DNA of 64,000 bases, taken from positions 47,460 to 111,459 of the forward strand of contig JAAXUA010000004.1 of the NCBI GenBank assembly GCA_013336275.1, given 5' to 3'. The stretch is from Candidatus Falkowbacteria bacterium (lineage in GTDB: Bacteria; Patescibacteriota; Patescibacteriia; Patescibacteriales; GWE2-39-37). The translations under genes and the position numbers were made by a program. Below are positions 1 to 64,000 of this stretch, in pieces; the stretch's first letter is position 1; the number at the start of each line of letters is the position of its first letter. The notes below the pieces were generated by a model. The model was not told where the DNA came from, searched no databases, and saw only the letters and a list, made by a program, of their open reading frames with translations.

Positions 1-708
1 TGACCAATTGACGATATAATAGATGGCCAGATTCAAAAGCAGTAACAGCGCGTATTTACCGAAAAGGGGGCCGAAAAACTTAGCCACCAGCCGCTTGCTC
101 TGCCTGACTGACTCGGTAACTGTCTTCTCCTCATAGACAAAGACATAGGAGGAAAATACGTAAAAAAGGATATAGATAAGCCCGGGAATCGCCAACGGCA
201 GAGCATAGGAAATAGTAGAGACGATTTCGGCATCAGAGCCGAACGGTTGCCCGTGCCTGACCAAAAGCCCGACCATGGCGGCGATGAACGGCAGCATCCA
301 CATGAAAATCAGCGCCCTTACATAGACATACAGCTTGGCATAGCCCAAGGCTAACGCTTTGGCGTGCTTGAACAGCTTCTTGATTTCAGGTGCGCCCTTC
401 TCCTTGAGAGCTGATAGCAGCGCCACCTGGCAGATCGAATAGATATAGATTGTCAGAGCCACGACGGCTACCCAGAAAAGCAAGGCCAAAACTGACCGAA
501 GCCCCATTCTGAGACCGACGGCCCTGAAAACGAAATAATTCGCTCCCGCCAGTATCAAGGAATTCATCATCAGAACAGCAGCCACCGGCAAGATGAGACG
601 AGCCTTGCGGCCGTAAATGGACAATGACTCCCTGAGCAACTGCTCGAATTCGCTCAATTTTCCGTCTGGCTTAACGACACGTGTCTTGGGTCGATAGATT
701 GGACTCAT
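1..708 (-). CDS. hypothetical multi-pass membrane protein; C-terminal part lies beyond the left edge
   Basis: My own translation of the minus strand from the ATG at 708-706 (MSPIYRPKTRVVKPDGKLSEFEQLLRESLSIYGRKARLILPVAAVLMM...) stays open for all 236 codons to position 1. It has several long hydrophobic runs. It is missing from the ORF track only because no stop lies in the window. Confidence 0.6.
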   Translation of the reverse strand, partial: MSPIYRPKTRVVKPDGKLSEFEQLLRESLSIYGRKARLILPVAAVLMMNSLILAGANYFVFRAVGLRMGLRSVLALLFWVAVVALTIYIYSICQVALLSALKEKGAPEIKKLFKHAKALALGYAKLYVYVRALIFMWMLPFIAAMVGLLVRHGQPFGSDAEIVSTISYALPLAIPGLIYILFYVFSSYVFVYEEKTVTESVRQSKRLVAKFFGPLFGKYALLLLLNLAIYYIVNWS

Positions 709-717
709 ATGATTATT

Positions 718-1767
718 TTAGTTAAAGCAGCTCGTAATCAGTTTCTTGGTTCCTAGCGGCAGATTGGTCTTGCTCTCTGGATATGCGGCTAGGATATTCT
801 TAATATAACTGATGATCGGTATCGGCACTGCGCTGCCCAGACCGCAAAAGGCTGAATCGTTCAGATTAGCCAGGAGATCGGCGGCCATGGGCCAATTCGG
901 CTTATCCTCCTCAAGGATTTCAGCCAGACGATAGGTGCCTTCACGGCAAGAAGTGCATTGCCCACAAGACTCGGTCTTGAAAAACTTGATCCACTGCTTC
1001 ATAAGCTCTTGGGGCCTGTATTTGGATAAGCTGTAAATGCGGATCGAACCGGCGCCGATGGCCGGCTTATCAAGCTGCTTGCTCGACCAGACCTCGCCGG
1101 AACCGTCGCCGCCCACTTGGACGAAGAATTCATATTTCGGATAATTATTGGTCTGCTTCAGGATTTCGCCGACTGTCATGTCGGCCGGGAAACCGAATAC
1201 TCCTTCATAAAGACAGTCTCCGCCCACGGTATGGAAGCGCAAATTCTTGAATTCGCCGCGATTGGCCAGGCTGACGTTGTAAAATGTCTCGACGTTATTG
1301 ACCAATGTCGGACAGCCATACAGACCGGAAGTCACCGGGAAGGGCGGGCGCAGGCGCGGCTCGGCCCGCTTGCCCTCGATCACGTTAAGCACGGTCGTCT
1401 CTTCCCCGCCGATATAGCCGGCTTCGTGCGGCTTGGCAAAAAGCTCGATCGGCGCCCTGGCGCTCATGATCTCGTCTTCCAACAGTTTTTTGTACTTCTT
1501 GTAATATTCTTGATTGAGATAGAAAATCCCCTTCTCGGCGCCGAGGAACTCGATGGCCAAACGCATGCCGTCGATGATGCGGTCCGGATAATGCCAAATC
1601 AGCCAGCCGTCCTTTTTCGGTCCCGGTTCGCCTTCGGAGCAGTTGCAGACGACGTATTTCTTGGCGCCCTGGGCGTCCTTGACCATCTGCCATTTGTCGG
1701 CCACCGGAAAACCGGCCCCGCCTCGCCCGACCAGTTTCGCTTGCTTGATTTTTTCTAGTATTTCCAT
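718..1767 (-). CDS. NuoF-like NADH dehydrogenase 51-kDa-family protein (stand-alone)
   Basis: 349-aa ORF with a GRGGAGFP motif near the N-terminus and the ESCGQCTSCREG...FCGLG cysteine pattern of the NuoF/HoxF 4Fe-4S site. No other nuo genes are nearby. Confidence 0.8.
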   Translation of the reverse strand: MEILEKIKQAKLVGRGGAGFPVADKWQMVKDAQGAKKYVVCNCSEGEPGPKKDGWLIWHYPDRIIDGMRLAIEFLGAEKGIFYLNQEYYKKYKKLLEDEIMSARAPIELFAKPHEAGYIGGEETTVLNVIEGKRAEPRLRPPFPVTSGLYGCPTLVNNVETFYNVSLANRGEFKNLRFHTVGGDCLYEGVFGFPADMTVGEILKQTNNYPKYEFFVQVGGDGSGEVWSSKQLDKPAIGAGSIRIYSLSKYRPQELMKQWIKFFKTESCGQCTSCREGTYRLAEILEEDKPNWPMAADLLANLNDSAFCGLGSAVPIPIISYIKNILAAYPESKTNLPLGTKKLITSCFN

Positions 1768-1788
1768 CAGAAAATTAATCTGAAGCCG

Positions 1789-2796
1789 CTATATTAGCTT
1801 TTTCTTGCCCACGAATTCGCAAACGTCGGCCAAGCGGCAGGAATAGCCCCATTCGTTGTCATACCAGGCAACGATCTTGAGCAAGTCTCCGCCCAAAACC
1901 TTGGTCAAGGACAGGTCGACGATCGAGCTGGCCGGATTGCCGACGATATCAGAAGAGACAATCGGCTCATCGGTCGCCACCAGCACGCCTTTCAGTTTCG
2001 GCGACTTGGTCGCGGCCTTGATGGCCTTGTTGACGATATCGGCATCGACATTCTTCTTGAGGATATAGACCACGTCGCAGAGCGACCCGGTCGGAGTCGG
2101 CACGCGCATGGCGCCGCCATCGAAGTTACCCTTGAGCGACGGGATGGTCTCGGCCACGGCGATAGCGGCGCCGGTCGAGGTCGGAACGATGTTCAACGCA
2201 GCGGCCCGAGCGCGCCTGAGATCCTTATGCGGCCCGTCAACCAGATTCTGGTCAGCGGTATAGGAATGGACCGTAGTCATGATCGCCTTCTTGATGCCGA
2301 ATTCCTTCTCGATGACTGAAGTCACCGGAGCTAAGCAGTTGGTGGTGCAGGAAGCCATGGAGAAAACGGTATCTGCCTTGGTCAGCTGTTCTTCATTGAC
2401 TCCCAAGACGATCGTCTTGACGTCGCCGCCTTTGGCTGGCGCGGAGATGACTACCTTCTTGGCGCCGGCAGTCAGATGCATGCCAGCTTCGTCCTGCTTG
2501 ACGAAGCGGCCGGTCGACTCGATGACCATATCGACCTTCAAAGCCTTCCATGGCAGCTGGGTCGGATCCTTTACGGCGTAAACCGGATACCGCACGCCAT
2601 CAACCAAAATCGCATCCTTGGTGTGGCCGATTTTCTTATCATAAATACCGTAGCAGGAATCGTACTTCAATAGATGAGCCAAAGTCTCGGTATCTGTCAG
2701 GTCATTGATAGCGACGACTTTAATGCTCTTCTTCTCGAGCAAAGCTTTGAAAGAGGCGCGGCCAATCCGGCCGAATCCATTGATGGCGACATTCAT
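1789..2796 (-). CDS. gap: type I glyceraldehyde-3-phosphate dehydrogenase
   Basis: 335-aa ORF with an NGFGRIGR Rossmann motif and the SCTTNCLAP catalytic-cysteine motif. Confidence 0.95.
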   Translation of the reverse strand: MNVAINGFGRIGRASFKALLEKKSIKVVAINDLTDTETLAHLLKYDSCYGIYDKKIGHTKDAILVDGVRYPVYAVKDPTQLPWKALKVDMVIESTGRFVKQDEAGMHLTAGAKKVVISAPAKGGDVKTIVLGVNEEQLTKADTVFSMASCTTNCLAPVTSVIEKEFGIKKAIMTTVHSYTADQNLVDGPHKDLRRARAAALNIVPTSTGAAIAVAETIPSLKGNFDGGAMRVPTPTGSLCDVVYILKKNVDADIVNKAIKAATKSPKLKGVLVATDEPIVSSDIVGNPASSIVDLSLTKVLGGDLLKIVAWYDNEWGYSCRLADVCEFVGKKKLI

Positions 2797-2856
2797 AATA
2801 TTGTCTAATGATTAATAATCGATTGCATAAATTATAGCATAAAATCCCCAAAAACT

Positions 2857-2889
2857 AAAAACAGCCCGCTGTCTAGCGGGCTGTTTTTT
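2857..2889. terminator. intrinsic terminator hairpin (10-bp stem ACAGCCCGCT/AGCGGGCTGT) with A-run and T-run flanks
   Basis: Read directly from the sequence. It lies 5 nt downstream of the CapA-like stop on the minus strand. Confidence 0.8.
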
Positions 2890-2893
2890 ATCC

Positions 2894-4027
2894 CTATTCA
2901 TTCAAAGTAAAAATCCCTGACTTGATCACTTCCTTGAATTCCTGTTCCGAGGTCGACCAGTCGCTAACTTTGAGCAAGAAAGCGTCTTTTTCCTTCCCGT
3001 TCATCAGTTCTGGCACGCTCCGCTTCTGCTTCAGCGGAAAAATACGGACCGTGGTCGTGCCCGGTTCCATAAACAGGCCGATGGCCAAACTCTCCTGGGT
3101 ATCACGCGAAAAATATTGGTCGAAGATGAAATTTCCTAAAGAGTAAAAAATAGGCTTGCCCTTATACCTCTCGATGCCCTGAGTCACATGAGGATGATGG
3201 CCGATAACCGCATCGGCACCCGCGTCTACCAAGGCATGTCCGAGGGCTTGCTGCTTTTTGGAAAACTGATGGGTGTATTCGGTACCCCAGTGTACGTTCA
3301 CCAAGACAAAATCGTTCTGCTTCTTAGCTTCAGCCACTTTCAGCTTAGCAGCCGCTGAATCAAGATCGCCATAGACCATGCTGAAACCGAGCAAGGCGAT
3401 CTTCGTGCCATTCAGTTCCTTTACCGCACCGCTGCAATCGCCGATCTGCCTATCCGCACACCCCGAATACCCGAACCCAAGCGCTGACAGATTCGTTCTC
3501 GTCTCCGTTACGCCCTTCTGGCCCTGATCGGTCAAGTGGTTATTGGCCAGATTAAAAAAATTAAAACCATATTGCTTGAAGCTGGCGACGGTTGCCGGCT
3601 TGAAAGCGAAGTCATTGGTCAACTGCAGAGCATAGTGGGCCCCTTTGTCGGTAACCGCTCCCTCCAAATTGGCTGACACCAAGTCATAATCCTTGAAAAA
3701 TTTGCCGCTTTCACCGCTCAAGCCGCCCATGAGCGAGGCGATATCATCATTCTTGATCCTCGTCGCAACATGGCGGTCGATCATGATATCGCCGAAAAAT
3801 AGCCCGGAAAAACCCTTGTCCGCTACGGCCGCTGGCTCGATCTCTGAAGTTGAGGCTACCACGGCCGAGGGCTGGGACTCGACCGTCTTAATCTTGTTCT
3901 TGGCAATGGCTGGTACGTGCGTAAGCCGACTCACCTCGTCGCCGCTTGAACGGGGCCACCACAAAAAGGCGGAGGCAGCCAAAAGCGAAACTGCGGTAAT
4001 TGCATATAGCCGATATTTTCTTTCCAT
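2894..4027 (-). CDS. CapA-family metallophosphatase-like protein (poly-gamma-glutamate capsule synthesis family)
   Basis: The ORF track gives 2894-4138. I prefer the ATG at 4027 (MERKYRLYAITAVSLLAASAF, signal/TM-like) because the upstream extension overlaps the end of the PSP1 gene. NVHWGTEY and IGHHPH motifs are present. Confidence 0.8.
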   Translation of the reverse strand: MERKYRLYAITAVSLLAASAFLWWPRSSGDEVSRLTHVPAIAKNKIKTVESQPSAVVASTSEIEPAAVADKGFSGLFFGDIMIDRHVATRIKNDDIASLMGGLSGESGKFFKDYDLVSANLEGAVTDKGAHYALQLTNDFAFKPATVASFKQYGFNFFNLANNHLTDQGQKGVTETRTNLSALGFGYSGCADRQIGDCSGAVKELNGTKIALLGFSMVYGDLDSAAAKLKVAEAKKQNDFVLVNVHWGTEYTHQFSKKQQALGHALVDAGADAVIGHHPHVTQGIERYKGKPIFYSLGNFIFDQYFSRDTQESLAIGLFMEPGTTTVRIFPLKQKRSVPELMNGKEKDAFLLKVSDWSTSEQEFKEVIKSGIFTLNE

Positions 4028-4086
4028 GTCCCAATTATACCACTGTAAACAAAAAAGCCCCAAATCGGGGCTTTTCAGATATGTAA

Positions 4087-4911
4087 TCAATCTTGCTTTC
4101 TTTTGTTGCGGTCCAGATCTATCTCGACGATACTCCAACCGCCTTTGCCGTCCTCGTCATGGAATTTGACGTTGACCGACCGCTTGAGATAGTGATGGCT
4201 GACGACTTCGCCGCGGCGGCCGTCGACGTTGACGACTGTGCCGATCGGCGGGAATTCCTTGGCCGAGGCTTCGTAACCCTTAAGCTCGTAAGCCAGGCAG
4301 CACATCAGGCGGCCGCAGGCCCCGGAAATCCTATCCGAACCGCGATGCTCGCATTGCTGCGCCTCGGCCATCTCCGAAGTGATCGAGATGAAGTCGGTCA
4401 GGAACGTGCGGCAGCACAGCGGCTTACCGCAATGGCCGCAGTCGCCGCAGAGGCGGGCCTCATCGCGGATACCGATCTGCTGCAAGCGGATCGTGCGGTT
4501 GAAGGCGCGGGTCAGATCCTTGACCAAGTCACGGAAATCGACCCGGCCATCGGCAATGAAGGCGATGGTCAGTTTCGAGCCATCGGCTGAGAACATCAAA
4601 TCCACCAGCTTCATATCCAGGTTATGCCTTTCGGCCAGCTGTTTGCTCTCGCGCAGAATGCGCTCACGCTCCTCATTCGACGGCTGGCGCTCCAGCTCAT
4701 CGACCGAGGCCTTGCGCAGGACTGTCAGCGGTTCGGCGCTGTTGCGGCAGCCGGCGCACTTCTCTTCCTGCTCGAAGCCTAGGACTTCCGCAATCTCATT
4801 GCCCTGATCGGTCTTCACGACGACATGCTCGCCGACATTCAAGGAATGGCCGTCCGGATTGACGTAAATCGCTTTGTCCCAAGGCGTGAGTTTTATTTTA
4901 GCAAGACGCAT
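4087..4911 (-). CDS. PSP1 domain protein (RicT/YaaT-like)
   Basis: 274-aa ORF with Cys-rich segments (CGDCGHCGKPLCC, CGRLMCC) typical of the PSP1 C-terminal domain. Confidence 0.8.
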   Translation of the reverse strand: MRLAKIKLTPWDKAIYVNPDGHSLNVGEHVVVKTDQGNEIAEVLGFEQEEKCAGCRNSAEPLTVLRKASVDELERQPSNEERERILRESKQLAERHNLDMKLVDLMFSADGSKLTIAFIADGRVDFRDLVKDLTRAFNRTIRLQQIGIRDEARLCGDCGHCGKPLCCRTFLTDFISITSEMAEAQQCEHRGSDRISGACGRLMCCLAYELKGYEASAKEFPPIGTVVNVDGRRGEVVSHHYLKRSVNVKFHDEDGKGGWSIVEIDLDRNKRKQD

Positions 4912-4920
4912 GGATATGTC

Positions 4921-5733
4921 TTAAAGCGCGAAGCGCACGAATTTCTCGACCTTGGCTCCGGCCAAAAGGTCCTTGATCTTCTTAGTATCGTCCTTGATGA
5001 ATTCCTGTTCGGTCAGGCAGACTTCTTCATAGTATTTATTGATCTTGCCGGTCATGATCTTCTCGATCATCGCCTCCGGCTTGCCCTCCTTCTTCAGCTG
5101 CTCGGCATAGATATCCTTCTCGCGCTGGAGTTCCTCGGCAGCTACCTCACCCGGCACAGAGCACTTCGGATTGGCGGCAGCAACCTGCATGGCCAGATCC
5201 CGAGCCAGCTCCTGCGCATTCGGGCGGTCGAGGGCGACCAAAGCGCCGATCTGCTCGCCAGCGTGGGAATAAGCTGCGACCGTTCCGCCGGAAGTCAGGG
5301 TAGCATATTGTTTCAATTCGATCTTCTCGCCTACGACCGAGCTCAAAGCTTCGATTGCCTGGCCGACAGTGCCGGCGTTGTCCAGATCGATATCCATCAA
5401 AGCCTCTTTAGAATCGACACGTGCCGCTTTGACTACCTCGAGCAGCTTGGCTGCGAAGGCCTGGAACTGCTCGCTGCGCACCACGAAATCGGTCTCAGCG
5501 CAGACAGAAAACATATAACCTTCGTTATTGTCTTCGTTAGTCGCGACTTTGACCAGGCCTTCGCCGGTCTCGCGATCGCTCCTCTTAGCGGCTTTGGCGA
5601 TGCCTTTCTTGCGCAGGACGTCCATCGCCTGTTCGAGATCGCCATTGGCCTCGGTCAAGGCGTTCTTACAGTCGGCCATGCCGGCGCCGGATTTTTCACG
5701 GAGTTCCTTAATGAGTTCGAGTGAAATAGCCAT
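4921..5733 (-). CDS. tsf: translation elongation factor Ts
   Basis: 270-aa ORF with the N-terminal ELIKELREKSGAGMADCKNAL UBA-like motif. It sits immediately downstream of rpsB. Confidence 0.95.
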   Translation of the reverse strand: MAISLELIKELREKSGAGMADCKNALTEANGDLEQAMDVLRKKGIAKAAKRSDRETGEGLVKVATNEDNNEGYMFSVCAETDFVVRSEQFQAFAAKLLEVVKAARVDSKEALMDIDLDNAGTVGQAIEALSSVVGEKIELKQYATLTSGGTVAAYSHAGEQIGALVALDRPNAQELARDLAMQVAAANPKCSVPGEVAAEELQREKDIYAEQLKKEGKPEAMIEKIMTGKINKYYEEVCLTEQEFIKDDTKKIKDLLAGAKVEKFVRFAL

Positions 5734-5790
5734 ATGTATATGAGCTTAAAATTATTAGCGAACAAAAGCAGCCCCCCCCCTCTGGAAGCT

Positions 5791-6510
5791 TTACTGCTTT
5801 TCAGTGGTTGTCGGAGCGACCTTAGCCTTGTCACGGCCGGTCTGGAGGGCCTGTCCGACGAGAGCCAAGATCATCTTGATGGTCTTGGTCGCATCGTCGT
5901 TCGACGGTATGATATGAGTGATGTTTTGCGGATTGACGTTGGTATCGCAGATGGCGATGATCGGAATCTGGCGCTTCAGGGCTTCGGTAACGGCAGTCTC
6001 TTCTTCCTTGATGTCCCAAACGAACATCATGTCAGGAGCCTTGTTCAGGTTGACCAAGCCGCCGACCTTCTTGTCCAGACGGGCGATCTCGCGATCGATC
6101 TGCAAACGTTCTTTCTTGGTATACTTGTCCAGCTTGCCAGCTTCTTTTTCAGCTGTCAGCGTCTTGTACTTCTGGATCGCCTTGCGGATGACGGCGAAGT
6201 TGGTGATGGTGCCGCCCAGCCAGCCTTCATTGACGAAAGGCATGCCAGACTCTAAAGCGACCTGCTTCAGCGAAGCCTTGACCTGGGTCTTGGAACCGAC
6301 CAAGAGGACGGTCTTGCCGTCAGCGGCAGCCTGTTCAAGGACGTTCAAGGCCTCGACCAGCATGCGGCGGCTTTTTGCCAGGTTGATGACGTGCACGCCG
6401 TTGCGTGAACCGAAAATGTATGGCGCCATCTTGGGGTGCCATTTGGAGGTGCGGTGGCCGAAATGCATACCAGCCTTAAGCATTTCCTCCAGTGTTGGGA
6501 GTTCGTACAT
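5791..6510 (-). CDS. rpsB: 30S ribosomal protein S2
   Basis: 239-aa ORF with the MLKAGMHFGHRTSKWHPKM motif, in conserved rpsB-tsf order. Confidence 0.95.
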   Translation of the reverse strand: MYELPTLEEMLKAGMHFGHRTSKWHPKMAPYIFGSRNGVHVINLAKSRRMLVEALNVLEQAAADGKTVLLVGSKTQVKASLKQVALESGMPFVNEGWLGGTITNFAVIRKAIQKYKTLTAEKEAGKLDKYTKKERLQIDREIARLDKKVGGLVNLNKAPDMMFVWDIKEEETAVTEALKRQIPIIAICDTNVNPQNITHIIPSNDDATKTIKMILALVGQALQTGRDKAKVAPTTTEKQ

Positions 6511-6663
6511 GTGTTTTCCTTTTTTGCCTCTGCTTCCTGATCATCCGCCAAATGGCAGACAAGGAAATAATGGAAGCATGAGAGATTTATAAATTAGAAA
6601 GACCTCGTACGTATTACGAGGAACTAGGCTTATACTATAATGTTTATCCCTTCCTGTCAACTA

Positions 6664-6692
6664 TTGACAAATATAATATAATATGCTATATT
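6664..6692 (+). promoter_or_regulatory. sigma70-like promoter TTGACA-N17-TATATT with TGC just upstream of the -10
   Basis: Hexamers at 6664-6669 and 6687-6692, in the AT-rich divergent spacer between rpsB and rpmE. Confidence 0.5.
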
Positions 6693-6787
6693 AGTAAGTA
6701 TCATTAATAGTCGTGCCAAAATTCTACTTAATATTAGGTAAATAATACCCTTAGCCCTTCCCTGTCTCTTTTGTCCATCCAGACGTC

Positions 6788-6816
6788 TTGACAAATAGGC
6801 TAATCTCTCATATTAT
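6788..6816 (+). promoter_or_regulatory. sigma70-like promoter TTGACA-N17-TATTAT upstream of rpmE
   Basis: Hexamers at 6788-6793 and 6811-6816, about 60 nt upstream of the rpmE start. Confidence 0.55.
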
Positions 6817-6878
6817 ATAAAAGCTTTTAACTTCGGTGAAAAGGCTTTTTATTTTTATTTTATATCCTAATTTCGAAT

Positions 6879-7157
6879 ATGAAACAGGCAACCCACCCGG
6901 CATACTACCCGGAAGCGAAAGTCAGCTGCGCTTGCGGCAATACCTTTGTCACTGGTTCGACCGAGGCCGAGATCAAGACCGAACTCTGCTCCGCTTGCCA
7001 TCCGTTCTACACCGGCAAGCAGAAGCTGATCGATACCGCCCGTCGCGTCGAGAAGTTCCAAGCCAAAAAGAGCACTGCCAAGACTGAGATCCGCTCCAAG
7101 AAAGCCAAGCTCGCCACCAAGGCCGAGGCCAAGGCTGGCAAGAAGAACGAAAAATAG
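6879..7157 (+). CDS. rpmE: 50S ribosomal protein L31 (zinc-binding type)
   Basis: 92-aa ORF ([23 protein letters not shown]...[13 protein letters not shown]) with the CxC...CxxC signature. Confidence 0.9.
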
Positions 7158-7256
7158 CGACTTCACAAACGGTTATCTTGTTTTTGTATGGTATAATGGT
7201 TATACCGTATTGAAACAAGATAACCGTTTTTCTTTAAGTCTAAAGTCTTCCACACT

Positions 7257-8309
7257 ATGTACGCCGAAGTCATCGAAAAATTCAAAGAGCTCGAGCAGAA
7301 GCTATCCGATCCAGCCGTCGTGAACGACCTGGAAAGGTTGAAGCTGGTCTCAAAGGAGCATGCCGACCTGAAAGAAATCGCCGAGATGGCCAACGAACTC
7401 AACCAAGCCCTGGAGCACATCAGGCAGAACGAGGAGATGCTCAATGAGGAAACGGACGAAGAGCTGAAGGAGATGGCGCAAGCCGAACTCGAGCCGCTCA
7501 GATCCAAAACCAAAGAGCTGATCGAACAGATTGAAGCCGAACTGCACCCGGCCGACCCCGACGACAAGAAGAACATCATCATGGAGATCCGCGCCGGCAC
7601 CGGCGGTGACGAATCGGCCTTGTTCGCGGCCGATCTCTTCCGCATGTATTCCCTGTTCGCCGGCAAGATGGGCTGGAAGTTGGAACTTCTCGATTCGAAT
7701 ACCACCGGCATCGGCGGCTATAAGGAAGTTGTCTTCTCTGTCGCCGGCAAGAATGTTTACTCCAACCTGAAATTCGAAAGCGGCACCCACCGCGTCCAGC
7801 GCGTACCCGAGACCGAGAAAGCCGGACGCATTCACACCTCTGCCGCGACAGTCGCCGTACTGCCGGAAGCAACCGAAGTCGAAGTCCAGATCAGCGCCGC
7901 CGACCTACGTATCGATACCTACGCCGCCTCCGGTCCGGGCGGACAGAAGGTCAACACCACTAACTCCGCCATTCGTATCACTCATTTGCCGACCGGCCTG
8001 GTCGTCACCTGCCAGGATCAGAAATCGCAGCAGCAGAACAAGGTCAAGGCCATGGAAGTCTTGCGCACCCGCCTTTACGAAAAGATGCGCCACGACCAGC
8101 AGCAGGCCGAAGCCGCCGAACGCAAATCGCAAATCGGCTCGGGCGACCGCTCGGAAAAGATCCGCACTTACAATTTTCCCCAAGACCGCATCACCGACCA
8201 CCGCATCAACACAACCTGGCACTCCATCACCCGCGTCATGGACGGCAATATGGACGAGATGGTCGCCGCCTTGAAGCAGGCCGAGGTCGCCTTGCGGCAG
8301 AAACAATAA
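7257..8309 (+). CDS. prfA: peptide chain release factor 1
   Basis: 350-aa ORF with the GGQ motif ([11 protein letters not shown]) and the RF1-type PxT tripeptide context RVQRVPETE. Confidence 0.95.
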
Positions 8310-8356
8310 CCATCAGACAGAAACGGCGCTTCGCAGTGCCGTTTTTTAGTGGAAAA

Positions 8357-9199
8357 ATGAACACCATCAAGACAACCCTACAACGTTTTCCAAGCATCTC
8401 GCGATTAGAAATCGAGACTATTATCGCCCATGTCCTGAAAAAAACACGCGAATTCATTTTGATTTCACCGGAACACGAGATTACGCGCAGCCAAATCGGC
8501 CGCATCGGAAAGCTGGTCCAGCGGCGCGAAGAAGGCGAGCCGTTGGCATACCTGACTGGCCACAAAGAATTCTACGGCCTGGATTTTTCGGTCGACTCAA
8601 ACGTCCTTGTGCCGCGCCCCGAAACCGAATTGATCATCGACGAGCTCCTAGCTCAAGCCGCCAAAAAATCACCGGCCGCCATCATCGATGTCGGCACCGG
8701 CTCAGGCTGCATCGCTATCACCTTGGCCAAACTGCTCAATGACCGCTCAATCAAGTTCTTCGCCATAGATATCTCTGAACCAGCGTTAAGGATCGCGAAA
8801 CGGAACGCGCACAAACATGGCGTAGGCCGAAGAGTCCGGTTCGTCGCTGGCGACCTGCTCTCGCCTTTGCCGAAATTCAAGATCGAAGCGGGTTCACGAG
8901 TCATCATCACCGCCAATCTGCCTTACTTGTCTCCGTCGCAGATTGACGCCTCGCCCTCAATACGGAAAGAACCGCGCCTCGCCCTCGAATCAGGCGCTGA
9001 CGGGCTCAAGCACTATCGACAGCTTTTCCGCCAGATCCGCCAATCAGGATTTACCGACTTCAACCTGCTTTGCGAAATCGATGAAACCCAGGGCGCAAGC
9101 ATGGCCGCGCTCATCCGCAAAGAGCTGCCGCAAGCGAAGTTCGAAATCAAGCAAGACCTCGGTCATTACGACCGCTTAGCTGTCATCAATTCAAAATAA
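8357..9199 (+). CDS. prmC: release-factor glutamine N5-methyltransferase
   Basis: SAM motif IDVGTGSGCIA and an NPPY-type motif (here NLPY), downstream of prfA. I chose the ATG at 8357 over 8336 because a hairpin at 8321-8347 covers the earlier start. Confidence 0.85.
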   Translation: MNTIKTTLQRFPSISRLEIETIIAHVLKKTREFILISPEHEITRSQIGRIGKLVQRREEGEPLAYLTGHKEFYGLDFSVDSNVLVPRPETELIIDELLAQAAKKSPAAIIDVGTGSGCIAITLAKLLNDRSIKFFAIDISEPALRIAKRNAHKHGVGRRVRFVAGDLLSPLPKFKIEAGSRVIITANLPYLSPSQIDASPSIRKEPRLALESGADGLKHYRQLFRQIRQSGFTDFNLLCEIDETQGASMAALIRKELPQAKFEIKQDLGHYDRLAVINSK

Positions 9200-9226
9200 A
9201 AAAGCCCCGGATAACCCGGGGCTTTT
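9198..9226. terminator. bidirectional terminator (stem AGCCCCGG/CCGGGGCT) between convergent prmC and rplY
   Basis: Read from the sequence. An A-run lies 5' and a T-run lies 3'. Confidence 0.8.
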
Positions 9227-9238
9227 GCTATATATTCG

Positions 9239-9862
9239 CTATTCTGCTTTCTTTTCTGCGGCCGGAGCGGCTTCAGCTTCGACAACTGGGGCTTCTTCCT
9301 GCTTCTCCTGCTCGACCAGACTGACGATAGTCTCGTCGGACTCATGGGTGGCAGTCATGCCCTTTGGCATCTTCAGATCAGCGATGGTGATAGTATCGCC
9401 GAATTCGTTGAGCACTGACAGATCAACCTCGATGCTGTCCACCAAATCGTCAGGCAAGCATTCCACCTCGACGTGGTCATTGGCGCGATTGACGACCGCA
9501 CCGAAATCCCTGACCGCCTTCGATTCGCCGACGAAATGCAGCGGAATCTCGACCGTCAGCTTCTCTTTCATATTAACCTTAAGGAAATCGACGTGCTGCA
9601 CACGGCCTTTGACCTGCTCGCGCGAGACGTCATAAACGATGACCTTGACCTGTGATTTGCCATCGATAGACAAATCGACCAAGTGGGTTTCTCCAGCCTG
9701 GGAGAGCACCTTATCGAAATCCCGGGCGTTGACTTTGATTGCCTGGTTGGCAAATTCGTGGCCGTAAACAACGGCTGGCAGCAAGCCTTCTTTGCGCAAT
9801 TTGTTCGGTTTCTCTGTTTTTACTTCACGGCTCAGCGCCGCCAATTTGATTGCTTCACTCAT
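9239..9862 (-). CDS. rplY: 50S ribosomal protein L25, long Ctc form
   Basis: 207-aa ORF. The N-terminus RKEGLLPAVVYGHEF is L25-like, and the acidic/Ala-rich C-terminal tail is typical of the Ctc form. Confidence 0.85.
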   Translation of the reverse strand: MSEAIKLAALSREVKTEKPNKLRKEGLLPAVVYGHEFANQAIKVNARDFDKVLSQAGETHLVDLSIDGKSQVKVIVYDVSREQVKGRVQHVDFLKVNMKEKLTVEIPLHFVGESKAVRDFGAVVNRANDHVEVECLPDDLVDSIEVDLSVLNEFGDTITIADLKMPKGMTATHESDETIVSLVEQEKQEEAPVVEAEAAPAAEKKAE

Positions 9863-9893
9863 AATATTCGCTTATTTTGCTTAATATATGGAC

Positions 9894-11000
9894 TTAATAA
9901 CTTATTCTAGACCGGATTACGATGCTTTGCAAGACCCCGACCATCATCAGGTTCATAATGATCGAACTGCCGCCATAGCTCAAAAAGGGCAAAGCGATGC
10001 CGATGACCGGCAAAACGCCGAGATTCATGCCGATATTGACGAACATCTCGATAAAAATAAGGGTCAAAACGCCGAGAGTGAAGAAGACGCCGAAGTCATT
10101 CTTGGCTTGGCGCACGCTGGCCAGGCAGCGGTAAAAGAAGACGCCGAAAAATAACAGCACCAGCCCCACGCCGAGAAACCCCAGCTCCTCGGCCACGACG
10201 GCGAAAATGAAGTCGGTCTGGCTTTCGGGCAAGAATTTGAGCTGGGACTGGGAGCCGAAGCCGATGCCGCGGCCGGTCAAGCCGCCAGAGCCGACAGCGA
10301 TGATGGCTTGGGCGACGTTATACCCCTGGTCCAGCGGATTGAATGAAGGATTAAGGAAGGTCATGATACGCTCCTTCTGGTACGGCTTGAAATAGAACGA
10401 CCAGGCAGCGCCAAACATTACCGCCACCACCAGGAATAGGGTTATCAGATACTTCTTTTCCGAACCGGCCAGGATGATGATCGATAACCACAAGGCAAAA
10501 AGAAGCAGCCCCGAACCGAAGTCCGGCTGCAAGAGCACTAAGACGAAAAACAACAAGGTTCCGAGACCAGTGACAACCAGATGCTTGACCGGTGCGACTT
10601 TCAAGGAAGACGCTGAAAAATAGCGGGCCAGAAACAGGATCAGGACAAATTTGATGAACTCCACCGGTTGGACGCCGAAACCGAAGATATCGAACCAGCC
10701 GCGGGTGCCGTTGATGACTTTTCCGAAAACCAGCACCGCCACCAAAGCGATGACGCCGATCAAATAAAAATAATTACCGAAACTCCTAAGCCAATGATAA
10801 TCCAGAAAAGCCAGGGCGAACATCAGGACAAAGCCGATGATTATGAAAAGAATCTGCTTCTTGAAATTAAGCAAATCAGCGCCACCCCTTCCCAGAGCGA
10901 CGCTATATATTTCGACTAAGCCGATAGCTAATAATAGCAGCACCGAGGCCACCATTATCCAATCCATATTTTTGAGGTAAAGCAGTACCCGTCGCATCAT
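9894..11000 (-). CDS. FtsW/RodA/SpoVE (SEDS) family peptidoglycan polymerase
   Basis: 368-aa polytopic membrane ORF with the SEDS-like motifs QPVEFIKF, ESQTDFIFAVVAEELGF and LPFLSYGGSS. Confidence 0.85.
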   Translation of the reverse strand: MMRRVLLYLKNMDWIMVASVLLLLAIGLVEIYSVALGRGGADLLNFKKQILFIIIGFVLMFALAFLDYHWLRSFGNYFYLIGVIALVAVLVFGKVINGTRGWFDIFGFGVQPVEFIKFVLILFLARYFSASSLKVAPVKHLVVTGLGTLLFFVLVLLQPDFGSGLLLFALWLSIIILAGSEKKYLITLFLVVAVMFGAAWSFYFKPYQKERIMTFLNPSFNPLDQGYNVAQAIIAVGSGGLTGRGIGFGSQSQLKFLPESQTDFIFAVVAEELGFLGVGLVLLFFGVFFYRCLASVRQAKNDFGVFFTLGVLTLIFIEMFVNIGMNLGVLPVIGIALPFLSYGGSSIIMNLMMVGVLQSIVIRSRISY

Positions 11001-11039
11001 AAGAGTTCTTAGAGCTTATCAGATAGGCTCTCGAACATT

Positions 11040-11999
11040 CTACTGCTCAACCGGGTGAGTTGGCAAGCTTTCCGCACTATTGAACTTGAGGAAATTGCCG
11101 GAGTCCAGAATATTCACGTTAGGCACGATTTCGATGTTGTCAGCCCGATTGAACTGGCCAAGGAAGTTGGCTGCTACTTCCTTCTTCTCATCCGACTGGA
11201 AATTATCGACACTGAACTGGTTGACGCCGATTAGCGACTGCCCGACATAGATGAAGGCGTCGAAATTGACCCGCAGATAATTATAAGAGCTGCGATTGAT
11301 TGCCACGAACGATAACTGGCTCAAACTGAGCTTTTCCGAAAGGCCGCTGGTGCGGGCCGGGGTGAACTTCTTGTCCGTAATCTCGAAATTGAGGAATTTC
11401 GCCTTGAAAGCCGGCCAATCCGGGATGGTTTTCTTGCTGATGCGCTGCCAGCCGACATTGTCGATGACCAATTCAGCGCTAGCCGGACGCGGCGTGAACT
11501 CCTGTCCCAACTGCATGAGCCTTTTGCTTTCGCTAGGCAAGATAAACATGTCGGCTTTAGGCGTAGGCGTGCCATCGACAATGAAATGATATGTGATCAA
11601 GCCCCAGTGGCGCGGATTGACGTTTTCCACTTGGGCCACGAGATCGTATTTGCCATTGGCTGTCTCGAGCAGCTGAGTGGTGCCGGCAAGCAAATTCTTG
11701 GCGGAGATGCTGAGGATGTAATCGTGATCGACACCCTTGGTCGCCACGATCTGGTTAGCCAGCATGCGATCCTGATCGACTCCGATGACATAATAATAGC
11801 CGAAGCTAAACAAGGTATAGCCCCAAGATGCCAGACCGATAAACAAAAGGACGCCGGCCAACAGCTTGTACAGCTTGAATTTGTTTTCCGTGTACCACAA
11901 AGCGAATTCCAACTTCTTGATACTCAAGCCTTCCAAATCCTTATACTGGTCTGCTCTGGCCTGCTCTAACGGACCTTGAGGCGGATTTCCATTATTCAT
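11040..11999 (-). CDS. hypothetical membrane-anchored protein
   Basis: The ORF track gives 11040-12092. I prefer the ATG at 11999 (MNNGNPPQGP...). It has one clear TM helix (LLAGVLLFIGLASWGYTLF) and no recognisable domain. Confidence 0.6.
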   Translation of the reverse strand: MNNGNPPQGPLEQARADQYKDLEGLSIKKLEFALWYTENKFKLYKLLAGVLLFIGLASWGYTLFSFGYYYVIGVDQDRMLANQIVATKGVDHDYILSISAKNLLAGTTQLLETANGKYDLVAQVENVNPRHWGLITYHFIVDGTPTPKADMFILPSESKRLMQLGQEFTPRPASAELVIDNVGWQRISKKTIPDWPAFKAKFLNFEITDKKFTPARTSGLSEKLSLSQLSFVAINRSSYNYLRVNFDAFIYVGQSLIGVNQFSVDNFQSDEKKEVAANFLGQFNRADNIEIVPNVNILDSGNFLKFNSAESLPTHPVEQ

Positions 12000-12079
12000 A
12001 CTGAGATTGAATGATAAATATAGTTCAATTTTAGCACGAAAAGCGGGGCTTTGACAAATCAGAAATGGCAGGCAAAACC

Positions 12080-12108
12080 TTGCTAAAAACACCTATTTTT
12101 GCTACAAT
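12080..12108 (+). promoter_or_regulatory. promoter TTGCTA-N17-TACAAT with TGC extended -10, upstream of gyrB
   Basis: Hexamers at 12080-12085 and 12103-12108. Confidence 0.5.
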
Positions 12109-12160
12109 TATCACAGTATAAAGGGGTCACTTCTGCGGCTCCATTTTTGTGTTAAACTAG

Positions 12161-14194
<2,034 letters not shown>

Positions 14195-14197
14195 ACG

Positions 14198-14226
14198 AAA
14201 GACCGCTCGAAAAGAGCGGTTTTTTG
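14198..14226 (+). terminator. intrinsic terminator after gyrB (ACCGCTC/GAGCGGT followed by a T-run)
   Basis: Read from the sequence. Confidence 0.75.
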
Positions 14227-14307
14227 ATAGGTTGACCGAATCACCTAATTCACATAAGATGTTACGAAACCGTTCATTAGATATCTGACCCCAAGGAGGT
14301 GACCGCC

Positions 14308-14928
14308 ATGTTAGCCAAGATAAAGAGCATATTATCCGGGGCCCACGACAAGAAGAGATTTTTCAAAATCATCGCCACCCTCTACCCGACTCTCGACTGG
14401 CGCTACAAGCTGATCGAGAAAGCCTACAAGGATGCCAAAGACGCCTTCCGCTTGAAGAAGCGGGAAGACGGCCAGCGCTATTTCGAGCACTTGCGGTCTG
14501 TCGCTCTCATCGCCATCCTCTACCTCAGGACCCATGATTACAAGATCATCGTCGCCGCTCTGCTGCACGACATCGTCGAAGACGTGCCATCCTGGCCGAT
14601 CGAAAGGGTCAAAGCCGAGTACGGCGAAGAGATCGCGCTGTTGGTCGAATGGATGACCAAGCCCTCATCCGAGTTTCCGGACAAAGAAGAGTGCCACCTG
14701 GTCTACCATCGCCGCTTCATCCATGCACCGAGGGAATTCTTCCTCATCAAGATGGCTGACCGTCTCCACAACCTGCTCACGATGTGGGTCTGCACCGCCG
14801 AGAAACGCGCGCGCAAGATCGAGGAGACCCGCCGATTCTATCTCCCCTTCGCTGAGAAGCATTTCATCCTCATTCACGAATTGGAAGCAGCCATCGAAGA
14901 GCTCTTGTCCCAACCCGTCACCGAGTGA
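14308..14928 (+). CDS. HD-domain protein of the RelA/SpoT hydrolase type (putative small (p)ppGpp hydrolase)
   Basis: YFEHLRSVALI...AALLHDIVEDV HD motif. An AAGGAGG Shine-Dalgarno sits 9 nt before the ATG at 14308; the track starts at the GTG at 14299. Confidence 0.7.
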   Translation: MLAKIKSILSGAHDKKRFFKIIATLYPTLDWRYKLIEKAYKDAKDAFRLKKREDGQRYFEHLRSVALIAILYLRTHDYKIIVAALLHDIVEDVPSWPIERVKAEYGEEIALLVEWMTKPSSEFPDKEECHLVYHRRFIHAPREFFLIKMADRLHNLLTMWVCTAEKRARKIEETRRFYLPFAEKHFILIHELEAAIEELLSQPVTE

Positions 14929-14933
14929 CACGC

Positions 14934-14970
14934 AAAAGCCGCCCCGACATATTACCGGGGCGGCTTTTTT
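14934..14970. terminator. bidirectional terminator (10-bp stem AGCCGCCCCG/CGGGGCGGCT)
   Basis: Read from the sequence, between convergent genes. Confidence 0.8.
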
Positions 14971-14983
14971 CCTTATTTTGAGA

Positions 14984-15271
14984 TTATTTCTTTTTCTTCT
15001 CCTTGACTACCACGATCGTGCACTCGGTCAACAGGGCGGCCAGAGCGCCGACGGCTGCCAAGACCGGGGCTAAGAGCACACCGACTGCACCGACGGTCAG
15101 GGGAATCTCCATGATTGACTTACCCTTCTCATCCTTGATGATGACCTTGCGGGCATTGCCCTCTTTGATAAGCTCCTTGACCTTCTTGACCAGCTTCTCG
15201 CCGGAAACTTTGAATTCCCTGGTGAATTCCTCTTCGGAAAACTTCTCCTTGTTTTGTTTAGCGCTAGGCAT
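14984..15271 (-). CDS. small membrane-associated protein, DUF4342-like
   Basis: 95-aa ORF. The pattern VSGEKLVKKVKELIKEGNARKVIIKDEKGKSIMEIPLTVG followed by a hydrophobic helix matches my memory of DUF4342. No search was run. Confidence 0.55.
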   Translation of the reverse strand: MPSAKQNKEKFSEEEFTREFKVSGEKLVKKVKELIKEGNARKVIIKDEKGKSIMEIPLTVGAVGVLLAPVLAAVGALAALLTECTIVVVKEKKKK

Positions 15272-15310
15272 ATGGTTGTGATTACTGCTAAATATTTTAA
15301 ATCGCAGCTA

Positions 15311-15883
15311 TCAGATGGCTCCCCGCTCTTTTAAAACGAAGAATGAGCGGGCGCAAGCTTCGACATCGGCCAAGGCATTGTGGGCGCCGTCAAAATCCTC
15401 ATTAAAGAGGCAACGGTGCAGTTCGGTCAGGCTAGGCGCCTTGAAACCGCCGTACAGGCTGGGCAACTGGCAGACGCTCGCTCCTGCTTTCATCGTATCA
15501 AGCTGCGCCATATCGAGCGGCGAGGTCGGCAAGCCGAGACGGAGCAATTCGGCGCCGACGATCTTCAGGTCGAAGGCGATGTTGTGCGCCACCAGAAATC
15601 TGGCCTCGGCGGTGGCGCGACTGAAGTCGATCAACGCCTGCTCGAGCTCGCGACCCTCGTTCCAGGCCCGCTCGGTCGAGATGCCGTGGATCTTGAATGC
15701 CGCCTCAGGAATGGTGAATCCGCTCGGCCGGATAAGATAGTTATGGCTATTCAAAAGGTTGCCTTGCTCGTCGTAATGCTGCCAGGCCAGCTGGACCATG
15801 CGCGGCCAATTGTCAGAGTCGGTGATCGGCGCTTTCCAATTCTTGGGCAAGCCAGTCGTCTCGGTGTCAAAAAATATGTACAT
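15311..15883 (-). CDS. DnaQ/DEDD-family 3'-5' exonuclease
   Basis: 190-aa ORF with the ExoI motif FFDTETTGLP, ExoII HNIAFD and ExoIII HNALADVEA. Confidence 0.85.
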   Translation of the reverse strand: MYIFFDTETTGLPKNWKAPITDSDNWPRMVQLAWQHYDEQGNLLNSHNYLIRPSGFTIPEAAFKIHGISTERAWNEGRELEQALIDFSRATAEARFLVAHNIAFDLKIVGAELLRLGLPTSPLDMAQLDTMKAGASVCQLPSLYGGFKAPSLTELHRCLFNEDFDGAHNALADVEACARSFFVLKERGAI

Positions 15884-16351
15884 TCAGTTTAGTTCTTCGA
15901 TCTTATATGATTCGATATTATTTCCTTCGTAGTCGAAATGGAATTCTCCGCGGATCCTTTTGCCCTCAAGTACTGGCGGCAGCCAGTGGATGTCGTCTGC
16001 CCACATCTGGGCATACGGGATGTCCTCAAGCTTGAACCACTGGGGACGCATCTCCTCGGTCTCTCCCGGCGTTCCGGTCCAAGAACGCAATGCATAGATA
16101 TGCACTTCCTGATCCCATTCCGGACGTCCCTTGAAACGGAAAATGCTAGATGCCACCTTAGTCAGATCCTCCGGCCTGGCCTTGAGCCCGACCTCCTCTT
16201 CCAATTCTCGGATGGCCGTCACTTCCGGCGCTTCTCCCGGTTCGACCTTGCCCCCTGGGCCGTTCCATTTTCCCGCCCCGAAACCCCGCTTTTTCATAGC
16301 CAGCAATATTTCGTCCTGGCGGAACAATAAGCACAAGGTTGCCTGTTTCAT
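15884..16351 (-). CDS. NUDIX hydrolase (MutT-like)
   Basis: Nudix box GGKVEPGEAPEVTAIRELEEEVGL. Its stop abuts the start of the exonuclease gene. Confidence 0.85.
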   Translation of the reverse strand: MKQATLCLLFRQDEILLAMKKRGFGAGKWNGPGGKVEPGEAPEVTAIRELEEEVGLKARPEDLTKVASSIFRFKGRPEWDQEVHIYALRSWTGTPGETEEMRPQWFKLEDIPYAQMWADDIHWLPPVLEGKRIRGEFHFDYEGNNIESYKIEELN

Positions 16352-16457
16352 AGCCTTAATTGTACCTTTTTACCGTCAGCAAGTCCAGAAAAGGCCTCCT
16401 CAACGCAAAGGCGCTCGTTCAAGCGCCTTGCACTGCGGCCTGGGCTGATTTCCCGTC

Positions 16458-16640
16458 CTATTTAATCATCTCATCCATCTTCTGCTCCATTGCCTTCATA
16501 TCTTCCTCCGAACCGCCAAGAACTTCCGGATGCGCCATCTGGGCGTGATCCATCATCTCTTTTTTGACCTCGTCTTTAGTCTGGCCGTGGGCGACGAAAT
16601 GGCAATCCATGCCCATGTCCTGGCATTTTAGCGACATCAT
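16458..16640 (-). CDS. DUF1059-like small metal-binding protein
   Basis: MMSLKCQDMGMDCHFVAHGQTKDEV pattern. I prefer the ATG at 16640 because the GAGGGGG Shine-Dalgarno overlaps the track's GTG start. Confidence 0.55.
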   Translation of the reverse strand: MMSLKCQDMGMDCHFVAHGQTKDEVKKEMMDHAQMAHPEVLGGSEEDMKAMEQKMDEMIK

Positions 16641-16763
16641 ATTTACCACCCCCTCTCTTTATTTATATCTATATTTCATCATTCCGCGTCGAGATTAATT
16701 TAAGGTTAAGAAAAGGCGCCCCCAGTGATATGCTGGGAGCGCCTAAAAACGATTCGCTTCTCC

Positions 16764-17171
16764 TTACTCTTTCGGAGTGACGGTGACCTTGAGCAGGAAA
16801 TGATCCTTTTCGATTCCCTCGAGCAGCTGGTCGCATCCGAGGGCGATGTCGGCGAGCTGAATCCGCTCGTGCTCGAGGGTTCCGTCTTCGGCCGGTTCGT
16901 TGATCGACACGAAGCCGATCTTCGTTTTTCCGGTCGAGGTGAAAACCTCCAAGTACCGCGGGCGGGCGTTTACGTGCCTGCTCGGTTCCGCCTCCAGCTT
17001 CTTGCGTGACGGATAGTAGCAGGCACGTCCGTAGATAACGACGATCTTGACCGCATCCATCCTGAGCAGCTCGCGCAGAAGTTTCAACCGTCTGATACGC
17101 CTTTCTGGCGGAAGTTCATTGAACTCCATCACTCGCCGCTCGATTTTCCGTTCTGCCGTGAATTTTGCCAC
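16764..17171 (-). CDS. hypothetical protein, downstream partner of NADAR-like gene 1
   Basis: AAGGAGG sits 6 nt upstream of the GTG at 17171; the track starts at the TTG at 17177. It begins 22 nt (TTG start) to 28 nt (GTG start) after the NADAR-like stop. No recognisable domain. Confidence 0.6.
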   Translation of the reverse strand: MAKFTAERKIERRVMEFNELPPERRIRRLKLLRELLRMDAVKIVVIYGRACYYPSRKKLEAEPSRHVNARPRYLEVFTSTGKTKIGFVSINEPAEDGTLEHERIQLADIALGCDQLLEGIEKDHFLLKVTVTPKE

Positions 17172-17199
17172 AAGCAACCTCCTTTTGGTTATTCCTCAA

Positions 17200-17871
17200 T
17201 CAGAACTGCAAGCTTCTTACGGTATCGACGATTTCTTTGACAGGGGGATCGGGCGGAAAGCCGTCCATCGACCCATGCGCCCGCCTGAGGTGGGCGACGA
17301 TCAGCAGCATGGCGGTTTCTTCGCCGTAAACCTTCGACACGGTCGCGTAGGCCTCGATGCCGTCGATCTCCACCAGCCTGGCAGCCTCATTCATCTCCTC
17401 GATCGACAATACCAGTTTTTCGTTGAGACGCTCCCTGATTTTCATCAGCCGGGAACAGAATTCCTCTTCCGTCAGCACGGTCTTGGCCGGATCGGCTTCG
17501 CCGATGCTGTGCCTTAGGACCTCATTGCCGGTCGCCAGCAAGGCGCGGACAAAATCGGTATTTTGGGACAGCGCCGCAAAAGCGCGATCCAACAGCTCCT
17601 GATATGCGGCAGAACTTCTCGGATACTCCTTGCCTTTCCACCACAAAGTCTGAGCGGATTGCCAGACCGGGTTCCTTTCGGTCCCGATCATTTTGGCTAC
17701 CCTGCCCTTGAACTGGCAGATGAGCACCTGAGTTTCAGGGTTCTCGAACTTGAAAGCCTGCAATAGCGCTTCCATGCAGCCGCATTCCACGCCATCGAAC
17801 AGGAAGGCGTATGCCCTGAAATTGGACAAATCGCCTGCCACACCTTTCATGTCGCCTCGGATATCAATCAT
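17200..17871 (-). CDS. NADAR (YbiA/DUF1768)-like domain protein with a ~70-aa C-terminal extension
   Basis: By-eye alignment to E. coli YbiA: GDLSNF..FDG...E..LQAFKF.., ..AKMIG..R and F..ALLATG..VL.H. It is a paralog of 20178-20780. Confidence 0.5.
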   Translation of the reverse strand: MIDIRGDMKGVAGDLSNFRAYAFLFDGVECGCMEALLQAFKFENPETQVLICQFKGRVAKMIGTERNPVWQSAQTLWWKGKEYPRSSAAYQELLDRAFAALSQNTDFVRALLATGNEVLRHSIGEADPAKTVLTEEEFCSRLMKIRERLNEKLVLSIEEMNEAARLVEIDGIEAYATVSKVYGEETAMLLIVAHLRRAHGSMDGFPPDPPVKEIVDTVRSLQF

Positions 17872-18013
17872 ATCTCCCTCCCTCCATCGAATTTGACAAC
17901 GAACAACGATTCACCAAAATAACATGATTATCCATATTTTTCAAGTCCGGCTAGGCCTTAATGCCATTTTAATGAGGCGGGACTATTCTGACATTAAGAA
18001 TTAAAACAACCCT

Positions 18014-18595
18014 ATGGACAAGCCTAAAATAAAGATAATACTGGCCAGCATCCGCGAAGAACGGGCGGGTGCCAAGGTCGCCGACTGGCTCATGGACATC
18101 GTCCGGCAAGATAGCCAGGCTGATTTCGAGTTGCTGGACCTGCGAGACTACCCACTGCCGATGTTCTCTGATGCCGTGCCTCCAAGTGCGCGCCAAGGTC
18201 CGCACCCAGATCCGACAGCCAGGCGCTGGCTCGAAAAGATCGATGACGGTGACGGCTTCATCGTCGTCACTCCGGAATATAATCATGGCTACCCGGCGGC
18301 ACTGAAGAACGCCTATGACTACGGCTACAAGGAGTGGAATGAAAAAGCTATCGGCTTCGTCGGTTATGGCGGAGCGGCTGGCGGCTCCCGGTCAGTCGAG
18401 CAGCAGCGGCTGGTAGCCGCTGAACTGCGGATGTACAGCGTCCGCGACCAAGTCCTGATTCCCTTCATCTGGTCCGCTTTCGATGATGACGGCCACCTGA
18501 AGAACGAAGATAATCACGCCAAGAATGCCAGGCTAGTCATCGACTCCGTCGTCAGCCTGGCAGGCAAGCTTAAAAAATCAAACTTAAACCACTAA
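18014..18595 (+). CDS. NAD(P)H-dependent FMN reductase family oxidoreductase
   Basis: 193-aa ORF with IVVTPEYNHGYPAALKNAYDY and a flavodoxin-like N-terminus ILASIREERAG. Confidence 0.8.
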   Translation: MDKPKIKIILASIREERAGAKVADWLMDIVRQDSQADFELLDLRDYPLPMFSDAVPPSARQGPHPDPTARRWLEKIDDGDGFIVVTPEYNHGYPAALKNAYDYGYKEWNEKAIGFVGYGGAAGGSRSVEQQRLVAAELRMYSVRDQVLIPFIWSAFDDDGHLKNEDNHAKNARLVIDSVVSLAGKLKKSNLNH

Positions 18596-18604
18596 ACTAA
18601 ACAT

Positions 18605-19000
18605 ATGAACAGAGTAACGCATTTCGAAGTCCAAGCCGACGACATCGAGCGGGCCAAGAAATTCTATGAAGAGGCTCTGGGTTGGAAAATAGAACAATGG
18701 ATGAAGAAGGAAGATGGCGGGATGGATTACTGGGGTCTCATGACAGGTAAGGAAGGCGAACGCGGTATCAACGGCGGGCTGTATGAGCGGCCCAAGGACG
18801 GCCCAGACAGATTCTATCTTTACGACTGCACCGTCGAAGTCGACGACTTGGATAAGGCAGTCGCTGACGTCAAGCGGGCTGGCGGCAGCATCACCAAGGA
18901 AAAGTCCGAGATGCCGGGTATCGGCTGGTTTGCCGGAGCCAAGGACACCGAAGGCAACCGCTTCGGCCTAATGCAACCGACCGCTGAATACAAGAAGTAA
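18605..19000 (+). CDS. VOC (glyoxalase/bleomycin-resistance) family protein
   Basis: 131-aa ORF with VTHFEVQADDIERAKKFYEEALGW and the C-terminal DTEGNRFGL motif. Confidence 0.8.
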   Translation: MNRVTHFEVQADDIERAKKFYEEALGWKIEQWMKKEDGGMDYWGLMTGKEGERGINGGLYERPKDGPDRFYLYDCTVEVDDLDKAVADVKRAGGSITKEKSEMPGIGWFAGAKDTEGNRFGLMQPTAEYKK

Positions 19001-19010
19001 CCGAGACAAT

Positions 19011-19040
19011 AAAAAGACGCGCCCTTCCGGGTGCGTCTTT
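19011..19040. terminator. bidirectional terminator (10-bp stem, TTCC loop)
   Basis: AGACGCGCCC/GGGTGCGTCT, between the VOC gene and a convergent small ORF. Confidence 0.8.
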
Positions 19041-19059
19041 GGTGCTATCAGAGTATCGA

Positions 19060-19182
19060 TTAGCGCTTTTTCCTTTTTGCAGCCTTTTCTTCAAGCATGA
19101 CTCGCTTTACTTCCAGGCGCTTGGCGGTCTTGTGCGGACTGCCGGTCTTTTTACTGCCCACTCCGGTGCTTCTTTTTGCCAT
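19060..19182 (-). CDS. candidate 40-aa highly basic small protein
   Basis: My own translation: MAKRSTGVGSKKTGSPHKTAKRLEVKRVMLEEKAAKRKKR. It is below the track's length cut-off, sits between a terminator and an AT-rich promoter region, and has no Shine-Dalgarno. Confidence 0.35.
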   Translation of the reverse strand: MAKRSTGVGSKKTGSPHKTAKRLEVKRVMLEEKAAKRKKR

Positions 19183-19253
19183 ATTCGTATATTTATTAAT
19201 AATACTAATATTACCGTGTTAAGCGTATTAAATCAACCCGGTAAAAAATATGC

Positions 19254-19282
19254 TTGACATTTTTTTCATATTGTGCTACAAT
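19254..19282 (+). promoter_or_regulatory. promoter TTGACA-N17-TACAAT with TGC extended -10, upstream of csp
   Basis: Hexamers at 19254-19259 and 19277-19282, giving a leader of about 90 nt as is usual for cold-shock genes. Confidence 0.6.
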
Positions 19283-19374
19283 ATATCTAAGTGAAAAAAA
19301 TATTTTAAAAAAGAGAATTCGTCGAGCTTTAAAAATGTTTGATTTACCATTTTACAAAGTAATGATATCACATC

Positions 19375-19572
19375 ATGAACGGAGTTATCAAAAAGAAGAC
19401 TGACAAAGGTTTCGGCTTCATCGCCATCGATGGCGAAAGCAAGGACCTGTTCTTCCACAGCAATTCCCTGGTCGGCGTCAGCTTTGACCAGATCAACGAG
19501 GGTGACCAGGTCACTTTCGAATCAGCGGAATCGCCGAAAGGTATGAACGCAGTCAACGTTAAGCTCGCTTAA
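19375..19572 (+). CDS. cold-shock protein (CspA family)
   Basis: 65-aa ORF with the RNP1 motif KGFGFI and the RNP2-like motif LFFHS. Confidence 0.9.
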   Translation: MNGVIKKKTDKGFGFIAIDGESKDLFFHSNSLVGVSFDQINEGDQVTFESAESPKGMNAVNVKLA

Positions 19573-19585
19573 CCTCGACTCATAT

Positions 19586-19618
19586 AAAACTCCCGGGCAA
19601 ATGCCCGGGAGTTTTTTT
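19586..19618 (+). terminator. intrinsic terminator after csp (ACTCCCGGGC/GCCCGGGAGT followed by T7)
   Basis: Read from the sequence. Confidence 0.85.
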
Positions 19619-19623
19619 ATTTG

Positions 19624-19646
19624 AAAAAAACCCACCGAAGCGGGTT
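19624..19646 (-). terminator. intrinsic terminator for the 19670-20071 gene (AACCCGC-TTCG-GTGGGTT followed by T7 on the minus strand)
   Basis: Read from the sequence. It contains one G-U pair that is valid only on the minus strand. Confidence 0.7.
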
Positions 19647-19669
19647 CCCCGTCAGTGGGTTGATTGGTT

Positions 19670-20071
19670 TCAATTAAAAGGAGACGGCACCACGCCCTCG
19701 CCGGTCAGCGACAGCAGTCCGGGGGACCACATGAACGCATCCGGTTGCCGGGACAAGGCCTCGAAATCTTCTTCGGCCAGAATCCTGATCGCCCGGCCTT
19801 CGTCGCCGATTTCGGCGTTAAAGGCGATCTTCTCAGACAGGTTCGCAAGCAGATTCAGCTCGAGCAGCTTGGCCTGCCGCTTGGGCAACAGTTCCCAGAC
19901 TTTCTTCAAGACCTCCAGATCGGTGCAGATGAACAGCTCGAGCCCTTCGCTGACCAAGGCCGGAAAAGTGCCCATCAGGCCGTGTTTCAGTATCAGCAGG
20001 TACCCGGGAATCGCTTCGTAGCCTTCAAGTCCCTGCTCTCTCGCTTCACCCATGGTTGTCGGTTTCTGCAT
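19670..20071 (-). CDS. hypothetical protein, downstream of NADAR-like gene 2
   Basis: 133-aa ORF with GGAG 8 nt upstream of the ATG. No recognisable domain. Confidence 0.6.
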   Translation of the reverse strand: MQKPTTMGEAREQGLEGYEAIPGYLLILKHGLMGTFPALVSEGLELFICTDLEVLKKVWELLPKRQAKLLELNLLANLSEKIAFNAEIGDEGRAIRILAEEDFEALSRQPDAFMWSPGLLSLTGEGVVPSPFN

Positions 20072-20177
20072 CTCGTATTCTCCTTATCGTTCAGGGTTGG
20101 ACTGCCATTGATCAGCTCAGAGACAAACGCTGATTTCGCGGTGGTTGTTATGATTTCATATCCTGTCATGCGCCACT

Positions 20178-20780
20178 TCAAGCCTTTCCGTGGCACACCC
20201 TCTCATGTTCCTGCGCCATTTCCGACTTGATGCGGTTTCCGCACGCCTCGCAGATGTAGCAGCAAGGAGCGAAATGCATCATCCCTGAATCTTTGTCGTG
20301 GCATGAACAGCCGCATTGATAAAGAAAAATAATGCTGCATCTCAGCTGCATCAGCCTGAAGCAGAATTCTTCCTCAGTCAGGATGTCTTCGTTCGGATCA
20401 GCTACGCCTATCGAGTGAGTCAGGACTTCAGTTCCCGTATCCCAGAGGGCCTTCCGGTAACTTTCATTCTGAATAAATAGAGCGGCATAGGCCCTGTCGA
20501 GCAATTCCTGATATTCCTGGCCGTGGCGATCATATGTTTTGCCGCGCCAGTTCAATTCGTGCTTGCCCTGCTTCCAGGTCTCAATTCGCTCAAGTCCGAA
20601 TCGCTTAGCCTCGATGCCGACCAGCTTGCACACCGACTCCTGCAGTGCCAGGTCGTCAGTCAGCAAAGACTGCAGAAAACCTTCCATCGAAGCGCACAAG
20701 ACGCCATCCAAGTAGAAGAAGTAGGCGGCGAAGTTGGTCAAGGCGCCAGCCGGGTAAGGCAATTTTGATTTGATCTCCAT
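20178..20780 (-). CDS. NADAR-like domain protein with a Cys-rich C-terminal tail
   Basis: Clear paralog of 17200-17871 (LTNFAAY..LDGV..SMEG; YQELLDRAYAAL; TGTEVLTHSIGVADP..ILTEEEFC). The tail is CGCSCHDKDSG..CCYICEACGN..CHG. Confidence 0.5.
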   Translation of the reverse strand: MEIKSKLPYPAGALTNFAAYFFYLDGVLCASMEGFLQSLLTDDLALQESVCKLVGIEAKRFGLERIETWKQGKHELNWRGKTYDRHGQEYQELLDRAYAALFIQNESYRKALWDTGTEVLTHSIGVADPNEDILTEEEFCFRLMQLRCSIIFLYQCGCSCHDKDSGMMHFAPCCYICEACGNRIKSEMAQEHERVCHGKA

Positions 20781-20826
20781 AAATCCTCCACTAAGGTCGG
20801 GATAAAAATCCGGTATTCATCTGCGC

Positions 20827-21138
20827 CTACCCGGTAAACGACTTCAAGTAAACATCGTACCAATCCGTACCGCTGCCCACGAGCACCTCGGTCCTCGCAC
20901 CGTTCTTCCTAGCTAGGAAGAAAACCTGCTTCGTGTAGTCGAAGCTTGGGACAGGCTCGCAGATCAAGGTGACCTGCTCGCCAACCTGCAATTGGGCAGC
21001 CGCTTTTTTGCTTGTGGTAAAGAAAAACTTACCACCCTGCTCCTTGACCATGTACTCACGGCCTTCATCTTTGGTAATTTCTCCAATCACGACCGTCACT
21101 ACTGCGACAACAATCGAACTGCAATTTTTAATGACCAT
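20827..21138 (-). CDS. hypothetical small protein with an N-terminal hydrophobic segment
   Basis: 103-aa ORF with SSIVVAVVTVVIG. It lies 46 nt upstream of NADAR-like gene 2 on the same strand. Confidence 0.5.
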   Translation of the reverse strand: MVIKNCSSIVVAVVTVVIGEITKDEGREYMVKEQGGKFFFTTSKKAAAQLQVGEQVTLICEPVPSFDYTKQVFFLARKNGARTEVLVGSGTDWYDVYLKSFTG

Positions 21139-21236
21139 GACTCAATCTCCTTTGTGATAGTTATTTTTTACAACTAGCTTAGTTTAAGGAAAATTTGATT
21201 TTATACCATAACACATTACTATTATTTTGTCCATCA

Positions 21237-21425
21237 TGCCCCATTAGGACAGGAGCTCACGCCTCACCAGTCCGCCGTCGCGGGCTGGTTCGTTGCCCTG
21301 GGCAGCGCAGAAGTGATTCCCATCACTTCTGCGGCGCTCGACTGCGATGTTGCTCTGGTGAGCAACATCTTGCTCACTGCTGCCCGCCTGCCTGCCGGTA
21401 GGCAGGTTCGAGTCCCATTCCAAAA
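21237..21425 (+). ncRNA. candidate structured RNA of unknown class (array of perfect hairpins)
   Basis: Four hairpins: 21267-21288 (9 bp), 21306-21333 (12 bp), 21346-21369 (10 bp) and 21391-21406 (6 bp), with a terminator immediately 3'. The only ORFs here are mutually antisense and implausible. Strand is assigned from a single T-G wobble. Confidence 0.3.
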
Positions 21426-21426
21426 T

Positions 21427-21474
21427 CAATAATAAAAAGGAGCACTTCTGACGAAGTGCTCCTTTTTATTATTG
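21427..21474. terminator. perfect 22-bp inverted repeat (loop TGAC) acting as a bidirectional terminator
   Basis: CAATAATAAAAAGGAGCACTTC / GAAGTGCTCCTTTTTATTATTG. The GC-rich inner stem has U-runs in both orientations. Confidence 0.7.
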
Positions 21475-21546
21475 GCTCGGGGATAGGGACTCTCACCGGG
21501 GCGGAAGCCCCACGCCTCACGCATTAGTTTTCTTTCGGCCCTATCC
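21475..21546 (-). other. orphan tRNA-Gln 3'-end fragment embedded in a ~66-nt stem-loop with a GGGGC-TTCC-GCCCC hairpin
   Basis: An 18-nt exact copy of 21591-21608. An 8-bp closing stem pairs 21481-21488 with 21539-21546. The 16-mer at 21498-21513 is identical to 43621-43636. Confidence 0.6.
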
Positions 21547-21558
21547 ACAAACAAAACA

Positions 21559-21584
21559 AAATCAGCCCCAGAAGGGACTGATTT
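21559..21584 (-). terminator. terminator hairpin trailing tRNA-Gln
   Basis: AAATCAG(T)CCC-TTCT-GGG(G)CTGATTT followed by a T-run on the minus strand. Confidence 0.65.
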
Positions 21585-21591
21585 CATTTTG

Positions 21592-21662
21592 CTCGGGGAT
21601 AGGGACTCGAACCCCAATTGACGGGACCAGAACCCGCTGTCCTACCATTAGACGATCCCCGA
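21592..21662 (-). tRNA. tRNA-Gln (anticodon CUG)
   Basis: Hand-folded: acceptor TCGGGGA/TCCCCGA, D arm GTCT-AATGGTA-GGAC, anticodon arm GCGGG-TTCTGGT-CCCGT, T arm TGGGG-TTCGAGT-CCCTA, discriminator G. CCA is not encoded. Confidence 0.85.
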
Positions 21663-21724
21663 ATATATGCATTTTTTCAATACAAAAAGGCGGTTAAGCC
21701 TTGTTTGCTATTGTAACCGAATTA

Positions 21725-22567
21725 CTAGAAATTGTCAATCGCTTCCCTTATCTCTGGCAAAGCTGCAATGGCCGCTTTGGCTCCGGCGCTGATGAAATTA
21801 TCAACCTTGAAGAATTTGAAGCTGGAAACCAGGCCGTTGCCGTTGAGGTCGGGTCTGATCGTTACCACCTTCTGGTGTTCCGTCTGACCATCCCAAACCG
21901 ACTTGTTGCGGATGGTTTCGTATGATTGCATCATGGTAAATATCAAATCCGGCTTCTCTTTCAGCTTGCTTCCCCGCTTCAAAACCAAGTCCACGGCAAT
22001 AACGATATCAGCGCCCCAGGCCAAAGCCTCGGCAATCGGCGTCGGGCTGGCCACTCCGCCATCGACCAGATAATCATCTCCCAATTTGACCGGCGGGAAG
22101 ACCCCTGGTACGGCAATACTCGCCTGGATAGCGTTAGCCAAGTTGCCCTTGTTGATAATGACCGGTTGGCCGTCAGCCAGGTTGGTGGCTATGATCCATA
22201 AAGGAGCCGAAAGGTGGTTGAAATCGTTGCGACCGACCAGTTTCTCGATATAGCGATGGGCTTTCTTACCCTTGAGTAGCGAATACTTAGGAACAGCCAG
22301 ATCGACTATTTCCTTGATGGCCTTGCGCTTGTTAAAGCCACGGGCCTCGGTCTCGAAGTGGTCGAGCCGGCCCAGCAGATGGCAGGCGCCGACGATGGCG
22401 CCCATGCTGGTGGCGACGATGGCATCGATGGTGATGCCTGCGGCCTCGAGCGTCCTCAAGACGCCGACATGGGCCAGGCCGCGAGCGCCGCCGCCGCCCA
22501 AAGCCAAAGCGACCTTCGGCCGCCTGCGAGCACTAATCTTGGTTGTTGCCTCCTCTTTTTTTGCCAT
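21725..22567 (-). CDS. patatin-like phospholipase
   Basis: GGGGARG oxyanion motif and the GxSxG nucleophile motif (ATSMGA), with a later DGG motif. Confidence 0.85.
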   Translation of the reverse strand: MAKKEEATTKISARRRPKVALALGGGGARGLAHVGVLRTLEAAGITIDAIVATSMGAIVGACHLLGRLDHFETEARGFNKRKAIKEIVDLAVPKYSLLKGKKAHRYIEKLVGRNDFNHLSAPLWIIATNLADGQPVIINKGNLANAIQASIAVPGVFPPVKLGDDYLVDGGVASPTPIAEALAWGADIVIAVDLVLKRGSKLKEKPDLIFTMMQSYETIRNKSVWDGQTEHQKVVTIRPDLNGNGLVSSFKFFKVDNFISAGAKAAIAALPEIREAIDNF

Positions 22568-22576
22568 ATCTTATCT

Positions 22577-24178
22577 TTAGCCGACGACCTTGCCGCCGAA
22601 TGCCTTTAATAAATTATCGATCATCTTGTCGTTTTCCGGTTTGGCCGGAGCCTCGGCTGCCGGAGCGGGACTTGGAGCATCAGCTCTGGGTGCGCCCTCA
22701 CCCGCCGTAACTTCTAGCTGCTCATCGATGACCGCTTCGATCGTCAGGCTAGTCGAATAAGTCTCGTGTAGCACCCGCTCCAAAAGCGACTTGATACTCG
22801 GATCCATGATGCGATCCTTGTGGAATTTGTATTTGAAAGCCAGGCACAGCTCGTTGCCGTTGAGACTCTTCGGCTGGCAGACTTTCAGGATGAAAGATAA
22901 TGAATGATTGTAAGTCTTGATGCGGACCAGGAACTCGTTCCATTTAGACAGGATAAGCTCGTAATCGAGATTTCCGGAACTGATCACCTCGCTCTTAGGC
23001 GCTTGGACTTCAGGCGCCGGCGCGGCCTTGGCCGCCGAAGCGGAGCCGCCAACGGACGGAATGGCGATGGCTGCCGGCTGGGCTGGGGCGGTACAGATGC
23101 GGGCGATCATCAGCTCGAGCGGTAATTGGACGATGAAGCTTGATTTGAGTTCTGAAGCCGCCTTGATGCTATGTTCCAGGAAAGCCAGTAATTGTTCTTG
23201 CGTCAAGCCTTTGCTGATCTGACTCAGGCGCATCTCCAGAGCCTCGCCCAATTCCAGGCCGAGCCAGTCGGATAAGGCCGGATTGATTTTCATGAGCATC
23301 AGCTTGCGCAGCATCTCGATGACATCGACCATGAAGACCTTGATATCGACGCCTTCATCTAACAGCTTGTTGACCAAACGGATACCGGAGGCGGCGTCCT
23401 TGTTGGACAGTATCTCGATCAGGCTAGCTACTTCACCGAGGTCGCTCCTCGGGATGACCAGGTCGGCATCGGCCTGTGAAATTTCCTTGCCGCCCAGATT
23501 GACCAGCTGGCCCAAGAGGCTCTCGGCATCGCGCATATGGCCGTCGGCATGTCGGGCGATCGATTCCAGAATGTTCTTCTCAACCTTGATATCTTCCTGA
23601 TTCACGATGTGGGTCAGTTTGCGCACGACTTCACTCAAGCTGATCCGCTTGAAATCGAAGCGCTGGCAACGGGAGATGATGGTGGCCGGCACCTTGTGGA
23701 CTTCGGTCGTGCAAAGGACGAACAGGACGAATTCTGGCGGTTCTTCCAAGGTTTTCAGAAGCGCGTTGAACGCAGCCGTCGAAAGCATATGGACTTCGTC
23801 GATGATGAAGACTTTACGTTTGAACCTCGACGGCGCGACGCGCGCACTGGCAATAATGTTCTCGCGGACGTTGTCGACGCCGGTATGGCTGGCAGCATCG
23901 ATCTCGATCACGTCGAAACTCCGTCCGGCGCTGATCTCGACGCAAGCGTCGCAGACGCCGCACGGTTCGTATTGTTCCGGCTTGCGGTTCAAGCAGTTGG
24001 CTGCCTTGGCCAGTACGCGGGCTAGCGTCGTCTTGCCGACGGCGCGCGGGCCGCAAAAAAGATAGGCATGCGCCAGCTTATCGGCCACCAGCTCATGCTG
24101 CATGATGACCTTGATATGGTTCTGTCCTACTACCTCGGCAAAATTCTGCGGCCGGTACTTGCGGTATAGCGTTGCCAT
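22577..24178 (-). CDS. dnaX: DNA polymerase III subunit gamma/tau
   Basis: 533-aa ORF with MATLYRKYRPQNFAEVVGQ, Walker A GPRAVGKTT, a zinc module CGVCDACVE, Walker B IIDEVHMLS and SRCQRF. Confidence 0.95.
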   Translation of the reverse strand: MATLYRKYRPQNFAEVVGQNHIKVIMQHELVADKLAHAYLFCGPRAVGKTTLARVLAKAANCLNRKPEQYEPCGVCDACVEISAGRSFDVIEIDAASHTGVDNVRENIIASARVAPSRFKRKVFIIDEVHMLSTAAFNALLKTLEEPPEFVLFVLCTTEVHKVPATIISRCQRFDFKRISLSEVVRKLTHIVNQEDIKVEKNILESIARHADGHMRDAESLLGQLVNLGGKEISQADADLVIPRSDLGEVASLIEILSNKDAASGIRLVNKLLDEGVDIKVFMVDVIEMLRKLMLMKINPALSDWLGLELGEALEMRLSQISKGLTQEQLLAFLEHSIKAASELKSSFIVQLPLELMIARICTAPAQPAAIAIPSVGGSASAAKAAPAPEVQAPKSEVISSGNLDYELILSKWNEFLVRIKTYNHSLSFILKVCQPKSLNGNELCLAFKYKFHKDRIMDPSIKSLLERVLHETYSTSLTIEAVIDEQLEVTAGEGAPRADAPSPAPAAEAPAKPENDKMIDNLLKAFGGKVVG

Positions 24179-24211
24179 ATTTTATCAAAAAAATAAATGT
24201 CTCGGATTAAT

Positions 24212-24328
24212 AAAAAAGCCAGAGGCTTTTCGTATGGTCGGGAATCGATGCCCCTTGGCCATAAAAACAGCGCCCATGGCGCATTCGCGATATACCGGTA
24301 TTTTAACGGTAATACCGCCACAAATCAA
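24212..24328 (-). other. promoter-to-terminator unit without an ORF, upstream of dnaX (leader or small RNA)
   Basis: On the minus strand: TTGATT (24328-24323), N17, TAAAAT (24305-24300); hairpins including GCGCC-ATG-GGCGC; then AAAAGCC-TCT-GGCTTTTTT at 24230-24212. Confidence 0.35.
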
Positions 24329-24339
24329 GCTGACCAAGC

Positions 24340-24366
24340 AAAAAGAGCCTTTATCGAGGCTCTTTT
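24340..24366 (-). terminator. intrinsic terminator after the 24383-25015 gene
   Basis: AGAGCCT/AGGCTCT stem followed by a T-run on the minus strand. Confidence 0.7.
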
Positions 24367-24382
24367 GCTAATATTAGTCAAG

Positions 24383-25015
24383 CTATTTTTTGATGATATT
24401 CTCTACGGCCGCCCAGCGGGATTCGCCGTCTTTGGGTACCAGGATGACCACCTCGTCGCCGTCATCGCCCTTGAAGTAAGTGATGCTGGCATTGAGCAGC
24501 CGCCAGGTCTTGCCGTCGACGATGGCCAGGAAGTCGTTCTCCCCTGACCGGCGCAACTGGCCGACCAGGCGCGTCCGTTCGATCGGACCGATCTGCTTGT
24601 AGAGGAACGTACCGTTCTTGGTGATGACCAGCTTCAGCCGGTCGCCTTCGACCAACTTTGATTTTGAGGCATAGTTGGCCGAGACATGATACTCGTGCCC
24701 GTCCGGACCGATCATGTTGACGCCATCGAAGACGCCTTCGATCACATTGCCATCCTCTGCTTCTTGGCTGGTGGCTCGGATGCTTGTAGCCAGAAGGTCC
24801 AGTTGTTCAGTCGAAACGGAACCGTTGTCCAGAAGCTTCAGAAGTTGCTCGCTCGATTCCTTGATATTGGAAAGGAGCTTGCGGATGATGTCGACTTTGT
24901 TCTGATTCAGGGTCAGCTGGCTGTCTTCGGCCGGAGCTGGCTCGTCAGTATCCATTTGTGAAAGTTCTTCAGTGACATCCAAGATTTCTTGGTCTTCAGC
25001 ATTCTGCATGTCCAT
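24383..25015 (-). CDS. hypothetical protein with an acidic N-terminus
   Basis: 210-aa ORF with no recognisable domain. It is the last gene of the minus-strand run headed by the T4SS-like ATPase. Confidence 0.6.
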   Translation of the reverse strand: MDMQNAEDQEILDVTEELSQMDTDEPAPAEDSQLTLNQNKVDIIRKLLSNIKESSEQLLKLLDNGSVSTEQLDLLATSIRATSQEAEDGNVIEGVFDGVNMIGPDGHEYHVSANYASKSKLVEGDRLKLVITKNGTFLYKQIGPIERTRLVGQLRRSGENDFLAIVDGKTWRLLNASITYFKGDDGDEVVILVPKDGESRWAAVENIIKK

Positions 25016-25105
25016 AGTTTTTGCTTTTATTTTTAGGTTTTGTTATGTTAGCGAATTTTATTTTTTTTGTAAACATCGCCCGGGACCCCAAAATCACGAA
25101 AGCGG

Positions 25106-25552
25106 CTAGACTTTAGCCGCTATCTTGGTTTTCTTGACCAGAGTGACCCCGGCTTTGGCTTTCCGGGCAATCTCTCGTTCAAGTATCTTGCTGATGCGAT
25201 CGACGACCTGGGTCGGCGTAAAGTCGGCTTTGACCAGATAATCAGCGGTGCCGATATCGAAAAGCGCTTTTTTGTCCTGTTCATTGGAAAGGTTGGTCAG
25301 GCTGATGACCGGGACATGCATGGTTTCCGGGTTGCTTTTGATCTTCTTCAAAAGATAGAAGCCGTCCCCTCCGGCCATAACCACATCAGACAAGACCAGG
25401 TCGGGCATATTTTCCAAAACCAAATCGAAACCATCCTTGCCGTTATGGGCGGTATGGACCTCGTAACCCTCGAGGCGCAGTTTTTCGCCGTAAAGGTCTA
25501 CCAGCCATTTGTCATCATCGGCCAAAACGATGACCTTTTTGCTTCTTTTCAT
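25106..25552 (-). CDS. single-domain response regulator (CheY-like receiver)
   Basis: VLADDD acidic pocket, phospho-acceptor context DLVLSDVVMAGGDG, and a conserved T (ISLTN) and K (YLVKAD). Confidence 0.85.
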   Translation of the reverse strand: MKRSKKVIVLADDDKWLVDLYGEKLRLEGYEVHTAHNGKDGFDLVLENMPDLVLSDVVMAGGDGFYLLKKIKSNPETMHVPVISLTNLSNEQDKKALFDIGTADYLVKADFTPTQVVDRISKILEREIARKAKAGVTLVKKTKIAAKV

Positions 25553-25618
25553 ATTTTTTTCGATTTAGCTTTGATAGCTGTATTATAACAAATTTTGCGT
25601 TTCCGGGCAAAGGGATGG

Positions 25619-28132
25619 TCAGATATTTACCCGCCGCCTAATCTCTTCTTCGATGATATTGCGATCCTGGCCGTATTTCAGGCGCGATAGGCTCTTGATC
25701 CTCATCGCCAGCTCGTCGCGTTTGATTCCGGGCAAGGGCCAGGGCGTAGCCATCGAGAAAGCCCGTGAGGCGGAATTGTCTATCAGCAGCTTGATGTAGG
25801 CCGAGAACTTCTCGACATTGATGAGGTCGTATTGGTTGAAAACCGGCGCGAACTCCTTGGACAATTCCTCGGCATCTTCGGAACCGATCTTGAAAGAGAC
25901 CCAGGTGCCGACGTTGCCGAAAACCGCGTCCTTGATCGAAGAGTCCTGGCCTTTGACCAGTTGTCCCAGATACTGGTGAGCCATGACCAGGTTGAGATTG
26001 TATTTGCGAGCTTCGGACAGGATGGAACAGATCGAATCGGTGGTGAAATTCTGAAACTCGTCGATATAGAGATAGAAATCCTTGCGCTGCTCTTTGGGCA
26101 TGTCGGTGCGGGACAAAGCGGCGACCAGGATCTTGCCGACCAGGATCATACCCAAGAGGTAGGCATTGAGCTCGCCGACCTGACCCTTGGGCAGGCTGAC
26201 CAAGAGGATCTTCTGCCGATCCATCAGGTCGCGCAAATTGAACGAGCTCTTCTGTTGGCCGATGATCGGCCTCATCATATCGTTGGAAATGAAGGAAGTC
26301 AGTTTCGAGGTGATATACGGCACGACGTTGGCCAAAGCCGCATCGCCCCCGGCTTTCTCCGCCTCTTTGCGCCAAAAATCGACGACCGTCGGATCGGAAC
26401 AGCGGGAGAGTTTCATCCGGCGGAACTCGGCGTCGGCCAAGACCTTGGGAATCTCCATTAGGGTCGAGCCGCTTTCCGGGTCAGACATGACCAGGAGCAT
26501 GGCGTTGCGCATATACTGCTCGAAGATCGGGCCGCCGGTGGATTTGAGGTCGTACAGCTTATCGAAAATCTTAATCATCTCATTAATGACGAACGACTTC
26601 TGCTCGGGATAGCGCGGATCGAACTCCATCAGATTCAAAGCCAGCGGGCGCTCGATGTCGGCCGGCGAGAACAGGATCACGTCCTCGGCCCGCTCCGGCG
26701 GGATACGCTTCAAGATATCGTCGATCAGGTCACCGTGCGGATCGATCACCCCGACGCCTTCTCCGTTCAAGATGTCCTGGATAGCCATCGAGGCCAAGAG
26801 GACGGACTTACCGACGCCGGACTTACCGACGATATAGGTATGGCGGCGGCGGTCTTCGCGCTTGATGCGCACGTCGCGCACCACGCCACGATAGATATTG
26901 CGTCCCAGGACGATGCCTTCGTTGGGGATTTCGGTCGGGGCCGGGGCGTGCTTAGCCGTCAGCCACAGGATGTTCGGCGTCTCGGTCCACCTGAGCGGCA
27001 GGTGGAACAGGCTGGACAGTTCTTCGGTATTCAGAAGGAAGCTCAGCTTATCGTCGAAGCGGCGATAGATATAATCCTTCATGAATTTCTTGTGCTTCCA
27101 GCTTTTAACGAAAGAGTTGATCTTGTTGTTGAAAGAATTGCCATATTCGTAAAGATTGTACTGGGCGAAGGCGCCGATGATGTTGGCCAGATAGCCGCGC
27201 GACTGCTGGAGGCTGCCGGTGCTGACGATGATGCGCAGATTGACGTCCAAACCGGCCTTGGCGTTCTTCTCTTCCAGATTCTTAAGGATCGCCTCGTCCA
27301 TGGCATTGGTCCGCTGCATCGTCTGCTGCTGTTGCTGCTTCTGTTTATCCTCCGGACTCGTGCCTTTGAAATAGCTGAAGAACTCGGCCCAGGGCGAAGT
27401 ATTCAAAGCCTCGTGCAGCGGCTTGCCTTGCCGGACTTTGGAGAAGACGCGGCTGGCTTTGCCGTGCCAAGCGCCTTTGGCGCTGCGCACGATATATTGG
27501 ATGACTAACGATTCATTCTCGCCCAGTTTCGACAGGACGTTGATGATCGAGTTCAGCGGGTCGGTCTCCATCTTGTTGTAAGTCCGGATCGGGAAGATGA
27601 AGCTGCGGCGCGTCTTGAGCCAGCCGAAATCGACGACGCTCTGCGGCGTGAAGATATTATAATCGCGCGCCTCTTCGACCACCGCTTCCGGGTAATGGGC
27701 CTGGACCTGCTGCTCGAGGTAGCGGGCCATCGGCCGCGGCGCCACCAAGTAGAACGCTATTACTTTCTTGCTGGCGACAATCTCGAAGGAAAAATGATCG
27801 CGTCGGCCAAAGAGCCACGGCAGGACGCCGCGCTCAGCCCGCAGGCCGCCGATTGAGGAAAACAGGGTCTCACCCCGGGCGATTTCCTCGCGCAGCTGCT
27901 GCACCGTCAAATTATTGTCCTTGTCGGTCGGCTTTTCCTTGGACAGGCGCACCAGATAGATGACATGGTCGAAGTAGTGGCTGCTCTTGGCGTAATGGGT
28001 GATAAGCTTCTTGATGATCGCCAGCACCACGAACAAGGCGACCAAGGCGCCGAAAGTATAGACCAGGGCCAGATCGACGAAAGCGGTCGGGTCGAGCGGC
28101 TGGCTCACAGGTTGTTCGAGTCCGTAGTTCAT
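25619..28132 (-). CDS. TraD/VirD4-type coupling-protein-like P-loop ATPase (membrane anchored)
   Basis: 837-aa ORF with an N-terminal TM helix, Walker A IVGKSGVGKS and Walker B YIDEFQNF. The overall layout resembles type IV secretion DNA-binding ATPases. Confidence 0.7.
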   Translation of the reverse strand: MNYGLEQPVSQPLDPTAFVDLALVYTFGALVALFVVLAIIKKLITHYAKSSHYFDHVIYLVRLSKEKPTDKDNNLTVQQLREEIARGETLFSSIGGLRAERGVLPWLFGRRDHFSFEIVASKKVIAFYLVAPRPMARYLEQQVQAHYPEAVVEEARDYNIFTPQSVVDFGWLKTRRSFIFPIRTYNKMETDPLNSIINVLSKLGENESLVIQYIVRSAKGAWHGKASRVFSKVRQGKPLHEALNTSPWAEFFSYFKGTSPEDKQKQQQQQTMQRTNAMDEAILKNLEEKNAKAGLDVNLRIIVSTGSLQQSRGYLANIIGAFAQYNLYEYGNSFNNKINSFVKSWKHKKFMKDYIYRRFDDKLSFLLNTEELSSLFHLPLRWTETPNILWLTAKHAPAPTEIPNEGIVLGRNIYRGVVRDVRIKREDRRRHTYIVGKSGVGKSVLLASMAIQDILNGEGVGVIDPHGDLIDDILKRIPPERAEDVILFSPADIERPLALNLMEFDPRYPEQKSFVINEMIKIFDKLYDLKSTGGPIFEQYMRNAMLLVMSDPESGSTLMEIPKVLADAEFRRMKLSRCSDPTVVDFWRKEAEKAGGDAALANVVPYITSKLTSFISNDMMRPIIGQQKSSFNLRDLMDRQKILLVSLPKGQVGELNAYLLGMILVGKILVAALSRTDMPKEQRKDFYLYIDEFQNFTTDSICSILSEARKYNLNLVMAHQYLGQLVKGQDSSIKDAVFGNVGTWVSFKIGSEDAEELSKEFAPVFNQYDLINVEKFSAYIKLLIDNSASRAFSMATPWPLPGIKRDELAMRIKSLSRLKYGQDRNIIEEEIRRRVNI

Positions 28133-28608
28133 GGCTTGGGCTGACGCATCTTCAAGAGTTCGTCAGTTTTTATTTTAGCTTCCTGTTCGATAAAGAATCG
28201 GTTGATGCCAGGCAGGATCTTGAGCCAGTCCTTGATCAGGCTAATAATCTTGGTGACCTGGATTTTGGTAGCCATGAGCAGCTGATTGATTTGGCGGGCG
28301 GTCTGCTCACCGACCCGGCGGAACTCGCGCTGCTTGTCTGGCGGCATCTGGGCATAAAGCTCAGCCAAGCCGTCTTCCATAATCCTCTCTATCTGTTGCA
28401 CTTCCGGCGAGGCGGGCGAGATTATCAGGTCATCGGTCTGCGGCGTGACAGCTGGCAGCGGGAAATCTCCTTCGCCGACCCGTTCGGCCGGCTTCGGCGC
28501 CTCTGGCCGCTGCTCGACCGTGACCGGTTTCTCCGGAGAAAAACCTGAAGGCCGCTCGGGTTGGAGCGGCTGTTCTGGACGCAAAACATTGGCTGGACGG
28601 ATGTCCAT
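28129..28608 (-). CDS. hypothetical Pro-rich protein translationally coupled to the ATPase
   Basis: I prefer the ATG at 28608 (MDIRPANVLRPEQ...) because the track's longer version overlaps the upstream kinase gene out of frame. Its stop overlaps the ATPase start (ATGA at 28129-28132). Confidence 0.6.
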   Translation of the reverse strand: MDIRPANVLRPEQPLQPERPSGFSPEKPVTVEQRPEAPKPAERVGEGDFPLPAVTPQTDDLIISPASPEVQQIERIMEDGLAELYAQMPPDKQREFRRVGEQTARQINQLLMATKIQVTKIISLIKDWLKILPGINRFFIEQEAKIKTDELLKMRQPKP

Positions 28609-28668
28609 AGAGTAATCGGCTAGGTTCTTTAAGTTACCGATATTATAACACAAAATAATATTTGCTCC

Positions 28669-28699
28669 AAAAAAAACGCCCCGAACTGGTTCGGGGCTG
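28669..28699 (-). terminator. intrinsic terminator after the amino-acid-kinase gene (GCCCCGAA-CCAG-TTCGGGGC followed by T8)
   Basis: Read from the sequence. An extended -10 element, TGTTATAAT (28650-28642, minus strand), follows it. Confidence 0.75.
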
Positions 28700-28708
28700 G
28701 CATAAAAA

Positions 28709-29470
28709 TCAATGGGGCAAGAAAATCGTACCCAGTTCCGGCACTGGTTTGCCGAGCATCTGGGCGGTCGCTTGCAAAAAAGCGTCCTTTTCGTGGGCCG
28801 GCAGAAGCATGGCGTTGATATTCGAATGGACCAGCTTGAAAATCTGCTCCAGCTTGGTCCGCATACCTTCGGCACCGTGGCCGTATTGGCTGCCGCCATT
28901 AGCGTACCCGAGCACCGTTTCGCGCTCCGAAAGCGTCACCCGCCTGACAACCTCGTGCTCGCTTTTCATCAAGCCAGGCCGGTCGATGCCGAAGAGGACG
29001 AAATCCAACTTGAGGGTCGAGGCCGCAGTCGCGGTCAGACGGTCGTTGTCCTCGCACTTCTCCATGTTCTTGAGCTCCTGGTTGTTGACGGGGTCATTCG
29101 CATTGATGACCAGCTGGACACCTTCGTCAAAGGCTTCGAAGACCGTAGCGGAAAAAATTTCCGGGTGGCGGAAATCGTGGTCAGTCACCAGGATCTGTCC
29201 GACGTCCTTGACGCCATGCTCGCGAAAGCAATGGGAATACACGGACATCAGGCGCAACTGGCCGACCGATGCCCGCAGGTTCTTCGAGCGGCGATCTTCC
29301 GAATCGCTGGCAACAGCGCCGGACGTCACCAGTAAAACGCGGTGGCCTTGCTGGCGCAACTCCGCGATCTGCCTAGTGAGATCATGGATAAAGCTGAAAT
29401 TCACCTCTTCCCGGCCCGAGCTGGCATCCACCAGCAGATTCGAACCGACCTTGATGGCTAAATTGGCCAT
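28709..29470 (-). CDS. amino-acid-kinase family protein, glutamate 5-kinase-like (no PUA domain)
   Basis: By-eye match to ProB: IKVGSNLL, LLVTSGAVA, INANDPV..EDNDRL and GAEGMRTKL. Confidence 0.65.
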   Translation of the reverse strand: MANLAIKVGSNLLVDASSGREEVNFSFIHDLTRQIAELRQQGHRVLLVTSGAVASDSEDRRSKNLRASVGQLRLMSVYSHCFREHGVKDVGQILVTDHDFRHPEIFSATVFEAFDEGVQLVINANDPVNNQELKNMEKCEDNDRLTATAASTLKLDFVLFGIDRPGLMKSEHEVVRRVTLSERETVLGYANGGSQYGHGAEGMRTKLEQIFKLVHSNINAMLLPAHEKDAFLQATAQMLGKPVPELGTIFLPH

Positions 29471-29626
29471 AGCTACCTCCTTGCACGGATTTTTTATGTT
29501 AACGGTTAAAAAAGGACTGATTTACGATTATTTACCCTACCCGATTTTGCATCAATTGTCAAACTGTGCCATAATATAGATAATAACTTTCATCCTGCCG
29601 CCAGGCCGGATGGCAAAATAAAACTG

Positions 29627-30601
29627 ATGCCCAAAGATATCAAGGAGGACAAGACGAGCCGCAACATCCAGATCGTGGAAGTCGATAATCCGCGCACAGC
29701 CAACAAGAAGATCACCTGGATCAATGTGACTAACGCCGGCAAGCGCGAGATCGAGTATCTGCGCAAGCGGTTCAATTTCCAATTGGCGCACTTGCACGCT
29801 TCGTCGAGCAACGTCTTCGCCCAAAGGCCTTCGGTCCAGCGCGGCGAAAACTACATCTTCGCCATCATGCATTTCCCGATCTACTTGAACGAGACCATCG
29901 TCGCCACCGAAGTCGACTTTTTCGTGCTGCACGGCTATATCATCACCCTGCACAACGGCAACCTGCAAGCCCTGAACGATTTCTTCAGCCTCTGCAAAAA
30001 AGACGGCGATTCTCTTCTGACCTACAAACTCGAGTCAGCCACTATCCTTTTGTACGAGCTCCTGGAAAAACTGATGCATTCCTGCTTCCCCTTACTCGAT
30101 AAGAACAGCCTGGCCATCAATAAAGTCGAGGAACATATCTTCGCCCAGGAACAGCGCAAGGCCGTTTCCCAGATATTGATCCTGCGTCAGAATATCATCA
30201 ACTTCCACAAGATCATGCATAGCCACAAGAAGATCCTCTCCAAATTCATGGACCTAAAAAGCAAGCTGGTGCCGACGGAACAGCTCAAGGGTTACTACAA
30301 GAAGCTGATCGATCACTCCATCTCTATCTGGGAAATATTGGAAAACCAGAAGGAGATCGTGCAGATCCTCAACAGCACCAACGAATCGCTCCTGAACTCG
30401 CATCTGAATGATACGATGAAGACGCTGACCATTTTCTCGATCATCAGTTTTTATCTGACGCTCATCGCCGCCATCTTCAGCATGCGCTCCGAAGGCATGC
30501 CCTTCGTCGACCACCCCAGCGGCTTCTGGCTGATATTATCGATCATGTTCGTGGTCGCCTCCACGATTCTCCTCATCTTCCGCCGCAAGAAGTGGCTCTA
30601 A
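29627..30601 (+). CDS. CorA-family divalent cation transporter-like protein
   Basis: 324-aa ORF with the CorA architecture, two C-terminal TM helices and a terminal RRKKWL. The signature reads EGMPF instead of YGMNF. Confidence 0.75.
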   Translation: MPKDIKEDKTSRNIQIVEVDNPRTANKKITWINVTNAGKREIEYLRKRFNFQLAHLHASSSNVFAQRPSVQRGENYIFAIMHFPIYLNETIVATEVDFFVLHGYIITLHNGNLQALNDFFSLCKKDGDSLLTYKLESATILLYELLEKLMHSCFPLLDKNSLAINKVEEHIFAQEQRKAVSQILILRQNIINFHKIMHSHKKILSKFMDLKSKLVPTEQLKGYYKKLIDHSISIWEILENQKEIVQILNSTNESLLNSHLNDTMKTLTIFSIISFYLTLIAAIFSMRSEGMPFVDHPSGFWLILSIMFVVASTILLIFRRKKWL

Positions 30602-30622
30602 ACTGAAACTTTTACTCTTCCT

Positions 30623-30651
30623 AAAAAAACCTTTGCTAAAAAGGTTTTTTT
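30623..30651 (+). terminator. intrinsic terminator after corA-like gene
   Basis: AAACCTTT-GCTAA-AAAGGTTT followed by a T-run. Confidence 0.7.
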
Positions 30652-30683
30652 GTTTAATATTGGGTTAAATTACCCTAAAACCA

Positions 30684-30712
30684 TTGACAAATTACTAAAA
30701 ATATGCTATTGT
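30684..30712 (+). promoter_or_regulatory. promoter TTGACA-N17-TATTGT with TGC extended -10
   Basis: Hexamers at 30684-30689 and 30707-30712, upstream of the lipoprotein gene. A GAGGAGG Shine-Dalgarno precedes its ATG. Confidence 0.55.
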
Positions 30713-30793
30713 AAATAATCGTTGCTCATTCGCTGTTTGACATCAACCAGCAGCTTTTTTTAGGCTGCACATACCCTAGAGGAGGAATAGAAG

Positions 30794-32074
30794 ATGAGAA
30801 GAACATTCGTTGCATTGTTTTTAATGGCATTGGGCTGGGCTCTTGCAGGCTGCGGTGCTAGCACCGCTAACCACCAGACTTCGGACACCTCGCTCCCCGC
30901 AGGCAAAGGTGCTGTGTCAATCGACACGCAGCTTTTCCCCGTCGACAACCAGACGGCCACCCTCAAAGTGGCCAAGACGGTCGCAGGCGGAGGCGGCGGA
31001 GGCGGAGGCATCTCCAATCAGGAAATGGAACTGCGCAAGCGGATCCATCACGTGGAGTTCTGGTTCAATGACGGAAAGAGCTACGGCCAGATGCAGACGA
31101 TCATGGTCTGCCAGGGACGTCTCTCCGGCAAGCTGATCGCCGACCCCGGCAACTACATGCTCGAGGCCAACTTCATGACCCAGTCCGGCGCCGTCATCTA
31201 CCGCGCCACCACCCAGGTCGAAGTCACCTCAGGCATGTCCACCCATGCGACCCTCGTCGCGCAGAAGAGCACCTTCGTCTACCTCGAAGGCCGGATCAAC
31301 CGCCCTACTGGCTCCTACACCGAGACCGAGATGGGTTACAGCATCTCCATCGAGGAGGCGAACGGCACCGGATTTTCCGTAGGCACTGGCGGCCGCTACA
31401 ACGCCGCAGCCAACCGCTTCGACTTCGGAACAGTCTACCCCACCTCGCCCATGGTCAACGAAGCCAAGATCATCCTGACCGATGACACCGGCCAGACCCA
31501 CAAAGCGGTCTTCACCTTCGACCTGATCAAGGCGATCGACGAGGCGAATGCCAACGGTTTCGTCAACTACGACTGGCCGGCTCCTGGAACGATCAAGATC
31601 GACGTCATCTTCGAGGATGACAATGCCGGCTTTGTCAAAGCCGTAAATGCCGTTCCTGTCGCTACCCCGACCCGCGGCAACAACAACACCACCCTGGCCA
31701 GGATCAACCTTGCCAACACCACCACCGAAACCGCCGCCATCAAAACCCTGACCTTCCGCCTCTGGGACTGCAACTACCTGTCGAACCTCTACCTGGTCCG
31801 CGCCGACCTGCCGCAGCTCCTGGGATCGAGCACGCATTTCCCCGTTGCGAGCATTACCGTCGACGAATACGGCGTGGCCATCGTGACCTTCACGACCGAC
31901 ATCCACATTCCGGCCGGAGCGATGATCTCGATCAACCTGCAGGGCGACGTTTCGCCCGACTACCCGACCATGGAGATGTTCAACTACCAAGTCACCGGCG
32001 CCTCAGTCGTTACCGAAACCAACCAGACCGTTCCCTTCCTGGGAACCGATGGCATGGCAGTCGGCATCTACTGA
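30794..32074 (+). CDS. hypothetical lipoprotein
   Basis: Signal peptide with lipobox MRRTFVALFLMALGWALAGC, an octa-glycine tract and a beta-rich composition. No recognisable domain. Confidence 0.7.
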   Translation: MRRTFVALFLMALGWALAGCGASTANHQTSDTSLPAGKGAVSIDTQLFPVDNQTATLKVAKTVAGGGGGGGGISNQEMELRKRIHHVEFWFNDGKSYGQMQTIMVCQGRLSGKLIADPGNYMLEANFMTQSGAVIYRATTQVEVTSGMSTHATLVAQKSTFVYLEGRINRPTGSYTETEMGYSISIEEANGTGFSVGTGGRYNAAANRFDFGTVYPTSPMVNEAKIILTDDTGQTHKAVFTFDLIKAIDEANANGFVNYDWPAPGTIKIDVIFEDDNAGFVKAVNAVPVATPTRGNNNTTLARINLANTTTETAAIKTLTFRLWDCNYLSNLYLVRADLPQLLGSSTHFPVASITVDEYGVAIVTFTTDIHIPAGAMISINLQGDVSPDYPTMEMFNYQVTGASVVTETNQTVPFLGTDGMAVGIY

Positions 32075-32096
32075 ACCGCTACCCGCACCTTAACCC

Positions 32097-32135
32097 AAAA
32101 AAGCCCGTCTCTTCCAAGAGACGGGCTCATTTTTT
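32097..32135. terminator. bidirectional terminator (AGCCCGTCTC/GAGACGGGCT)
   Basis: Read from the sequence, between convergent genes. Confidence 0.8.
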
Positions 32136-32137
32136 AT

Positions 32138-33124
32138 TTATCTCAGTATCTTTTCTATATCTGCAAGAGATTCCACCTTGACCAGTTCGCGCCGCAACTC
32201 GCCGGCCCCAGGGAATCCGGCCACATACCAGCAAAGGTGTTTCCTTAATTCGACGATTCCCTGCTTGCCCAGAATCCGGTCAGCCAAGCGCGCGTGCTCC
32301 AGGGCGATATCGAATATCTCGCGCTTGCTTTTGGAGACGTTCTTGTTTTCCCTTATCTCCTCAAAAAGCCAAGGCTTGCCCATCGCCCCGCGAGCGATGC
32401 CCAGGCCGTCGGCCCCAGTCTCTTCCAACAGCTCTTTGGCAGTGGCCGCATCGGTCACGCCGCCATTGGCCAACAAGATGCCCGGCACATAGCGGCGAGC
32501 TTCCTTGATGATTTCAAAATCAACTGCACCGGAGTGACCTTGCGCCATGGAGCGTCCATGGATCATCACTGCTGCCAGCTCGAGGCCCTGCATCGCTTGC
32601 AAGAATTCCAGGGCGTCGACGCGACGCTTGGCATCGCCTTCGCCCTTCTCCATGCGCGCCCGGATCTTGATCGAGACCGGCAGGTCAGTGCTCGCAAGCG
32701 TCGCCTCCACGACTTCGCGCGCGAGCTTCGGATTGCCCATCAGGATGGCCCCGGCTCCCTGTTTCTGCACCTTGGGCACGGGACAGCCGAAGTTGATATC
32801 AATACCGTCAGGCCTCACTTCTTCGGTGATGATTTTAGACGCTTTGACGAAATGCTCCGGATTGGCGCCGAACAGTTGGACGACATAAGGCCGCTCGGCC
32901 TCTTCGAACCTGACCAGGTCCAAGGTTTTTTGCGGCTGATAGTTCAGGGCCGTGGCACTGGCCATCTCCGAGTAGACGACATCGGCGCCGAACTTGCGGC
33001 ACATCTGCCGGAACGGCGCGTCGGTCACACCGGCCATCGGCGCCAAGGCCAGTATTACTTGTCCGCCTTGGGCGGAGGCGGAGCTATTCCTTGCTTTCAA
33101 TTGTTGCCAAAAGTCATTATTCAT
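32138..33124 (-). CDS. tRNA-dihydrouridine synthase
   Basis: 328-aa ORF with LAPMAGVTDAPFR, DINFGCP (catalytic Cys) and the TIM-barrel FMN pattern. Confidence 0.9.
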   Translation of the reverse strand: MNNDFWQQLKARNSSASAQGGQVILALAPMAGVTDAPFRQMCRKFGADVVYSEMASATALNYQPQKTLDLVRFEEAERPYVVQLFGANPEHFVKASKIITEEVRPDGIDINFGCPVPKVQKQGAGAILMGNPKLAREVVEATLASTDLPVSIKIRARMEKGEGDAKRRVDALEFLQAMQGLELAAVMIHGRSMAQGHSGAVDFEIIKEARRYVPGILLANGGVTDAATAKELLEETGADGLGIARGAMGKPWLFEEIRENKNVSKSKREIFDIALEHARLADRILGKQGIVELRKHLCWYVAGFPGAGELRRELVKVESLADIEKILR

Positions 33125-33129
33125 AAATC

Positions 33130-33507
33130 CTATTTATTCGTTCGTTTAGCGGCCTGTCTTGCACCATGCTCGTCACTGCCGAAGTGATGAGCGATCTCGT
33201 GCCAGACAGTATCACGGACCATCAAGCGGACTTCTTCCCTGGTGGCGCAGTTGGCCTCGATGGCTTTTTGAAAAATCGTGATCTTATCCGGCAGTACGCT
33301 GCCATAACCGGCGCCTCGCTGGATCAAGGGCACGCCTTCATACAGCCCGAACAGGACTTGGTTGCCGGATAGGCGAGCCTGCCGGCGCTGGTCCTTATCC
33401 GCGCGATCCTCAATGACGAGGGCCACGTTATCGAGCTTATCCAAAAACTCCTGCGGAATCAGCGCCAGCGCCTCCTCGACCAATTGTTCGAAATCTTCCC
33501 TAGTCAT
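33130..33507 (-). CDS. small zinc metallopeptidase-family protein (DUF1025/Zincin-like)
   Basis: 125-aa ORF containing HEIAHHFG (HExxH). Confidence 0.7.
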   Translation of the reverse strand: MTREDFEQLVEEALALIPQEFLDKLDNVALVIEDRADKDQRRQARLSGNQVLFGLYEGVPLIQRGAGYGSVLPDKITIFQKAIEANCATREEVRLMVRDTVWHEIAHHFGSDEHGARQAAKRTNK

Positions 33508-33656
33508 ATCGCACCTGATTTTATAAGAATTATCAACTTTAACAAATAAAATGAAGATTGTACATAAACAAATAGCGACTAAATAATCAGAAACTTATCC
33601 ACTTAATCAAACCCAACTAAATTTATCAGCGGGTTTTGATTATGATTGATTTTAAT

Positions 33657-34865
33657 CTACTTCTTCTCGAATTCGCCTACCAATGTCTCGGGCAGACGGT
33701 TGATCGTCATGTAGCCGAGGCTGGCCAAGGCGGCGATAATGAAGGCTATCAAAAAGGGGTTGTAGTTCAGAACGAAAACCAGGATAATGACCGGCGCGAC
33801 GATCACCCGGGCCAGGTCGAACATCAGTTCGCGCTGGACGATGAAGCGGAAATAGTTGCTGCGCGCTGCCAAGTCATAGGAAAAGGCCGACCAGGGGACC
33901 TGGAGGAAATTGCCGGTGATATTCTTGTAGGAATCAATAAAGATGACCGAGCTGAAGCTGTCGGCGAACAAGCGGCCGACCCAGCCGAAAAAATACAGGA
34001 AGGTGCCGAGCTTGATGAGCTTCTTCTTACTGACCTTGTCCGACAGGCGGCCGACCAGATAGAAGACCAGGAAGGTGACCGCCGCCACGATCGAGCTGGC
34101 CGCTCCGACCGATTCGGTATTGTGCAGGATGAAGAACAGAAACAGTGACCAGACGACGAAGCCGATCCACTCCTCGATGGCGTAACCGCCATAGCTTAAA
34201 AATAACGGCAGATTCTCCCGTTTGAGCATGTCGCGCCACATGTTCTTGATGTCGAACTCGACCGGCTTGAGATTCTTGTGGTCGGGCAGGACCAGTATCG
34301 GAATGGCCGCCACCATCATCAAAAAGATGGCACCGACGAACAGCAGCTTGAATCCGACCAGCCCGATGACGACGCCGCCGATCAGCGGTGCGAGCAGGCT
34401 GGCGGCCAAGGCGGTCGATTGCAGGATCGAGACCTGGCGTCCGCGGTGGGCCGCATCAGAATGCTCGATGAAGTTCAGATGGTATCCCAGGCTGGAAATC
34501 TGGGTCTTGAGCATATTGAAAAGCGGCAGGACGAAGAATAGCCAGCGATGAGTCGGCAGCAGATACAAGCCGGTGAAGAACAGCATCTTGAACAGCACCG
34601 CGATTAGCATGGACCATTTGACGCCGGACTTGGCTACCACGCGGGCGCAGACACGGTTGGTCAGAAGGACCGAAGACAACGGCAGCAGGAAATAATAACC
34701 CAGGATCCAAGGCAAGGAGAATCCGAGCTTATAGAGGTAGATCGGGACGAATATTGAAACCAGGCCGAGGGCGAAGTTGGTGACTCCGTACGACAGATAA
34801 ATCTCGTTCATTTCCTTGTTGCGGAGGAAGCTCCAAAAATGCAACTGATGATGCCTGGTTTGCAT
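33657..34865 (-). CDS. MFS-type transporter
   Basis: About 12 hydrophobic helices. I chose the ATG at 34865 because the longer track ORF overlaps the end of cysS. Confidence 0.7.
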   Translation of the reverse strand: MQTRHHQLHFWSFLRNKEMNEIYLSYGVTNFALGLVSIFVPIYLYKLGFSLPWILGYYFLLPLSSVLLTNRVCARVVAKSGVKWSMLIAVLFKMLFFTGLYLLPTHRWLFFVLPLFNMLKTQISSLGYHLNFIEHSDAAHRGRQVSILQSTALAASLLAPLIGGVVIGLVGFKLLFVGAIFLMMVAAIPILVLPDHKNLKPVEFDIKNMWRDMLKRENLPLFLSYGGYAIEEWIGFVVWSLFLFFILHNTESVGAASSIVAAVTFLVFYLVGRLSDKVSKKKLIKLGTFLYFFGWVGRLFADSFSSVIFIDSYKNITGNFLQVPWSAFSYDLAARSNYFRFIVQRELMFDLARVIVAPVIILVFVLNYNPFLIAFIIAALASLGYMTINRLPETLVGEFEKK

Positions 34866-34891
34866 GGGGATATTTTTATTTTTTGAGTAGC

Positions 34892-36277
<1,386 letters not shown>

Positions 36278-36343
36278 ACGGTAAAGATACAAAAAAAAGC
36301 CAAAAAAAGCAACTTTTTTAGCTTTACTGAGGGTTTTAAGGCC

Positions 36344-37603
36344 TTATTTTACGAGCTGCCAATTTTTCACCTTAACCGACTCACCCGGCTGAAAAATTTC
36401 ATCCGTTTCGAAATTGATGTCGAAATAATATTCACTCTTGGCGCGATAGGTCCGGCCCTGGCTGCGGCCGTCGATAATAGCCTCTATTTCGTGGCCGAGA
36501 AAACTCTCATTGTATTTTCGTTCAAGTAAGTCGCTCAGTTTCTGCATGGCCGAGGCTCGCTGTTTTTTGGCAGCTTCATCAAGCTGATCGGGCAAGGAAA
36601 AAGCCGGGGTCTTTTCGTGGGCCGAGAAAGGAAAGACGTGGACCTTGCTGAAGTACAGGCTTTCGACATGTTCCAGGGTCTCTTTGAAATCTTCATCCGA
36701 TTCTCCGGGAAAGCCGACAATCAGGTCGGTGCTGATTGCGACCTCCGGCACGGCGGCGCGCAGCTTGGCGATGCGTTCGCTGAAGTAGCGCAGATCATAA
36801 GGCCGGTTCATCGACTTCAATATCTTATCCGTTCCCGCCTGCAACGGGATATGCAGGTGCCTCGCGAATTTGCGATTGCTACTCATCAGCTCGATCAGCC
36901 GGTCGTTAACTTCGGTGATCTCGATCGAACTCAGACGGACTTTTTTCAATTTATCGATCTTGAACAAGTCTTCCAGCAGGTCGGCCAAAAAATATTCATT
37001 ATCATTTCCTGATTGCTGTTCGCTATTGATGCCATACAATCCCAGATGAATACCGCACAAGACTATTTCTTCGAAGCCCTGTTCCGTTGCCGCTTCGACT
37101 TCCCGAAGTACTTCGTCACCCGGGCGGCTCGACAGCTTGCCGCGGTTATACGGGATGATGCAATAGGAGCAGAATTGCTGGCAGCCGTCCTGGACTTTAA
37201 GGAAATAGCGTGAATGGCCGGACTGATCGGTCACGATGGTGCCGCAGCCTGATGGCAGGGCCAAGCCAAAATCCAGAGCGACCTGCTTGACCAGGTCGCC
37301 GCATTCCTTGACCGAGGCGACGTAGTCGACGCCGGCGGACAAGGCCTGGTCGCGATAATTGACCGGCAGGCAGCCGGTGATGGCGATCCTGGCATGGGGA
37401 TTCTCCTGGCGCGCCTTTTCGACTGTCTTCATATCCTTGGCGATAGCGGCCTGGGTGACCGTGCAAGTGTTGATGATGGCCAGGTCAGCCTGACCTTCAG
37501 CCGGCAAAAAGCCAAGCAGCTCAAGCTGTTTGGCCAGATAGCCGGCGTCGTATTGGTTGACCTTGCAACCGAGGCCGTAGATTTTATAAGTGATCTTTTC
37601 CAT
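36344..37603 (-). CDS. radical-SAM methylthiotransferase, MtaB/MiaB-like
   Basis: N-terminal UPF0004 cysteines (GCKVN..C..C), the radical-SAM motif CQQFCSYC and a TRAM-like C-terminus. Confidence 0.85.
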   Translation of the reverse strand: MEKITYKIYGLGCKVNQYDAGYLAKQLELLGFLPAEGQADLAIINTCTVTQAAIAKDMKTVEKARQENPHARIAITGCLPVNYRDQALSAGVDYVASVKECGDLVKQVALDFGLALPSGCGTIVTDQSGHSRYFLKVQDGCQQFCSYCIIPYNRGKLSSRPGDEVLREVEAATEQGFEEIVLCGIHLGLYGINSEQQSGNDNEYFLADLLEDLFKIDKLKKVRLSSIEITEVNDRLIELMSSNRKFARHLHIPLQAGTDKILKSMNRPYDLRYFSERIAKLRAAVPEVAISTDLIVGFPGESDEDFKETLEHVESLYFSKVHVFPFSAHEKTPAFSLPDQLDEAAKKQRASAMQKLSDLLERKYNESFLGHEIEAIIDGRSQGRTYRAKSEYYFDINFETDEIFQPGESVKVKNWQLVK

Positions 37604-37647
37604 ATTCGCTTCAAAAAAACTCCGCCGTGGGGCGAAGTTTTAGCTTG

Positions 37648-37720
37648 AGCCAGCTAAGGGGCTCGAACCCATGACCCGCAGTTTACAAAACTGCTGCTCT
37701 ACCAACTGAGCTAAGCTGGC
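37648..37720 (-). tRNA. tRNA-Thr (anticodon UGU)
   Basis: Hand-folded: acceptor GCCAGCT/AGCTGGC, D arm GCTC-AGTTGGTA-GAGC, anticodon arm GCAGT-TTTGTAA-ACTGC, T loop TTCGAGC. There is one T-stem mismatch. Confidence 0.85.
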
Positions 37721-37770
37721 TTATAAAAACAATGTTCTTATAATAGGTTATTTTACCGAACTAAGCAAGC

Positions 37771-38994
37771 CTAGCGCCTGCGTCCGCCACGGCGGAAGGC
37801 GGTCGGCCTGGCTCCGCCCATGCGGCCGTACAACGAGGCCTTGGGCTGGGCAGCAGGCTTGATCAGCTGAGCAAATTCCTTAAGAGGCAGATCTTTCTTG
37901 ATCAGTTTCTCGATATCGCTAATGTCCTTCCATTGGGTCGGCAAGGCGAAAGAGATAGCTTTGCCTTTCTTACCGGCGCGCGCGGTGCGGCCGATGCGGT
38001 GGACGTAATCCTCGGTCGAGTCAGGCAGATCGAAGTTGACGACCAGCTCGATATCATTGACGTCGATGCCGCGAGCGGCGATGTCGGTGGCAACCAAGAT
38101 GCGGTATTTGCCTGATTTGAATCCGCCCAGAGCTGCCTTGCGCTGCTCAAACGAGCGGTTGGAGTGGATTTCCGCCACGCCGAAGCCGAGTTTGTCGATA
38201 TTCCTAGTCAGAGCCTTAGCTCCGTGTTTAGTGCGAGTAAAAATCAGGACTGAACCATTATACTCATCGAGCATCTTGGTCAGCTGGTTGAAGCGGTCTT
38301 CCTTGTTGACGACATAGACTTCCTGGTCGACGCGCTCGGCAGTGGTGCCGGCGGGGGCGACTTCGATAGTCAACGGCAATTTCATGTGCTTATTGATCAA
38401 GCGCACGATCGTGGCCGGCATGGTAGCCGAAAATAGCATCGTCTGGCGCTCCTTAGGCACCTGGCTCAAAATCTCCTCAACCTGAGGAATGAAGCCCATG
38501 TCAAACATCATGTCTGCCTCATCCAATACCAAAGTATTGACATTGCGCAGACTCAGAGTCTTGCGATTATTAAGATGGTCGATCAGACGCCCAGGCGTTG
38601 CCACGATGATGTGGGGGTTAGCCTCGATCTGCTTGACCTGCTTGCCGATCGGTTCGCCGCCGATCAAAGAGGCAGTGCGCAGACCGAGCTGTCTGCCGAG
38701 CTTCTGCAGGTTCTCATCGACCTGTAACGCGAGTTCGCGGGTCGGCAATAGAACTAGGCCGTTACCCTTGGTTTTGCCGATGCGTTCGAGCATCGGAATG
38801 CCGAAGGCAAAGGTTTTGCCGGTGCCGGTCTGGGCAATGCCGATGATGTCGTTGCCATCGAGTGCCGATGGAATCGCCTTGCTCTGGATCGGTGTCGGCG
38901 TTTCCAGATTAAGTTTTTCGAGTACGTTAAGAATACTTGTGCTGATGCCCAAGTCGCTAAAACGCACTGCTTGTGAAGTGTTGTGTTCTTGCAT
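37771..38994 (-). CDS. DEAD-box ATP-dependent RNA helicase
   Basis: Q motif (TPIQ), AQTGTGKT, DEAD (VLDEADMM), SAT and HRIGRTARAG. I prefer the ATG at 38994. Confidence 0.92.
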   Translation of the reverse strand: MQEHNTSQAVRFSDLGISTSILNVLEKLNLETPTPIQSKAIPSALDGNDIIGIAQTGTGKTFAFGIPMLERIGKTKGNGLVLLPTRELALQVDENLQKLGRQLGLRTASLIGGEPIGKQVKQIEANPHIIVATPGRLIDHLNNRKTLSLRNVNTLVLDEADMMFDMGFIPQVEEILSQVPKERQTMLFSATMPATIVRLINKHMKLPLTIEVAPAGTTAERVDQEVYVVNKEDRFNQLTKMLDEYNGSVLIFTRTKHGAKALTRNIDKLGFGVAEIHSNRSFEQRKAALGGFKSGKYRILVATDIAARGIDVNDIELVVNFDLPDSTEDYVHRIGRTARAGKKGKAISFALPTQWKDISDIEKLIKKDLPLKEFAQLIKPAAQPKASLYGRMGGARPTAFRRGGRRR

Positions 38995-39090
38995 AAAAAA
39001 TAGGTGACCCGACTTCTCTGGGACCACCTATGCTTTTATATATAACACGGATAAAGACGAGAGATTCGAATCTGATTTAATTGATAAGCA

Positions 39091-39119
39091 AATCATAGCA
39101 CGAAGCCATTATTTTGTCA
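39091..39119 (-). promoter_or_regulatory. promoter TTGACA-N17-TATGAT with TGC extended -10, driving the DEAD-box gene
   Basis: Minus-strand hexamers at 39119-39114 and 39096-39091, giving a leader of about 95 nt. Confidence 0.55.
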
Positions 39120-39140
39120 AGGTAAACCGCCAAAACGAGC

Positions 39141-40616
39141 CTAATCAGTTGAATAAACCCGGGCATTAAGCTGCCAGCCCTCGGGGTTGGTTTCTTTCAA
39201 TTCCTTGAATTCCCTTTCGATGTCTGCCATCCATCTGCCATCCACTTTTTTGAAATAAGTCTTATCCCGTCCGCCCGGTTCGCGATAACCGTTTTCATTG
39301 GAGAATCGATAATATTCTATCGCCACACCGCCCTCATCGACGTCCTGCTGCTTGTAGATTACTATAGCGCCGACATTGTCCTTGGTCATGCCCGAAAATA
39401 CCTTGTTTTTGAAGCGGCGCTTGAATCCTTCAAGGTCGGTCTGGAAGTTGGGTTTGATAAAATCATCGATGAACGATTGAGGGTAATAAAAAATCGATTC
39501 ATAAGCTTCAAGCTTGCCGCTCGCAATAGCATGCTCCATATAATAAAGCGCGATTTCCGGCGAAGTGAAGGGATTGAAAACGCCCTCGCCAGCAGGGTCG
39601 TCTCCTAGCGCCGCCTCAGCGCCATCGGTCACGCCGCTGCCGTCGGTGTCGGCCAACAAGGGGTTGGATTTATAGATGCTGACTTCTTCATAATCGCTCA
39701 AGGCATCGTTGTCGGTGTCGGTACTAGTTGAACTGGTTTTATACTTTAAGCTCTCCTCGCTATCAAGCAAACCGTCCCTATCCTTGTCGCGCATTAATTT
39801 TTCGTGATTATGCTCAGGCATCGAAGAGTTGGATATCTTCCTGGACTGCGTCCCCATGTTCCTGATCAGCTCCTCCGGGCTCTCCTGCGCGCGCATTTGC
39901 GACTCGAAATCATCGATGAACTGCCGATTCTGCAGATTAAGGAAACCGGAAACTATCGTGACCGCAAAAATAACCGAGAATGCGAAATTGATACCGACAA
40001 AAGCTTGCTTGCTCCAGCGCCTTACTGCATATGCGGAAATAGCAAGCCATGCGGCAACGATTGCCAGCAACACTGCCTTTAAGGAGGACGAGGCTTTCAA
40101 GGTATTGGCTAGCTCCTTGTTTTTTAATAACCCGGAAAGGACGACAAAAATCAATATCAGCGTTATGACCAAGGAATTTGCAGCCTTGGGCGTGCCAATG
40201 GCGGGAACAGTGATTTTATCTTGGCTTAGCTTAACTTTGAATCCGTCAGCCTGGATTTCTCCGGGCGTTCCAGGACTAGGCTGGGGCGGGACGTTTTGTG
40301 CCGGGTCGATGCCAGCGATCTCGGCTGTAGAAACTTTTGATAAGCGGTAAAAGACATAGACGAAGGCAGCGAAGATGAGGGGGTAAACCGCAGCTTCGAC
40401 CGCGTCCGATTTGACGAGTCGGCCCAGGATATATTGCAAGCTCAATATCAGAACGGTAAAACCAGCTAGCGCAATCTTTAATTGCTGGGCGAAACCCGAG
40501 CTGAGCTTGATTTTCGTGCCGCATTGCGGGCACGGAAAACCGTTCTTGCCGTTCCGTTCCTTATTTAAGTTCAATTTGAAATAATTGAACTGATGCTGGC
40601 ATTGGGGGCAGATCAT
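39141..40616 (-). CDS. membrane protein with an N-terminal zinc ribbon and thrombospondin-type-3-like Asp-rich repeats
   Basis: CPQC...CPQC at the N-terminus, several TM helices, and DKDRDGLLDSEE / DTDNDALSDYEE / DTDGSGVTDGAE repeats. Confidence 0.65.
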   Translation of the reverse strand: MICPQCQHQFNYFKLNLNKERNGKNGFPCPQCGTKIKLSSGFAQQLKIALAGFTVLILSLQYILGRLVKSDAVEAAVYPLIFAAFVYVFYRLSKVSTAEIAGIDPAQNVPPQPSPGTPGEIQADGFKVKLSQDKITVPAIGTPKAANSLVITLILIFVVLSGLLKNKELANTLKASSSLKAVLLAIVAAWLAISAYAVRRWSKQAFVGINFAFSVIFAVTIVSGFLNLQNRQFIDDFESQMRAQESPEELIRNMGTQSRKISNSSMPEHNHEKLMRDKDRDGLLDSEESLKYKTSSTSTDTDNDALSDYEEVSIYKSNPLLADTDGSGVTDGAEAALGDDPAGEGVFNPFTSPEIALYYMEHAIASGKLEAYESIFYYPQSFIDDFIKPNFQTDLEGFKRRFKNKVFSGMTKDNVGAIVIYKQQDVDEGGVAIEYYRFSNENGYREPGGRDKTYFKKVDGRWMADIEREFKELKETNPEGWQLNARVYSTD

Positions 40617-40646
40617 TTGTTTTTATATTTATCGGTTAGGGCTCGG

Positions 40647-41687
40647 CTATTCGCTCTTTTTGACCGGATTGGCCTTGAGCTCGGCTAGAAGCTCGGCCAT
40701 GCTAACTTTGGCGGCGGCGATACGCGTGTCAGCCGCGCCGTAATAGATATAGAGGTCGTCACCGAACTGGGCGGTGCCGGTCGGGAAGACGACGTTGTTG
40801 ACCAGCCCGACCGACTCGGCTTCATTCGAGGGGGTAAATAGCGGATATGGCAGCTTGCCGATCAGCTTGCCCGGATTTTCCAAATCCAGCAGAGCGGCGC
40901 CGGCGCTATAGGTGCGGGCCGCGTTGTTCTCGTGCACGCCATGGTAGATCATGAGCCAGCCGTCGGCGGTCCTGATCGGCGGGCAGCCGCCGCCGACGTT
41001 GCGCTCTTCGAAGGTATATTCGCTTTCCAAAACCACATTGCTGGCTAACTCATCCAGAAGGTAATGGATCCAAAAGTATTTTTCCTTGAACTGGCCGAAG
41101 TCGTCGAAGGTGACCATCTGGATGTCCGGCAAGATGCGCTGGAGCATTTTGAACTGGCCGCCGATCTTTTCCGGAAACAGGATGCAATCCTTGTGCCAGA
41201 TCAGGATGTTCTTGCCGCTGAACTCTTTGTAAAAAGCTTCGTAGAAATAATAATCGTCCTTCAGCTTCTGGTAACGGAAAATCTCAGCCGCTTCCTTGTA
41301 CATGATTTTCGGACTGACCATGTGCCCGCGCGAGAGCTCGAACAGGCTCGGTCCCTCGGCGAAATAGGTCACGGCGTTCTTGCCGTCGTGCGCCACGTAA
41401 GTCATATAGTAAGTGCCATCAATCTTAACGATGCGCGGGTCCTCGATTCCTTTGCTCTCCGCCTTGAGTTTCGGCACCATAAACGGCTTGTTCCAGCGCT
41501 CAACGACCGTCGTTGGTCCGGAAAGCCTGGCATAGCCGAGGCAGGACATATACTCCTCGTCAATCGCACGATAAATGATATGGACATCGTTGCCATCCTG
41601 GAAGACGCCCGGATTCAAGACAGCCCGAGTTTCGAAAGCGTTCTGGGTCGGCTCCAAGATCAAGCCTAATTTTTGTACATTAACCAT
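40647..41687 (-). CDS. glycoside hydrolase family 130-like protein (beta-mannoside phosphorylase fold)
   Basis: 346-aa ORF with NPGVFQDGNDVHIIYRA, GIEDPRIVKIDGTYYMTY and YYGAADT beta-propeller motifs, recognised by eye. Confidence 0.7.
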   Translation of the reverse strand: MVNVQKLGLILEPTQNAFETRAVLNPGVFQDGNDVHIIYRAIDEEYMSCLGYARLSGPTTVVERWNKPFMVPKLKAESKGIEDPRIVKIDGTYYMTYVAHDGKNAVTYFAEGPSLFELSRGHMVSPKIMYKEAAEIFRYQKLKDDYYFYEAFYKEFSGKNILIWHKDCILFPEKIGGQFKMLQRILPDIQMVTFDDFGQFKEKYFWIHYLLDELASNVVLESEYTFEERNVGGGCPPIRTADGWLMIYHGVHENNAARTYSAGAALLDLENPGKLIGKLPYPLFTPSNEAESVGLVNNVVFPTGTAQFGDDLYIYYGAADTRIAAAKVSMAELLAELKANPVKKSE

Positions 41688-42215
41688 AAGCTGAGATTAT
41701 TTCTTAGTTATCCATATTATATCATTTACCCTAAGCCTGGCCAAATACTCGACGTTTTAAAATTAATAACTATGGGGACAATAAATATTAAAGCGCCTAC
41801 AAAAAACACAAAAAGAATATTAAAATACGGACTGGGAATACTCGTTAAATCACCGTTACCCTCCAAACATTACTCCCATGAAAGCTGAACTTATCTTGCT
41901 ATCCAATTTTTAGTCACAGAAAGACTAACCACCATCGTGCTTTGACAGAAAAATAATTGTTATTTGCATTAATTTATTTAATTTTTAATCTAGCTGTCGA
42001 TTATTCATTTGTTGTTTAATGACTAATTTTGTGATAAATTGTAGGGGAAAATGACAGCAAGTGCTAAAGTTAAAATCGGAAATTTTTTTTCTTTATTCTC
42101 TGGTAATTGATCTGATATCCTTATCAATCGCTAGAAATATTTTGTACTAACTATATTTTGCAGATATTGGGTGTCAGTTTTTTTATTCTGCCACCTTCGC
42201 AACTCACTTAAACTT

Positions 42216-42677
42216 ATGCAATATAATCAAGGCATTGAAAAACAAGTTAAGGAATATAATTCATTGGATTGGAAAAATTCATACAGAAAACAATCGGCGC
42301 TTATTTTGCGCATATCAGCATGCGTGGTTATTTTGGCAAGCTTCCTTGGGGGCAACCCAATGTCTATTGTCGTCGCCATTGTCCAGCAATTAATAACTTT
42401 TATTCCCCTGTCATTTTTTATAACAATGGGGAAACGCTGGTCACTTGTAGTAACACTTTTTTTGTGGACATATGCCTTTATCACTGAAGTTGCCTCGTAT
42501 ATGGCCAACATTCAAAAAACAAGGAACATTACTTATGGAGAGTTTAAAATTATCCTAGCTGCAGCTGCTTTATACTTTTTCACCATGCGCATATTTATAA
42601 AGGCCTTAAGGGTGGAAAATGAGATACGACACGGCCAAGAAGATAAAAAAAACTCTTTCCAAGACAGCTCTAAATAA
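42216..42677 (+). CDS. hypothetical membrane protein encoded in the AT-rich island
   Basis: ATG at 42216 (the track begins at the GTG at 42171). It has four hydrophobic helices. Confidence 0.5.
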   Translation: MQYNQGIEKQVKEYNSLDWKNSYRKQSALILRISACVVILASFLGGNPMSIVVAIVQQLITFIPLSFFITMGKRWSLVVTLFLWTYAFITEVASYMANIQKTRNITYGEFKIILAAAALYFFTMRIFIKALRVENEIRHGQEDKKNSFQDSSK

Positions 42678-42763
42678 CCAACAATTTTTTACTTAACTGT
42701 AATACTATTTTTTTAATATCTGCCTTGATCAAATAAATTATCATAATCATCCTTAAGTCTCAT

Positions 42764-43489
42764 ATGAATATTAATAAACTAATAAACATTGGCCAAACTG
42801 GTGAGCTAAATAACCAAGAATTTAGTAGAAAGTTTTTATTCTCACTGCACAGAAACCCATTTGTAAAAACATTACCGTTAGAAGATTTAGTAAATCTTAT
42901 GCGGGGACTGGCAATCATAGAGACACAAGTCGAATACGGTTTTGGCAGCACCACGGTTATGGGTAAATTACTCAATATATTAATATCAAGAACAAGACAT
43001 GACGAAACACTATTAAACCACTTTGTTGATTGGGCTCTAGCAAATAGAACAAACCCCTACATTCCTTTTGGAACCAACGTACCAATTGAAATTAAATCAA
43101 TAAAAGAGCTTGCTGCACATGATAAGAAGCATTGGGAGCACATCGAAAAGATGGAAAAAGAAAAAATAGAAAGATCGAGAATAGCAAAGGAGAAGAAAAT
43201 AAAAATTATCCAGGAACATAAAAATAATGCAAACCTGAAAAACCAAGAGCGTGACAAAATTATAGAGAATCTAAGCAGACTTGATGTCATGAACCGTTTT
43301 GCATATATAATTAGATCTGAAAAGCCAATAGATTTTTTTCCAGAAAAATATGCCAAAGTGTCGTCAAAGGACTTGGCAAAAATACCCAAAATAACAATTG
43401 AGTTATTGTCACAAAAACTCAAATACTCCAAAAGGAATAGCGACTGGAAAAAATTACAAAAAATAATTAAACAAAGACCAGTAGAATAA
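42764..43489 (+). CDS. hypothetical Lys/Glu-rich protein encoded in the AT-rich island
   Basis: 241-aa ORF with a central charged coiled-coil-like stretch (KKHWEHIEKMEKEKIERSRIAKEKKIKIIQEHK). No recognisable domain. Confidence 0.5.
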   Translation: MNINKLINIGQTGELNNQEFSRKFLFSLHRNPFVKTLPLEDLVNLMRGLAIIETQVEYGFGSTTVMGKLLNILISRTRHDETLLNHFVDWALANRTNPYIPFGTNVPIEIKSIKELAAHDKKHWEHIEKMEKEKIERSRIAKEKKIKIIQEHKNNANLKNQERDKIIENLSRLDVMNRFAYIIRSEKPIDFFPEKYAKVSSKDLAKIPKITIELLSQKLKYSKRNSDWKKLQKIIKQRPVE

Positions 43490-43597
43490 GGTGCTGAATA
43501 CAATTTTTCACAGGACACTATCTATGAGTGCTTGAATTTTGACTGCTAGCCAAAACGCACAAATAAAATAGACCTCCGATTGGGAGGCCTATTTTAT

Positions 43598-43685
43598 TTG
43601 TGCGCCCACAAGGACTCGAAGGGGCGGAAGCCCCACACCACCGAAAGGTGACACAGTATTATATATTTTTTTAACCAATAAGCAA
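43598..43685 (-). ncRNA. candidate small RNA unit: promoter, then GGGGC-TTCC-GCCCC hairpin, then orphan tRNA-Lys 3'-end copy, followed by a terminator hairpin at 43557-43603
   Basis: Minus strand: TTGCTT (43685-43680), N16, TATAAT (43663-43658). The 23-nt stretch 43598-43620 is identical to 43785-43807. A 21-bp terminator hairpin lies at 43557-43603. Confidence 0.45.
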
Positions 43686-43787
43686 AAAGCACATTTCGAT
43701 ATTCTGAAACGTTCCTTTTACAAGATTCTCGAAGCTTATAAACCCACAAAATAAATCAGACCCCGAAATGGGGTCTGATTTATTTTG

Positions 43788-43860
43788 TGCGCCCACAAGG
43801 ACTCGAACCTTGGACCTTGTCCTTAAAAGGGACCTGCTCTACCAACTGAGCTATGGGCGC
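43788..43860 (-). tRNA. tRNA-Lys (anticodon UUU)
   Basis: Hand-folded: acceptor GCGCCCA/TGGGCGC, D arm GCTC-AGTTGGTA-GAGC, anticodon loop CTTTTAA, T arm CAAGG-TTCGAGT-CCTTG, discriminator A. CCA is not encoded. Confidence 0.88.
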
Positions 43861-43934
43861 TAATTTATACAAAAATAAAACTGCGCTAGGCAGAATTATC
43901 TTGATTAAGTGTATATTAACACGAATAAATGATT

Positions 43935-43963
43935 TTGACAAGGCACGCGGGCAGTGCTTAATA
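43935..43963 (+). promoter_or_regulatory. promoter TTGACA-N17-TTAATA with TGC extended -10, upstream of dnaB
   Basis: Hexamers at 43935-43940 and 43958-43963. Confidence 0.45.
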
Positions 43964-44025
43964 GGTGGAAAAAAGGTGCACAATTCACGCTTGCTAAATT
44001 GCCGGCGAATAGCTAAGATACCCTT

Positions 44026-45411
44026 ATGAATAACCAGATTGTCGGCAAGCTGCCGCCTCAAAGCATCGAAACAGAACAGTCGCTCCTCGGCTGTCTTTTG
44101 ATTGATAAGGACTCAATCATTAAGATTGCCGATTTCTTGCAGCCCAACGACTTCTACAAAGAGTCGCATGAGCTCATCTTCGAAGCAATGAAGGAACTCT
44201 ACGCCAAGCAGGAGCCGATCGACATCCTCACCCTCTCGAGCCGCTTGATGGACAAGGGCCATCTGGAAAAGATCGGCGGCCGCGGCTATCTGGCCGAGAT
44301 TTCTAATTCGGTGGCCACCTCATCCCATGTCGTCTTCTATGCCAACATCGTCCAGCGCAAGGCCACCCTGCGCCGGCTTTTGAACGTTGCCGCCCAGCTT
44401 TCCGAGATGGGCTATACCGAAGAAGAGGATATCGAACAAGTCTTGGATCAGGCCGAACAGAGGCTCTTTTCTGTTTCCCAAAAATTCACCAAAAACGCCT
44501 TCTTGCCGATCGACTCCCTCTTGGCCGAGGCCTTCGAGCGCATCGACGAGCTCCACCGCCAAGGCGGCAAGCTACGCGGCCTCTCGACCGGCTTCCATGG
44601 AGTCGACGAGCTCTTGGGCGGCCTGCAACGCTCTGACCTGCTCATCCTAGCTGCCCGTCCTTCGGTCGGCAAAACCTCATTAGCCCTGGACATGGCTCGC
44701 CTGGTCGCTTTAAGAAATAAAGTTTCGGTCGGCATCTTTTCTTTGGAAATGGGCAAAGAACAGCTGGTTGACCGCATGCTCTGCGCCCAGGCCAGGGTCG
44801 GATTATGGAAGATGCGCACTGGCCGCTTGTCAGATAGCGGCGAGGACAACGACTTTACCAAGATCGGCCAAGCCATGGGTGAACTGGCCGAAGCCAAAAT
44901 ATATATCGACGACTCTTCGAATACTACCATCATGGATATCCGCACCAAGTGCCGCCGCCTGCAAATTGAGAAGGGCTTGGATTTCGTGGTCATCGACTAC
45001 CTCCAGCTGATGGAGGGCCGGGGCAAATACCAGGACAACCGCGTGCAGGAAGTTTCGGAGATTTCCCGCGGCCTAAAGAACCTGGCCCGCGAGCTGAACA
45101 TCCCTGTCCTGGCTCTGTCTCAGCTATCACGCACCGTCGAGCAGTCCACCCCGGCCATTCCGAAGCTCGCCCACTTGCGCGAGTCCGGCTCCATTGAACA
45201 AGACGCCGATATCGTCATGTTCATCTACCGCAAAGCCGCCGATCGCAACTACCGCCGTGAGGACCTGTCCGAATTCGACAAACACAGCGCCGAACTCCAC
45301 GTCGCCAAGCACAGAAACGGCCCGACCGGAAAAATCGACCTATTCTTCGATGATGATACCGCCGACTTCAAAAACGTCGACCTGCAGCATGAGCTGCCGC
45401 CAAGCTTCTAG
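44026..45411 (+). CDS. dnaB: replicative DNA helicase
   Basis: 461-aa ORF with PPQSIETEQSLLG, Walker A ARPSVGKT, Walker B VVIDYLQLM and SQLSR. No intein is present. Confidence 0.95.
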   Translation: MNNQIVGKLPPQSIETEQSLLGCLLIDKDSIIKIADFLQPNDFYKESHELIFEAMKELYAKQEPIDILTLSSRLMDKGHLEKIGGRGYLAEISNSVATSSHVVFYANIVQRKATLRRLLNVAAQLSEMGYTEEEDIEQVLDQAEQRLFSVSQKFTKNAFLPIDSLLAEAFERIDELHRQGGKLRGLSTGFHGVDELLGGLQRSDLLILAARPSVGKTSLALDMARLVALRNKVSVGIFSLEMGKEQLVDRMLCAQARVGLWKMRTGRLSDSGEDNDFTKIGQAMGELAEAKIYIDDSSNTTIMDIRTKCRRLQIEKGLDFVVIDYLQLMEGRGKYQDNRVQEVSEISRGLKNLARELNIPVLALSQLSRTVEQSTPAIPKLAHLRESGSIEQDADIVMFIYRKAADRNYRREDLSEFDKHSAELHVAKHRNGPTGKIDLFFDDDTADFKNVDLQHELPPSF

Positions 45412-45419
45412 CGCATACT

Positions 45420-45446
45420 AAAACGAGCCCTTAGGGGCTCGTTTTT
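45420..45446. terminator. bidirectional terminator (ACGAGCCC/GGGCTCGT)
   Basis: Read from the sequence, between convergent dnaB and the next gene. Confidence 0.8.
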
Positions 45447-45459
45447 ATTTGACTATTCT

Positions 45460-45903
45460 TTATTCTTTCCAGTGGTTGATATTCGTGCCATAGATTTCCC
45501 ATTCCATATATACGCCATCTTCTTCCGACTCCATCCTGATTTCAAGCAAAGAGGTGCACTTAGCCAGATCTTTCCGATAGTCGTTCCAATTTCGCATTAT
45601 CAAATCCTCACTCTGATATTTTTTCAAGAAGTCGTTGACCGACTCTCCAATTTCTTTCATTCCGGCAATGAAACGCTTTATCCGTTCGACGCCTTCAGTA
45701 GGGATATCGCTGGCCCCGATAGCTGCTATCAATCGAGGGTAAAAATCTTCATTCTCCAAGGCTAAATGTGCAATTAGCGCCTCTTTGAATGCAGCCTGCA
45801 AACTGACAACCGAGGCATTCCCCTCCGACTGCTCAGCGGCCGCCTTCATTTCTTCAAGCAGCGCCCTCAACTTGGCGTGCTGTTCGATCAATTTTTGCAC
45901 CAT
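45460..45903 (-). CDS. hypothetical protein, possibly hemerythrin-like (HHE cation-binding)
   Basis: 147-aa helical ORF with an H/E pattern (EQHAKL..., HLALENEDFYP). This is weak by-eye recognition. Confidence 0.4.
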   Translation of the reverse strand: MVQKLIEQHAKLRALLEEMKAAAEQSEGNASVVSLQAAFKEALIAHLALENEDFYPRLIAAIGASDIPTEGVERIKRFIAGMKEIGESVNDFLKKYQSEDLIMRNWNDYRKDLAKCTSLLEIRMESEEDGVYMEWEIYGTNINHWKE

Positions 45904-45907
45904 ATGT

Positions 45908-46459
45908 TCACTTAATTATTTTCGATATTTTTTCTAACTCACCCAGGATCTCATGCCAATAGCTTCCATGAGGCACGAACCTTGATTTGTCAGATGATAA
46001 GTCTTTTTCAATCTGGCTGATCCCGAAAAACTTGACCGACTCAACCTCTTCGTCTTGGAGCTTGAACGCCTCTGTTCCGCCGTCATACTGAAGGAAATAC
46101 ACGTAATAGAATTCATTATTCTTGAAGCCGGGAAACGGCGGCGAATTTTTTACGATCTTAAAGAAGTGCAGATCGCTCGGCTGGACCCGCAGCCCGAGCT
46201 CTTCCTCGAGCTCCCGCGCCGCTGCCACTGCCGGCTCTTCGTTCGCACCGACGTGACCTGCCGCCGAAACATCCAAGGTCCCTGGATATAGCTGCTTACC
46301 TTGAGCCCGCAGCTGCAGAAGGACCTCGCCCTTGGCGTTATAAATCCAGACGTGCGCCGCTCGATGCCACAATCCGTCACGGTGGGCCTCGCTCTTCAGC
46401 TTGCGCTCACCCGTAAGCCTTCCCGAGTCGTCGCAGATATCGATCAATTCATCCGGCAT
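45908..46459 (-). CDS. NUDIX hydrolase
   Basis: Nudix box GHVGANEEPAVAAARELEEELGL. Confidence 0.85.
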   Translation of the reverse strand: MPDELIDICDDSGRLTGERKLKSEAHRDGLWHRAAHVWIYNAKGEVLLQLRAQGKQLYPGTLDVSAAGHVGANEEPAVAAARELEEELGLRVQPSDLHFFKIVKNSPPFPGFKNNEFYYVYFLQYDGGTEAFKLQDEEVESVKFFGISQIEKDLSSDKSRFVPHGSYWHEILGELEKISKIIK

Positions 46460-46661
46460 TAGTTCAAATTAATACAGGGTTTGTTCATTACCCTTAAAAA
46501 TCGCTATTCTTAGTTAAGATACTATGAAATAATTATACCTTTTGGTGCCAAAAAAACAATCCCGGCCGAAGACATTGAAAAAAATACCGCGAACAGGCAT
46601 AATTATGACTATGTCGGTACTTTAGCCATACGGCTCATTAATCATTAATAACATAAAAACA

Positions 46662-46937
46662 ATGTTCAACAAGCTCAAGCAGATCAAGGATTTGCGCGAC
46701 CAGGCCAAAACCATGCAGAACGCCCTGGCCAAAGAATCGGTAACCGTCGAGCGGGGTGGCGTCAAGGTCGTGATGAACGGCAACCTTGAGATCACTTCGC
46801 TGACGATCGCCGAGGGTACCTCCAAGGAATCAACTGAAAAGAACGTCAAAGAGGCCTTCAACGAAGCAGTCAAGAAAACCCAGAAACTAATGGCCACTAA
46901 GCTCCAGGAAATGGGAGGCTTTCCAGGCTTGATGTAA
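46662..46937 (+). CDS. YbaB/EbfC nucleoid-associated protein
   Basis: 91-aa ORF of typical size, with K..Q..Q..L......V.....GG.V.V...G and upstream of recR. Confidence 0.85.
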   Translation: MFNKLKQIKDLRDQAKTMQNALAKESVTVERGGVKVVMNGNLEITSLTIAEGTSKESTEKNVKEAFNEAVKKTQKLMATKLQEMGGFPGLM

Positions 46938-46977
46938 AATAAGGCTGTTCTCCTTGGTCCTTGCGGACCCTGCGGCT

Positions 46978-47574
46978 ATGCACTACCCTAAAGCAATACA
47001 AAGATTGATCGAGGCTTTCGCCAAATTGCCGACCGTCGGACCCAAGACGGCCGAACGTTTTGCGTTGTCGCTCTTGGCCCAATCAGAAAAAGATGTAGCC
47101 GAACTCAGCCAAGCGATCGCCACACTACAAGAGAATATCACTAAATGCCAAAGCTGCTTCGCTATCACCGAAGCCAGCCCCTGCCCCGTCTGCGCTGACC
47201 AACGGCGGCAGAACGGCCAGCTCTGCATCGTTTCCGATCAGCGCGACTATCTGGCAATCGAGTCGAGCCGGCAATTCCAGGGACGATTCTATGTCCTTGG
47301 CGCGGAGTTGAACCAACTCGAGGGCATCGGTCCGAGCAGCCTGAACCTTGAGCCTCTCCTGAAGCGGCTGCAGTCCGGCGAAATCCAAGAGGTTATCTTG
47401 GCTCTGAACCCAACCATTGAAGGCGAGACCACCAGCATGTATTTGGCCAAACTGCTCAGGCCGCTGCCAGTGAAAGTCACCCGCCTAGCCCGCGGTTTGC
47501 CCATGGGCGCCAACCTCGAATACGTAGACGAACTCACCCTTGGCAACGCTCTCAAATACCGCAATCAAATATAA
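46978..47574 (+). CDS. recR: recombination protein RecR
   Basis: LPTVGPKTAERFA helix-hairpin-helix, a C4 zinc finger (CQSC..CPVC) and a Toprim domain. I prefer the ATG at 46978 to the TTG at 46954. Confidence 0.93.
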   Translation: MHYPKAIQRLIEAFAKLPTVGPKTAERFALSLLAQSEKDVAELSQAIATLQENITKCQSCFAITEASPCPVCADQRRQNGQLCIVSDQRDYLAIESSRQFQGRFYVLGAELNQLEGIGPSSLNLEPLLKRLQSGEIQEVILALNPTIEGETTSMYLAKLLRPLPVKVTRLARGLPMGANLEYVDELTLGNALKYRNQI

Positions 47575-47582
47575 ACAGATAC

Positions 47583-47617
47583 AAAAAATCCCACCGCTCT
47601 TGGTGGGATTTTTTTTG
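47583..47617. terminator. bidirectional terminator (AATCCCACC/GGTGGGATT)
   Basis: Read from the sequence, between convergent recR and rplU. Confidence 0.8.
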
Positions 47618-47633
47618 TATTCTCCTGGAAAAT

Positions 47634-47945
47634 TTAGATTTTGGTGATCTCGACCTTGGTGAAAGGCTGGCGATGACCGACATTTCTCTTGTAACGTGTC
47701 TTGTTCTTGTACTTGATGACTGAGACCTTTTCGGCCCTGTCCTGCTCAAGCACCTTGCCCTCGACGCGTTCGCCCAATGACGGCTTACCGAGTTCGATGG
47801 TAGCGCCGTCAGCGTCAGCGACCAACAGGGTCTCGAACTTGACGGTAGCTCCGACCTCAAGGGGAAGCTTCTCGATTTTCAGGGATTTACCGGCCTCAAC
47901 TTTGTACTGTTTACCGCCAGTTTTGATGACTGCAATTTTTGCCAT
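47634..47945 (-). CDS. rplU: 50S ribosomal protein L21
   Basis: MAKIAVIKTGGKQYKVEAG.. and ..GHRQPFTKVEI. I prefer the ATG at 47945. No rpmA follows. Confidence 0.92.
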   Translation of the reverse strand: MAKIAVIKTGGKQYKVEAGKSLKIEKLPLEVGATVKFETLLVADADGATIELGKPSLGERVEGKVLEQDRAEKVSVIKYKNKTRYKRNVGHRQPFTKVEITKI

Positions 47946-48090
47946 ATGGATATTACAATATAAATAAAAACGCGCCACTTTCAGGCGGTATGCTTTATTA
48001 TACTAAAAAATGCTAAAAAGTCAAGTTTATTCCCACGACTGGGTTGATAGTCCTTGAAAAATGAAATTTTTACTAACCTAAGCTCAAAAA

Positions 48091-49122
48091 TCACTTTGCT
48101 GCCTTTTTGCGGTCAATATAGCTGAAACTGAGAACCACCACCAGCATGACCATGAATAACCCAGCCAAAGCGTAGAGCTTGCCCAAACTTTGCAGGAACA
48201 AGCCCGAGAGTCCGAAAAATAGAGCGAAAGCATAGAAAATCAAAACGGTCTTGCGATGTCCCAGCCCGAGATCGAACAGGCGATGATGCAGATGTTTGCG
48301 GTCAGCGAAACGGAAAGGATTCTTCCCTTCGGCCAAGCGCCGGATGATCGTCCAAAGGACATCAAGGATCGGCACGCCCATTATCAAGAGGGCGATGGCT
48401 ATCTTGCCGCCAGAGATTATGGCCAGGACGCCCAGGATATAACCCAATAAGAGCGAACCGCCTTCGCCTAAGAATATCTTGGCCGGATGCCAATTGAAAA
48501 ACAGGAAGCCGGCACATGCGCCGGACAATATCAGCGAAGCCAGAGCGATGTCTGGCTGGTAATACCGAGTGGTTGAAGTGAAAAGGAAGATGATCAACCC
48601 GCCGATGCCGACCATGCCGGTCACTAAGCCATCCAGGCCGTCCAGCAGCTTGGTGGTGTACATCATGCCCATCAGCCACAAAGCGATCAGCACGCCGGAC
48701 CAGGCGCCGAGATAAATGTAGCCCCCGGCGGGATTGGTTATCTTCTCGATGTGGACGCCGCCCGCAATCACAGCGGCGATGGCCAAGACCGGGAACATCA
48801 GCTGTTGGGCCGGTTTGAGATTGTATTTGTCATCCAAGAAGCCGCCGATCATCAGGAAGAGCGCTCCGACGAAAAAACCGAAAAAATGATAAGGCTCGAG
48901 ATTGCCTGAAAGCATGGCATCGCGGAACCAATACATCAAGGAAAAGAAGGTTAAAAAAATTGCCAGCCCTCCGAGAAGCGGAGTCGGCTGGCGATGGAGC
49001 TTGCGCTCGTCGTTAGGCGCGTCCACCAGCTCGATTTTCCGAGCCAGATGCATGATCGGCCAAGTCAAAACCAATGAGATCAACAAACTGAAGATAAAAG
49101 CAAGGGCGTACTGCAGGGCCAT
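48091..49122 (-). CDS. glycosyltransferase family 4 polyprenyl-phosphate sugar-1-phosphate transferase (WecA/MraY-like)
   Basis: 343-aa polytopic ORF with DAPNDERKLHRQPTPLLGG and FLDDKYNL motifs. Confidence 0.8.
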   Translation of the reverse strand: MALQYALAFIFSLLISLVLTWPIMHLARKIELVDAPNDERKLHRQPTPLLGGLAIFLTFFSLMYWFRDAMLSGNLEPYHFFGFFVGALFLMIGGFLDDKYNLKPAQQLMFPVLAIAAVIAGGVHIEKITNPAGGYIYLGAWSGVLIALWLMGMMYTTKLLDGLDGLVTGMVGIGGLIIFLFTSTTRYYQPDIALASLILSGACAGFLFFNWHPAKIFLGEGGSLLLGYILGVLAIISGGKIAIALLIMGVPILDVLWTIIRRLAEGKNPFRFADRKHLHHRLFDLGLGHRKTVLIFYAFALFFGLSGLFLQSLGKLYALAGLFMVMLVVVLSFSYIDRKKAAK

Positions 49123-49200
49123 AATATTTTTGACTGAATTCTTTAAAAGGGTATAAGATATATACAGATACTATCCGCTCGGAAAGGAGGTGTTCTTTAT

Positions 49201-49578
49201 ATGCTGGCTCGAACCAAGCAAGGTGAGTTAGCGCAAAGCAGGGGCTTAGTCGTGGGCAGATTCGACGAACATCTGGCCATGCTCCTGGTAGAACAAACGA
49301 AAAGCCGTTGCGCCACGGTCCACTGGATCAGAAACCTCGATTGTCAGTATATCAAAAGACTGAATTGGCGCAAATACCGCTGCATCGTCTGCAGCATGGA
49401 TTTCTACCAGCAATGTCTCCACCGCCTCAATCTTGTCGCCGGACTGATCGAAATCACGATCATCCTGACCGACAAGCGTGAATTCCTTTCCCTTGTCCTG
49501 CTGCCTGTGCCAGCCTCGATCAAGAAAAAATTCTTCTTGCCTGAGACGCGGCGATTCGCCAACACGGTCAGTCTGTAA
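49201..49578 (+). CDS. hypothetical protein; coding strand uncertain
   Basis: AAGGAGG (49184-49190) sits 10 nt before the ATG, and a GGGAGG..CCTCCC stem followed by T5 lies after the stop. However, the product is Cys/Arg/Leu-rich, and the codon-aligned antisense frame looks more protein-like (see findings). Confidence 0.4.
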   Translation: MLARTKQGELAQSRGLVVGRFDEHLAMLLVEQTKSRCATVHWIRNLDCQYIKRLNWRKYRCIVCSMDFYQQCLHRLNLVAGLIEITIILTDKREFLSLVLLPVPASIKKKFFLPETRRFANTVSL

Positions 49579-49624
49579 CTCCTCCGGGAGGGCGCCTTCC
49601 AGCGATCCTCCCTTTTTGTATCCG

Positions 49625-52357
<2,733 letters not shown>

Positions 52358-52362
52358 GAAGC

Positions 52363-52734
52363 TTAAGCGGGGATTATTTGATAAAACACCTCATACAAGG
52401 AAATAATCGGCAGACAGATCCAGGCCGCCAGGAAAAGCAAGGCCAGCCCCAGCCAAAAAACCATTATTACGCCCCTGACGATTATCTGGATGAAGCGCAT
52501 GAAGATGCTGATGAGCACGCCGGCAAAATCGCTTTGGCCATACATCGGCTTGCCGATATTCTTGAGCCAGACCAAAAAACCGATTTCATGCTCCCTTTCC
52601 GCAATAAATTTACCTAATGTTAGTATAAATTTAACCAAACCGGCACCATACCACCATAAGGGAAAATAAAAGACTCCCCACACTATATCCGCGATGATCT
52701 TGGAACTATAAATCGCTACGTTGTTGTTATCCAT
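52363..52734 (-). CDS. hypothetical small membrane protein, immediately upstream of the Clp-like gene
   Basis: 123-aa ORF with 3-4 TM helices and a 5-nt gap to the Clp-like start. Confidence 0.6.
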   Translation of the reverse strand: MDNNNVAIYSSKIIADIVWGVFYFPLWWYGAGLVKFILTLGKFIAEREHEIGFLVWLKNIGKPMYGQSDFAGVLISIFMRFIQIIVRGVIMVFWLGLALLFLAAWICLPIISLYEVFYQIIPA

Positions 52735-52775
52735 AGTGGTTAAATTATAACACGTTTACCCCGATCGACCAAACC

Positions 52776-52804
52776 TTGACATTTCCCCTCCAATCGGTTA
52801 TTCT
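52776..52804 (+). promoter_or_regulatory. promoter TTGACA-N17-TATTCT upstream of secE
   Basis: Hexamers at 52776-52781 and 52799-52804. Confidence 0.5.
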
Positions 52805-52854
52805 AACCATAGTTAATTGGAACGCCCGCAAGGGCTGTTTTTTAAACCAAAATT

Positions 52855-53049
52855 ATGGTAAACCGCCTAACTACGTATCTTAAAGACTCGGCCGAAGAGC
52901 TGAAAAAGGTCACTTGGCCGACAAGGAACGAAACCACCAACTACACGCTTATGGTTATCGGTGTCAGCTTGGCTGTTTCCGCTTTTTTGTACTTGCTGGA
53001 CATGGTCTTTGCCACCGGCCTGAGCCTCCTGATCAACCGAGGCCTCTAA
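52855..53049 (+). CDS. secE: preprotein translocase subunit SecE
   Basis: 64-aa ORF with ELKKVTWPTRNET followed by a single TM helix, upstream of nusG. Confidence 0.9.
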   Translation: MVNRLTTYLKDSAEELKKVTWPTRNETTNYTLMVIGVSLAVSAFLYLLDMVFATGLSLLINRGL

Positions 53050-53093
53050 TCGTCTTAAACCCAACAACAAAGGAGAAGTTATAAATAAAATCT

Positions 53094-53639
53094 ATGGCTA
53101 AACAAGTCTTAAACCAAGGCCGTCGCTGGTACGTCATCCACACCTACTCTGGCTACGAAGAAAACGTCGCTCAGAGCTTGCGTCAAAGAACCGAGTCGAT
53201 GGACATGGAGGACAAAATTTTCAATATCCTGATTCCGATCGAGAAGAAGATCAAGATCAAGAACGGCAAACGCAAGACCGTGGAAGAAAAAATCTTCCCT
53301 GGTTATGTCTTGGTGGAAATGATTGTGACTGATGATTCCTGGTATGTCGTGCGCAACACGCCGAACGTCACCGGCTTTATCGGCACCGGCACCATCCCAA
53401 CCCCGATTTCCGACAACGAAGTCAAGGACCTGCAGAAACGCATGGGCGTCGAAGAGCCTAAATTCACCATCGACGTCTCGGTCGATTCTCCGGTCAAGAT
53501 CGTCGACGGTCCTTTCAAGAACCTCGAAGGAAAAGTCACGCAAGTCGACGAAGCCAAGGGCAAGGTCAAGGTTTTGGTCTCGATGTTCGGACGCGAAACG
53601 CCTTTGGAACTGGACTTTTTACAGATCAAGAAGATTTAA
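53094..53639 (+). CDS. nusG: transcription termination/antitermination factor NusG
   Basis: WYVIHTYSGYEN-type NGN motif (here WYVIHTYSGYEE) and a C-terminal KOW domain (VKIVDGPFKNLEGKV). Confidence 0.95.
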   Translation: MAKQVLNQGRRWYVIHTYSGYEENVAQSLRQRTESMDMEDKIFNILIPIEKKIKIKNGKRKTVEEKIFPGYVLVEMIVTDDSWYVVRNTPNVTGFIGTGTIPTPISDNEVKDLQKRMGVEEPKFTIDVSVDSPVKIVDGPFKNLEGKVTQVDEAKGKVKVLVSMFGRETPLELDFLQIKKI

Positions 53640-53710
53640 TAGAATATTTTTGCTTTGTCACTTCAAAGTGAGCTTCTCAAAGCAAAATCAAGATTATTTA
53701 TCATAAATTT

Positions 53711-54136
53711 ATGGCTAAGAAAATATTAGCGCAGATCAAATTGCAGATCCCCGCTGGCCAGGCCAACCCTGCGCCTCCAGTCGGTCCTGCCCTGGGACAG
53801 CACGGCGTCCAGATCCAGGCTTTCTGCATGCAGTTCAACGATGCAACCAAGGATCGGATGGGCGAAATCACCCCGGTGGTGATCACCGTCTATGATGACC
53901 GCACTTTCACTTTCATCACCAAGACCCCGCCAGCAGGCGAGTTGATCAAGAAATTCGCTGGCATCAAGAGCGGTTCCAAGAAGGCTCATATCGAGAAGGT
54001 GGGCACCCTGACTACTGCGCAGCTCCGCGAGATCGCGACTATCAAGCTGCAGGACTTGAACACCACCAGCGTAGACGCCGCGATGAAGACCATCGCCGGC
54101 ACTGCCCGCCAGATGGGAGTTGAAATCAAAGATTAA
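53711..54136 (+). CDS. rplK: 50S ribosomal protein L11
   Basis: [25 protein letters not shown] motif. Confidence 0.96.
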
Positions 54137-54163
54137 TCATTCAATATTAACGTGGGAGTCCGC

Positions 54164-54889
54164 ATGGACGCAGACCACTCCAAAAACATGACAGAAGCCA
54201 AAGAGGTCAAAAAGACCGTAAAAAAATCCAAGAAGAAGGCCTACGAATTCGACAAGGCCAAAGCTTATCCGATCGCTGAAGCGATCGAGATGGCCAAGAA
54301 GTTCTCTGGCACCAAGTTCGATTCATCGATCGAGGTCCACTTGCGCTTAGGCATCGACACCAAGAAGGGTGACCAGCAGATCCGTTCCGCTGTCAGCCTC
54401 CCACATGGTATCGGTAAGACCGTCAAGGTGGCTGCCTTCGTCAGCGCTGACAAGCAGGCTGACGCCAAAGCTGCTGGTGCCGATATCGTCGGTGGCGAAG
54501 AGCTGATCGAAGAGATCAAGAAGACCGAGAAGACCGATTTCGAAGTCGCCATCGCTACTCCGGAAATGATGCGCTTCCTGGCTCCGATCGCCAAGATCCT
54601 CGGCACCCGCGGTCTGATGCCTTCACCGAAGAACGAAACCGTCACCACCGACCCAGCCAAAGCCATTGCCGAAATCAAGAAAGGCAAGATCAGCTTCAAG
54701 AACGACGACACCGCCAACATCCACATGCCGATCGGCAAAGTCTCTTTCGAGACCGTCAAGCTGGCTGAGAATTTCCAGGCCGTTGTCGATATCATCAAGA
54801 AGTTGAAGCCGGCCAAGGCCAAAGGCGCCTACATCAAGAATGTGGTCATCTGCTCGACCATGGGTCCTGGCATCAAAGTTTCTCTCTAG
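54164..54889 (+). CDS. rplA: 50S ribosomal protein L1
   Basis: LRLGIDTKKGDQQIRSAVSLPHGIGK and GPRGLMPNP-type motif (here GTRGLMPSP). I prefer the ATG at 54164, with GGGAG 5 nt upstream, to the track's GTG at 54152. Confidence 0.93.
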   Translation: MDADHSKNMTEAKEVKKTVKKSKKKAYEFDKAKAYPIAEAIEMAKKFSGTKFDSSIEVHLRLGIDTKKGDQQIRSAVSLPHGIGKTVKVAAFVSADKQADAKAAGADIVGGEELIEEIKKTEKTDFEVAIATPEMMRFLAPIAKILGTRGLMPSPKNETVTTDPAKAIAEIKKGKISFKNDDTANIHMPIGKVSFETVKLAENFQAVVDIIKKLKPAKAKGAYIKNVVICSTMGPGIKVSL

Positions 54890-54908
54890 CCTCAAGGCAC
54901 TCAAATAC

Positions 54909-54940
54909 GAAACAGCCCCGCATGTCGCGGGGCTGTTTTT
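54909..54940 (+). terminator. intrinsic terminator after rplA (ACAGCCCCGC/GCGGGGCTGT followed by a T-run)
   Basis: Read from the sequence. Confidence 0.85.
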
Positions 54941-54945
54941 ATATT

Positions 54946-54970
54946 AAAAAGAGCCGTTCGAAAACGGCTC
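54946..54970 (-). terminator. intrinsic terminator for the 54995-55543 gene (GAGCCGTT/AACGGCTC followed by a T-run on the minus strand)
   Basis: Read from the sequence. Confidence 0.7.
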
Positions 54971-54994
54971 ATGGTCACTCCTTAAAAAAAGAAG

Positions 54995-55543
54995 TCAGTT
55001 AAGCTCAATCATCACGGGATCAGGATCATTATCGATCTCGACCATTATTTTCCTAGTGGACTTTTGGCACGTACGAATCGAGTGCTTGCAATTAAACCAG
55101 AATAAAACCACCAGCAGGCATACCAATGTCTTCCCGCTCCAAACAAGGGACGCGAACAGCACGAGCCACAAAACTCTCGCAAAATAAAATTTCCAAGTCC
55201 GCTTCTTGCTCATCAGGCTTATAGCGCCTAGATTGAGCGGCTGCTTGGCAGTCAGCGTCGATGCCAGCAGTAGCAATGCTGAGACGACCAGCATGAACAG
55301 CATCAGCAAGATTTCAGCTATGCTGTCCAGTACGGCGGGCAAGCGCCCGGGCCAAAAAGCATTAAGCGCATAGACGCTGGAAACGACGGGCAAGACCAGC
55401 TGTGCCGAAACCGTAACTGCTATGCTGGAGCTGCCCGGGGGCTTCATTATTTTCCACTGCTTGCGGATTGCCGATTCAACTCTCAGCGACAAGTCAGCAT
55501 TCCTGATGATTTCCACTTCGCTCTCTGTCAATTTTCTGGACAT
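54995..55543 (-). CDS. hypothetical membrane protein
   Basis: I prefer the ATG at 55543 (MSRKLTESEVEII...). It has four TM helices. Confidence 0.55.
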   Translation of the reverse strand: MSRKLTESEVEIIRNADLSLRVESAIRKQWKIMKPPGSSSIAVTVSAQLVLPVVSSVYALNAFWPGRLPAVLDSIAEILLMLFMLVVSALLLLASTLTAKQPLNLGAISLMSKKRTWKFYFARVLWLVLFASLVWSGKTLVCLLVVLFWFNCKHSIRTCQKSTRKIMVEIDNDPDPVMIELN

Positions 55544-55723
55544 ATGCCTCCCTTTTTTTCTTTTTTTATTTGAAAGCTTCCCGCAATGATATTCGATTAA
55601 TGAAAGGACGATAGCATAAAATAGCATTTATCAAGGCTTCTGTCAATTATGAGTTCGGGTTCAACACCTTGCTTTTCTACTAACTTTTGCTAAAATCAAA
55701 GCATAAATCAATAACTCAAATCT

Positions 55724-56479
55724 ATGGGTTACACAATCCTCTTTCTGGTCTTCGTCTTCTTGGTCCTGCCGGGCTTCCGCGTCGTCCAGCAGTATGAGAA
55801 AGGCGTAGTCTTCCTCTTGGGCAAAATTACCGGCATCAAGGAGCCAGGACTCACCTGGATCATTCCCTACATTTCCTGGATGCGCCAAATCGATCTCCGC
55901 ACGATCACCATGCCCATACCGCCGCAGAAGATCATTACCAAGGACAATGTCTCGGTCGACGTGTCGGCCGTCGCCTATTACAAAGTAGTCGACCCCATCA
56001 AAAGCATCGTGTCCATCGAGAACGTCATGAGCGCTATCAATCAGATATCGCAAACGACTGTCAGAAACATCGTCGGCCGTTTCCAGCTTGATGAGATCCT
56101 GTCAGAGCGCGATGTCATCAACGGAGAAATACGCAAAGTGCTCGACACCCACACAGAAACCTGGGGCGTGGTCGTTTCGGTCGTCGAGATCAAGGATATC
56201 GAACTGCCGGAGAACATGCAGCGTGCCATGGCCAAACAGGCCGAGGCCGAACGCGAGAAGCGCGCCAAGATTATCGCCGCCGAAGGCGAGCTGTTAGCCT
56301 CGCAGAAGCTCGGCGAAGCTGCCGACGTCATCGCCGCCCATCCTATCGCCCTGCAGCTCCGCAATCTTCAGACCATGGCCGAAATCAGCATCGAGAAGAA
56401 CTCTACCATCATCTTCCCTGCCCAGCTCATGAGCTCGGTTGAAGACATGAAAAGATTCGTTGCCAAGGAACAGAAATAA
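55724..56479 (+). CDS. SPFH/band-7 (stomatin-like) protein
   Basis: N-terminal TM helix, the SPFH core ([15 protein letters not shown]...[15 protein letters not shown]) and an [17 protein letters not shown] coiled coil. Confidence 0.9.
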
Positions 56480-56485
56480 ATCCTA

Positions 56486-56518
56486 AAATAGGGGCGGTTC
56501 GACCGTCCCTATTTTTTT
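56486..56518 (+). terminator. intrinsic terminator after the SPFH gene
   Basis: TAGGGGCGG-TTCGA-CCGTCCCTA followed by T7. Confidence 0.8.
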
Positions 56519-56674
56519 GCTAAAAATAGGGCTTAGCGAACGCAAATATCCGGTTTGCTTTAAACTCCCCTCTCTGATAAAATAAAAAGACTAAAAAGGA
56601 CTTTTCCACAAGACAAACACAAAAATGCAATAAACAAGGGGGTTTCGTCAAGCTAACCTTTTTTATTTTACCCT

Positions 56675-57403
56675 ATGGAAAACCAAGCCTCTTACCATCG
56701 CCCCTCCTGGGATGAGTACTTCATGAACATCGCTGATATGGTCGGCTCACGCGGCACCTGTGATCGCGGACGGCTTGGATGCGTCATCGTCAAGGACAAA
56801 CGGATTATTGCGACCGGTTACGTCGGTTCACCAGCCGGCATCTCGCACTGCGATGAAATCGGCCACGAGATGCATACAGTTACCCATGAAGATGGCCACC
56901 AGACCCGCCACTGCATCCGCACCATCCATGCCGAACAGAATGCGATTTGCCAAGCCGCACGCGAAGGGATCTCGCTCGAAGGCGCCACGATCTATCAAAA
57001 AATGACTCCCTGCTACGTCTGCGCCAAAATGATCATTAACGCTGGCATCAAGCGAGTCGTTTGCCAAAAGAATTATCATGGCAGCGGTCGTGCTGGGGAG
57101 ATTTTTGCCGAAACCGGCGTCCAGTTCAAAGTGCTTTCCAACGATATGGAGATTTATGCCGACATGAAACCTGGAGAGCCCGCTGTTCCGAAACAAGATG
57201 CGCCTGACCAACCGACAGTACCGGCCACGCAGGTGCCCCCGGATTTGCCGGCAAAAATGACCGTGGCAGAACCGGCGGTTGCCAAAGTTGAGCCGGAGAT
57301 AACCCCAGTTGCCGCTGCGCCTGCAGTCGAGAGGCCGCTTTCGGCTTACGCCGCTAGCTTTACCCCGATCAGCAAAATCCTAAAAGCTGACATTCCTCTA
57401 TAA
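56675..57403 (+). CDS. dCMP deaminase (ComEB-type) with a ~90-aa Pro/Ala-rich C-terminal extension
   Basis: HAEQNAI and PCYVCAKMIINAGIKRVV zinc-ligand motifs. The tail is PAVPKQDAPDQPTVPATQVPPDLPAK... Confidence 0.85.
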   Translation: MENQASYHRPSWDEYFMNIADMVGSRGTCDRGRLGCVIVKDKRIIATGYVGSPAGISHCDEIGHEMHTVTHEDGHQTRHCIRTIHAEQNAICQAAREGISLEGATIYQKMTPCYVCAKMIINAGIKRVVCQKNYHGSGRAGEIFAETGVQFKVLSNDMEIYADMKPGEPAVPKQDAPDQPTVPATQVPPDLPAKMTVAEPAVAKVEPEITPVAAAPAVERPLSAYAASFTPISKILKADIPL

Positions 57404-57406
57404 ACT

Positions 57407-57955
57407 ATGAGCCAAAAAATCATCATCGGCTTCACCGGCCTGATCGCTTCAGGCAAAGGAACGGCGGCCAAATATCTTGAAGAAAAATATGGCGCCTCGA
57501 CTTATCGCTTCTCCACTATGTTGCGCGACGGTCTTGACCGCTTCTACATTCCCCAAACCAGGGACAATATCGTCACTTTTTCAGAGATAATGCGCAATGC
57601 TTTCGGGCAAGACCTGATGGCTAAAGTCATCGCCAATGACGCGAAGAACGATGATCACGAAATCGTGGTCGTCGAAGGCATCCGCCGCATGCCGGACATC
57701 GCCCACTTGAAAGAGATCCCCGACTTCAAGCTGATCCGCCTTGTCGCCGAACCGCGAACGAGATGGGAACGCCTGACCAAGCGCAACGAAAACGCAGATG
57801 ATTCCAGCAAGACTTATGAACAGTTCCAGGCCGACCATCAGTTGCCGACCGAACTGACCATTCCCGAAGTAATGAGCCATGCCGACCTGGAAATAGACAA
57901 CAACGGCGACCTGGCAGCGCTTTACCGCCAGCTGGACCAGCTAATCGCCAAGTGA
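57407..57955 (+). CDS. P-loop nucleotide/nucleoside kinase-like protein
   Basis: Walker A GLIASGKGT at the N-terminus, with size and layout of the dNMP / dephospho-CoA kinase fold. A 3-nt gap separates it from the deaminase gene. Confidence 0.55.
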   Translation: MSQKIIIGFTGLIASGKGTAAKYLEEKYGASTYRFSTMLRDGLDRFYIPQTRDNIVTFSEIMRNAFGQDLMAKVIANDAKNDDHEIVVVEGIRRMPDIAHLKEIPDFKLIRLVAEPRTRWERLTKRNENADDSSKTYEQFQADHQLPTELTIPEVMSHADLEIDNNGDLAALYRQLDQLIAK

Positions 57956-58048
57956 CCGATTAACAATCTAACAAGGAGGAGTGCACGACCCGACTGCCTG
58001 GCAGATCGGGATTTGCACTCCTTTGTTTTCTTTAAGAGCACCATACCT

Positions 58049-59215
58049 ATGCAACAACCAATCGACCAGAACTACAGCGGCAAGCTGATCGTCATCGACG
58101 GCACTGACGGCTCGGGCAAGGCGACCCAGGCCCAGCTTTTGACTGAACGCCTGAAACGCCTCGGCTACGAAGTCGCCCTGGTCGATTTTCCGCAATACGG
58201 CAAGAAATCAGCCGGACTGGTCGAAGAGTACCTCAACGGCAAATACGGCACCGCCGACGAAGTCGGTCCCTACCGCGCCTCGATTTTCTACGCCGCCGAC
58301 CGCTACGATGCCAGCTTCCAGATCCGCAAATGGCTCGAAGAAGGCAAAGTCGTCATAACCAACCGCTACGTCACGGCCAATATGGGGCACCAAGGCGGCA
58401 AGATCAGCGATCCGGTCGAGCGTCAGAAATACTTCAATTGGCTCTACCAGCTAGAGTATGAGCAGTTCGGCATCCCCAAGCCGGACCTGAACCTGATTCT
58501 CCATGTCGACGCGGCTGTCGCGCAGCAGCTTGTCGATCAGAAGGGACACCGCGACTACGTCGGCGGCCAGAAGCGCGACATCCACGAAGCCGACCTCGAG
58601 CATCTGCGCAACGCAGAAAAAGTCTACTTGGAAATTGCCCAAAGCTTCCCTGGCTTCCAGCTGGTCGAGTGCAGCCCGCACGGCGCCATCCTTGACCGCG
58701 AGGCGGTCAACTGGCTGGTCTGGCAAGCGATAGCCCCGTTGCTCGGCCGCCAAGTCGTCAATCCTGCCAGCCCTGAAACTGCCAATCAGCCGCTATCTTT
58801 AAAAATAGAAAGACTGTCGTCCAGCGCCAAACTGCCTAGCCGTAGCTACACTGGCGACGCCGGCCTCGACCTGTTTTCCGACCAGGCGCATGACTTGATG
58901 CCCGGAGAAAAAAAGGTCATTGAGACCGGCATCAGGCTAGCATTGCCTCGCGGCTATGCCGGACTGGTCTGGGACAAAAGCGGCATCGCGACCCAAGGCA
59001 TCCACACTTTGGCCGGGGTCATCGATGAGAATTTCCGCGGCCCGCTAGCTGTCGTCTTGATCAATCTCAGCCAAGCCCCTTACCGCATTGAAGCCGGACA
59101 GAAAATCGCCCAGCTCCTGATCCAGAAAGTCGAGGCACCGGTAGTCATCGAGGAGCGGCTGATGGACAAGACCGAAAGGGTCGAAGGCCGATTCGGATCC
59201 AGCGGCTTATTTTAA
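58049..59215 (+). CDS. fusion protein: thymidylate kinase (N-terminal) and dUTP diphosphatase (C-terminal)
   Basis: Tmk: IVIDGTDGSGKATQ and FPQYG. Dut: GDAGLDL, GVIDENFRG and a terminal RFGSSG. I prefer the ATG at 58049. Confidence 0.85.
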   Translation: MQQPIDQNYSGKLIVIDGTDGSGKATQAQLLTERLKRLGYEVALVDFPQYGKKSAGLVEEYLNGKYGTADEVGPYRASIFYAADRYDASFQIRKWLEEGKVVITNRYVTANMGHQGGKISDPVERQKYFNWLYQLEYEQFGIPKPDLNLILHVDAAVAQQLVDQKGHRDYVGGQKRDIHEADLEHLRNAEKVYLEIAQSFPGFQLVECSPHGAILDREAVNWLVWQAIAPLLGRQVVNPASPETANQPLSLKIERLSSSAKLPSRSYTGDAGLDLFSDQAHDLMPGEKKVIETGIRLALPRGYAGLVWDKSGIATQGIHTLAGVIDENFRGPLAVVLINLSQAPYRIEAGQKIAQLLIQKVEAPVVIEERLMDKTERVEGRFGSSGLF

Positions 59216-59251
59216 AAGACGGTCCATAAAATAATAATTTCAAATATCCAC

Positions 59252-60652
59252 ATGAATACCCAACCACGCATCTATGCGCTGAAAAACTTGCCGCCGGAAG
59301 TCGTGGCCGTGACCTTCGCCAAGTGTTCCCGCTCGGCTGAACCTTTCGACCAGATTGCGGCCGAACTCAATGAGAACAAGTCAGCCGAATTCAACGAGAA
59401 GTGGGTGGTCAATTACGGCCATGGTTCGGTCGCCGAACACGCCTTCATGAACGTGGCTATCGAGAATGTCTCCTTGATGGCCGTTGAAGCCATCCAGGCC
59501 AACCGCCTCGCTTCCTATACCGAGAAATCCTCCCGCTACCAGGTATACAACCGCGACCGGGTCTACACCCCTGATATCATCGCCAACGATCCGGAAATCA
59601 GCCAGACCTACCAGGCGGTCATCGGACAGTTGTTCGACCTATATGAAAAATCGCTCGAACCGATCCGCCTCGCCATAATGGAACTCTATCCCAACAAGCT
59701 CGGCGACCCTGATCCGGTCTATCAGGCCAAGATCAAATCCAAGTGGATCGATGTCTGCCGCTTCGCCTTGCCGAACGCAGTACTTGCTAACCTGGGCATG
59801 AGCACCAATGCCCGCACCATGGAATACGCGATAACCAAGATGCTGTCGCATCCGCTCGAAGAAGTCCGCCAGATCGGAAAAGACTTGAAGCGAGTAGCCA
59901 TGGAAGTCACTCCGACACTGGTCAAATATGCCGATGCCAATGAAGGCTACATCGCCAACGAACAGTTCGCCCATGCCAAGTCCCGCGAACTTTCACGCGG
60001 TATGGCTCGTCCGGAATTCAGTGACGACAACAAGCTCGAAGTCGAGCTGATCGAATATGATGCCGATGCCGAAGACAAGATCCTGGCTGGCATGATTTAC
60101 AAATACCAATCCCTAAGCTACTCCGACTGCCTTAAGCAGGCCAAGCGTTTGCCGCAAGAGGAAAAAGACCAATATTTCAAATCCGTCCTGGAAAAAGCGC
60201 GCAATATCTACGACAAACCGCCACGGGAATTCGAATATCCGTATTACACGTTCGACGTGCTGTTGGATCAAGGAGCCTATTACGACCTGAAGCGCAACCG
60301 CATCATGACTCAGACGCCGCAACTTTTGAATGGCTCTTACGGCTTTTTCACACCGAGGCTCTTCGACCAGGTCGGACTTGGTGACGAATACCGCTCGGTC
60401 ATGGAGCTGGCTCATGAATTCGCCCGCTTCGTGGCGCAAAAATATCCTTATGAGGCCCAATATATAACGACTAAGGCGACGGCTAGGCGCTTCGTCATGA
60501 AAATGAATCTGCGCGAGGCCTTCTACTTCATCGGCCTGAGATCTCGGCAGGGCGGCCACTTCACTTACCGGAAGGTCGCCCAGATGATGTACGACCAAAT
60601 CATGGCCGTCCACCCCAACTTGGCAAAATACATCATGATAGACAAAACCTAG
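59252..60652 (+). CDS. thyX: FAD-dependent thymidylate synthase ThyX, double-length form
   Basis: 466-aa ORF with two ThyX-like halves. ThyX-motif-like strings are RLASYTEKSSRY and KRNRIMTQTPQ. Confidence 0.75.
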   Translation: MNTQPRIYALKNLPPEVVAVTFAKCSRSAEPFDQIAAELNENKSAEFNEKWVVNYGHGSVAEHAFMNVAIENVSLMAVEAIQANRLASYTEKSSRYQVYNRDRVYTPDIIANDPEISQTYQAVIGQLFDLYEKSLEPIRLAIMELYPNKLGDPDPVYQAKIKSKWIDVCRFALPNAVLANLGMSTNARTMEYAITKMLSHPLEEVRQIGKDLKRVAMEVTPTLVKYADANEGYIANEQFAHAKSRELSRGMARPEFSDDNKLEVELIEYDADAEDKILAGMIYKYQSLSYSDCLKQAKRLPQEEKDQYFKSVLEKARNIYDKPPREFEYPYYTFDVLLDQGAYYDLKRNRIMTQTPQLLNGSYGFFTPRLFDQVGLGDEYRSVMELAHEFARFVAQKYPYEAQYITTKATARRFVMKMNLREAFYFIGLRSRQGGHFTYRKVAQMMYDQIMAVHPNLAKYIMIDKT

Positions 60653-60668
60653 CTCCGGACCATGATAT

Positions 60669-60700
60669 AAAAAAAACCGCAAACTGTTTGCGGTTTTTTT
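60669..60700 (+). terminator. intrinsic terminator after thyX (CCGCAAA/TTTGCGG followed by T7)
   Basis: Read from the sequence. The outer arms CATGATAT/ATATCATG extend the palindrome. Confidence 0.8.
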
Positions 60701-62075
60701 GATATCATGGGATAATATCGTAATGAGATTCACTCTCAAAATCGAAGAAAGGTTCTTGCTATTCACCATCGCCGTGCTTTTGGTGACTGGCGTTTGTCTT
60801 TACCTGACTTTACGCACCAACATCGAGGACATTTTAATCGAGGAGAAAGGCCAGGAGCTTTCGGCGATCACAACCAAACACGCTATGATGTCGTTGGAGC
60901 CTGACGATTTCACCAACCCTAACCAGGATGAAACCAATCAGACGTTCTCGATGCTCTATCAGATGATCAACATTGAAGGCGTAATGAGGATAAAGGTATA
61001 TGATCGGGCAGGCAAGATCGTCTACTCCGACGAACCGAAACTTATCGGCAAAAAATACCCGAATATCAATCTCAGCCAAGCGATGACCGGACAAAAAATC
61101 GCTGATGTCGAGGAAGGGGTCGAGGTTGAGAACGCATATGAACAAGATTACGGGAAGTATTTGGAAATCTACACCCCTATTTTCATGTCAGGCAGCCAAG
61201 TCGGCGTCATAGAATTATACTACAATCTAGATGAGCTGTTCTTGAAGATTGATAAATACAAGAACTACAGTTTAGCGCTGATCCTCTTTACTTTCTTATT
61301 CCTGTTTTTGGGAGAATATTGGAGCTTCAACTCGACATCGAAGCGCTTGGAAGAGGCCCACAAGAAAGAATTGGAATCGGCCGAACGCATCGCCAAGCTC
61401 AAAGACGAATTCGTCTTCATGGCCGCGCACGAACTCAGGGCGCCAGCTACGGTCATCAAAGGTTACGTCGACTTGCTCAATTCTGCGGCTGACTCCTCCT
61501 GCAAGAAGGTTATGCCCTATGTCGAAAAGATATTCGAGTCGAATGAACGCTTGATCGTCCTAATCAATGATTTGCTGGAAATCGCCCGAACCGAATCTGG
61601 CCATTCGAGCATCTCAGTAAAACCGATAACCCTCTCTCCGATCATCAAGGATGAGATCGAAAGGTACTCGCAGTTGGCCAAGGGTCAGAAGATAAAGATC
61701 GAATACCTTCCGAATGAACACATCCCCGAAGTGATGGCCAATGAGGACAAGCTCAAAGAGATTACTTCCAATTTGATTACCAACGCGATCAAATACGGCA
61801 AGAATGGCGGCAACGTCATAATCAGCCACGAGCTGCGCAATGGCGCCGTTGTCACTCACGTCGCTGATGACGGAATCGGAATCAATGCCGAAGACCAGAA
61901 AAACCTATTCCAAAAATTCTTCCGCTGCAGCGGTTCGGCTTGCAGTGTTGCCGGCACCGGCCTGGGACTTTTCATAACCAAAGAGCTAATCGAGAGAATG
62001 GACGGAAAAATATGGGTCACTTCGGAACCAGGCCATGGCTCGACCTTCTCTTTCAAATTGCCTCCTGCTATATAA
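60699..62075 (+). CDS. sensor histidine kinase
   Basis: TM helix, a periplasmic-type segment and a second TM helix. H-box FVFMAAHELRAP, N-box NLITNAIKYG and G-boxes DDGIGI / GTGLGL. The start may be 60723. Confidence 0.88.
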   Translation: MISWDNIVMRFTLKIEERFLLFTIAVLLVTGVCLYLTLRTNIEDILIEEKGQELSAITTKHAMMSLEPDDFTNPNQDETNQTFSMLYQMINIEGVMRIKVYDRAGKIVYSDEPKLIGKKYPNINLSQAMTGQKIADVEEGVEVENAYEQDYGKYLEIYTPIFMSGSQVGVIELYYNLDELFLKIDKYKNYSLALILFTFLFLFLGEYWSFNSTSKRLEEAHKKELESAERIAKLKDEFVFMAAHELRAPATVIKGYVDLLNSAADSSCKKVMPYVEKIFESNERLIVLINDLLEIARTESGHSSISVKPITLSPIIKDEIERYSQLAKGQKIKIEYLPNEHIPEVMANEDKLKEITSNLITNAIKYGKNGGNVIISHELRNGAVVTHVADDGIGINAEDQKNLFQKFFRCSGSACSVAGTGLGLFITKELIERMDGKIWVTSEPGHGSTFSFKLPPAI

Positions 62076-62168
62076 TTACTTTAATATTAGGCAAAAAAAG
62101 GCGCGATAAGCGCCTTGATTATTTTGCTTTTTTTAGCTAATATTAAGACATAATCACTTTTTTTCTCT

Positions 62169-63680
62169 ATGGATAAATTCGATGTAATTATTGGCCTTGA
62201 AATACACGCCGAACTCAAAACCCTCTCCAAGATGTTCTGCCGCTGCGACAACGACTCGATCGGCAAAGAACCGAACGTCAATGTCTGCCCTGTCTGCCTC
62301 GGCCACCCAGGGACATTGCCAGTGGCCAACAAACAGGCAATCGAATGGACGATCCTGGTCGGTCAAGCACTCCACTGCAAAGTTCATCAACTTTCAAAGT
62401 TCGACCGTAAGAATTATTTCTACCCTGACCTGCCAAAGGGCTACCAAGTCTCCCAATTCGACCTGCCTTTCGTTTACGGCGGCCATCTTGAAGTCGACGG
62501 AGAAAAGATTGAAATTACCAGGATCCATCTGGAGGAAGACACGGGCAAGCTCTCCCACCCTGCTGGCAAAGGCTTTTCATTGGTCGACTACAATCGTGCC
62601 GGCACCCCGCTGATGGAAATGGTCACCGAGCCAGTGATTCATGACGCGGCTACGGCCAAGAAATTCTGCCAGAACTACCAGCAGATACTGCGCTACCTCG
62701 ACATCTCGAACGCTGACATGGAAAAAGGCGAGATGCGCTGCGAGGCCAACGTCAGCATCCAAGAAAAAGGCAAGTGGCTCTATGAAGACGGATTAATCAA
62801 GCCGATCGGCGACTACAAGCTGAACCCGAAAGTCGAACTCAAGAATATCAACTCCTTCAAGGCGGTCGAGAAAGCTATCGAGTACGAGGTCGGACGCCAG
62901 CTTCAAGCCATCGAAGATGGCGAGAAATTGGTCCAAGAGACCCGCGGCTGGAACGAAGGCAAGCAGCAGACAGTGAGGCAACGCATCAAGGAAACCTCCG
63001 CTGATTACCGCTATTTCCCCGACCCTGACCTGCCGCCGCTGCGCATCTCCGATGAGCTCATCAAGGAGATACGAAGGGGCATGGTAGAGATGCCTCTATC
63101 AAAAAAGAAGCGCTTCCAAGAAGAATATAACCTATCAGACATCGACGCCGACATCCTGACTCAGGATAAAGCTCTGGCCGATTACGCAGAGAACGTCATC
63201 TCCGAGCTCCATGCGCGTCTGCTTGCCGATGGCGTTTCCGGACAAGAACAGAAAGATCGCCTAGCTAAGCTCACCTCCAATTGGCTGGTAAGCGAGCTAT
63301 TCAAGCATCTGAATAACGATGGCGTCTCGATCAAGGACCTGCATATTACCGCGGAAAACTTCGGTGAGCTCATAGCTCTCTTATTCGAAAATAAGATCAA
63401 TTCTTCAGCTGGGCAGAAAATCCTGGAACACATGTACCAGAAGGGCGGCGACCCAGAAGATATCATGAAAGAGCTTGGACTTGAACAGCTGGATGACGAC
63501 GGCCACCTGGAACAGATTGCGCGCGAAATCGTAGTCAAGTTCCCCGGCCAAGTCGAACAGTATAAAGCGGGCAAAGAGCAGCTGCTCCAATTTTTCGTCG
63601 GCCAGGCCATGGCCGCGACCAAAGGCAAAGGCAATCCGCCCAAACTCCAGGAATTATTCAAAAACATACTAAGCCACTAA
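62169..63680 (+). CDS. gatB: Asp-tRNA(Asn)/Glu-tRNA(Gln) amidotransferase subunit B
   Basis: 503-aa ORF with IGLEIHAEL, CPVCLGHPGTLP, DYNRAGTPLMEMVTEP and a YqeY-like tail. Confidence 0.95.
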   Translation: MDKFDVIIGLEIHAELKTLSKMFCRCDNDSIGKEPNVNVCPVCLGHPGTLPVANKQAIEWTILVGQALHCKVHQLSKFDRKNYFYPDLPKGYQVSQFDLPFVYGGHLEVDGEKIEITRIHLEEDTGKLSHPAGKGFSLVDYNRAGTPLMEMVTEPVIHDAATAKKFCQNYQQILRYLDISNADMEKGEMRCEANVSIQEKGKWLYEDGLIKPIGDYKLNPKVELKNINSFKAVEKAIEYEVGRQLQAIEDGEKLVQETRGWNEGKQQTVRQRIKETSADYRYFPDPDLPPLRISDELIKEIRRGMVEMPLSKKKRFQEEYNLSDIDADILTQDKALADYAENVISELHARLLADGVSGQEQKDRLAKLTSNWLVSELFKHLNNDGVSIKDLHITAENFGELIALLFENKINSSAGQKILEHMYQKGGDPEDIMKELGLEQLDDDGHLEQIAREIVVKFPGQVEQYKAGKEQLLQFFVGQAMAATKGKGNPPKLQELFKNILSH

Positions 63681-63691
63681 CCCTAAAAACT

Positions 63692-64000
63692 ATGTGGAAT
63701 CCATTCAAACCGAAGGTTTCTGCCATGGAAAAGACCGGATCTGACGGAAAGCCCGAATCCGATCTGACCCCTGAACAGATCAGGAAGGCCAATGAACGTC
63801 TTGAAGAGGCCCAAATCGACAAGGAAATCGACAAGGTCGTAAGCGGCATCGGTCCGGCCACCCCGGAAGATCTCAGGGCTGATAACCTGAGGATCATCAC
63901 CAACATCAATGAAATGCTCAAGCTCTGCTTTGCCGAGTTAGACAAGGTTGGCGGCGACCCCGCGAAACGTCAGGAAGTGAAAGACAGATATGCCAAGCAG
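63692..64000 (+). CDS. hypothetical protein; N-terminal 103 codons only, running off the right edge
   Basis: My own translation from the ATG at 63692: MWNPFKPKVSAMEKTGSDGKPESDLTPEQIRKANERLEEAQIDKEIDKVV... It stays open to position 64000. Confidence 0.5.
   Translation, partial: MWNPFKPKVSAMEKTGSDGKPESDLTPEQIRKANERLEEAQIDKEIDKVVSGIGPATPEDLRADNLRIITNINEMLKLCFAELDKVGGDPAKRQEVKDRYAKQ

Follow-up and report, generated by a model that had tools for sequence, protein, structure and literature searches.

The closest described relatives, in architecture, of the locus reported here are the tRNA-linked repeats (TLRs) of Escherichia coli, which go back to Egan and Landy (1978), occur in 22 copies at ten loci, and have been studied at RrA, RrB, and RrF (PMC8144298). 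[quoted passage not shown] Members downstream of three rRNA operons are placed between dual terminators, and read-through transcription followed by processing has been shown for them (PMC8144298). Most of them are without assigned function (PMC8144298). A second group of comparable systems is formed by islands targeted to tmRNA and tRNA genes, some of which are arranged in tandem or lack integration genes (PMC3146451; PMC5704250).

In this study, we analyzed a stretch of 64,000 nucleotides (the window) from Candidatus Falkowbacteria, a CPR bacterium, in which a preliminary description had pointed out a series of hairpins of ~190 nt beside a tRNA-Gln gene. The array and its flanks (features in the table below) form a module of a little-studied kind of element that is known from E. 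coli and has not previously been described in these tiny groundwater bacteria. Like the TLRs, the array module is ORF-less, lies immediately downstream of its tRNA gene in the same orientation, carries, in intact homologues, a terminal copy of the 3' end of that gene (17 bp instead of 18-19 bp), and can be one of several units in tandem at a locus. The position of the rRNA-linked TLRs between two terminators is shared by the array unit of one homologous locus, L013. The two differ in host, and the likeness described here is one of architecture. In contrast to TLRs, the array module has an additional inverted copy of the T-loop region that pairs with the direct copy and closes the structure, a conserved core with a three-way junction and covariation, and one core that stands behind two different tRNAs, in each case with flanks that match the tRNA. 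Read-through expression has been shown for the E. coli TLRs, whereas we only infer it for the array module.

Features of the array module and its neighbors in the window (+, plus strand; -, minus strand)
Feature	Positions	Strand	Description
Decayed outer direct repeat (DR_A)	21239-21257		Remnant, reverse complement of tRNA-Gln 3' end
Conserved structured core	21260-21386 (127 nt)		Leader CGCCTCAC, H1, three-way junction of Pmid, H2, and H3
Hairpin H1	21266-21289		10 bp including one T.G, loop CGTC
Long-range helix Pmid, 5' strand GGGCAG	21300-21305		Pairs with 21380-21385, encloses H2 and H3
Hairpin H2	21306-21333		12 bp, perfect, loop TCCC
Hairpin H3	21346-21369		10 bp, perfect, loop TGGT
Pmid, 3' strand CTGCCC	21380-21385		Pairs with 21300-21305
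Lineage-specific 20-nt insertion	21387-21406		CCTGCCTGCCGGTAGGCAGG; contains H4
Hairpin H4	21391-21406		6 bp, loop GGTA
Inverted repeat (IR)	21405-21421	+	GGTTCGAGTCCCATTCC; sense-like tRNA-Gln T-loop, T-stem 3' strand, and start of acceptor strand
T1 terminator	21427-21474		22-bp perfect, bidirectional; between array unit and B unit
B unit (orphan-tRNA element of the preliminary description)	21475-21547	-
T2 terminator hairpin	21558-21584	-	Directly after tRNA-Gln
tRNA-Gln (CTG), anchor gene	21591-21662	-	Last 17 nt (21591-21607) are the repeated sequence

For H2, H3, and H4, the coordinates, pair counts, and loops first reported were all borne out; H1, reported as 9 bp at 21267-21288, is present but extends to 10 bp. 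Folding the 189-nt segment gave -95.9 kcal/mol on the plus strand, compared with -68.0 +/- 4.1 for shuffled sequences (z = -6.9), and -92.1 kcal/mol on the minus strand (z = -4.3), and no shuffle folded as well on either strand. The 64-kb window contains ~16 distinct perfect hairpins of at least 9 bp, nearly all of which are A/T-flanked terminators, and a shuffled window contains 0-1; H2 and H3 belong to the small remainder that lacks this terminator character. Pmid was predicted by RNAalifold on both strands; since it is invariant in all copies, covariation neither supports nor contradicts it. A further small hairpin, at 21292-21306, appeared only in the plus-strand prediction and competes with the invariant helix Pmid.

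Homologous arrays are present in at least three other organisms (L013; L014, with the identical L031 and L032; and L010), and both the conservation outside this genome and the covarying pairs by which the preliminary description proposed to judge the array were thus found. The family is so far tiny, comprising four organisms with the window host included. Our alignment held three complete independent sequences and the copy of L010, which is cut; the contigs of L028 and L034 end before the array. The core is 83-87% identical among the homologues, compared with about 80% for neighboring genes. Between the window and L014, identity is 86% in the core, 80% in the patatin and dnaX genes, and 78% in T1; every homologue has a terminator in this place, with a poorly conserved sequence. 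A covariance model (R1, 126 positions) gave 144-152 bits for the copies of the window, L013, and L014/L031/L032, compared with 57 bits for the cut L010 copy, and it detected no further array copies, either in the rest of the window or in any other locus searched.

The 38 stem pairs are paired in 96.7% of the cells of the alignment, and six of them carry compensatory changes on both sides. Only one of 500 shuffles equaled this result, and controls with slid partners were 28-56% paired. In H1, two pairs show compensatory changes (C-G to A-T and A-T to G-C), and three cells across four sequences are mismatched. The H2 stem is invariant except for its top pair, which is C-G in L014 and A-T otherwise, and 4 of the 10 pairs of H3 show compensatory double changes among three sequences. 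Invariant positions include the tip of H3, GCTCTGGTGAGC, and an unpaired stretch of 27 nt, TTCGTTGCCCTGGGCAGCGCAGAAGTG. The homologues have fold z-scores of -4.6 to -8.0. The core is absent from two close relatives (L004 and L012) and hence is dispensable.

The preliminary description regarded the segment as non-coding, and our searches agree. Both ORFs that overlap the array (21195-21401, plus strand, and 21244-21429, minus strand) are open in the window, with 68 and 61 amino acids, as expected if the segment were a short protein-coding gene or a fragment of a pseudogene. However, there is no exact product of either ORF on record, a chimeric six-frame query had no protein homologue at E <= 1 among 5.8 billion proteins, and stops and indels interrupt and shift the frames in L013 and L014. 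The compensatory nature of the stem substitutions argues against a coding segment or chance hairpins, as does the failure of any shuffle to fold as well. A stack of terminators was rejected because no T-run follows H1-H3. Taken together, we regard a coding segment, chance hairpins, or stacked terminators as very improbable. The array is real and non-coding, and its shape is maintained by evolution.

The array could not be assigned to an RNA family, either at first reading or in the Rfam search then proposed. Rfam returned no family for the array at gathering thresholds over the window, no relevant match at E <= 10 over positions 21100-21720, and none at E <= 1 in the homologous loci L013 and L014, and ARAGORN found only three tRNAs in the window. 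With no match in these searches, tmRNA, SRP RNA, RNase P RNA, 6S RNA, Y RNA-like molecules, small ribozymes, and group I introns were set aside. Intron-containing tRNAs of Patescibacteria have exons that form a cloverleaf, with a group I intron placed in the anticodon loop (PMC13011429). The module contains only a T-loop and its 3' strand; an acceptor partner, a D arm, and an anticodon arm are missing from both strands, no group I intron was matched, and this class was also rejected. Phage or plasmid origin was dismissed, as IMG/VR gave only nine chance matches to a gapped motif and the phage and plasmid collections gave none.

A retron non-coding RNA is rich in hairpins, closed by terminal inverted repeats, and followed directly by a reverse transcriptase gene. 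The module has a closing inverted repeat, but no reverse transcriptase lies beside the unit in any locus. We considered the omega-RNA of TnpB/IscB and the bridge RNA of IS110 because a structured scaffold adjoins a segment that matches the target; no cognate gene is present within about 7 kb in the window, and a 17-nt duplication does not fit IS200/IS605 insertion. A MITE with terminal inverted repeats of its own was rejected because these repeats vary from copy to copy, each matching the tRNA of its locus, and are not flanked by a target-site duplication.

Both ends of the array are derived from tRNA. In intact homologues, the 3' end of the adjacent tRNA recurs on both sides of the core, as a 17-nt direct copy on one side and as an inverted copy on the other; this tRNA is tRNA-Gln in L014 and tRNA-Glu(CTC) in L013. 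At the position of DR_A, L014 reads GCTCGGGGATAGGGACT and L013 reads GTAGCGCTACGGGGAAT, matching at 17 of 17 positions the 3' ends of tRNA-Gln and tRNA-Glu, respectively, a terminal identity comparable with that of TLRs. The B unit of the window has it too, and the DR_A copies of the window and L010 have diverged. In L014, GCTCGGGGATAGGGACT occurs three times in direct orientation, at the array end, in the B unit, and in the tRNA itself. The sequence GGTTCGAGTCCC at 21405-21416 is, as first noticed, the tRNA-Gln T-loop region in inverted orientation; the counterpart of IR in L013, GTTCGATTCCCCGTA, matches tRNA-Glu instead, and L004 and L012 have kept IR despite the loss of the core. On the plus strand, DR_A and IR are the 5' and 3' arms of a closing helix. 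The insertion that contains H4 is present in the window and L004 and absent from L013 and L014, where GCTGCCCG leads directly into TTCGA. The segment of ~190 nt was initially taken as one RNA; with two tRNA-derived ends and H4 being an insertion, only the core is conserved, and the window copy is one with a decayed outer repeat and an extra 20-nt hairpin insertion.

The B unit is built in a similar way. It contains a 17-nt direct repeat of the tRNA-Gln 3' end (21475-21491, identical to 21591-21607), the hairpin GGGGCGGAAGCCCC (21498-21511), the 10-mer CACGCCTCAC, and the inverted piece CCCTATCC (21539-21546), and its identity is 92-95% in L014 and L004. The 10-mer is present at both places where it had been reported (21258-21267 and 21511-21520), and the leader CGCCTCAC is found in every array copy and also in the neighboring unit, with one substitution in one relative. 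The proposed link between the array and the orphan-tRNA element therefore holds in the sense that they are two units of one design. Another B-type unit with the same GGGGCGGAAGCCCC hairpin follows tRNA-Lys at 43602-43634 of the window. On the minus strand, the order in the window is tRNA-Gln, T2, B unit, T1 (the bidirectional terminator first reported next to the array, which is present), inverted copy, core, and the position of the 17-nt direct copy; L014 has the same order of tRNA-Gln, T2, B unit, T1, and array, and L013 has tRNA-Glu, T1, and array.

[quoted passage not shown] Extension of quasi-palindromes by template switching is a mutational mechanism. Such switching could account for the inverted arms but leaves unexplained where the core came from and why it is conserved. 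Compensatory changes in perfect palindromes can also result when template switching corrects the DNA, with no selection acting on an RNA.

How the units may have arisen is indicated by a comparison of sites. At the empty site L027, tRNA-Gln is directly followed by a terminator, CCACGC...GCGTGG, with no unit; at the occupied site L003, the same terminator is displaced behind a 17-nt repeat, with an insert of ~150 nt in between. In both the Gln and the Glu copies, the direct repeat spans from about position 58 in the T-loop to position 74. The empty-site comparison shows that the smaller, B-type units, at least, arose by insertion into the T-loop, and that the tRNA 3' end was regenerated. From the identical geometry at two different tRNAs, we infer that the array would have arrived in the same manner.

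Our best explanation for the whole, held with evenly balanced confidence, is an ORF-less module of ~235 bp of the tRNA-linked-repeat type that arrived by T-loop insertion and has a structured core predicted to act as RNA. Units would enter the tRNA gene midway through its T-loop; the insertion would regenerate the tRNA 3' end and push the original 3' end and the native terminator outward. The two tRNA-derived arms may then pair and close a putative RNA molecule, with the tRNA-like 3' end as a predicted site of end processing and the invariant unpaired stretches as a putative working surface for a partner. The outer repeat has decayed in the window and L010 while the core was kept, which means that the tRNA-like 3' end is not essential. 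A bolder version, which we put forward tentatively, is that these are a new class of miniature, gene-less, hairpin-structured CPR modules that home to the T-loop, copy the tRNA 3' end in both orientations, regenerate the tRNA, and carry a new structured small RNA with ends that mimic the acceptor/T-arm helix of a tRNA. The same version has modules moving between tRNA-Gln and tRNA-Glu and, for the B type, perhaps tRNA-Lys.

Much of this evidence is also compatible with an element that acts at the DNA level. The module is bounded by direct repeats of the tRNA 3' end that start in the T-loop, as T-loop-targeted integrative elements are. Those elements, for example the ssrA islands of Dehalococcoides, likewise regenerate the target gene, form tandem arrays by accretion, carry a conserved element-specific motif adjoining the repeat, and have some members without integration genes. 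Alternatively, then, the module could be a miniature or decayed integrative element of a cis-mobilizable-like type, with its recombinase in trans or lost and no functional RNA. The direct repeats would be attL and attR, the tandem B and array units would be products of accretion, and the hairpins would be signals for recombination or replication or would have no function at present. The geometry matches that of tmRNA- and tRNA-targeted islands (PMC3146451; PMC5704250), and the existence of empty and occupied sites (L027 and L003), the presence of one core at two different tRNAs, each time with flanks that fit the site, the hot spot of gene flux beyond the array (the genes differ in the window, L004, L012, and L010), the lack of an assignable promoter, and the strand symmetry of the base-pair statistics all fit such an element. 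However, integrative elements are kilobases long and have, or had, a recombinase and cargo, whereas the module has ~235 bp with no ORF or remnant, and no recombinase family was found in it or among the genes within about 7 kb on either side. The module also has an inverted copy of its target, and its tRNA-like segments differ between copies; an attP carried by an integrase should retain its own tRNA-like segment instead of switching from Gln to Glu on both sides. In addition, the far junction lacks an intact T-loop overlap, the core is more conserved than adjacent genes, and substitutions are concentrated in compensatory pairs beside invariant unpaired stretches, which is not expected for a decaying scar. 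We consider the DNA-level element possible but doubtful.

If the core of the tRNA-linked module is transcribed, the genomic context mildly favors the minus (tRNA) strand. All neighboring genes run on this strand, on which the L013 unit is also directly succeeded by a canonical terminator. The RNAalifold consensus was -77 kcal/mol on the minus strand and -70 kcal/mol on the plus strand, and the minus-strand consensus has an extra helix with two covarying pairs and a tandem G.A. Paired cells numbered 145 of 152 on the minus strand and 144 of 152 on the plus strand. No terminator follows the array on the minus strand in the window, T1 is present in all copies, and the L013 unit is flanked by terminators; T1 is so strong, with 22 bp, that read-through into the array may be negligible.

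The preliminary description had instead pointed to the plus strand; in the corresponding model, the array is an independent plus-strand small RNA with a promoter near 21167-21223 and T1 as its end. In this model, the 5' arm of intact copies is antisense to the 17 nt of the tRNA 3' end and could pair with the tRNA or its precursor; indeed, this arm is perfectly complementary to the tRNA 3' end in L013 and L014. T1 and its T-run follow the unit on the plus strand within 5-10 nt in every copy, the plus strand gives the better fold when the window sequence is taken by itself, promoter-like sites are present in the window (TTTACA-16-GAAAAT at 21167-21194 and TTGATT-16-TACTAT at 21196-21223), and the change in H4 from T-A in the window to T.G in L004 would be tolerated on the plus strand only. 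On the other hand, no upstream promoter is conserved; in L013 a bidirectional terminator abuts the plus-strand 5' end, and no promoter-like site is found at that unit on either strand. The tRNA or the B unit already accounts for T1 as its terminator, and the antisense arm has decayed in the window and L010. The T.G wobble in H1, which had been read as a sign of the plus strand, is a substitution specific to the window (all three homologues have T-A) and thus is no evidence for this strand. C.A mismatches in H1 of L010 and H3 of L014 become wobbles on the minus strand only, and the counts of G.U and A.C are tied between the strands; comparison lends the plus-strand assignment no support. Overall, we consider an independent plus-strand RNA unlikely.

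A suggested tie between the array and the nearby NADAR-like genes did not hold up, as L011 has the gene pair without the array and L013 has the array without the genes. For the same reason, we rejected a role of the array as leader or 5' UTR of the operon encoding the 103-amino-acid and NADAR-like proteins. Moreover, a promoter, TGGACA...TATGGT (21233-21205, minus strand), which is conserved in L010 and L011, separates the array from the gene.

Finding TLR architecture in a CPR bacterium, whose genome is reduced, suggests that such units also occur beyond the enterobacteria. Empty and occupied sites, together with one core behind two tRNAs, show how such units may arise, and the mechanism would act on the T-loop of a tRNA with no obvious recombinase involved. 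The core, in which covariation is clear and single-stranded stretches are invariant, is testable. Given a family of four organisms and a core that is dispensable in close relatives, we rate the importance of the array module as moderate unless it proves to be expressed and to have a partner. Beside tRNA genes, sequences that look like tRNA fragments and perfect palindromes break short-read assemblies of these genomes, here inside H2, and mimic orphan tRNAs.

The hairpins, T-arm match, terminator and shared 10-mer listed in the preliminary description were all found again by sequence reading and by repeat and hairpin scans. The 189-nt segment folded with z scores of -6.9 (plus strand) and -4.3 (minus strand) against shuffled sequence. 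H2 and H3 are not A/T-flanked terminators, unlike nearly all other perfect hairpins of at least 9 bp in the 64-kb window, and the shuffled window contained 0-1 perfect hairpins of that length. H4 lies within a 20-nt insertion present only in the window and in its collinear relative L004. A further GC-rich perfect hairpin of 11 bp, also not of the A/T-flanked terminator type, is located at 32102-32127 (AGCCCGTCTC TTCC AAGAGACGGGCT).

Features of the array locus in the window, with identities to the homologous metagenomic locus L014
Feature	Position	Description	Basis	Identity to L014
H1	21266-21289	10 bp including one T.G, loop CGTC	sequence reading and hairpin scan	
H2	21306-21333	12 bp, perfect	sequence reading and hairpin scan	
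H3	21346-21369	10 bp, perfect	sequence reading and hairpin scan	
H4	21391-21406	6 bp	sequence reading and hairpin scan	
GGTTCGAGTCCC	21405-21416	inverted relative to tRNA-Gln T-loop	repeat scan	
T1	21427-21474	bidirectional terminator, 22 bp	hairpin scan	78%
CACGCCTCAC	21258 and 21511	10-mer	repeat scan	
Core	21260-21386			86%
Patatin and dnaX genes				80%

A search of JGI metagenomes for exact 20-nt matches yielded two true homologues of the array (L014 and L013) and three chance matches, and a third homologue (L010), cut by a contig end, was reached via homologues of the 103-aa protein encoded nearby. Proteins encoded around the array assign the window to Candidatus Falkowbacteria (CPR/Patescibacteria), and the array is conserved outside this genome. 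Among the loci searched, a covariance model built from the window, L013, L014 and L010 recovered those copies and, from two further samples, sequences identical to L014, but no others. The proposed array of ~190 nt is structured and conserved, but only the core is common to all copies (83-87% identical between genomes). Substitutions in the core are unevenly spread; none falls in the tip of H3 or in the 27-nt segment TTCGTTGCCCTGGGCAGCGCAGAAGTG, and stem positions vary pairwise. Over four helices, comprising 38 pairs and 123 cells, 96.7% of the cells are paired. The preliminary description had made its candidate depend on covarying pairs, and these are present: both sides have changed in 6 of the 38 pairs (2 in H1, 4 in H3), and the alignment masks a seventh compensatory change, in which L014 carries C-G instead of A-T at the top of H2. 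Only 1 of 500 shuffles reached this pairing and covariation, and slid controls were 28-56% paired.

RNAalifold predicted one architecture for both strands, in which GGGCAG (21300-21305) and CTGCCC (21380-21385) form an invariant long-range helix, Pmid, around H2 and H3. These three make up a three-way junction; H1 is not part of it, and an outer closing helix connects the two ends. We also observed that CTCACCAG (21263-21270), which straddles the start of H1, has its complement in CTGGTGAG (21355-21362, loop and 3' stem of H3). The match spans 8 bp in the window and is shorter in L014 (6 bp) and L013 (5 bp); as both partners lie in invariant sequence, they could form a pseudoknot or an alternative pairing.

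Our principal new finding is that the flanks of the array are copied from the 3' end of the adjoining tRNA. In L014 the array starts (plus orientation) with GCTCGGGGATAGGGACT, which is identical to the reverse complement of the final 17 nt of tRNA-Gln, and this 17-mer occurs again in the tRNA itself and at the B unit (21475-21547 in the window, previously described as an orphan-tRNA element). In L013 the same core adjoins tRNA-Glu(CTC); its start, GTAGCGCTACGGGGAAT, matches the 3' end of tRNA-Glu at 17 of 17 positions, and its end, GTTCGATTCCCCGTA, repeats the T-loop and 3' stem of tRNA-Glu in inverted orientation. Hence, both arms follow the local tRNA, with Gln flanks on both sides in L014 and Glu flanks in L013. 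The arms pair with each other to close the fold (9/11 positions in L014, 10/10 in L013), and the closing helix is weaker, without compensation, in the window and L010, where the outer tRNA copy has decayed (21239-21257 in the window). The inverted copies sit just past terminator hairpins (repeat pairs I1 and I2), so that tRNA end, terminator and inverted copy make up one long quasi-palindrome. Palindrome extension by template switching could yield such a structure.

Insertion next to a tRNA could be followed at related loci. In L027, with a patatin gene 80% identical, tRNA-Gln is followed directly by the terminator CCACGCGATGAGCGCAGCGAATTTTGCGTGG and there is no unit, while in L003 this terminator is shifted and lies past a second copy (17 nt) of the tRNA 3' end. 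The intervening DNA is an insert of ~150 nt, and a new terminator adjoins the tRNA. The comparison shows that a short insertion at about position 58 of the T-loop supplied a replacement 3' end, displacing the original tRNA 3' end and terminator outward. This demonstrates insertion for the B-type unit only, and a clean empty site for the array was seen at none of the loci compared; the equal position and repeat limits of the array at Gln and Glu point to the same T-loop origin. The tRNA-Lys flank (43560-43810) is a second B-type tRNA-linked unit in the same genome. The last 19 nt of tRNA-Lys (43787-43860, minus strand) are duplicated (43602-43620 and 43789-807), the repeat at 43602-43620 is fused to GGGGCGGAAGCCCC (43621-43634), a hairpin shared with the B unit of tRNA-Gln, and a similar terminator (CACAAA(A)TAAAAT...) precedes each copy of the tRNA-Lys 3' end.

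The core has been deleted, with different end points, in two close relatives and is therefore dispensable. L004 retains only the last 47 nt and L012 only TCGAGTCCCATTCC, and the genes past the deletion differ between them. L004 (CAYUCS010000001.1, 772 kb) is titled 'uncultured Gammaproteobacteria bacterium'. It is collinear with the window, with a patatin gene 89% identical and with tRNA-Gln, B unit, CSD gene and 133-aa gene common to both, and its label appears wrong.

The main rival explanation is a DNA-level miniature or decayed integrative element giving no functional RNA, which we consider possible but rather unlikely. The units have the same repeat geometry as islands targeted to tRNA and tmRNA genes, in which accretion gives tandem islands and those without integration genes are cis-mobilizable elements (PMC3146451; PMC5704250). 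They also share the architecture of the tRNA-linked repeats (TLRs) of E. coli, which end in a copy of the upstream tRNA or rRNA 3' end and are present in 22 copies at ten loci (PMC8144298). The module described here differs from both in being tiny (~235 bp, with no ORF or ORF remnant), in its extra inverted target copy and conserved covarying core, and in having one core at two different tRNAs, each time with two flanks that fit the tRNA concerned. The best reading, for which we see about an even chance, is a TLR unit in which read-through of a terminator on the tRNA strand would yield the core as RNA; this molecule would be closed by its tRNA-derived arms, which would also furnish a tRNA-like 3' end. 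Here we infer transcription and its strand, as well as processing and any partner.

Base-pair statistics leave the strand undecided, with 145/152 cells paired for the minus and 144/152 for the plus strand. The T-G in H1 had been noted to pair only on the plus strand, which it does favour together with a wobble in H4 of L004 (n = 2), but three wobbles favour the minus strand (H1 of L010, H3 of L014 and a junction helix of the window). RNAalifold also predicted an additional junction helix for the minus strand, with two covarying pairs and a tandem G.A. The free energy is slightly better for the minus strand in L013, L014 and the consensus, and better for the plus strand in the window. Genomic context favours the minus strand: tRNA-Gln and all flanking genes (dnaX, the patatin-like gene, the 103-aa gene and a GP30.3/NADAR-like gene) run on it, the L013 unit is followed by a canonical terminator on the tRNA strand and abutted by a bidirectional one at its plus-strand 5' end, and no plus-strand promoter conserved among array copies was found. 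L013 had no promoter-like site on either strand. An independent plus-strand small RNA appears improbable.

Two of the flanking genes form a pair conserved in three Falkowbacteria (window 20178-21138, minus strand; L010 1062-2030; L011 972-1942), encoding the 103-aa protein, of no recognised family, and a 200-aa GP30.3/NADAR-like protein with a Cys-rich C-terminal tail. A second GP30.3 paralogue is present at 17200-17871. The array could be rejected as a leader of this pair, as the pair's own promoter (TGGACA...TATGGT, 21233-21205, minus strand) lies between them. This promoter is conserved in L010 and L011, with the variants TGGACA or TAGACA ... TGTTATCGT or TATGGT. Moreover, L011 has the pair without the array and L013 the array without the pair, so the array is not a partner of the pair either. 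The possible association with NADAR-like genes therefore did not hold, and the constant neighbour of the array is a tRNA gene, together with a terminator.

Rfam at the gathering score returned three tRNAs and nothing else in the window, and at E <= 10 only spurious microRNA-type matches to terminators in the array region, consistent with the earlier failure to match tmRNA, SRP RNA, RNase P RNA or 6S RNA by hallmark motifs. The view that the array is non-coding was likewise borne out: both window ORFs over it have no called gene on record, 5.8 billion proteins contained no match at E <= 1 to a chimeric six-frame query, and between homologues stop codons occur in its frames and indels shift them. 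No match to the array was found among viral contigs, phage genomes or plasmids. The array is more structured than could be seen from the single sequence and is best filed as a variant of an obscure TLR/T-loop insertion module, not as a free-standing new RNA class. Its family is small, yet it combines clear covariation with a defined origin via T-loop insertion and invites a testable comparison with the TLRs of E. coli, for most of which no function has yet been assigned.

Assemblies at the array locus are broken up by its palindromes and by the repetition of tRNA ends. Of the Logan short-read assemblies, two independent ones stop inside the H2 palindrome (window ~21326; contig ends of L001 and L010), and a third contig terminates within tRNA-Gln. 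In the more distant relative L005 (2745-3090), a partial copy of the tRNA-Gln 5' part (positions 1-~57), which stops in the T-loop, lies ahead of the gene. Between the two is an insert of ~210 nt that contains two hairpins, each perfect over 10 bp, and the beginning of a small GIY-YIG-like ORF. The arrangement is a mirror image of the insertions described above, at the same position of the T-loop. An ORF just past the tRNA terminator of L027 (1955-2119) is of GIY-YIG type, judging from visual inspection of its initial residues (MYYVYLLECLDDKSWYIGFTSDLRKR...), and both loci hint that small nuclease genes are perhaps associated with the tRNA-Gln flank.

Follow-up and report, generated by a model that had tools for sequence, protein, structure and literature searches.

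The tRNA-Gln and tRNA-Lys loci

The window analyzed here is a 64,000-nt stretch of contig JAAXUA010000004.1 (positions 47,460 to 111,459), belonging to a Candidatus Falkowbacteria MAG. ARAGORN and Rfam identified three tRNA genes in it, all on the minus strand; its proteins include S2 (NTW22683.1), GyrB (NTW22690.1) and DnaB (NTW22723.1), and the approximately 30 ORFs that were scanned were housekeeping or unknown. Behind two of the tRNA genes, tRNA-Gln(CUG) and tRNA-Lys(UUU), lies a small unit that ends in a second copy of the tRNA 3' end (Table 1). At both loci it is the proximal copy, X1, that completes the intact tRNA, as at an att site. The segment bounded by the repeats measures about 98 nt at the Gln locus and about 166 nt at the Lys locus, and contains no ORF in either case.

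Table 1. Features of the Gln and Lys loci, with positions given in the window
Feature	Positions	Strand	Description
Promoter of tRNA-Gln(CUG)	21738-21710	-	TTGACA-17-TACAAT
tRNA-Gln(CUG) gene	21591-21662	-	ARAGORN; Rfam, 55.6 bits; last 18 nt (21591-21608), X1
Terminator 1, Gln unit	21553-21590	-	AAATCAGTCCC-TTCT-GGGGCTGATTT and T tract, directly behind the tRNA
X', Gln unit	21532-21552	-	T arm and acceptor 3' strand of tRNA-Gln in an inverted, degenerate copy; core GGATAGGG at 21539-21546
Loop and small pre-hairpin, Gln unit	21512-21531	-	Pre-hairpin AUGC-GUGAG-GCGU
Hairpin H, Gln unit	21498-21511	-	GGGGC-UUCC-GCCCC on the tRNA-sense strand; common to the Lys unit and at least about 45 other Patescibacteria loci
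Junction and X2, Gln unit	21475-21497	-	GGUGA, then X2 (21475-21492), an exact tRNA-Gln 3'-end copy from T loop to discriminator plus C
Terminator 2, Gln locus	21429-21472	-	Bidirectional hairpin; outer edge of the conserved block
S-type unit	21237-21421	-	Without H; GC-rich multi-helix body
Inverted T-arm copy, S-type unit	21405-21421	-	GGAATGGGACTCGAACC, opening the unit
Third tRNA-Gln end copy, S-type unit	21237-21258	-	Degenerate; follows GGTGAGGCGT
tRNA-Lys(UUU) gene	43787-43860	-	ARAGORN; Rfam, 70.7 bits; 3' end, X1, with the 20-mer at 43788-43807; the 24-nt exact repeat continues into the flank
Terminator 1, Lys unit	43748-43786	-	Similarity to its counterpart in the Gln unit, about 76%
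X', Lys unit	43721-43747	-	GTGGGTTTATAAGCTTCGAGAATCTTG, tRNA-Lys positions 49-74 copied imperfectly and in inverted orientation, with several changes of G.U type
AT-rich internal region, Lys unit	43637-43720	-	Long-class spacer; two predicted hairpins, including CACC-UUUC-GGUG at 43639-43650
Hairpin H, Lys unit	43621-43634	-	
X2, Lys unit	43597-43620	-	Direct repeat of 24 nt, exact (TTCGAGTCCTTGTGGGCGCACAAA); starts at the first base of the T loop and ends 4 nt beyond the discriminator; second copy of the 20-mer at 43601-43620
Terminator 2, Lys locus	43557-43603	-	

The 18-nt end of tRNA-Gln, GCTCGGGGATAGGGACTC, occurred exactly twice in the window, as X1 and X2; with up to three mismatches allowed, 0.02 matches were expected, and none of 100 shuffles gave two. 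The 20-nt end of tRNA-Lys, TGCGCCCACAAGGACTCGAA, was likewise found exactly twice, and the full direct repeat at this locus, exact over 24 nt, was followed by 81% similarity over 70 nt into the terminator. Both tRNA copies began within the T loop, and both were abutted by the same 16-mer, GGGGCGGAAGCCCCAC, which was present at 21498-21513 and 43621-43636 and nowhere else. An 8-mer within the Gln unit, ccctatcc (21539-21546), was complementary to the tRNA-Gln copy. The Gln copy, the 16-mer shared with the tRNA-Lys locus and the 8-mer had been noted in a preliminary description of the Gln locus, and all its sequence statements were correct when coordinates, copies and the shared hairpin were re-checked.

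The picture of the locus drawn from them has changed, however. What had been taken for a new 8-mer belongs to X', in which tRNA positions 49-74 are copied in inverted orientation and which was found in nearly every unit; at the Gln locus, the 8-mer is the core of X' and its best-preserved part. The supposed orphan scar is a complete, recurrent module, the 3' half of which is as invariant as the tRNA in three orthologous loci. The stem-loop proposed for the 8-mer and the tRNA copy does have its pairing, but it is energetically unexceptional (z = -1.27 for the 81-nt stretch 21470-21550 folded alone).

Recurrence of the unit in Patescibacteria

Species-representative genomes were scanned for hairpin H, the generic sequence of which is GGGGCTTCCGCCCC, followed by RARTCC within 12 nt, and at least 120 loci matched. 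About 75 of the 120 matches listed were chance matches, located in coding sequences from unrelated phyla. Of the 120, about 45 had H directly followed by TTC[GA]A[GA]TCC and by the T-stem and acceptor 3' strands of a tRNA. The layout shared by the Gln and Lys loci, which the preliminary description had pointed out, is thus real and general, recurring at least about 45 times in other Patescibacteria among the matches listed.

These loci came from about 25 MAGs among the matches listed, which were labeled Falkowbacteria, Parcubacteria, Saccharibacteria, Patescibacteria or plain 'bacterium', or were 'binchicken' assemblies labeled Gammaproteobacteria; at least one of the latter, CAYUCS01, is actually a close relative of the window. 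Upstream of H, at a distance of 71-80 nt or 143-161 nt, nearly every locus had an intact tRNA whose 3' end was the same. At least 13 types of tRNA bear units, namely Arg, Ser, Leu (four anticodons), Lys, Ala, Thr, Gly, Val, Tyr, Ile, Met, Cys and Gln, and one relative MAG that is syntenic with the window has seven such loci.

H was the search key, so that its universality is overstated and its exact conservation is partly an ascertainment effect; other hairpins do occur in some units. The analysis covered 8-kb pieces of the other genomes. Some X2 copies were decayed (L064 and L030), and irregular remnants were also observed at tRNA-Gln in L146 and L151. It is well supported that the feature in the window belongs to a family of insertion modules, small and non-coding, that are found behind tRNA genes of Candidatus Falkowbacteria and other Patescibacteria, a family that appears to be undescribed so far.

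Architecture and repeat geometry of the units

The modules were 110-190 nt long and non-coding. Read on the tRNA strand, they were characterized by the tRNA with its 3' end X1, terminator 1, X', a spacer, H and X2, followed by the original downstream flank with a second terminator. Terminator 1 was composed of an A tract, a hairpin and a T tract, and X', an imperfect inverted copy, opened right behind the T tract. Its antisense homology ended at position 48-51 and never extended into the tRNA body; since there was no sense homology to the tRNA body either, we rejected the idea that the unit is a degenerate copy of a full tRNA.

Two classes of units were observed: short-class units such as that of tRNA-Gln, with a spacer consisting of a linker of about 10 nt and with a fixed geometry; and long-class units such as that of tRNA-Lys, with the linker and about 70 AT-rich nt. 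The spacer sequence was specific to the tRNA lineage and not common across tRNAs. UGAUG/CUGA-like motifs were present in some long-class spacers. At the other end of H, its 3' strand, GCCCC, stands where the 5' strand of the T stem would be.

X2 was an exact tRNA copy, and the direct repeat that it forms with X1 started at T54 in 25 of 32 units, the left boundary varying among positions 52, 53, 54, 57 and 58. Its right end was located 1-4 nt past the discriminator in 24 of the 32 units, with extremes of +1 and +12, and its length ranged from 18 to 32 nt, being mostly 21-24 nt. In its geometry, the repeat corresponds to tRNA attachment sites of the T-loop type.

X1, terminator 1 and X' together formed one long palindrome at the Lys locus of the window and in L017, and in L053 the left arm of the palindrome re-used 11 nt of native flank. 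In many units, X' was not a perfect complement opposite G57 and A58, and a tandem G.A/A.G mismatch would result at these two positions.

Occupied and empty sites, arrays and distal DNA

A metagenome scan with the 3' 25-mer of tRNA-Gln yielded 25 loci, and a second copy of the 25-mer was absent in 21 of the 25 contigs carrying it. L139 and L148 contained a 115-nt unit with the same architecture, a different hairpin and an 18-nt bounding repeat, while L143, L149, L138 and L142 shared the upstream promoter and the downstream flank with them but lacked exactly that 115-nt segment. The unit is precisely present or absent at orthologous tRNA-Gln loci, which indicates that the modules are insertions bounded by direct repeats of 18-24 nt; this contrast concerns the sister unit only, no empty site having been recovered for the H-type units of the window and the Gln site being occupied in all three loci compared (the window, L115 and L133). 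In L139, a proven insertion, X' was already degenerate and only about 60% complementary, and it was therefore carried in rather than made as a perfect copy at insertion. Logan contigs from the same sample as the window broke inside both the Gln and the Lys locus, in AT-rich or repeated stretches, and gave no sign of presence/absence variation.

In L036, L073 and L053, X2 preceded another tRNA gene, the next in the operon, and kept the native spacing to it, which in L036 was only 5 nt. Units were arranged in tandem arrays in L113/L023, L119, L092 and L133. At three loci, the DNA distal to the units was variable or foreign. In L023/L024 it comprised 8.6 kb of metabolic genes; next to the Lys unit it was a stretch of 35% GC that contained ORFans, and next to the Gln array a stretch that could not be aligned. 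The 8.6-kb segment was rejected as cargo inside a unit, as it sits between units, contains no integrase and has a left end without X'.

Conservation, pairing and strand asymmetry

We aligned the Gln locus of the window with its orthologs L115 and L133. The tRNA (0 of 72 columns variable) and the 3' module consisting of pre-hairpin, H, junction and X2 (0 of 50) were invariant, and changes were found in terminator 1 (4 of 42), the X' core (2 of 10), the loop in front of the pre-hairpin (4 of 14) and, above all, terminator 2 (23 of 48). The few differences within the unit grouped L115 with L133, as did the flank, which suggests vertical descent of the three loci under constraint rather than independent arrivals.

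The same alignment bears on the CCA behind the Gln copy, for which a mature, CCA-tailed end had been considered. This CCA was present only in the genome of the window, the orthologous loci reading CAA, and on this comparison is probably a matter of chance. Among approximately 32 units, CCA followed X2 where the gene lacks CCA in six, a weak excess.

Conservation was also apparent in the homologous Lys units L036 and L073, in which the stretch from X' through linker and H to X was nearly identical and terminator 1 and the flanks had diverged. X' followed changes in the tRNA, the T loops TTCGAAT and TTCAAAT being paired with ATTCGAA and ATTTGAA, respectively. Compensatory X'/X changes were found among the homologous Lys units L036, L069 and L084, with two acceptor pairs swapped in L084 versus L036. 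The pairing between X' and X was nonetheless loose overall (62% Watson-Crick, 16% G.U and 22% mismatched positions), and many units gained little energy from X' (mean z = -1.2). The window's own Lys unit folded exceptionally well (z = -4.44), with a predicted junction closed by X':X.

Changes in the acceptor and T-stem part of X' were unevenly distributed: C>T was found at 22 of 56 positions (39%) versus 6 of 157 (3.8%) for G>A (Fisher p = 5e-10). A C>T change in X' gives G.U on the sense strand and becomes an A.C mismatch on the plus strand. This wobble-type asymmetry favors folding of the tRNA-sense strand, as RNA or single-stranded DNA alike.

A second, S-type unit behind tRNA-Gln

Beyond terminator 2, the Gln locus carries a further unit of another type (Table 1). 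It ends in GGTGAGGCG and a tRNA-Gln 3' copy, which is perfect in L133 and degenerate in the window. S-type copies were also found behind the units at tRNA-Leu(CAA) and tRNA-Leu(TAA) of the relative MAG that is syntenic with the window. Its fold comprised 46 predicted pairs, 10 of which showed compensatory double changes in a comparison of four sequences, with X':X as the outer closing helix. The S-type unit matched nothing in Rfam or IMG/VR.

Searches for machinery, transcripts and known families

No integrase, other recombinase, reverse transcriptase or transposase was found inside the units or among the approximately 30 window ORFs tested, about 20 ORFs at 46-64 kb lying outside the scan. 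None of the approximately 45 loci among the matches listed contained a gene between the tRNA and H, nor did any of them have an integrase-bearing full island between the repeats, as the preliminary description had envisaged for relatives. A larger autonomous relative with the same att sites was not found among the genome, metagenome and viral loci fetched. In IMG/VR, the H/T-loop junction gave chance coding matches only and the tRNA-Gln core gave no match, and a phage-borne attP was rejected on this basis.

An Rfam gathering search of the whole window returned only the three true tRNAs. Permissive searches of 21100-21720 (E<=10), of 43480-43900 (E<=1) and of L057 added only hairpin noise to the real tRNAs. 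A tmRNA or two-piece tmRNA was considered for the GC-rich region and rejected, as ARAGORN and Rfam were negative. No internal promoter was found in the Gln unit, and the Lys spacer contains a weak candidate seen by eye that the scan did not report.

Several other known kinds of element were considered and set aside. A MITE was rejected because, although the inverted repeats X'/X are present, there is no separate short duplication, the 18-32-nt repeat itself being one arm and matching the host tRNA. In integron attC sites, the GTTC/GAAC motifs would have to be arranged differently, the order here being reversed or the motifs internal, and no integrase was present among the ORFs tested. A retroelement primer-binding site was dismissed, no reverse transcriptase having been found, CCA not being conserved and the strand asymmetry being opposite. 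A group I intron has been described at a new tRNA site in Patescibacteria, at position 35/36 (10.1101/2025.07.03.662931); this is not the T loop, and here the first tRNA copy is complete and is then followed by a terminator. The architecture of TIGR-Tas or box C/D-like arrays is unrelated to that of the units (PMC12045711).

Discussion

The best reading of the units, to which we would give an even chance, is that of a cargo-less, trans-mobilized, att-type integrative module that folds on the sense strand. It ranks first because integrase-type recombination at the T loop produces just such a repeat geometry, together with empty sites, arrays and an island context. Att-type sites of a family of tRNA-targeting elements had been one of the options offered in the preliminary description, and it is the one that fits best with repeats starting in the T loop, tandem arrays and a sister module found both as occupied and as empty site. 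The unit would be the integrated form of a minimal, cargo-less element that enters by site-specific recombination, with a crossover in or beside the T loop. The element would bring a new tRNA 3' end and a terminator, and the tRNA would therefore stay functional. X1 and X2 would represent the core sites, and H and X' the accessory architecture; on the tRNA-sense strand, X' would pair with the sequence of the tRNA 3' end, either in RNA or in single-stranded DNA. The recombinase would act in trans; after insertion, the unit would be retained by selection and could duplicate into arrays.

Some observations are difficult to accommodate in such an integrative module. Neither a recombinase nor an autonomous partner was found among the ORFs tested and the loci fetched, and the X':X pairing is imperfect and thermodynamically weak in many units. 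A simple integrase model also fails to explain the origin of new tRNA specificities, as at least seven tRNAs of one small genome share H while X and X' match their own tRNA; known integrases that target tRNA genes, such as those of tycheposons, each recognize a single tRNA (10.1101/2020.12.28.424599). Moreover, the in-place conservation of H, pre-hairpin and X2 in vertically inherited orthologs is unexpected for a merely selfish, immobile remnant; it looks like function.

This last point leads to the main rival explanation, a host-maintained structured RNA, which we consider possible, although we lean against it. Read-through from the tRNA promoter would produce an RNA in which the X':X2 helix mimics the acceptor/T-stem stack, forming a minihelix with an insert closed by H. 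Such an RNA, of ancient insertion origin, would be recognized by tRNA-handling enzymes or by a specific H-binding protein, and would act as a processing signal, a decoy or a tRNA-specific regulator. It would account for a 3' module as invariant as the tRNA next to variable loops and a variable terminator 2, and for the near-identity of X'-linker-H-X in L036 and L073 despite a diverged terminator 1 and diverged flanks. The wobble-only asymmetry on the transcribed sense strand, the compensatory changes in homologous Lys units and in the four S-type sequences, with X':X as outer helix, the stable predicted fold of the Lys unit around its X':X-closed junction and the fixed geometry of short-class units point the same way. 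However, no promoter was found inside the units and X' starts right behind a strong terminator, so expression would depend on read-through. There is no match to an Rfam family, more than a fifth of X':X positions are mismatched and many units gain no energy from X', and the T loop has no closing T stem, a true tRNA-like elbow not being predicted. Many tRNAs and relatives, including most of the tRNA-Gln contigs, which have a single 3'-end copy, are without units, which are therefore dispensable. Finally, no function can be named that would need an exact 3'-end copy for at least 13 amino-acid identities.

Duplicative, target-copying insertion is a third explanation, and an improbable one. A nick in the T loop and a staggered second cut past the gene would be followed by the joining, at the nick, of a templated segment ending in H; gap repair would duplicate 21-24 nt, leaving a target-site duplication, while X' and the palindromic "terminator" would arise as the free end folds back and acts as a primer. 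Such a process would best explain how one element colonizes many different tRNAs, with X and X' always matching the resident tRNA, with a precise H|T54 junction and with a narrow range of repeat length. It would also explain why X' spans positions 49-74 only, ending just beyond the T loop, why X1, terminator 1 and X' form a continuous palindrome at the Lys locus and in L017, with native flank re-used in L053, and why the short and long classes look like 5' truncation. It is contradicted by the loosely complementary X' of the proven insertion L139, by the spread of the left and right repeat boundaries, by spacers that are lineage-specific and not shared, and by the finding of no reverse transcriptase or transposase among the window ORFs tested. 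To our knowledge, no target-copying insertion mechanism of this kind exists in bacteria.

That the units are inert scars or chance repeats, att leftovers of long-gone islands with no present structure or function, is very unlikely: tRNA 3' ends are classic integration hot spots, and the irregular tRNA-Gln remnants and decayed X2 copies described above are in keeping with this view, but the same ordered architecture recurs at least about 45 times among the matches listed, the 3' module shows no variation next to a terminator that varies in almost half of its columns in the three orthologs, and substitutions are strand-asymmetric. Least probable is the plus-strand reading raised in the preliminary description, in which complementarity to the tRNA 3' end would make the element an antisense RNA or a primer-binding site and H would be a hairpin with a GGAA tetraloop: the plus strand does have this complementarity and a GNRA-type loop in H, but the idea fails because of the strand asymmetry, frequent X' changes being A.C mismatches on that strand and wobble-compatible on the tRNA-sense strand only, and because no reverse transcriptase was found among the ORFs tested and no retroelement nearby, the complement of CCA being missing in the orthologs and hairpin variants having no GNRA loop.

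The att-type integrative module preferred here can be compared with several known systems. Integrative elements that target tRNA genes with a crossover in the T loop were reportedly described by Williams in 2002. In mycobacteriophage Ms6, attB lies within the T loop of a tRNA-Ala gene (PMC1762012). As in T-loop att sites, the direct repeat of the units extends from the T loop as far as the 3' end, an intact tRNA is regenerated, the distal copy keeps the native flank, and elements accrete in tandem; for the sister unit at tRNA-Gln, relatives also have both empty and occupied sites. Unlike such sites, the units enclose a gene-free segment of only about 100-190 nt, always contain that tRNA end in inverted copy as well as a GC hairpin directly next to the T loop, use one hairpin for at least 13 tRNA identities (at least seven in one genome) and have a distal copy that is conserved instead of decaying.

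Tycheposons of Prochlorococcus carry an integrase, with one tRNA per integrase (10.1101/2020.12.28.424599). The likeness to the units lies in tRNA genes that seed variable islands, partial tRNA copies that separate successive elements and degenerate remnants that build up; the partial tRNAs of tycheposons, however, are plain att repeats, with neither an X'/hairpin architecture nor in-place conservation. CIMEs, known from work on ICESt1 and ICESt3 of Streptococcus thermophilus, are att-flanked elements without recombination genes that are mobilized by a related ICE. The units resemble them in being non-autonomous, att-bounded and presumably trans-mobilized, whereas CIMEs are kilobase-sized and have an identifiable autonomous partner, none having been found for the units in the loci fetched.

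Folded single-stranded recombination sites are known from integron attC and from attP(+) of CTX phage. The units share with these sites imperfect palindromes, which in the units would likewise act in one strand, a conserved architecture of variable sequence and the arrangement of short, ORF-less cassettes in arrays. They differ in having neither the RYYYAAC...GTTRRRY core arrangement nor an intI/attI or dif context, and in palindrome arms that are copies of the neighboring tRNA. The t-elements of plant mitochondria and the mascRNA of MALAT1 are tRNA-like processing elements or minihelices. Like them, the units have an acceptor/T-stem-like helix downstream of a gene, which could be read by tRNA-processing enzymes; unlike them, they have no closed T arm and no Rfam tRNA score, and one strand of their helix is an exact copy of the adjacent tRNA, the other a loose one.

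A bolder proposal is that the units represent structured, non-autonomous mobile elements of a new class, or else a host system, colonizing essentially any tRNA gene through the universal T loop and a hairpin, with X' as a guide-like or self-templated arm, or alternatively a new family of tRNA-specific structured RNAs; we think this rather unlikely. We know of no description of such a targeting logic for integrases, transposases or retroelements.

For annotation, the distal copies are tRNA fragments that pipelines may mistake for pseudo-tRNAs, and the repeats of the units coincide with contig breaks in short-read assemblies. Patescibacteria have tiny genomes with single-copy tRNA genes. If the units are RNAs, they would constitute a large uncatalogued family that stands one-to-one with the tRNAs. 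If they are mobile, Patescibacteria would host minimal elements that enter tRNA genes harmlessly and delimit variable islands on the proximal side. It would be unusual for one recombination system to serve many tRNA identities by way of a common hairpin and the universal T loop, and such a system might provide an insertion tool.

Host assignment and assembly of the tRNA-unit loci

Seven of the loci compared (L115, L057, L061, L063, L076, L078 and L083) come from assembly CAYUCS01, which was deposited as 'uncultured Gammaproteobacteria bacterium binchicken_co269_189'. This metagenome-assembled genome (MAG) is a relative of the window from the Falkowbacteria; the S2 and GyrB proteins it encodes fell in the window's own 90% clusters, and nucleotide synteny with the window was observed at 80-82%. 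Other unit-bearing 'binchicken' Gammaproteobacteria MAGs are probably mislabelled as well. Short-read Logan contigs of the same organism as the window (SRR11449212: L001, L002, L003 and L128) stopped inside both tRNA-unit loci, which therefore break assemblies.

Coordinates of the features described
Feature	Sequence	Position	Strand
S module	Window	21237-21421	minus
S module copy	L133	238-402	
S module copy	L076	5236-5400	
S module copy	L083	3015-3180	
Low-GC stretch	Window	~41688-43556	
ORFs in low-GC stretch	Window	42171-42677; 42764-43489	
Non-alignable stretch	Window	20051-21236	
Counterpart in closest relative	L115	947-3216	
Second Phage_30_3 copy	Window	17200-17871	
837-aa protein	Window	25619-28132	
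Orphan unit	L057	4790-4985	
Irregular unit	L094	~1520-1760	
Irregular unit	L019	~5085-5190	
Tandem-unit locus (MFD02416)	L113; L023; L024	7640-8000; 1-8000; 1-720	
Logan contig ends	Window	~21637, 21326, 43789, 43689	

Variable DNA distal to the units

The DNA distal to the window's tRNA-Gln array could not be aligned with that of the window's closest relative (L115), and synteny was kept on both sides. This stretch is a small flexible island, which in the window contains a 103-aa ORFan and a gene of the Phage_30_3 (GP30.3) family, a second copy of which is present elsewhere in the window. An 837-aa protein encoded some 4 kb away from the Gln locus gave weak matches to TrwB/TraG-type coupling proteins and DUF8128; a tie to DNA transfer is possible.

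Immediately distal to the tRNA-Lys unit, a stretch with a GC content of 35%, versus approximately 52%, looks like recently acquired DNA. Neither of its two listed ORFs had a Pfam, PHROG or PADLOC match, and a third tRNA-Lys copy was not found at its far end.

In the Parcubacteria MAG MFD02416, two tandem units were observed behind tRNA-Gln. Next came an 8.6-kb block of metabolic genes (symporter, asparaginase, S51 peptidase, aminotransferase, GNAT and AMP-ligase) without an integrase, then a degenerate copy of the tRNA-Gln 3' end and a third unit.

Orphan and irregular units

One orphan unit (L057) consisted of a terminator, the inverted copy of the T arm and acceptor 3' strand (X'), a spacer, the GC hairpin (H) and the 3' end of a Ser-type tRNA; neither ARAGORN nor Rfam showed a tRNA gene upstream. 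In L094, the tRNA 3' end behind H was that of a different tRNA-Met, and beyond it the resident tRNA end was copied in part, together with duplicated flank. In the L019 spacer, positions 26-64 of tRNA-Leu were copied in the sense orientation, and the upstream tRNA of this unit was not matched by its direct tRNA 3' copy (X2).

Spacer motifs and the CCA after X2

In long-class spacers (e.g., L017, L030, L127, L063 and L123), an (A)UGAUGG-like motif recurred 8-12 nt before H, and a YUGAU-like motif was present a short way past X'. Combined with the tandem G.A mismatch facing G57/A58, the two might give rise to GA-type (kink-turn-like) motifs.

A CCA that the tRNA gene does not encode followed X2 in 6 of about 32 units (the window's Gln unit, L125, L058, L011, L038 and L019), versus about 2 expected. 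This excess may be due to chance, because orthologs of the window's Gln locus read CAA at this point.

The S module

The S module, a unit type without H, is a GC-rich, structured element of about 165 nt, which starts with an inverted T-arm copy, finishes with a tRNA-Gln 3' copy and is found behind three different tRNA loci. Across the four sequences compared, compensatory double changes were present at 10 pairs, and a search of Rfam and IMG/VR gave no match. The S module may be an undescribed structured RNA, or a single-stranded-DNA element, in its own right.

Follow-up and report, generated by a model that had tools for sequence, protein, structure and literature searches.

The stretch of DNA analysed here, referred to as the window, comprises 64,000 nt of a Candidatus Falkowbacteria bacterium (GCA_013336275.1 JAAXUA010000004.1:47460-111459) and has three tRNA genes, each encoded on its minus strand: tRNA-Gln(CUG) at 21591-21662, tRNA-Thr(UGU) at 37647-37720 and tRNA-Lys(UUU) at 43787-43860. 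The tRNA-Lys gene is intact, being called by ARAGORN and matched by Rfam RF00005 at 70.7 bits, and has its own promoter-like site, TTGTCA-17-TAATAT (43941-43913), which was called by the promoter scan. Directly behind it lies a cassette of about 190 bp, the parts of which follow one another on the minus strand in the order tRNA gene, a first hairpin (T1), an inverted copy of the tRNA tail (A'), an AT-rich spacer, a GGGGC-TTCC-GCCCC hairpin (H1a), an orphan tRNA tail and a second hairpin (T2).

T1 (43745-43789, minus strand) starts with the last bases of tRNA-Lys and is an inverted repeat with 20-bp perfect arms, made up of the trailer and an inverted copy of that trailer; it was missed by the terminator scan because its stem is trailed by only four T residues. 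A' (GTGGGTTTATAAGCTTCGAGAATCTTGTA, approximately 43719-43747, minus strand) was found by locally aligning the DNA with the reverse-complemented tRNA tail and is a degenerate inverted copy of roughly positions 47-73 of tRNA-Lys, carrying mostly C to T changes. The AT-rich spacer that follows in the sequence (43637-43718, minus strand) places this cassette in the longer of two size classes and contains a small hairpin, CACC-TTTC-GGTG (43639-43650), together with the promoter-like sequence TTGCTT-N16-TATAAT (43685-43658). Homology between the spacer and the tRNA body is absent in both orientations, and the idea that long-class spacers are an inverted whole tRNA was ruled out, with z-scores around 0. 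H1a (minus strand GTGGGGCTTCCGCCCC, 43621-43636) is the signature of the family described below and directly abuts the T-loop of the orphan copy (43598-43620, minus strand), an exact 23-mer beginning at T54 of tRNA-Lys and extending past the discriminator by CAA, its source being positions 54-73 and CAA of the intact gene. Between the two direct repeats lie 164 nt (43621-43784), with a start-to-start spacing of 187. T2 (43556-43604, minus strand), detected both as an inverted repeat and by the terminator scan, is an intrinsic-terminator-like paralogue of T1 with 75% identity; its 22-nt arms are 95% complementary, and the minus-strand terminator call consists of a 20-bp stem followed by GTTTTGG. 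On the 3' side of T2 a second and more decayed inverted copy of the tRNA tail (GTGCGTTTTGGCTAGCAGTCAAAATTCAAG, 43531-43560, minus strand) can be read by eye against the expected reverse complement, a weak assignment.

An earlier note on this DNA had described the distal half of the cassette as a self-contained small RNA gene running from promoter to terminator. The elements on which it drew are all present and non-random: 43598-43620 is indeed an exact 23-nt copy of 43785-43807, of a kind that never occurred in 100 shuffles; the 16-mer shared with the tRNA-Gln locus directly adjoins the orphan copy at 43621-43636; and the terminator hairpin at 43556-43604 is called by the minus-strand scan. 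This 16-mer, GGGGCGGAAGCCCCAC, is found exactly twice in the window (43621-43636 and 21498-21513) against a shuffle expectation of 0.06. The note's view that the orphan unit is not a tRNA was also borne out, as the only tRNAs that ARAGORN and Rfam identify in the window are the three intact ones, and a permissive Rfam scan of 43480-43790 returned only spurious miRNA or leader matches. The promoter fared less well: TTGCTT-N16-TATAAT is located at 43685-43658 as described, but its -35 element matches the consensus at only three of six positions, the promoter scan made no call there, and it has no counterpart in the related loci L027, L028 and L029, where the spacer is barely alignable. With a promoter that is weak and without conservation in relatives, the reading as a self-contained transcription unit is not supported, and some 30 short-class copies of the same arrangement leave essentially no room for a promoter of their own. 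Transcription of the orphan tail and T2 in the window would depend on read-through or on the weak promoter nearby.

The recurrence of the design at the tRNA-Gln locus, which the note had also pointed to, was recovered by repeat and hairpin analysis as a short-class cassette (21475-21590, minus strand) behind tRNA-Gln(CUG), with the same order of parts as at the Lys locus and a much shorter spacer. Its minus-strand parts are T1 (21553-21590), A' (21538-21553) followed by a linker to H1a, H1a itself as the shared 16-mer (21498-21513) and the orphan copy (21475-21497), in which the T-loop TTCG is changed to TGAG. Beyond the terminator T2 (21428-21473) comes one more Gln tail, inverted and degenerate (21407-21427), which directly adjoins a GC hairpin of another sequence, CCTGCC-GGTA-GGCAGG (21391-21406), within a GC-rich run from 21387. 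This tail and its hairpin have the look of an earlier cassette layer; a hairpin similar to CCTGCC-GGTA-GGCAGG is also found in L021 and L024, and L038 has a third Gln fragment. L021 and L038 share the Gln cassette at about 95% conservation, although its flanks have diverged. Further out, the region 21230-21427 contains, considering both strands, a GC-rich three-way structure (21300-21385) and a GAACC-plus-hairpin motif near 21260-21300; it too looks like older layers of the same process, and the third Gln tail of L038 lies in the corresponding place. Nothing comparable was found behind tRNA-Thr in the window.

Searching one genome per species with a pattern of a GC hairpin followed by a T-loop yielded 25 loci, compared to about 1.5 expected by chance on a hand estimate, and a metagenome scan added 47 more. 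After de-duplication 55 cassettes remained, all of them in Patescibacteria-type contigs, and the non-coding matches of the genome scan came from Patescibacteria MAGs in every case. The Lys feature in the window is thus not a lone small RNA unit, as had been supposed, but one of 55 non-redundant cassettes that show gain, loss and decay; more exactly, it is the distal half of a small, non-coding cassette that is specific to Patescibacteria tRNA loci. An adjacent, same-strand tRNA gene lies upstream in 48 of the 55, representing 20 isoacceptor types, and this neighbouring gene is intact. The hairpin is found at one of two fixed distances behind the gene end, about 75 nt (68-82) or about 150 nt (138-159), the one outlier at 179 spanning a run of N. 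T54 (+/-2) is the starting point of the orphan tail, which matches exactly over a median of 22 nt and ends 1-3 nt past the discriminator; in at least 35 of the 48 cassettes with a neighbouring gene it shows no difference from the local tRNA, and unusual local T-loops, namely TTCAATT in L013 and TTCGATT in L037, are copied into it. A' is present in every cassette and absent behind cassette-free tRNAs (median score 24 vs 16). This proximal inverted copy covers the T arm and usually also the acceptor strand and trailer, and so forms a hairpin with the gene's own trailer. The core of each cassette combines a short linker with GGGGC-TTCC-GCCCC or a variant of it, and the direct copy lies on its gene-distal side.

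H1a is identical across the 55 non-redundant cassettes, and stem-keeping variants are known from L028, L013 and L032, where a hairpin termed H1b (GTGGGGTTTAACCCC) takes the H1a position; in L025, L027 and L073 the same position is held by a ATGCCCCGRAGCG..GGGGTA hairpin. Paired hairpins whose stems are kept despite different sequences are found in L081 and L082, and L083 has a single short hairpin. Exact-hairpin copies number at most two to four per MAG. Tandem arrays with two or three tails occur in L025, L027, L032 and L058, long near-identical repeats in L029, L058 and L062, and decayed orphan tails in L014, L024 and L026. The arrays and long near-identical repeats fit unequal crossing-over between repeats.

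Some of the MAGs that carry cassettes are labelled 'uncultured Gammaproteobacteria' (L008, L010, L012-L014, L017, L021 and L026) but have Patescibacteria synteny: L010 also has the dnaB / tRNA-Lys gene order of Patescibacteria, and L021 is nearly identical to the window Gln locus. These labels look wrong.

The DnaB of the window is identical to a Candidatus Falkowbacteria protein. At the Lys site a cassette is found at the syntenic position in relatives whose DnaB is 81-94% identical to that of the window, a result in favour of the earlier note, which had called for a search of relatives for synteny of the unit. Long-class cassettes are found in L027 (DnaB 94% identical), between tRNA-Lys and the downstream genes, in L028 (90%), with the H1b hairpin, and in L029-L031 (81%). 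Comparing the window with L027, L028 and L029, the hairpin core and orphan tail are kept while the spacer can barely be aligned. In L086, a Falkowbacteria relative with a 79% identical DnaB, T1 and A' are kept and the hairpin and tail have decayed. When dnaB-linked tRNA-Lys loci were drawn from DnaB homologues, without selection for the hairpin, six out of ten had some form of the cassette. L027 also has, at 5751-5860, about 90 nt inserted between the conserved promoter and tRNA-Lys compared to the window. A Logan contig with an identical dnaB (L001, SRR11449212) ends 237 bp upstream of the gene, at the tRNA-Lys/cassette region, which suggests that cassette repeats break short-read assemblies at tRNA loci.

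Turnover among close relatives is seen at loci where tRNA-Lys is followed by tRNA-Thr. L084 has an empty site, with 35 nt between the two genes, whereas an H1a cassette occupies it in L010 and L076, whose DnaB proteins are 97% and 95% identical to that of L084, and a two-hairpin version in L082 (90%). In L010 and L076 the sequence that aligns with the L084 spacer is the trailer of the intact gene, encoded CCA included, so that the proximal copy has kept the ancestral CCA and trailer and the orphan copy is therefore, in this single filled/empty comparison, part of the inserted block. That block consists of an inverted T arm, linker, hairpin, orphan tail and T-rich tail. A candidate flanking duplication of 6-9 nt, GT(T)TAAATT, can be seen between L010 and L084, but it is weak, being one pair in AT-rich DNA. 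In many Patescibacteria tRNA-Thr(UGU) lies no more than 10-35 nt, or one cassette, downstream of tRNA-Lys(UUU) (L007, L010, L015 and L081-L084), whereas in L027 and in the window (37647-43860) approximately 5-6 kb, comprising a DEAD helicase, a GH130 protein, a membrane protein and an island, separates the two genes; DNA has therefore accumulated behind the Lys cassette.

One conceivable origin for a second tRNA tail would be the tandem duplication of a tRNA gene, with the downstream copy having lost its 5' two-thirds. The earlier note had argued against a decaying tandem copy on the grounds that flanking homology was absent. Simple tandem decay is indeed disfavoured, but the grounds were mistaken, for 43553-43620 matches 43740-43807 with 75% identity over 68 nt, through the terminator and with compensatory stem changes, in addition to the inverted copy. 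This long direct repeat, together with the near-identical repeats of L029, L058 and L062, is what speaks for a tandem duplication; such an origin does not account for a break at T54 (+/-2) in all 55 cases, always beside the same hairpin, nor for a spacer without tRNA-body homology, and an inverted copy is not a product of tandem duplication. We regard this origin as extremely improbable.

A direct repeat from the tRNA T-loop to the tRNA 3' end is also the att signature of elements that integrate into tRNA genes, for which Williams, in 2002, is reported to have defined sublocations within the gene. By this account an island or prophage with an integrase entered the T-loop and brought a replacement 3' end, leaving the orphan tail as the displaced original, and was later mostly deleted. 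The repeats, with their median of 22 nt, have the right form, and variable DNA lies beside them in the window, where an AT-rich island (41690-43550, 33-37% GC vs about 52% elsewhere) directly adjoins the Lys cassette. Pfam gave no match for either of the island's two ORFs, which lie on the plus strand and encode 168 aa and 241 aa, and in the window island there is no recombinase and no further tRNA tail marking a far end. L027 has three other genes, including VKOR, in place of this island, and the site beside the Lys cassette is therefore a variable region. In L011 it is the orphan copy and not the proximal one that runs into the next, ancestral tRNA gene, with a shared 12-nt trailer, as expected of a displaced original; this is the opposite of the layout in L010, where the comparison with L084 makes the proximal trailer ancestral in one clean pair, and the direction of insertion may therefore differ between cases. 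A real island is known from L072 (4725-11800), where 6.9 kb lie between tRNA-Ser(GCU) and an older tRNA-Ser cassette. Two DNA methylases and a restriction enzyme of the TdeIII type are encoded there, as is a large serine recombinase of 530 aa that overlaps the 3' end of the tRNA. Lying between the tRNA and a pre-existing cassette, this island is a separate event.

The cassettes themselves, however, have no gene between the repeats in any of the 55 cases and keep to their fixed lengths of about 75 or 150 nt, and the use of one core with 20 tRNA types is not explained by a tail brought in by the element. No viral contig matched the H1a, H1b or H3 junction patterns. Clustering of the ORFs around the first 31 loci (L032-L078 were left out) revealed no recurrent recombinase, transposase or reverse transcriptase, the only recurrent neighbours being the syntenic housekeeping genes dnaB, ybaB and recR found with tRNA-Lys. 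An origin as a classical att scar thus appears improbable to us.

A more substantial alternative is that the cassette is a functional RNA, either an independent small RNA or a cis-acting part of the tRNA transcript, in which the inverted copy would pair with the real tRNA 3' half or with the orphan copy in a read-through RNA, or in which a tiny ORF (MxxWGFRPFES...) would be translated through the hairpin. Several features are in keeping with this. Hairpin and orphan tail outlast the spacer in the window, L027, L028 and L029, stems are kept with different sequences (L081 vs L082, H1a vs H1b), and a strong terminator follows the orphan tail. Relative to a perfect complement, A' has accumulated 70 C to T or A to G changes, 12 G to A or T to C changes and 94 transversions, meaning that 70 transitions preserve G·U pairing on the tRNA-sense strand and 12 are of the opposite type. 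Within the T-loop complement there is a repeated, convergent change from ATTCGAACC to a purine-rich, Shine-Dalgarno-like (A/G)GAGAACC. A single T-stem base pair distinguishes L010 from L076, and in each of them both arms of the cassette match the cassette's own tRNA, a concerted change. The read-through RNA of the window Lys locus is predicted to fold strongly (z = -10.5), with the real tRNA tail paired to A' and the 5' acceptor strand to the orphan tail.

The frame through the hairpin and T-loop, TGG GGC TTC CGC CCC TTC GAR TCC, encodes W-G-F-R-P-F-E-S in all cassettes (in the window at 43594-43650 and 21428-21529), and the H1b variant reads V-G-F-N-P-F-E-S with two synonymous changes. An ATG, GTG or TTG codon lies one to five codons upstream in this frame in 37 of the 55 cassettes, compared to 13 and 9 of the 55 for the other two frames, and in the short class a purine-rich, Shine-Dalgarno-like stretch is found 7-11 nt before the start codon. 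In L027, L029, L025 and L007, however, the hairpin frame has no start codon, and the two-hairpin versions have no conserved ORF. We therefore treat the micro-ORF as an observation in need of explanation and not as the explanation itself, since several cassettes lack a start and the other hairpin families have no common ORF.

Against a functional RNA in general stand the empty site in a relative with 97% identical DnaB, the decay in L086 and of tails elsewhere, the low number of exact-hairpin copies per MAG, the weak and unconserved promoter and the absence of an Rfam family: at the gathering threshold no cassette match was obtained in the window, rtT/tyrT RNA (RF00391) included, and at E <= 10 nothing but spurious matches to miRNAs or leaders came from the Lys and Gln loci. 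The transition bias could also stem from deamination of the non-template strand. RNA-level selection, a mutational bias of the non-template strand and repeated re-copying from the gene are each possible sources of the RNA signals. We consider a functional RNA rather unlikely, although it is an alternative to be taken seriously.

A more specialised proposal treats the unit as guide-like, with the hairpin as a repeat-like handle and the next 20-23 nt as a guide to the tRNA gene for an RNA-guided protein, for instance in homing next to tRNA genes. The geometry does resemble that of a type V crRNA, in that a 5-bp stem and 4-nt loop are followed after 0-2 nt by the putative guide, which matches the local tRNA and keeps a constant distance to its target. 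Near the first 31 loci, however, there is no recurrent ORF of the cas, tnpB or iscB-like kind, the inverted copy has no role in such a scheme, the copies tolerate decay and several unrelated hairpins play the same part, all of which makes a guide RNA very unlikely.

The best explanation for these observations, which in our judgement is about evenly poised between right and wrong, is that the cassette is an insertion-type repeat, non-autonomous, which takes the sequence of its arms from the tRNA gene next to it. Such a cassette would spread as selfish DNA, and its arms would be copied on either side of the core, with the neighbouring tRNA gene serving as the template. Copying would be primed at the near-palindromic T-loop (TTCGAA), which would be the reason why a single core can be combined with any tRNA. 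Arrays would be generated, or cassettes deleted, by unequal crossing-over between the repeats at a later stage. A more speculative variant, to which we attach a low probability, is a self-tailoring element, in which the core is conserved and both arms are written and updated from the adjacent tRNA, so that the RNA would be a hairpin with the tRNA 3' third as its stem and might act on tRNA biology, for instance as a read-through sensor, as an antisense-arm decoy or as a guide for a protein.

In Patescibacteria the only reported insertions in tRNA genes are group I introns in the anticodon loop at position 35/36 (PMC13011429), and these can be ruled out as a source, since introns at that position are unrelated to the cassettes. 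Literature searches brought up no report on duplicated tRNA tails, hairpins or MITEs of this sort in these bacteria, and the kind of cassette reported here is apparently undescribed.

Several known systems share some of its features. The att repeats of tRNA-integrating islands and prophages likewise consist of the 3' part of a tRNA from the T-loop, leave the gene intact and have variable DNA beside them, whereas the cassette encodes nothing, has a fixed size of about 75 or 150 nt, uses one hairpin for 20 tRNA types and includes an inverted copy of the tRNA tail, and its orphan copy belongs to the insert in the one test available. The repeats at the 3' side of E. coli tyrT, associated with rtT RNA (RF00391), are 178-bp units at one locus, each with the last ~19 nt of the tRNA, and are thus also direct repeats downstream of a tRNA gene that carry the tRNA end; unlike the cassettes, they have no conserved GC hairpin at the junction and no inverted copy and have not spread to other tRNAs. 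REP/BIME sequences, Correia and other MITEs, Rickettsia palindromic elements and mitochondrial GC clusters are similarly short, non-coding, GC-rich hairpins in AT-rich intergenic DNA, and repeats of the REP or MITE type are multi-copy, gene-less and polymorphic for presence or absence. In the cassette, by contrast, only about 16 nt are conserved, the arms come from the neighbouring gene and differ from copy to copy, and the location is strictly at tRNA 3' ends in fixed distance classes.

Neurospora has variants of the Mauriceville and Varkud retroplasmids that capture tRNA sequences through template switching and insert at tRNA genes; here too, GC-rich palindromes become linked to the 3' sequence of a tRNA, by copy-choice synthesis, and a duplication results at a tRNA gene. 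That system is mitochondrial, dependent on reverse transcriptase and of plasmid scale, whereas the cassette copies lack CCA. Type V-K CRISPR-associated transposons use a homing crRNA, in which a hairpin handle is followed by a short match to a tRNA gene and which lies near that gene; this order of handle and tRNA-matching stretch, close to the gene, is also that of the cassette, but the latter is tiny, has an extra inverted copy and has no Cas12k or transposition genes nearby in the first 31 loci. To our knowledge, none of att sites, tyrT/rtT repeats, small hairpin repeats or tRNA capture in Neurospora joins a conserved core with direct and inverted arms derived from the target at a fixed distance from many tRNA genes.

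A practical consequence is that the repeats of these cassettes may be mistaken for att sites of islands or for sRNA genes. Patescibacteria genomes are streamlined to about 1 Mb, and a non-coding module that recurs at essential tRNA genes in such genomes needs explaining. If the cassette is selfish, it would target tRNA genes yet leave them unbroken, and would do so with no recombinase of its own, as a small mobile repeat whose ends are supplied by its target; if it is functional, it would represent a new tRNA-linked RNA element.
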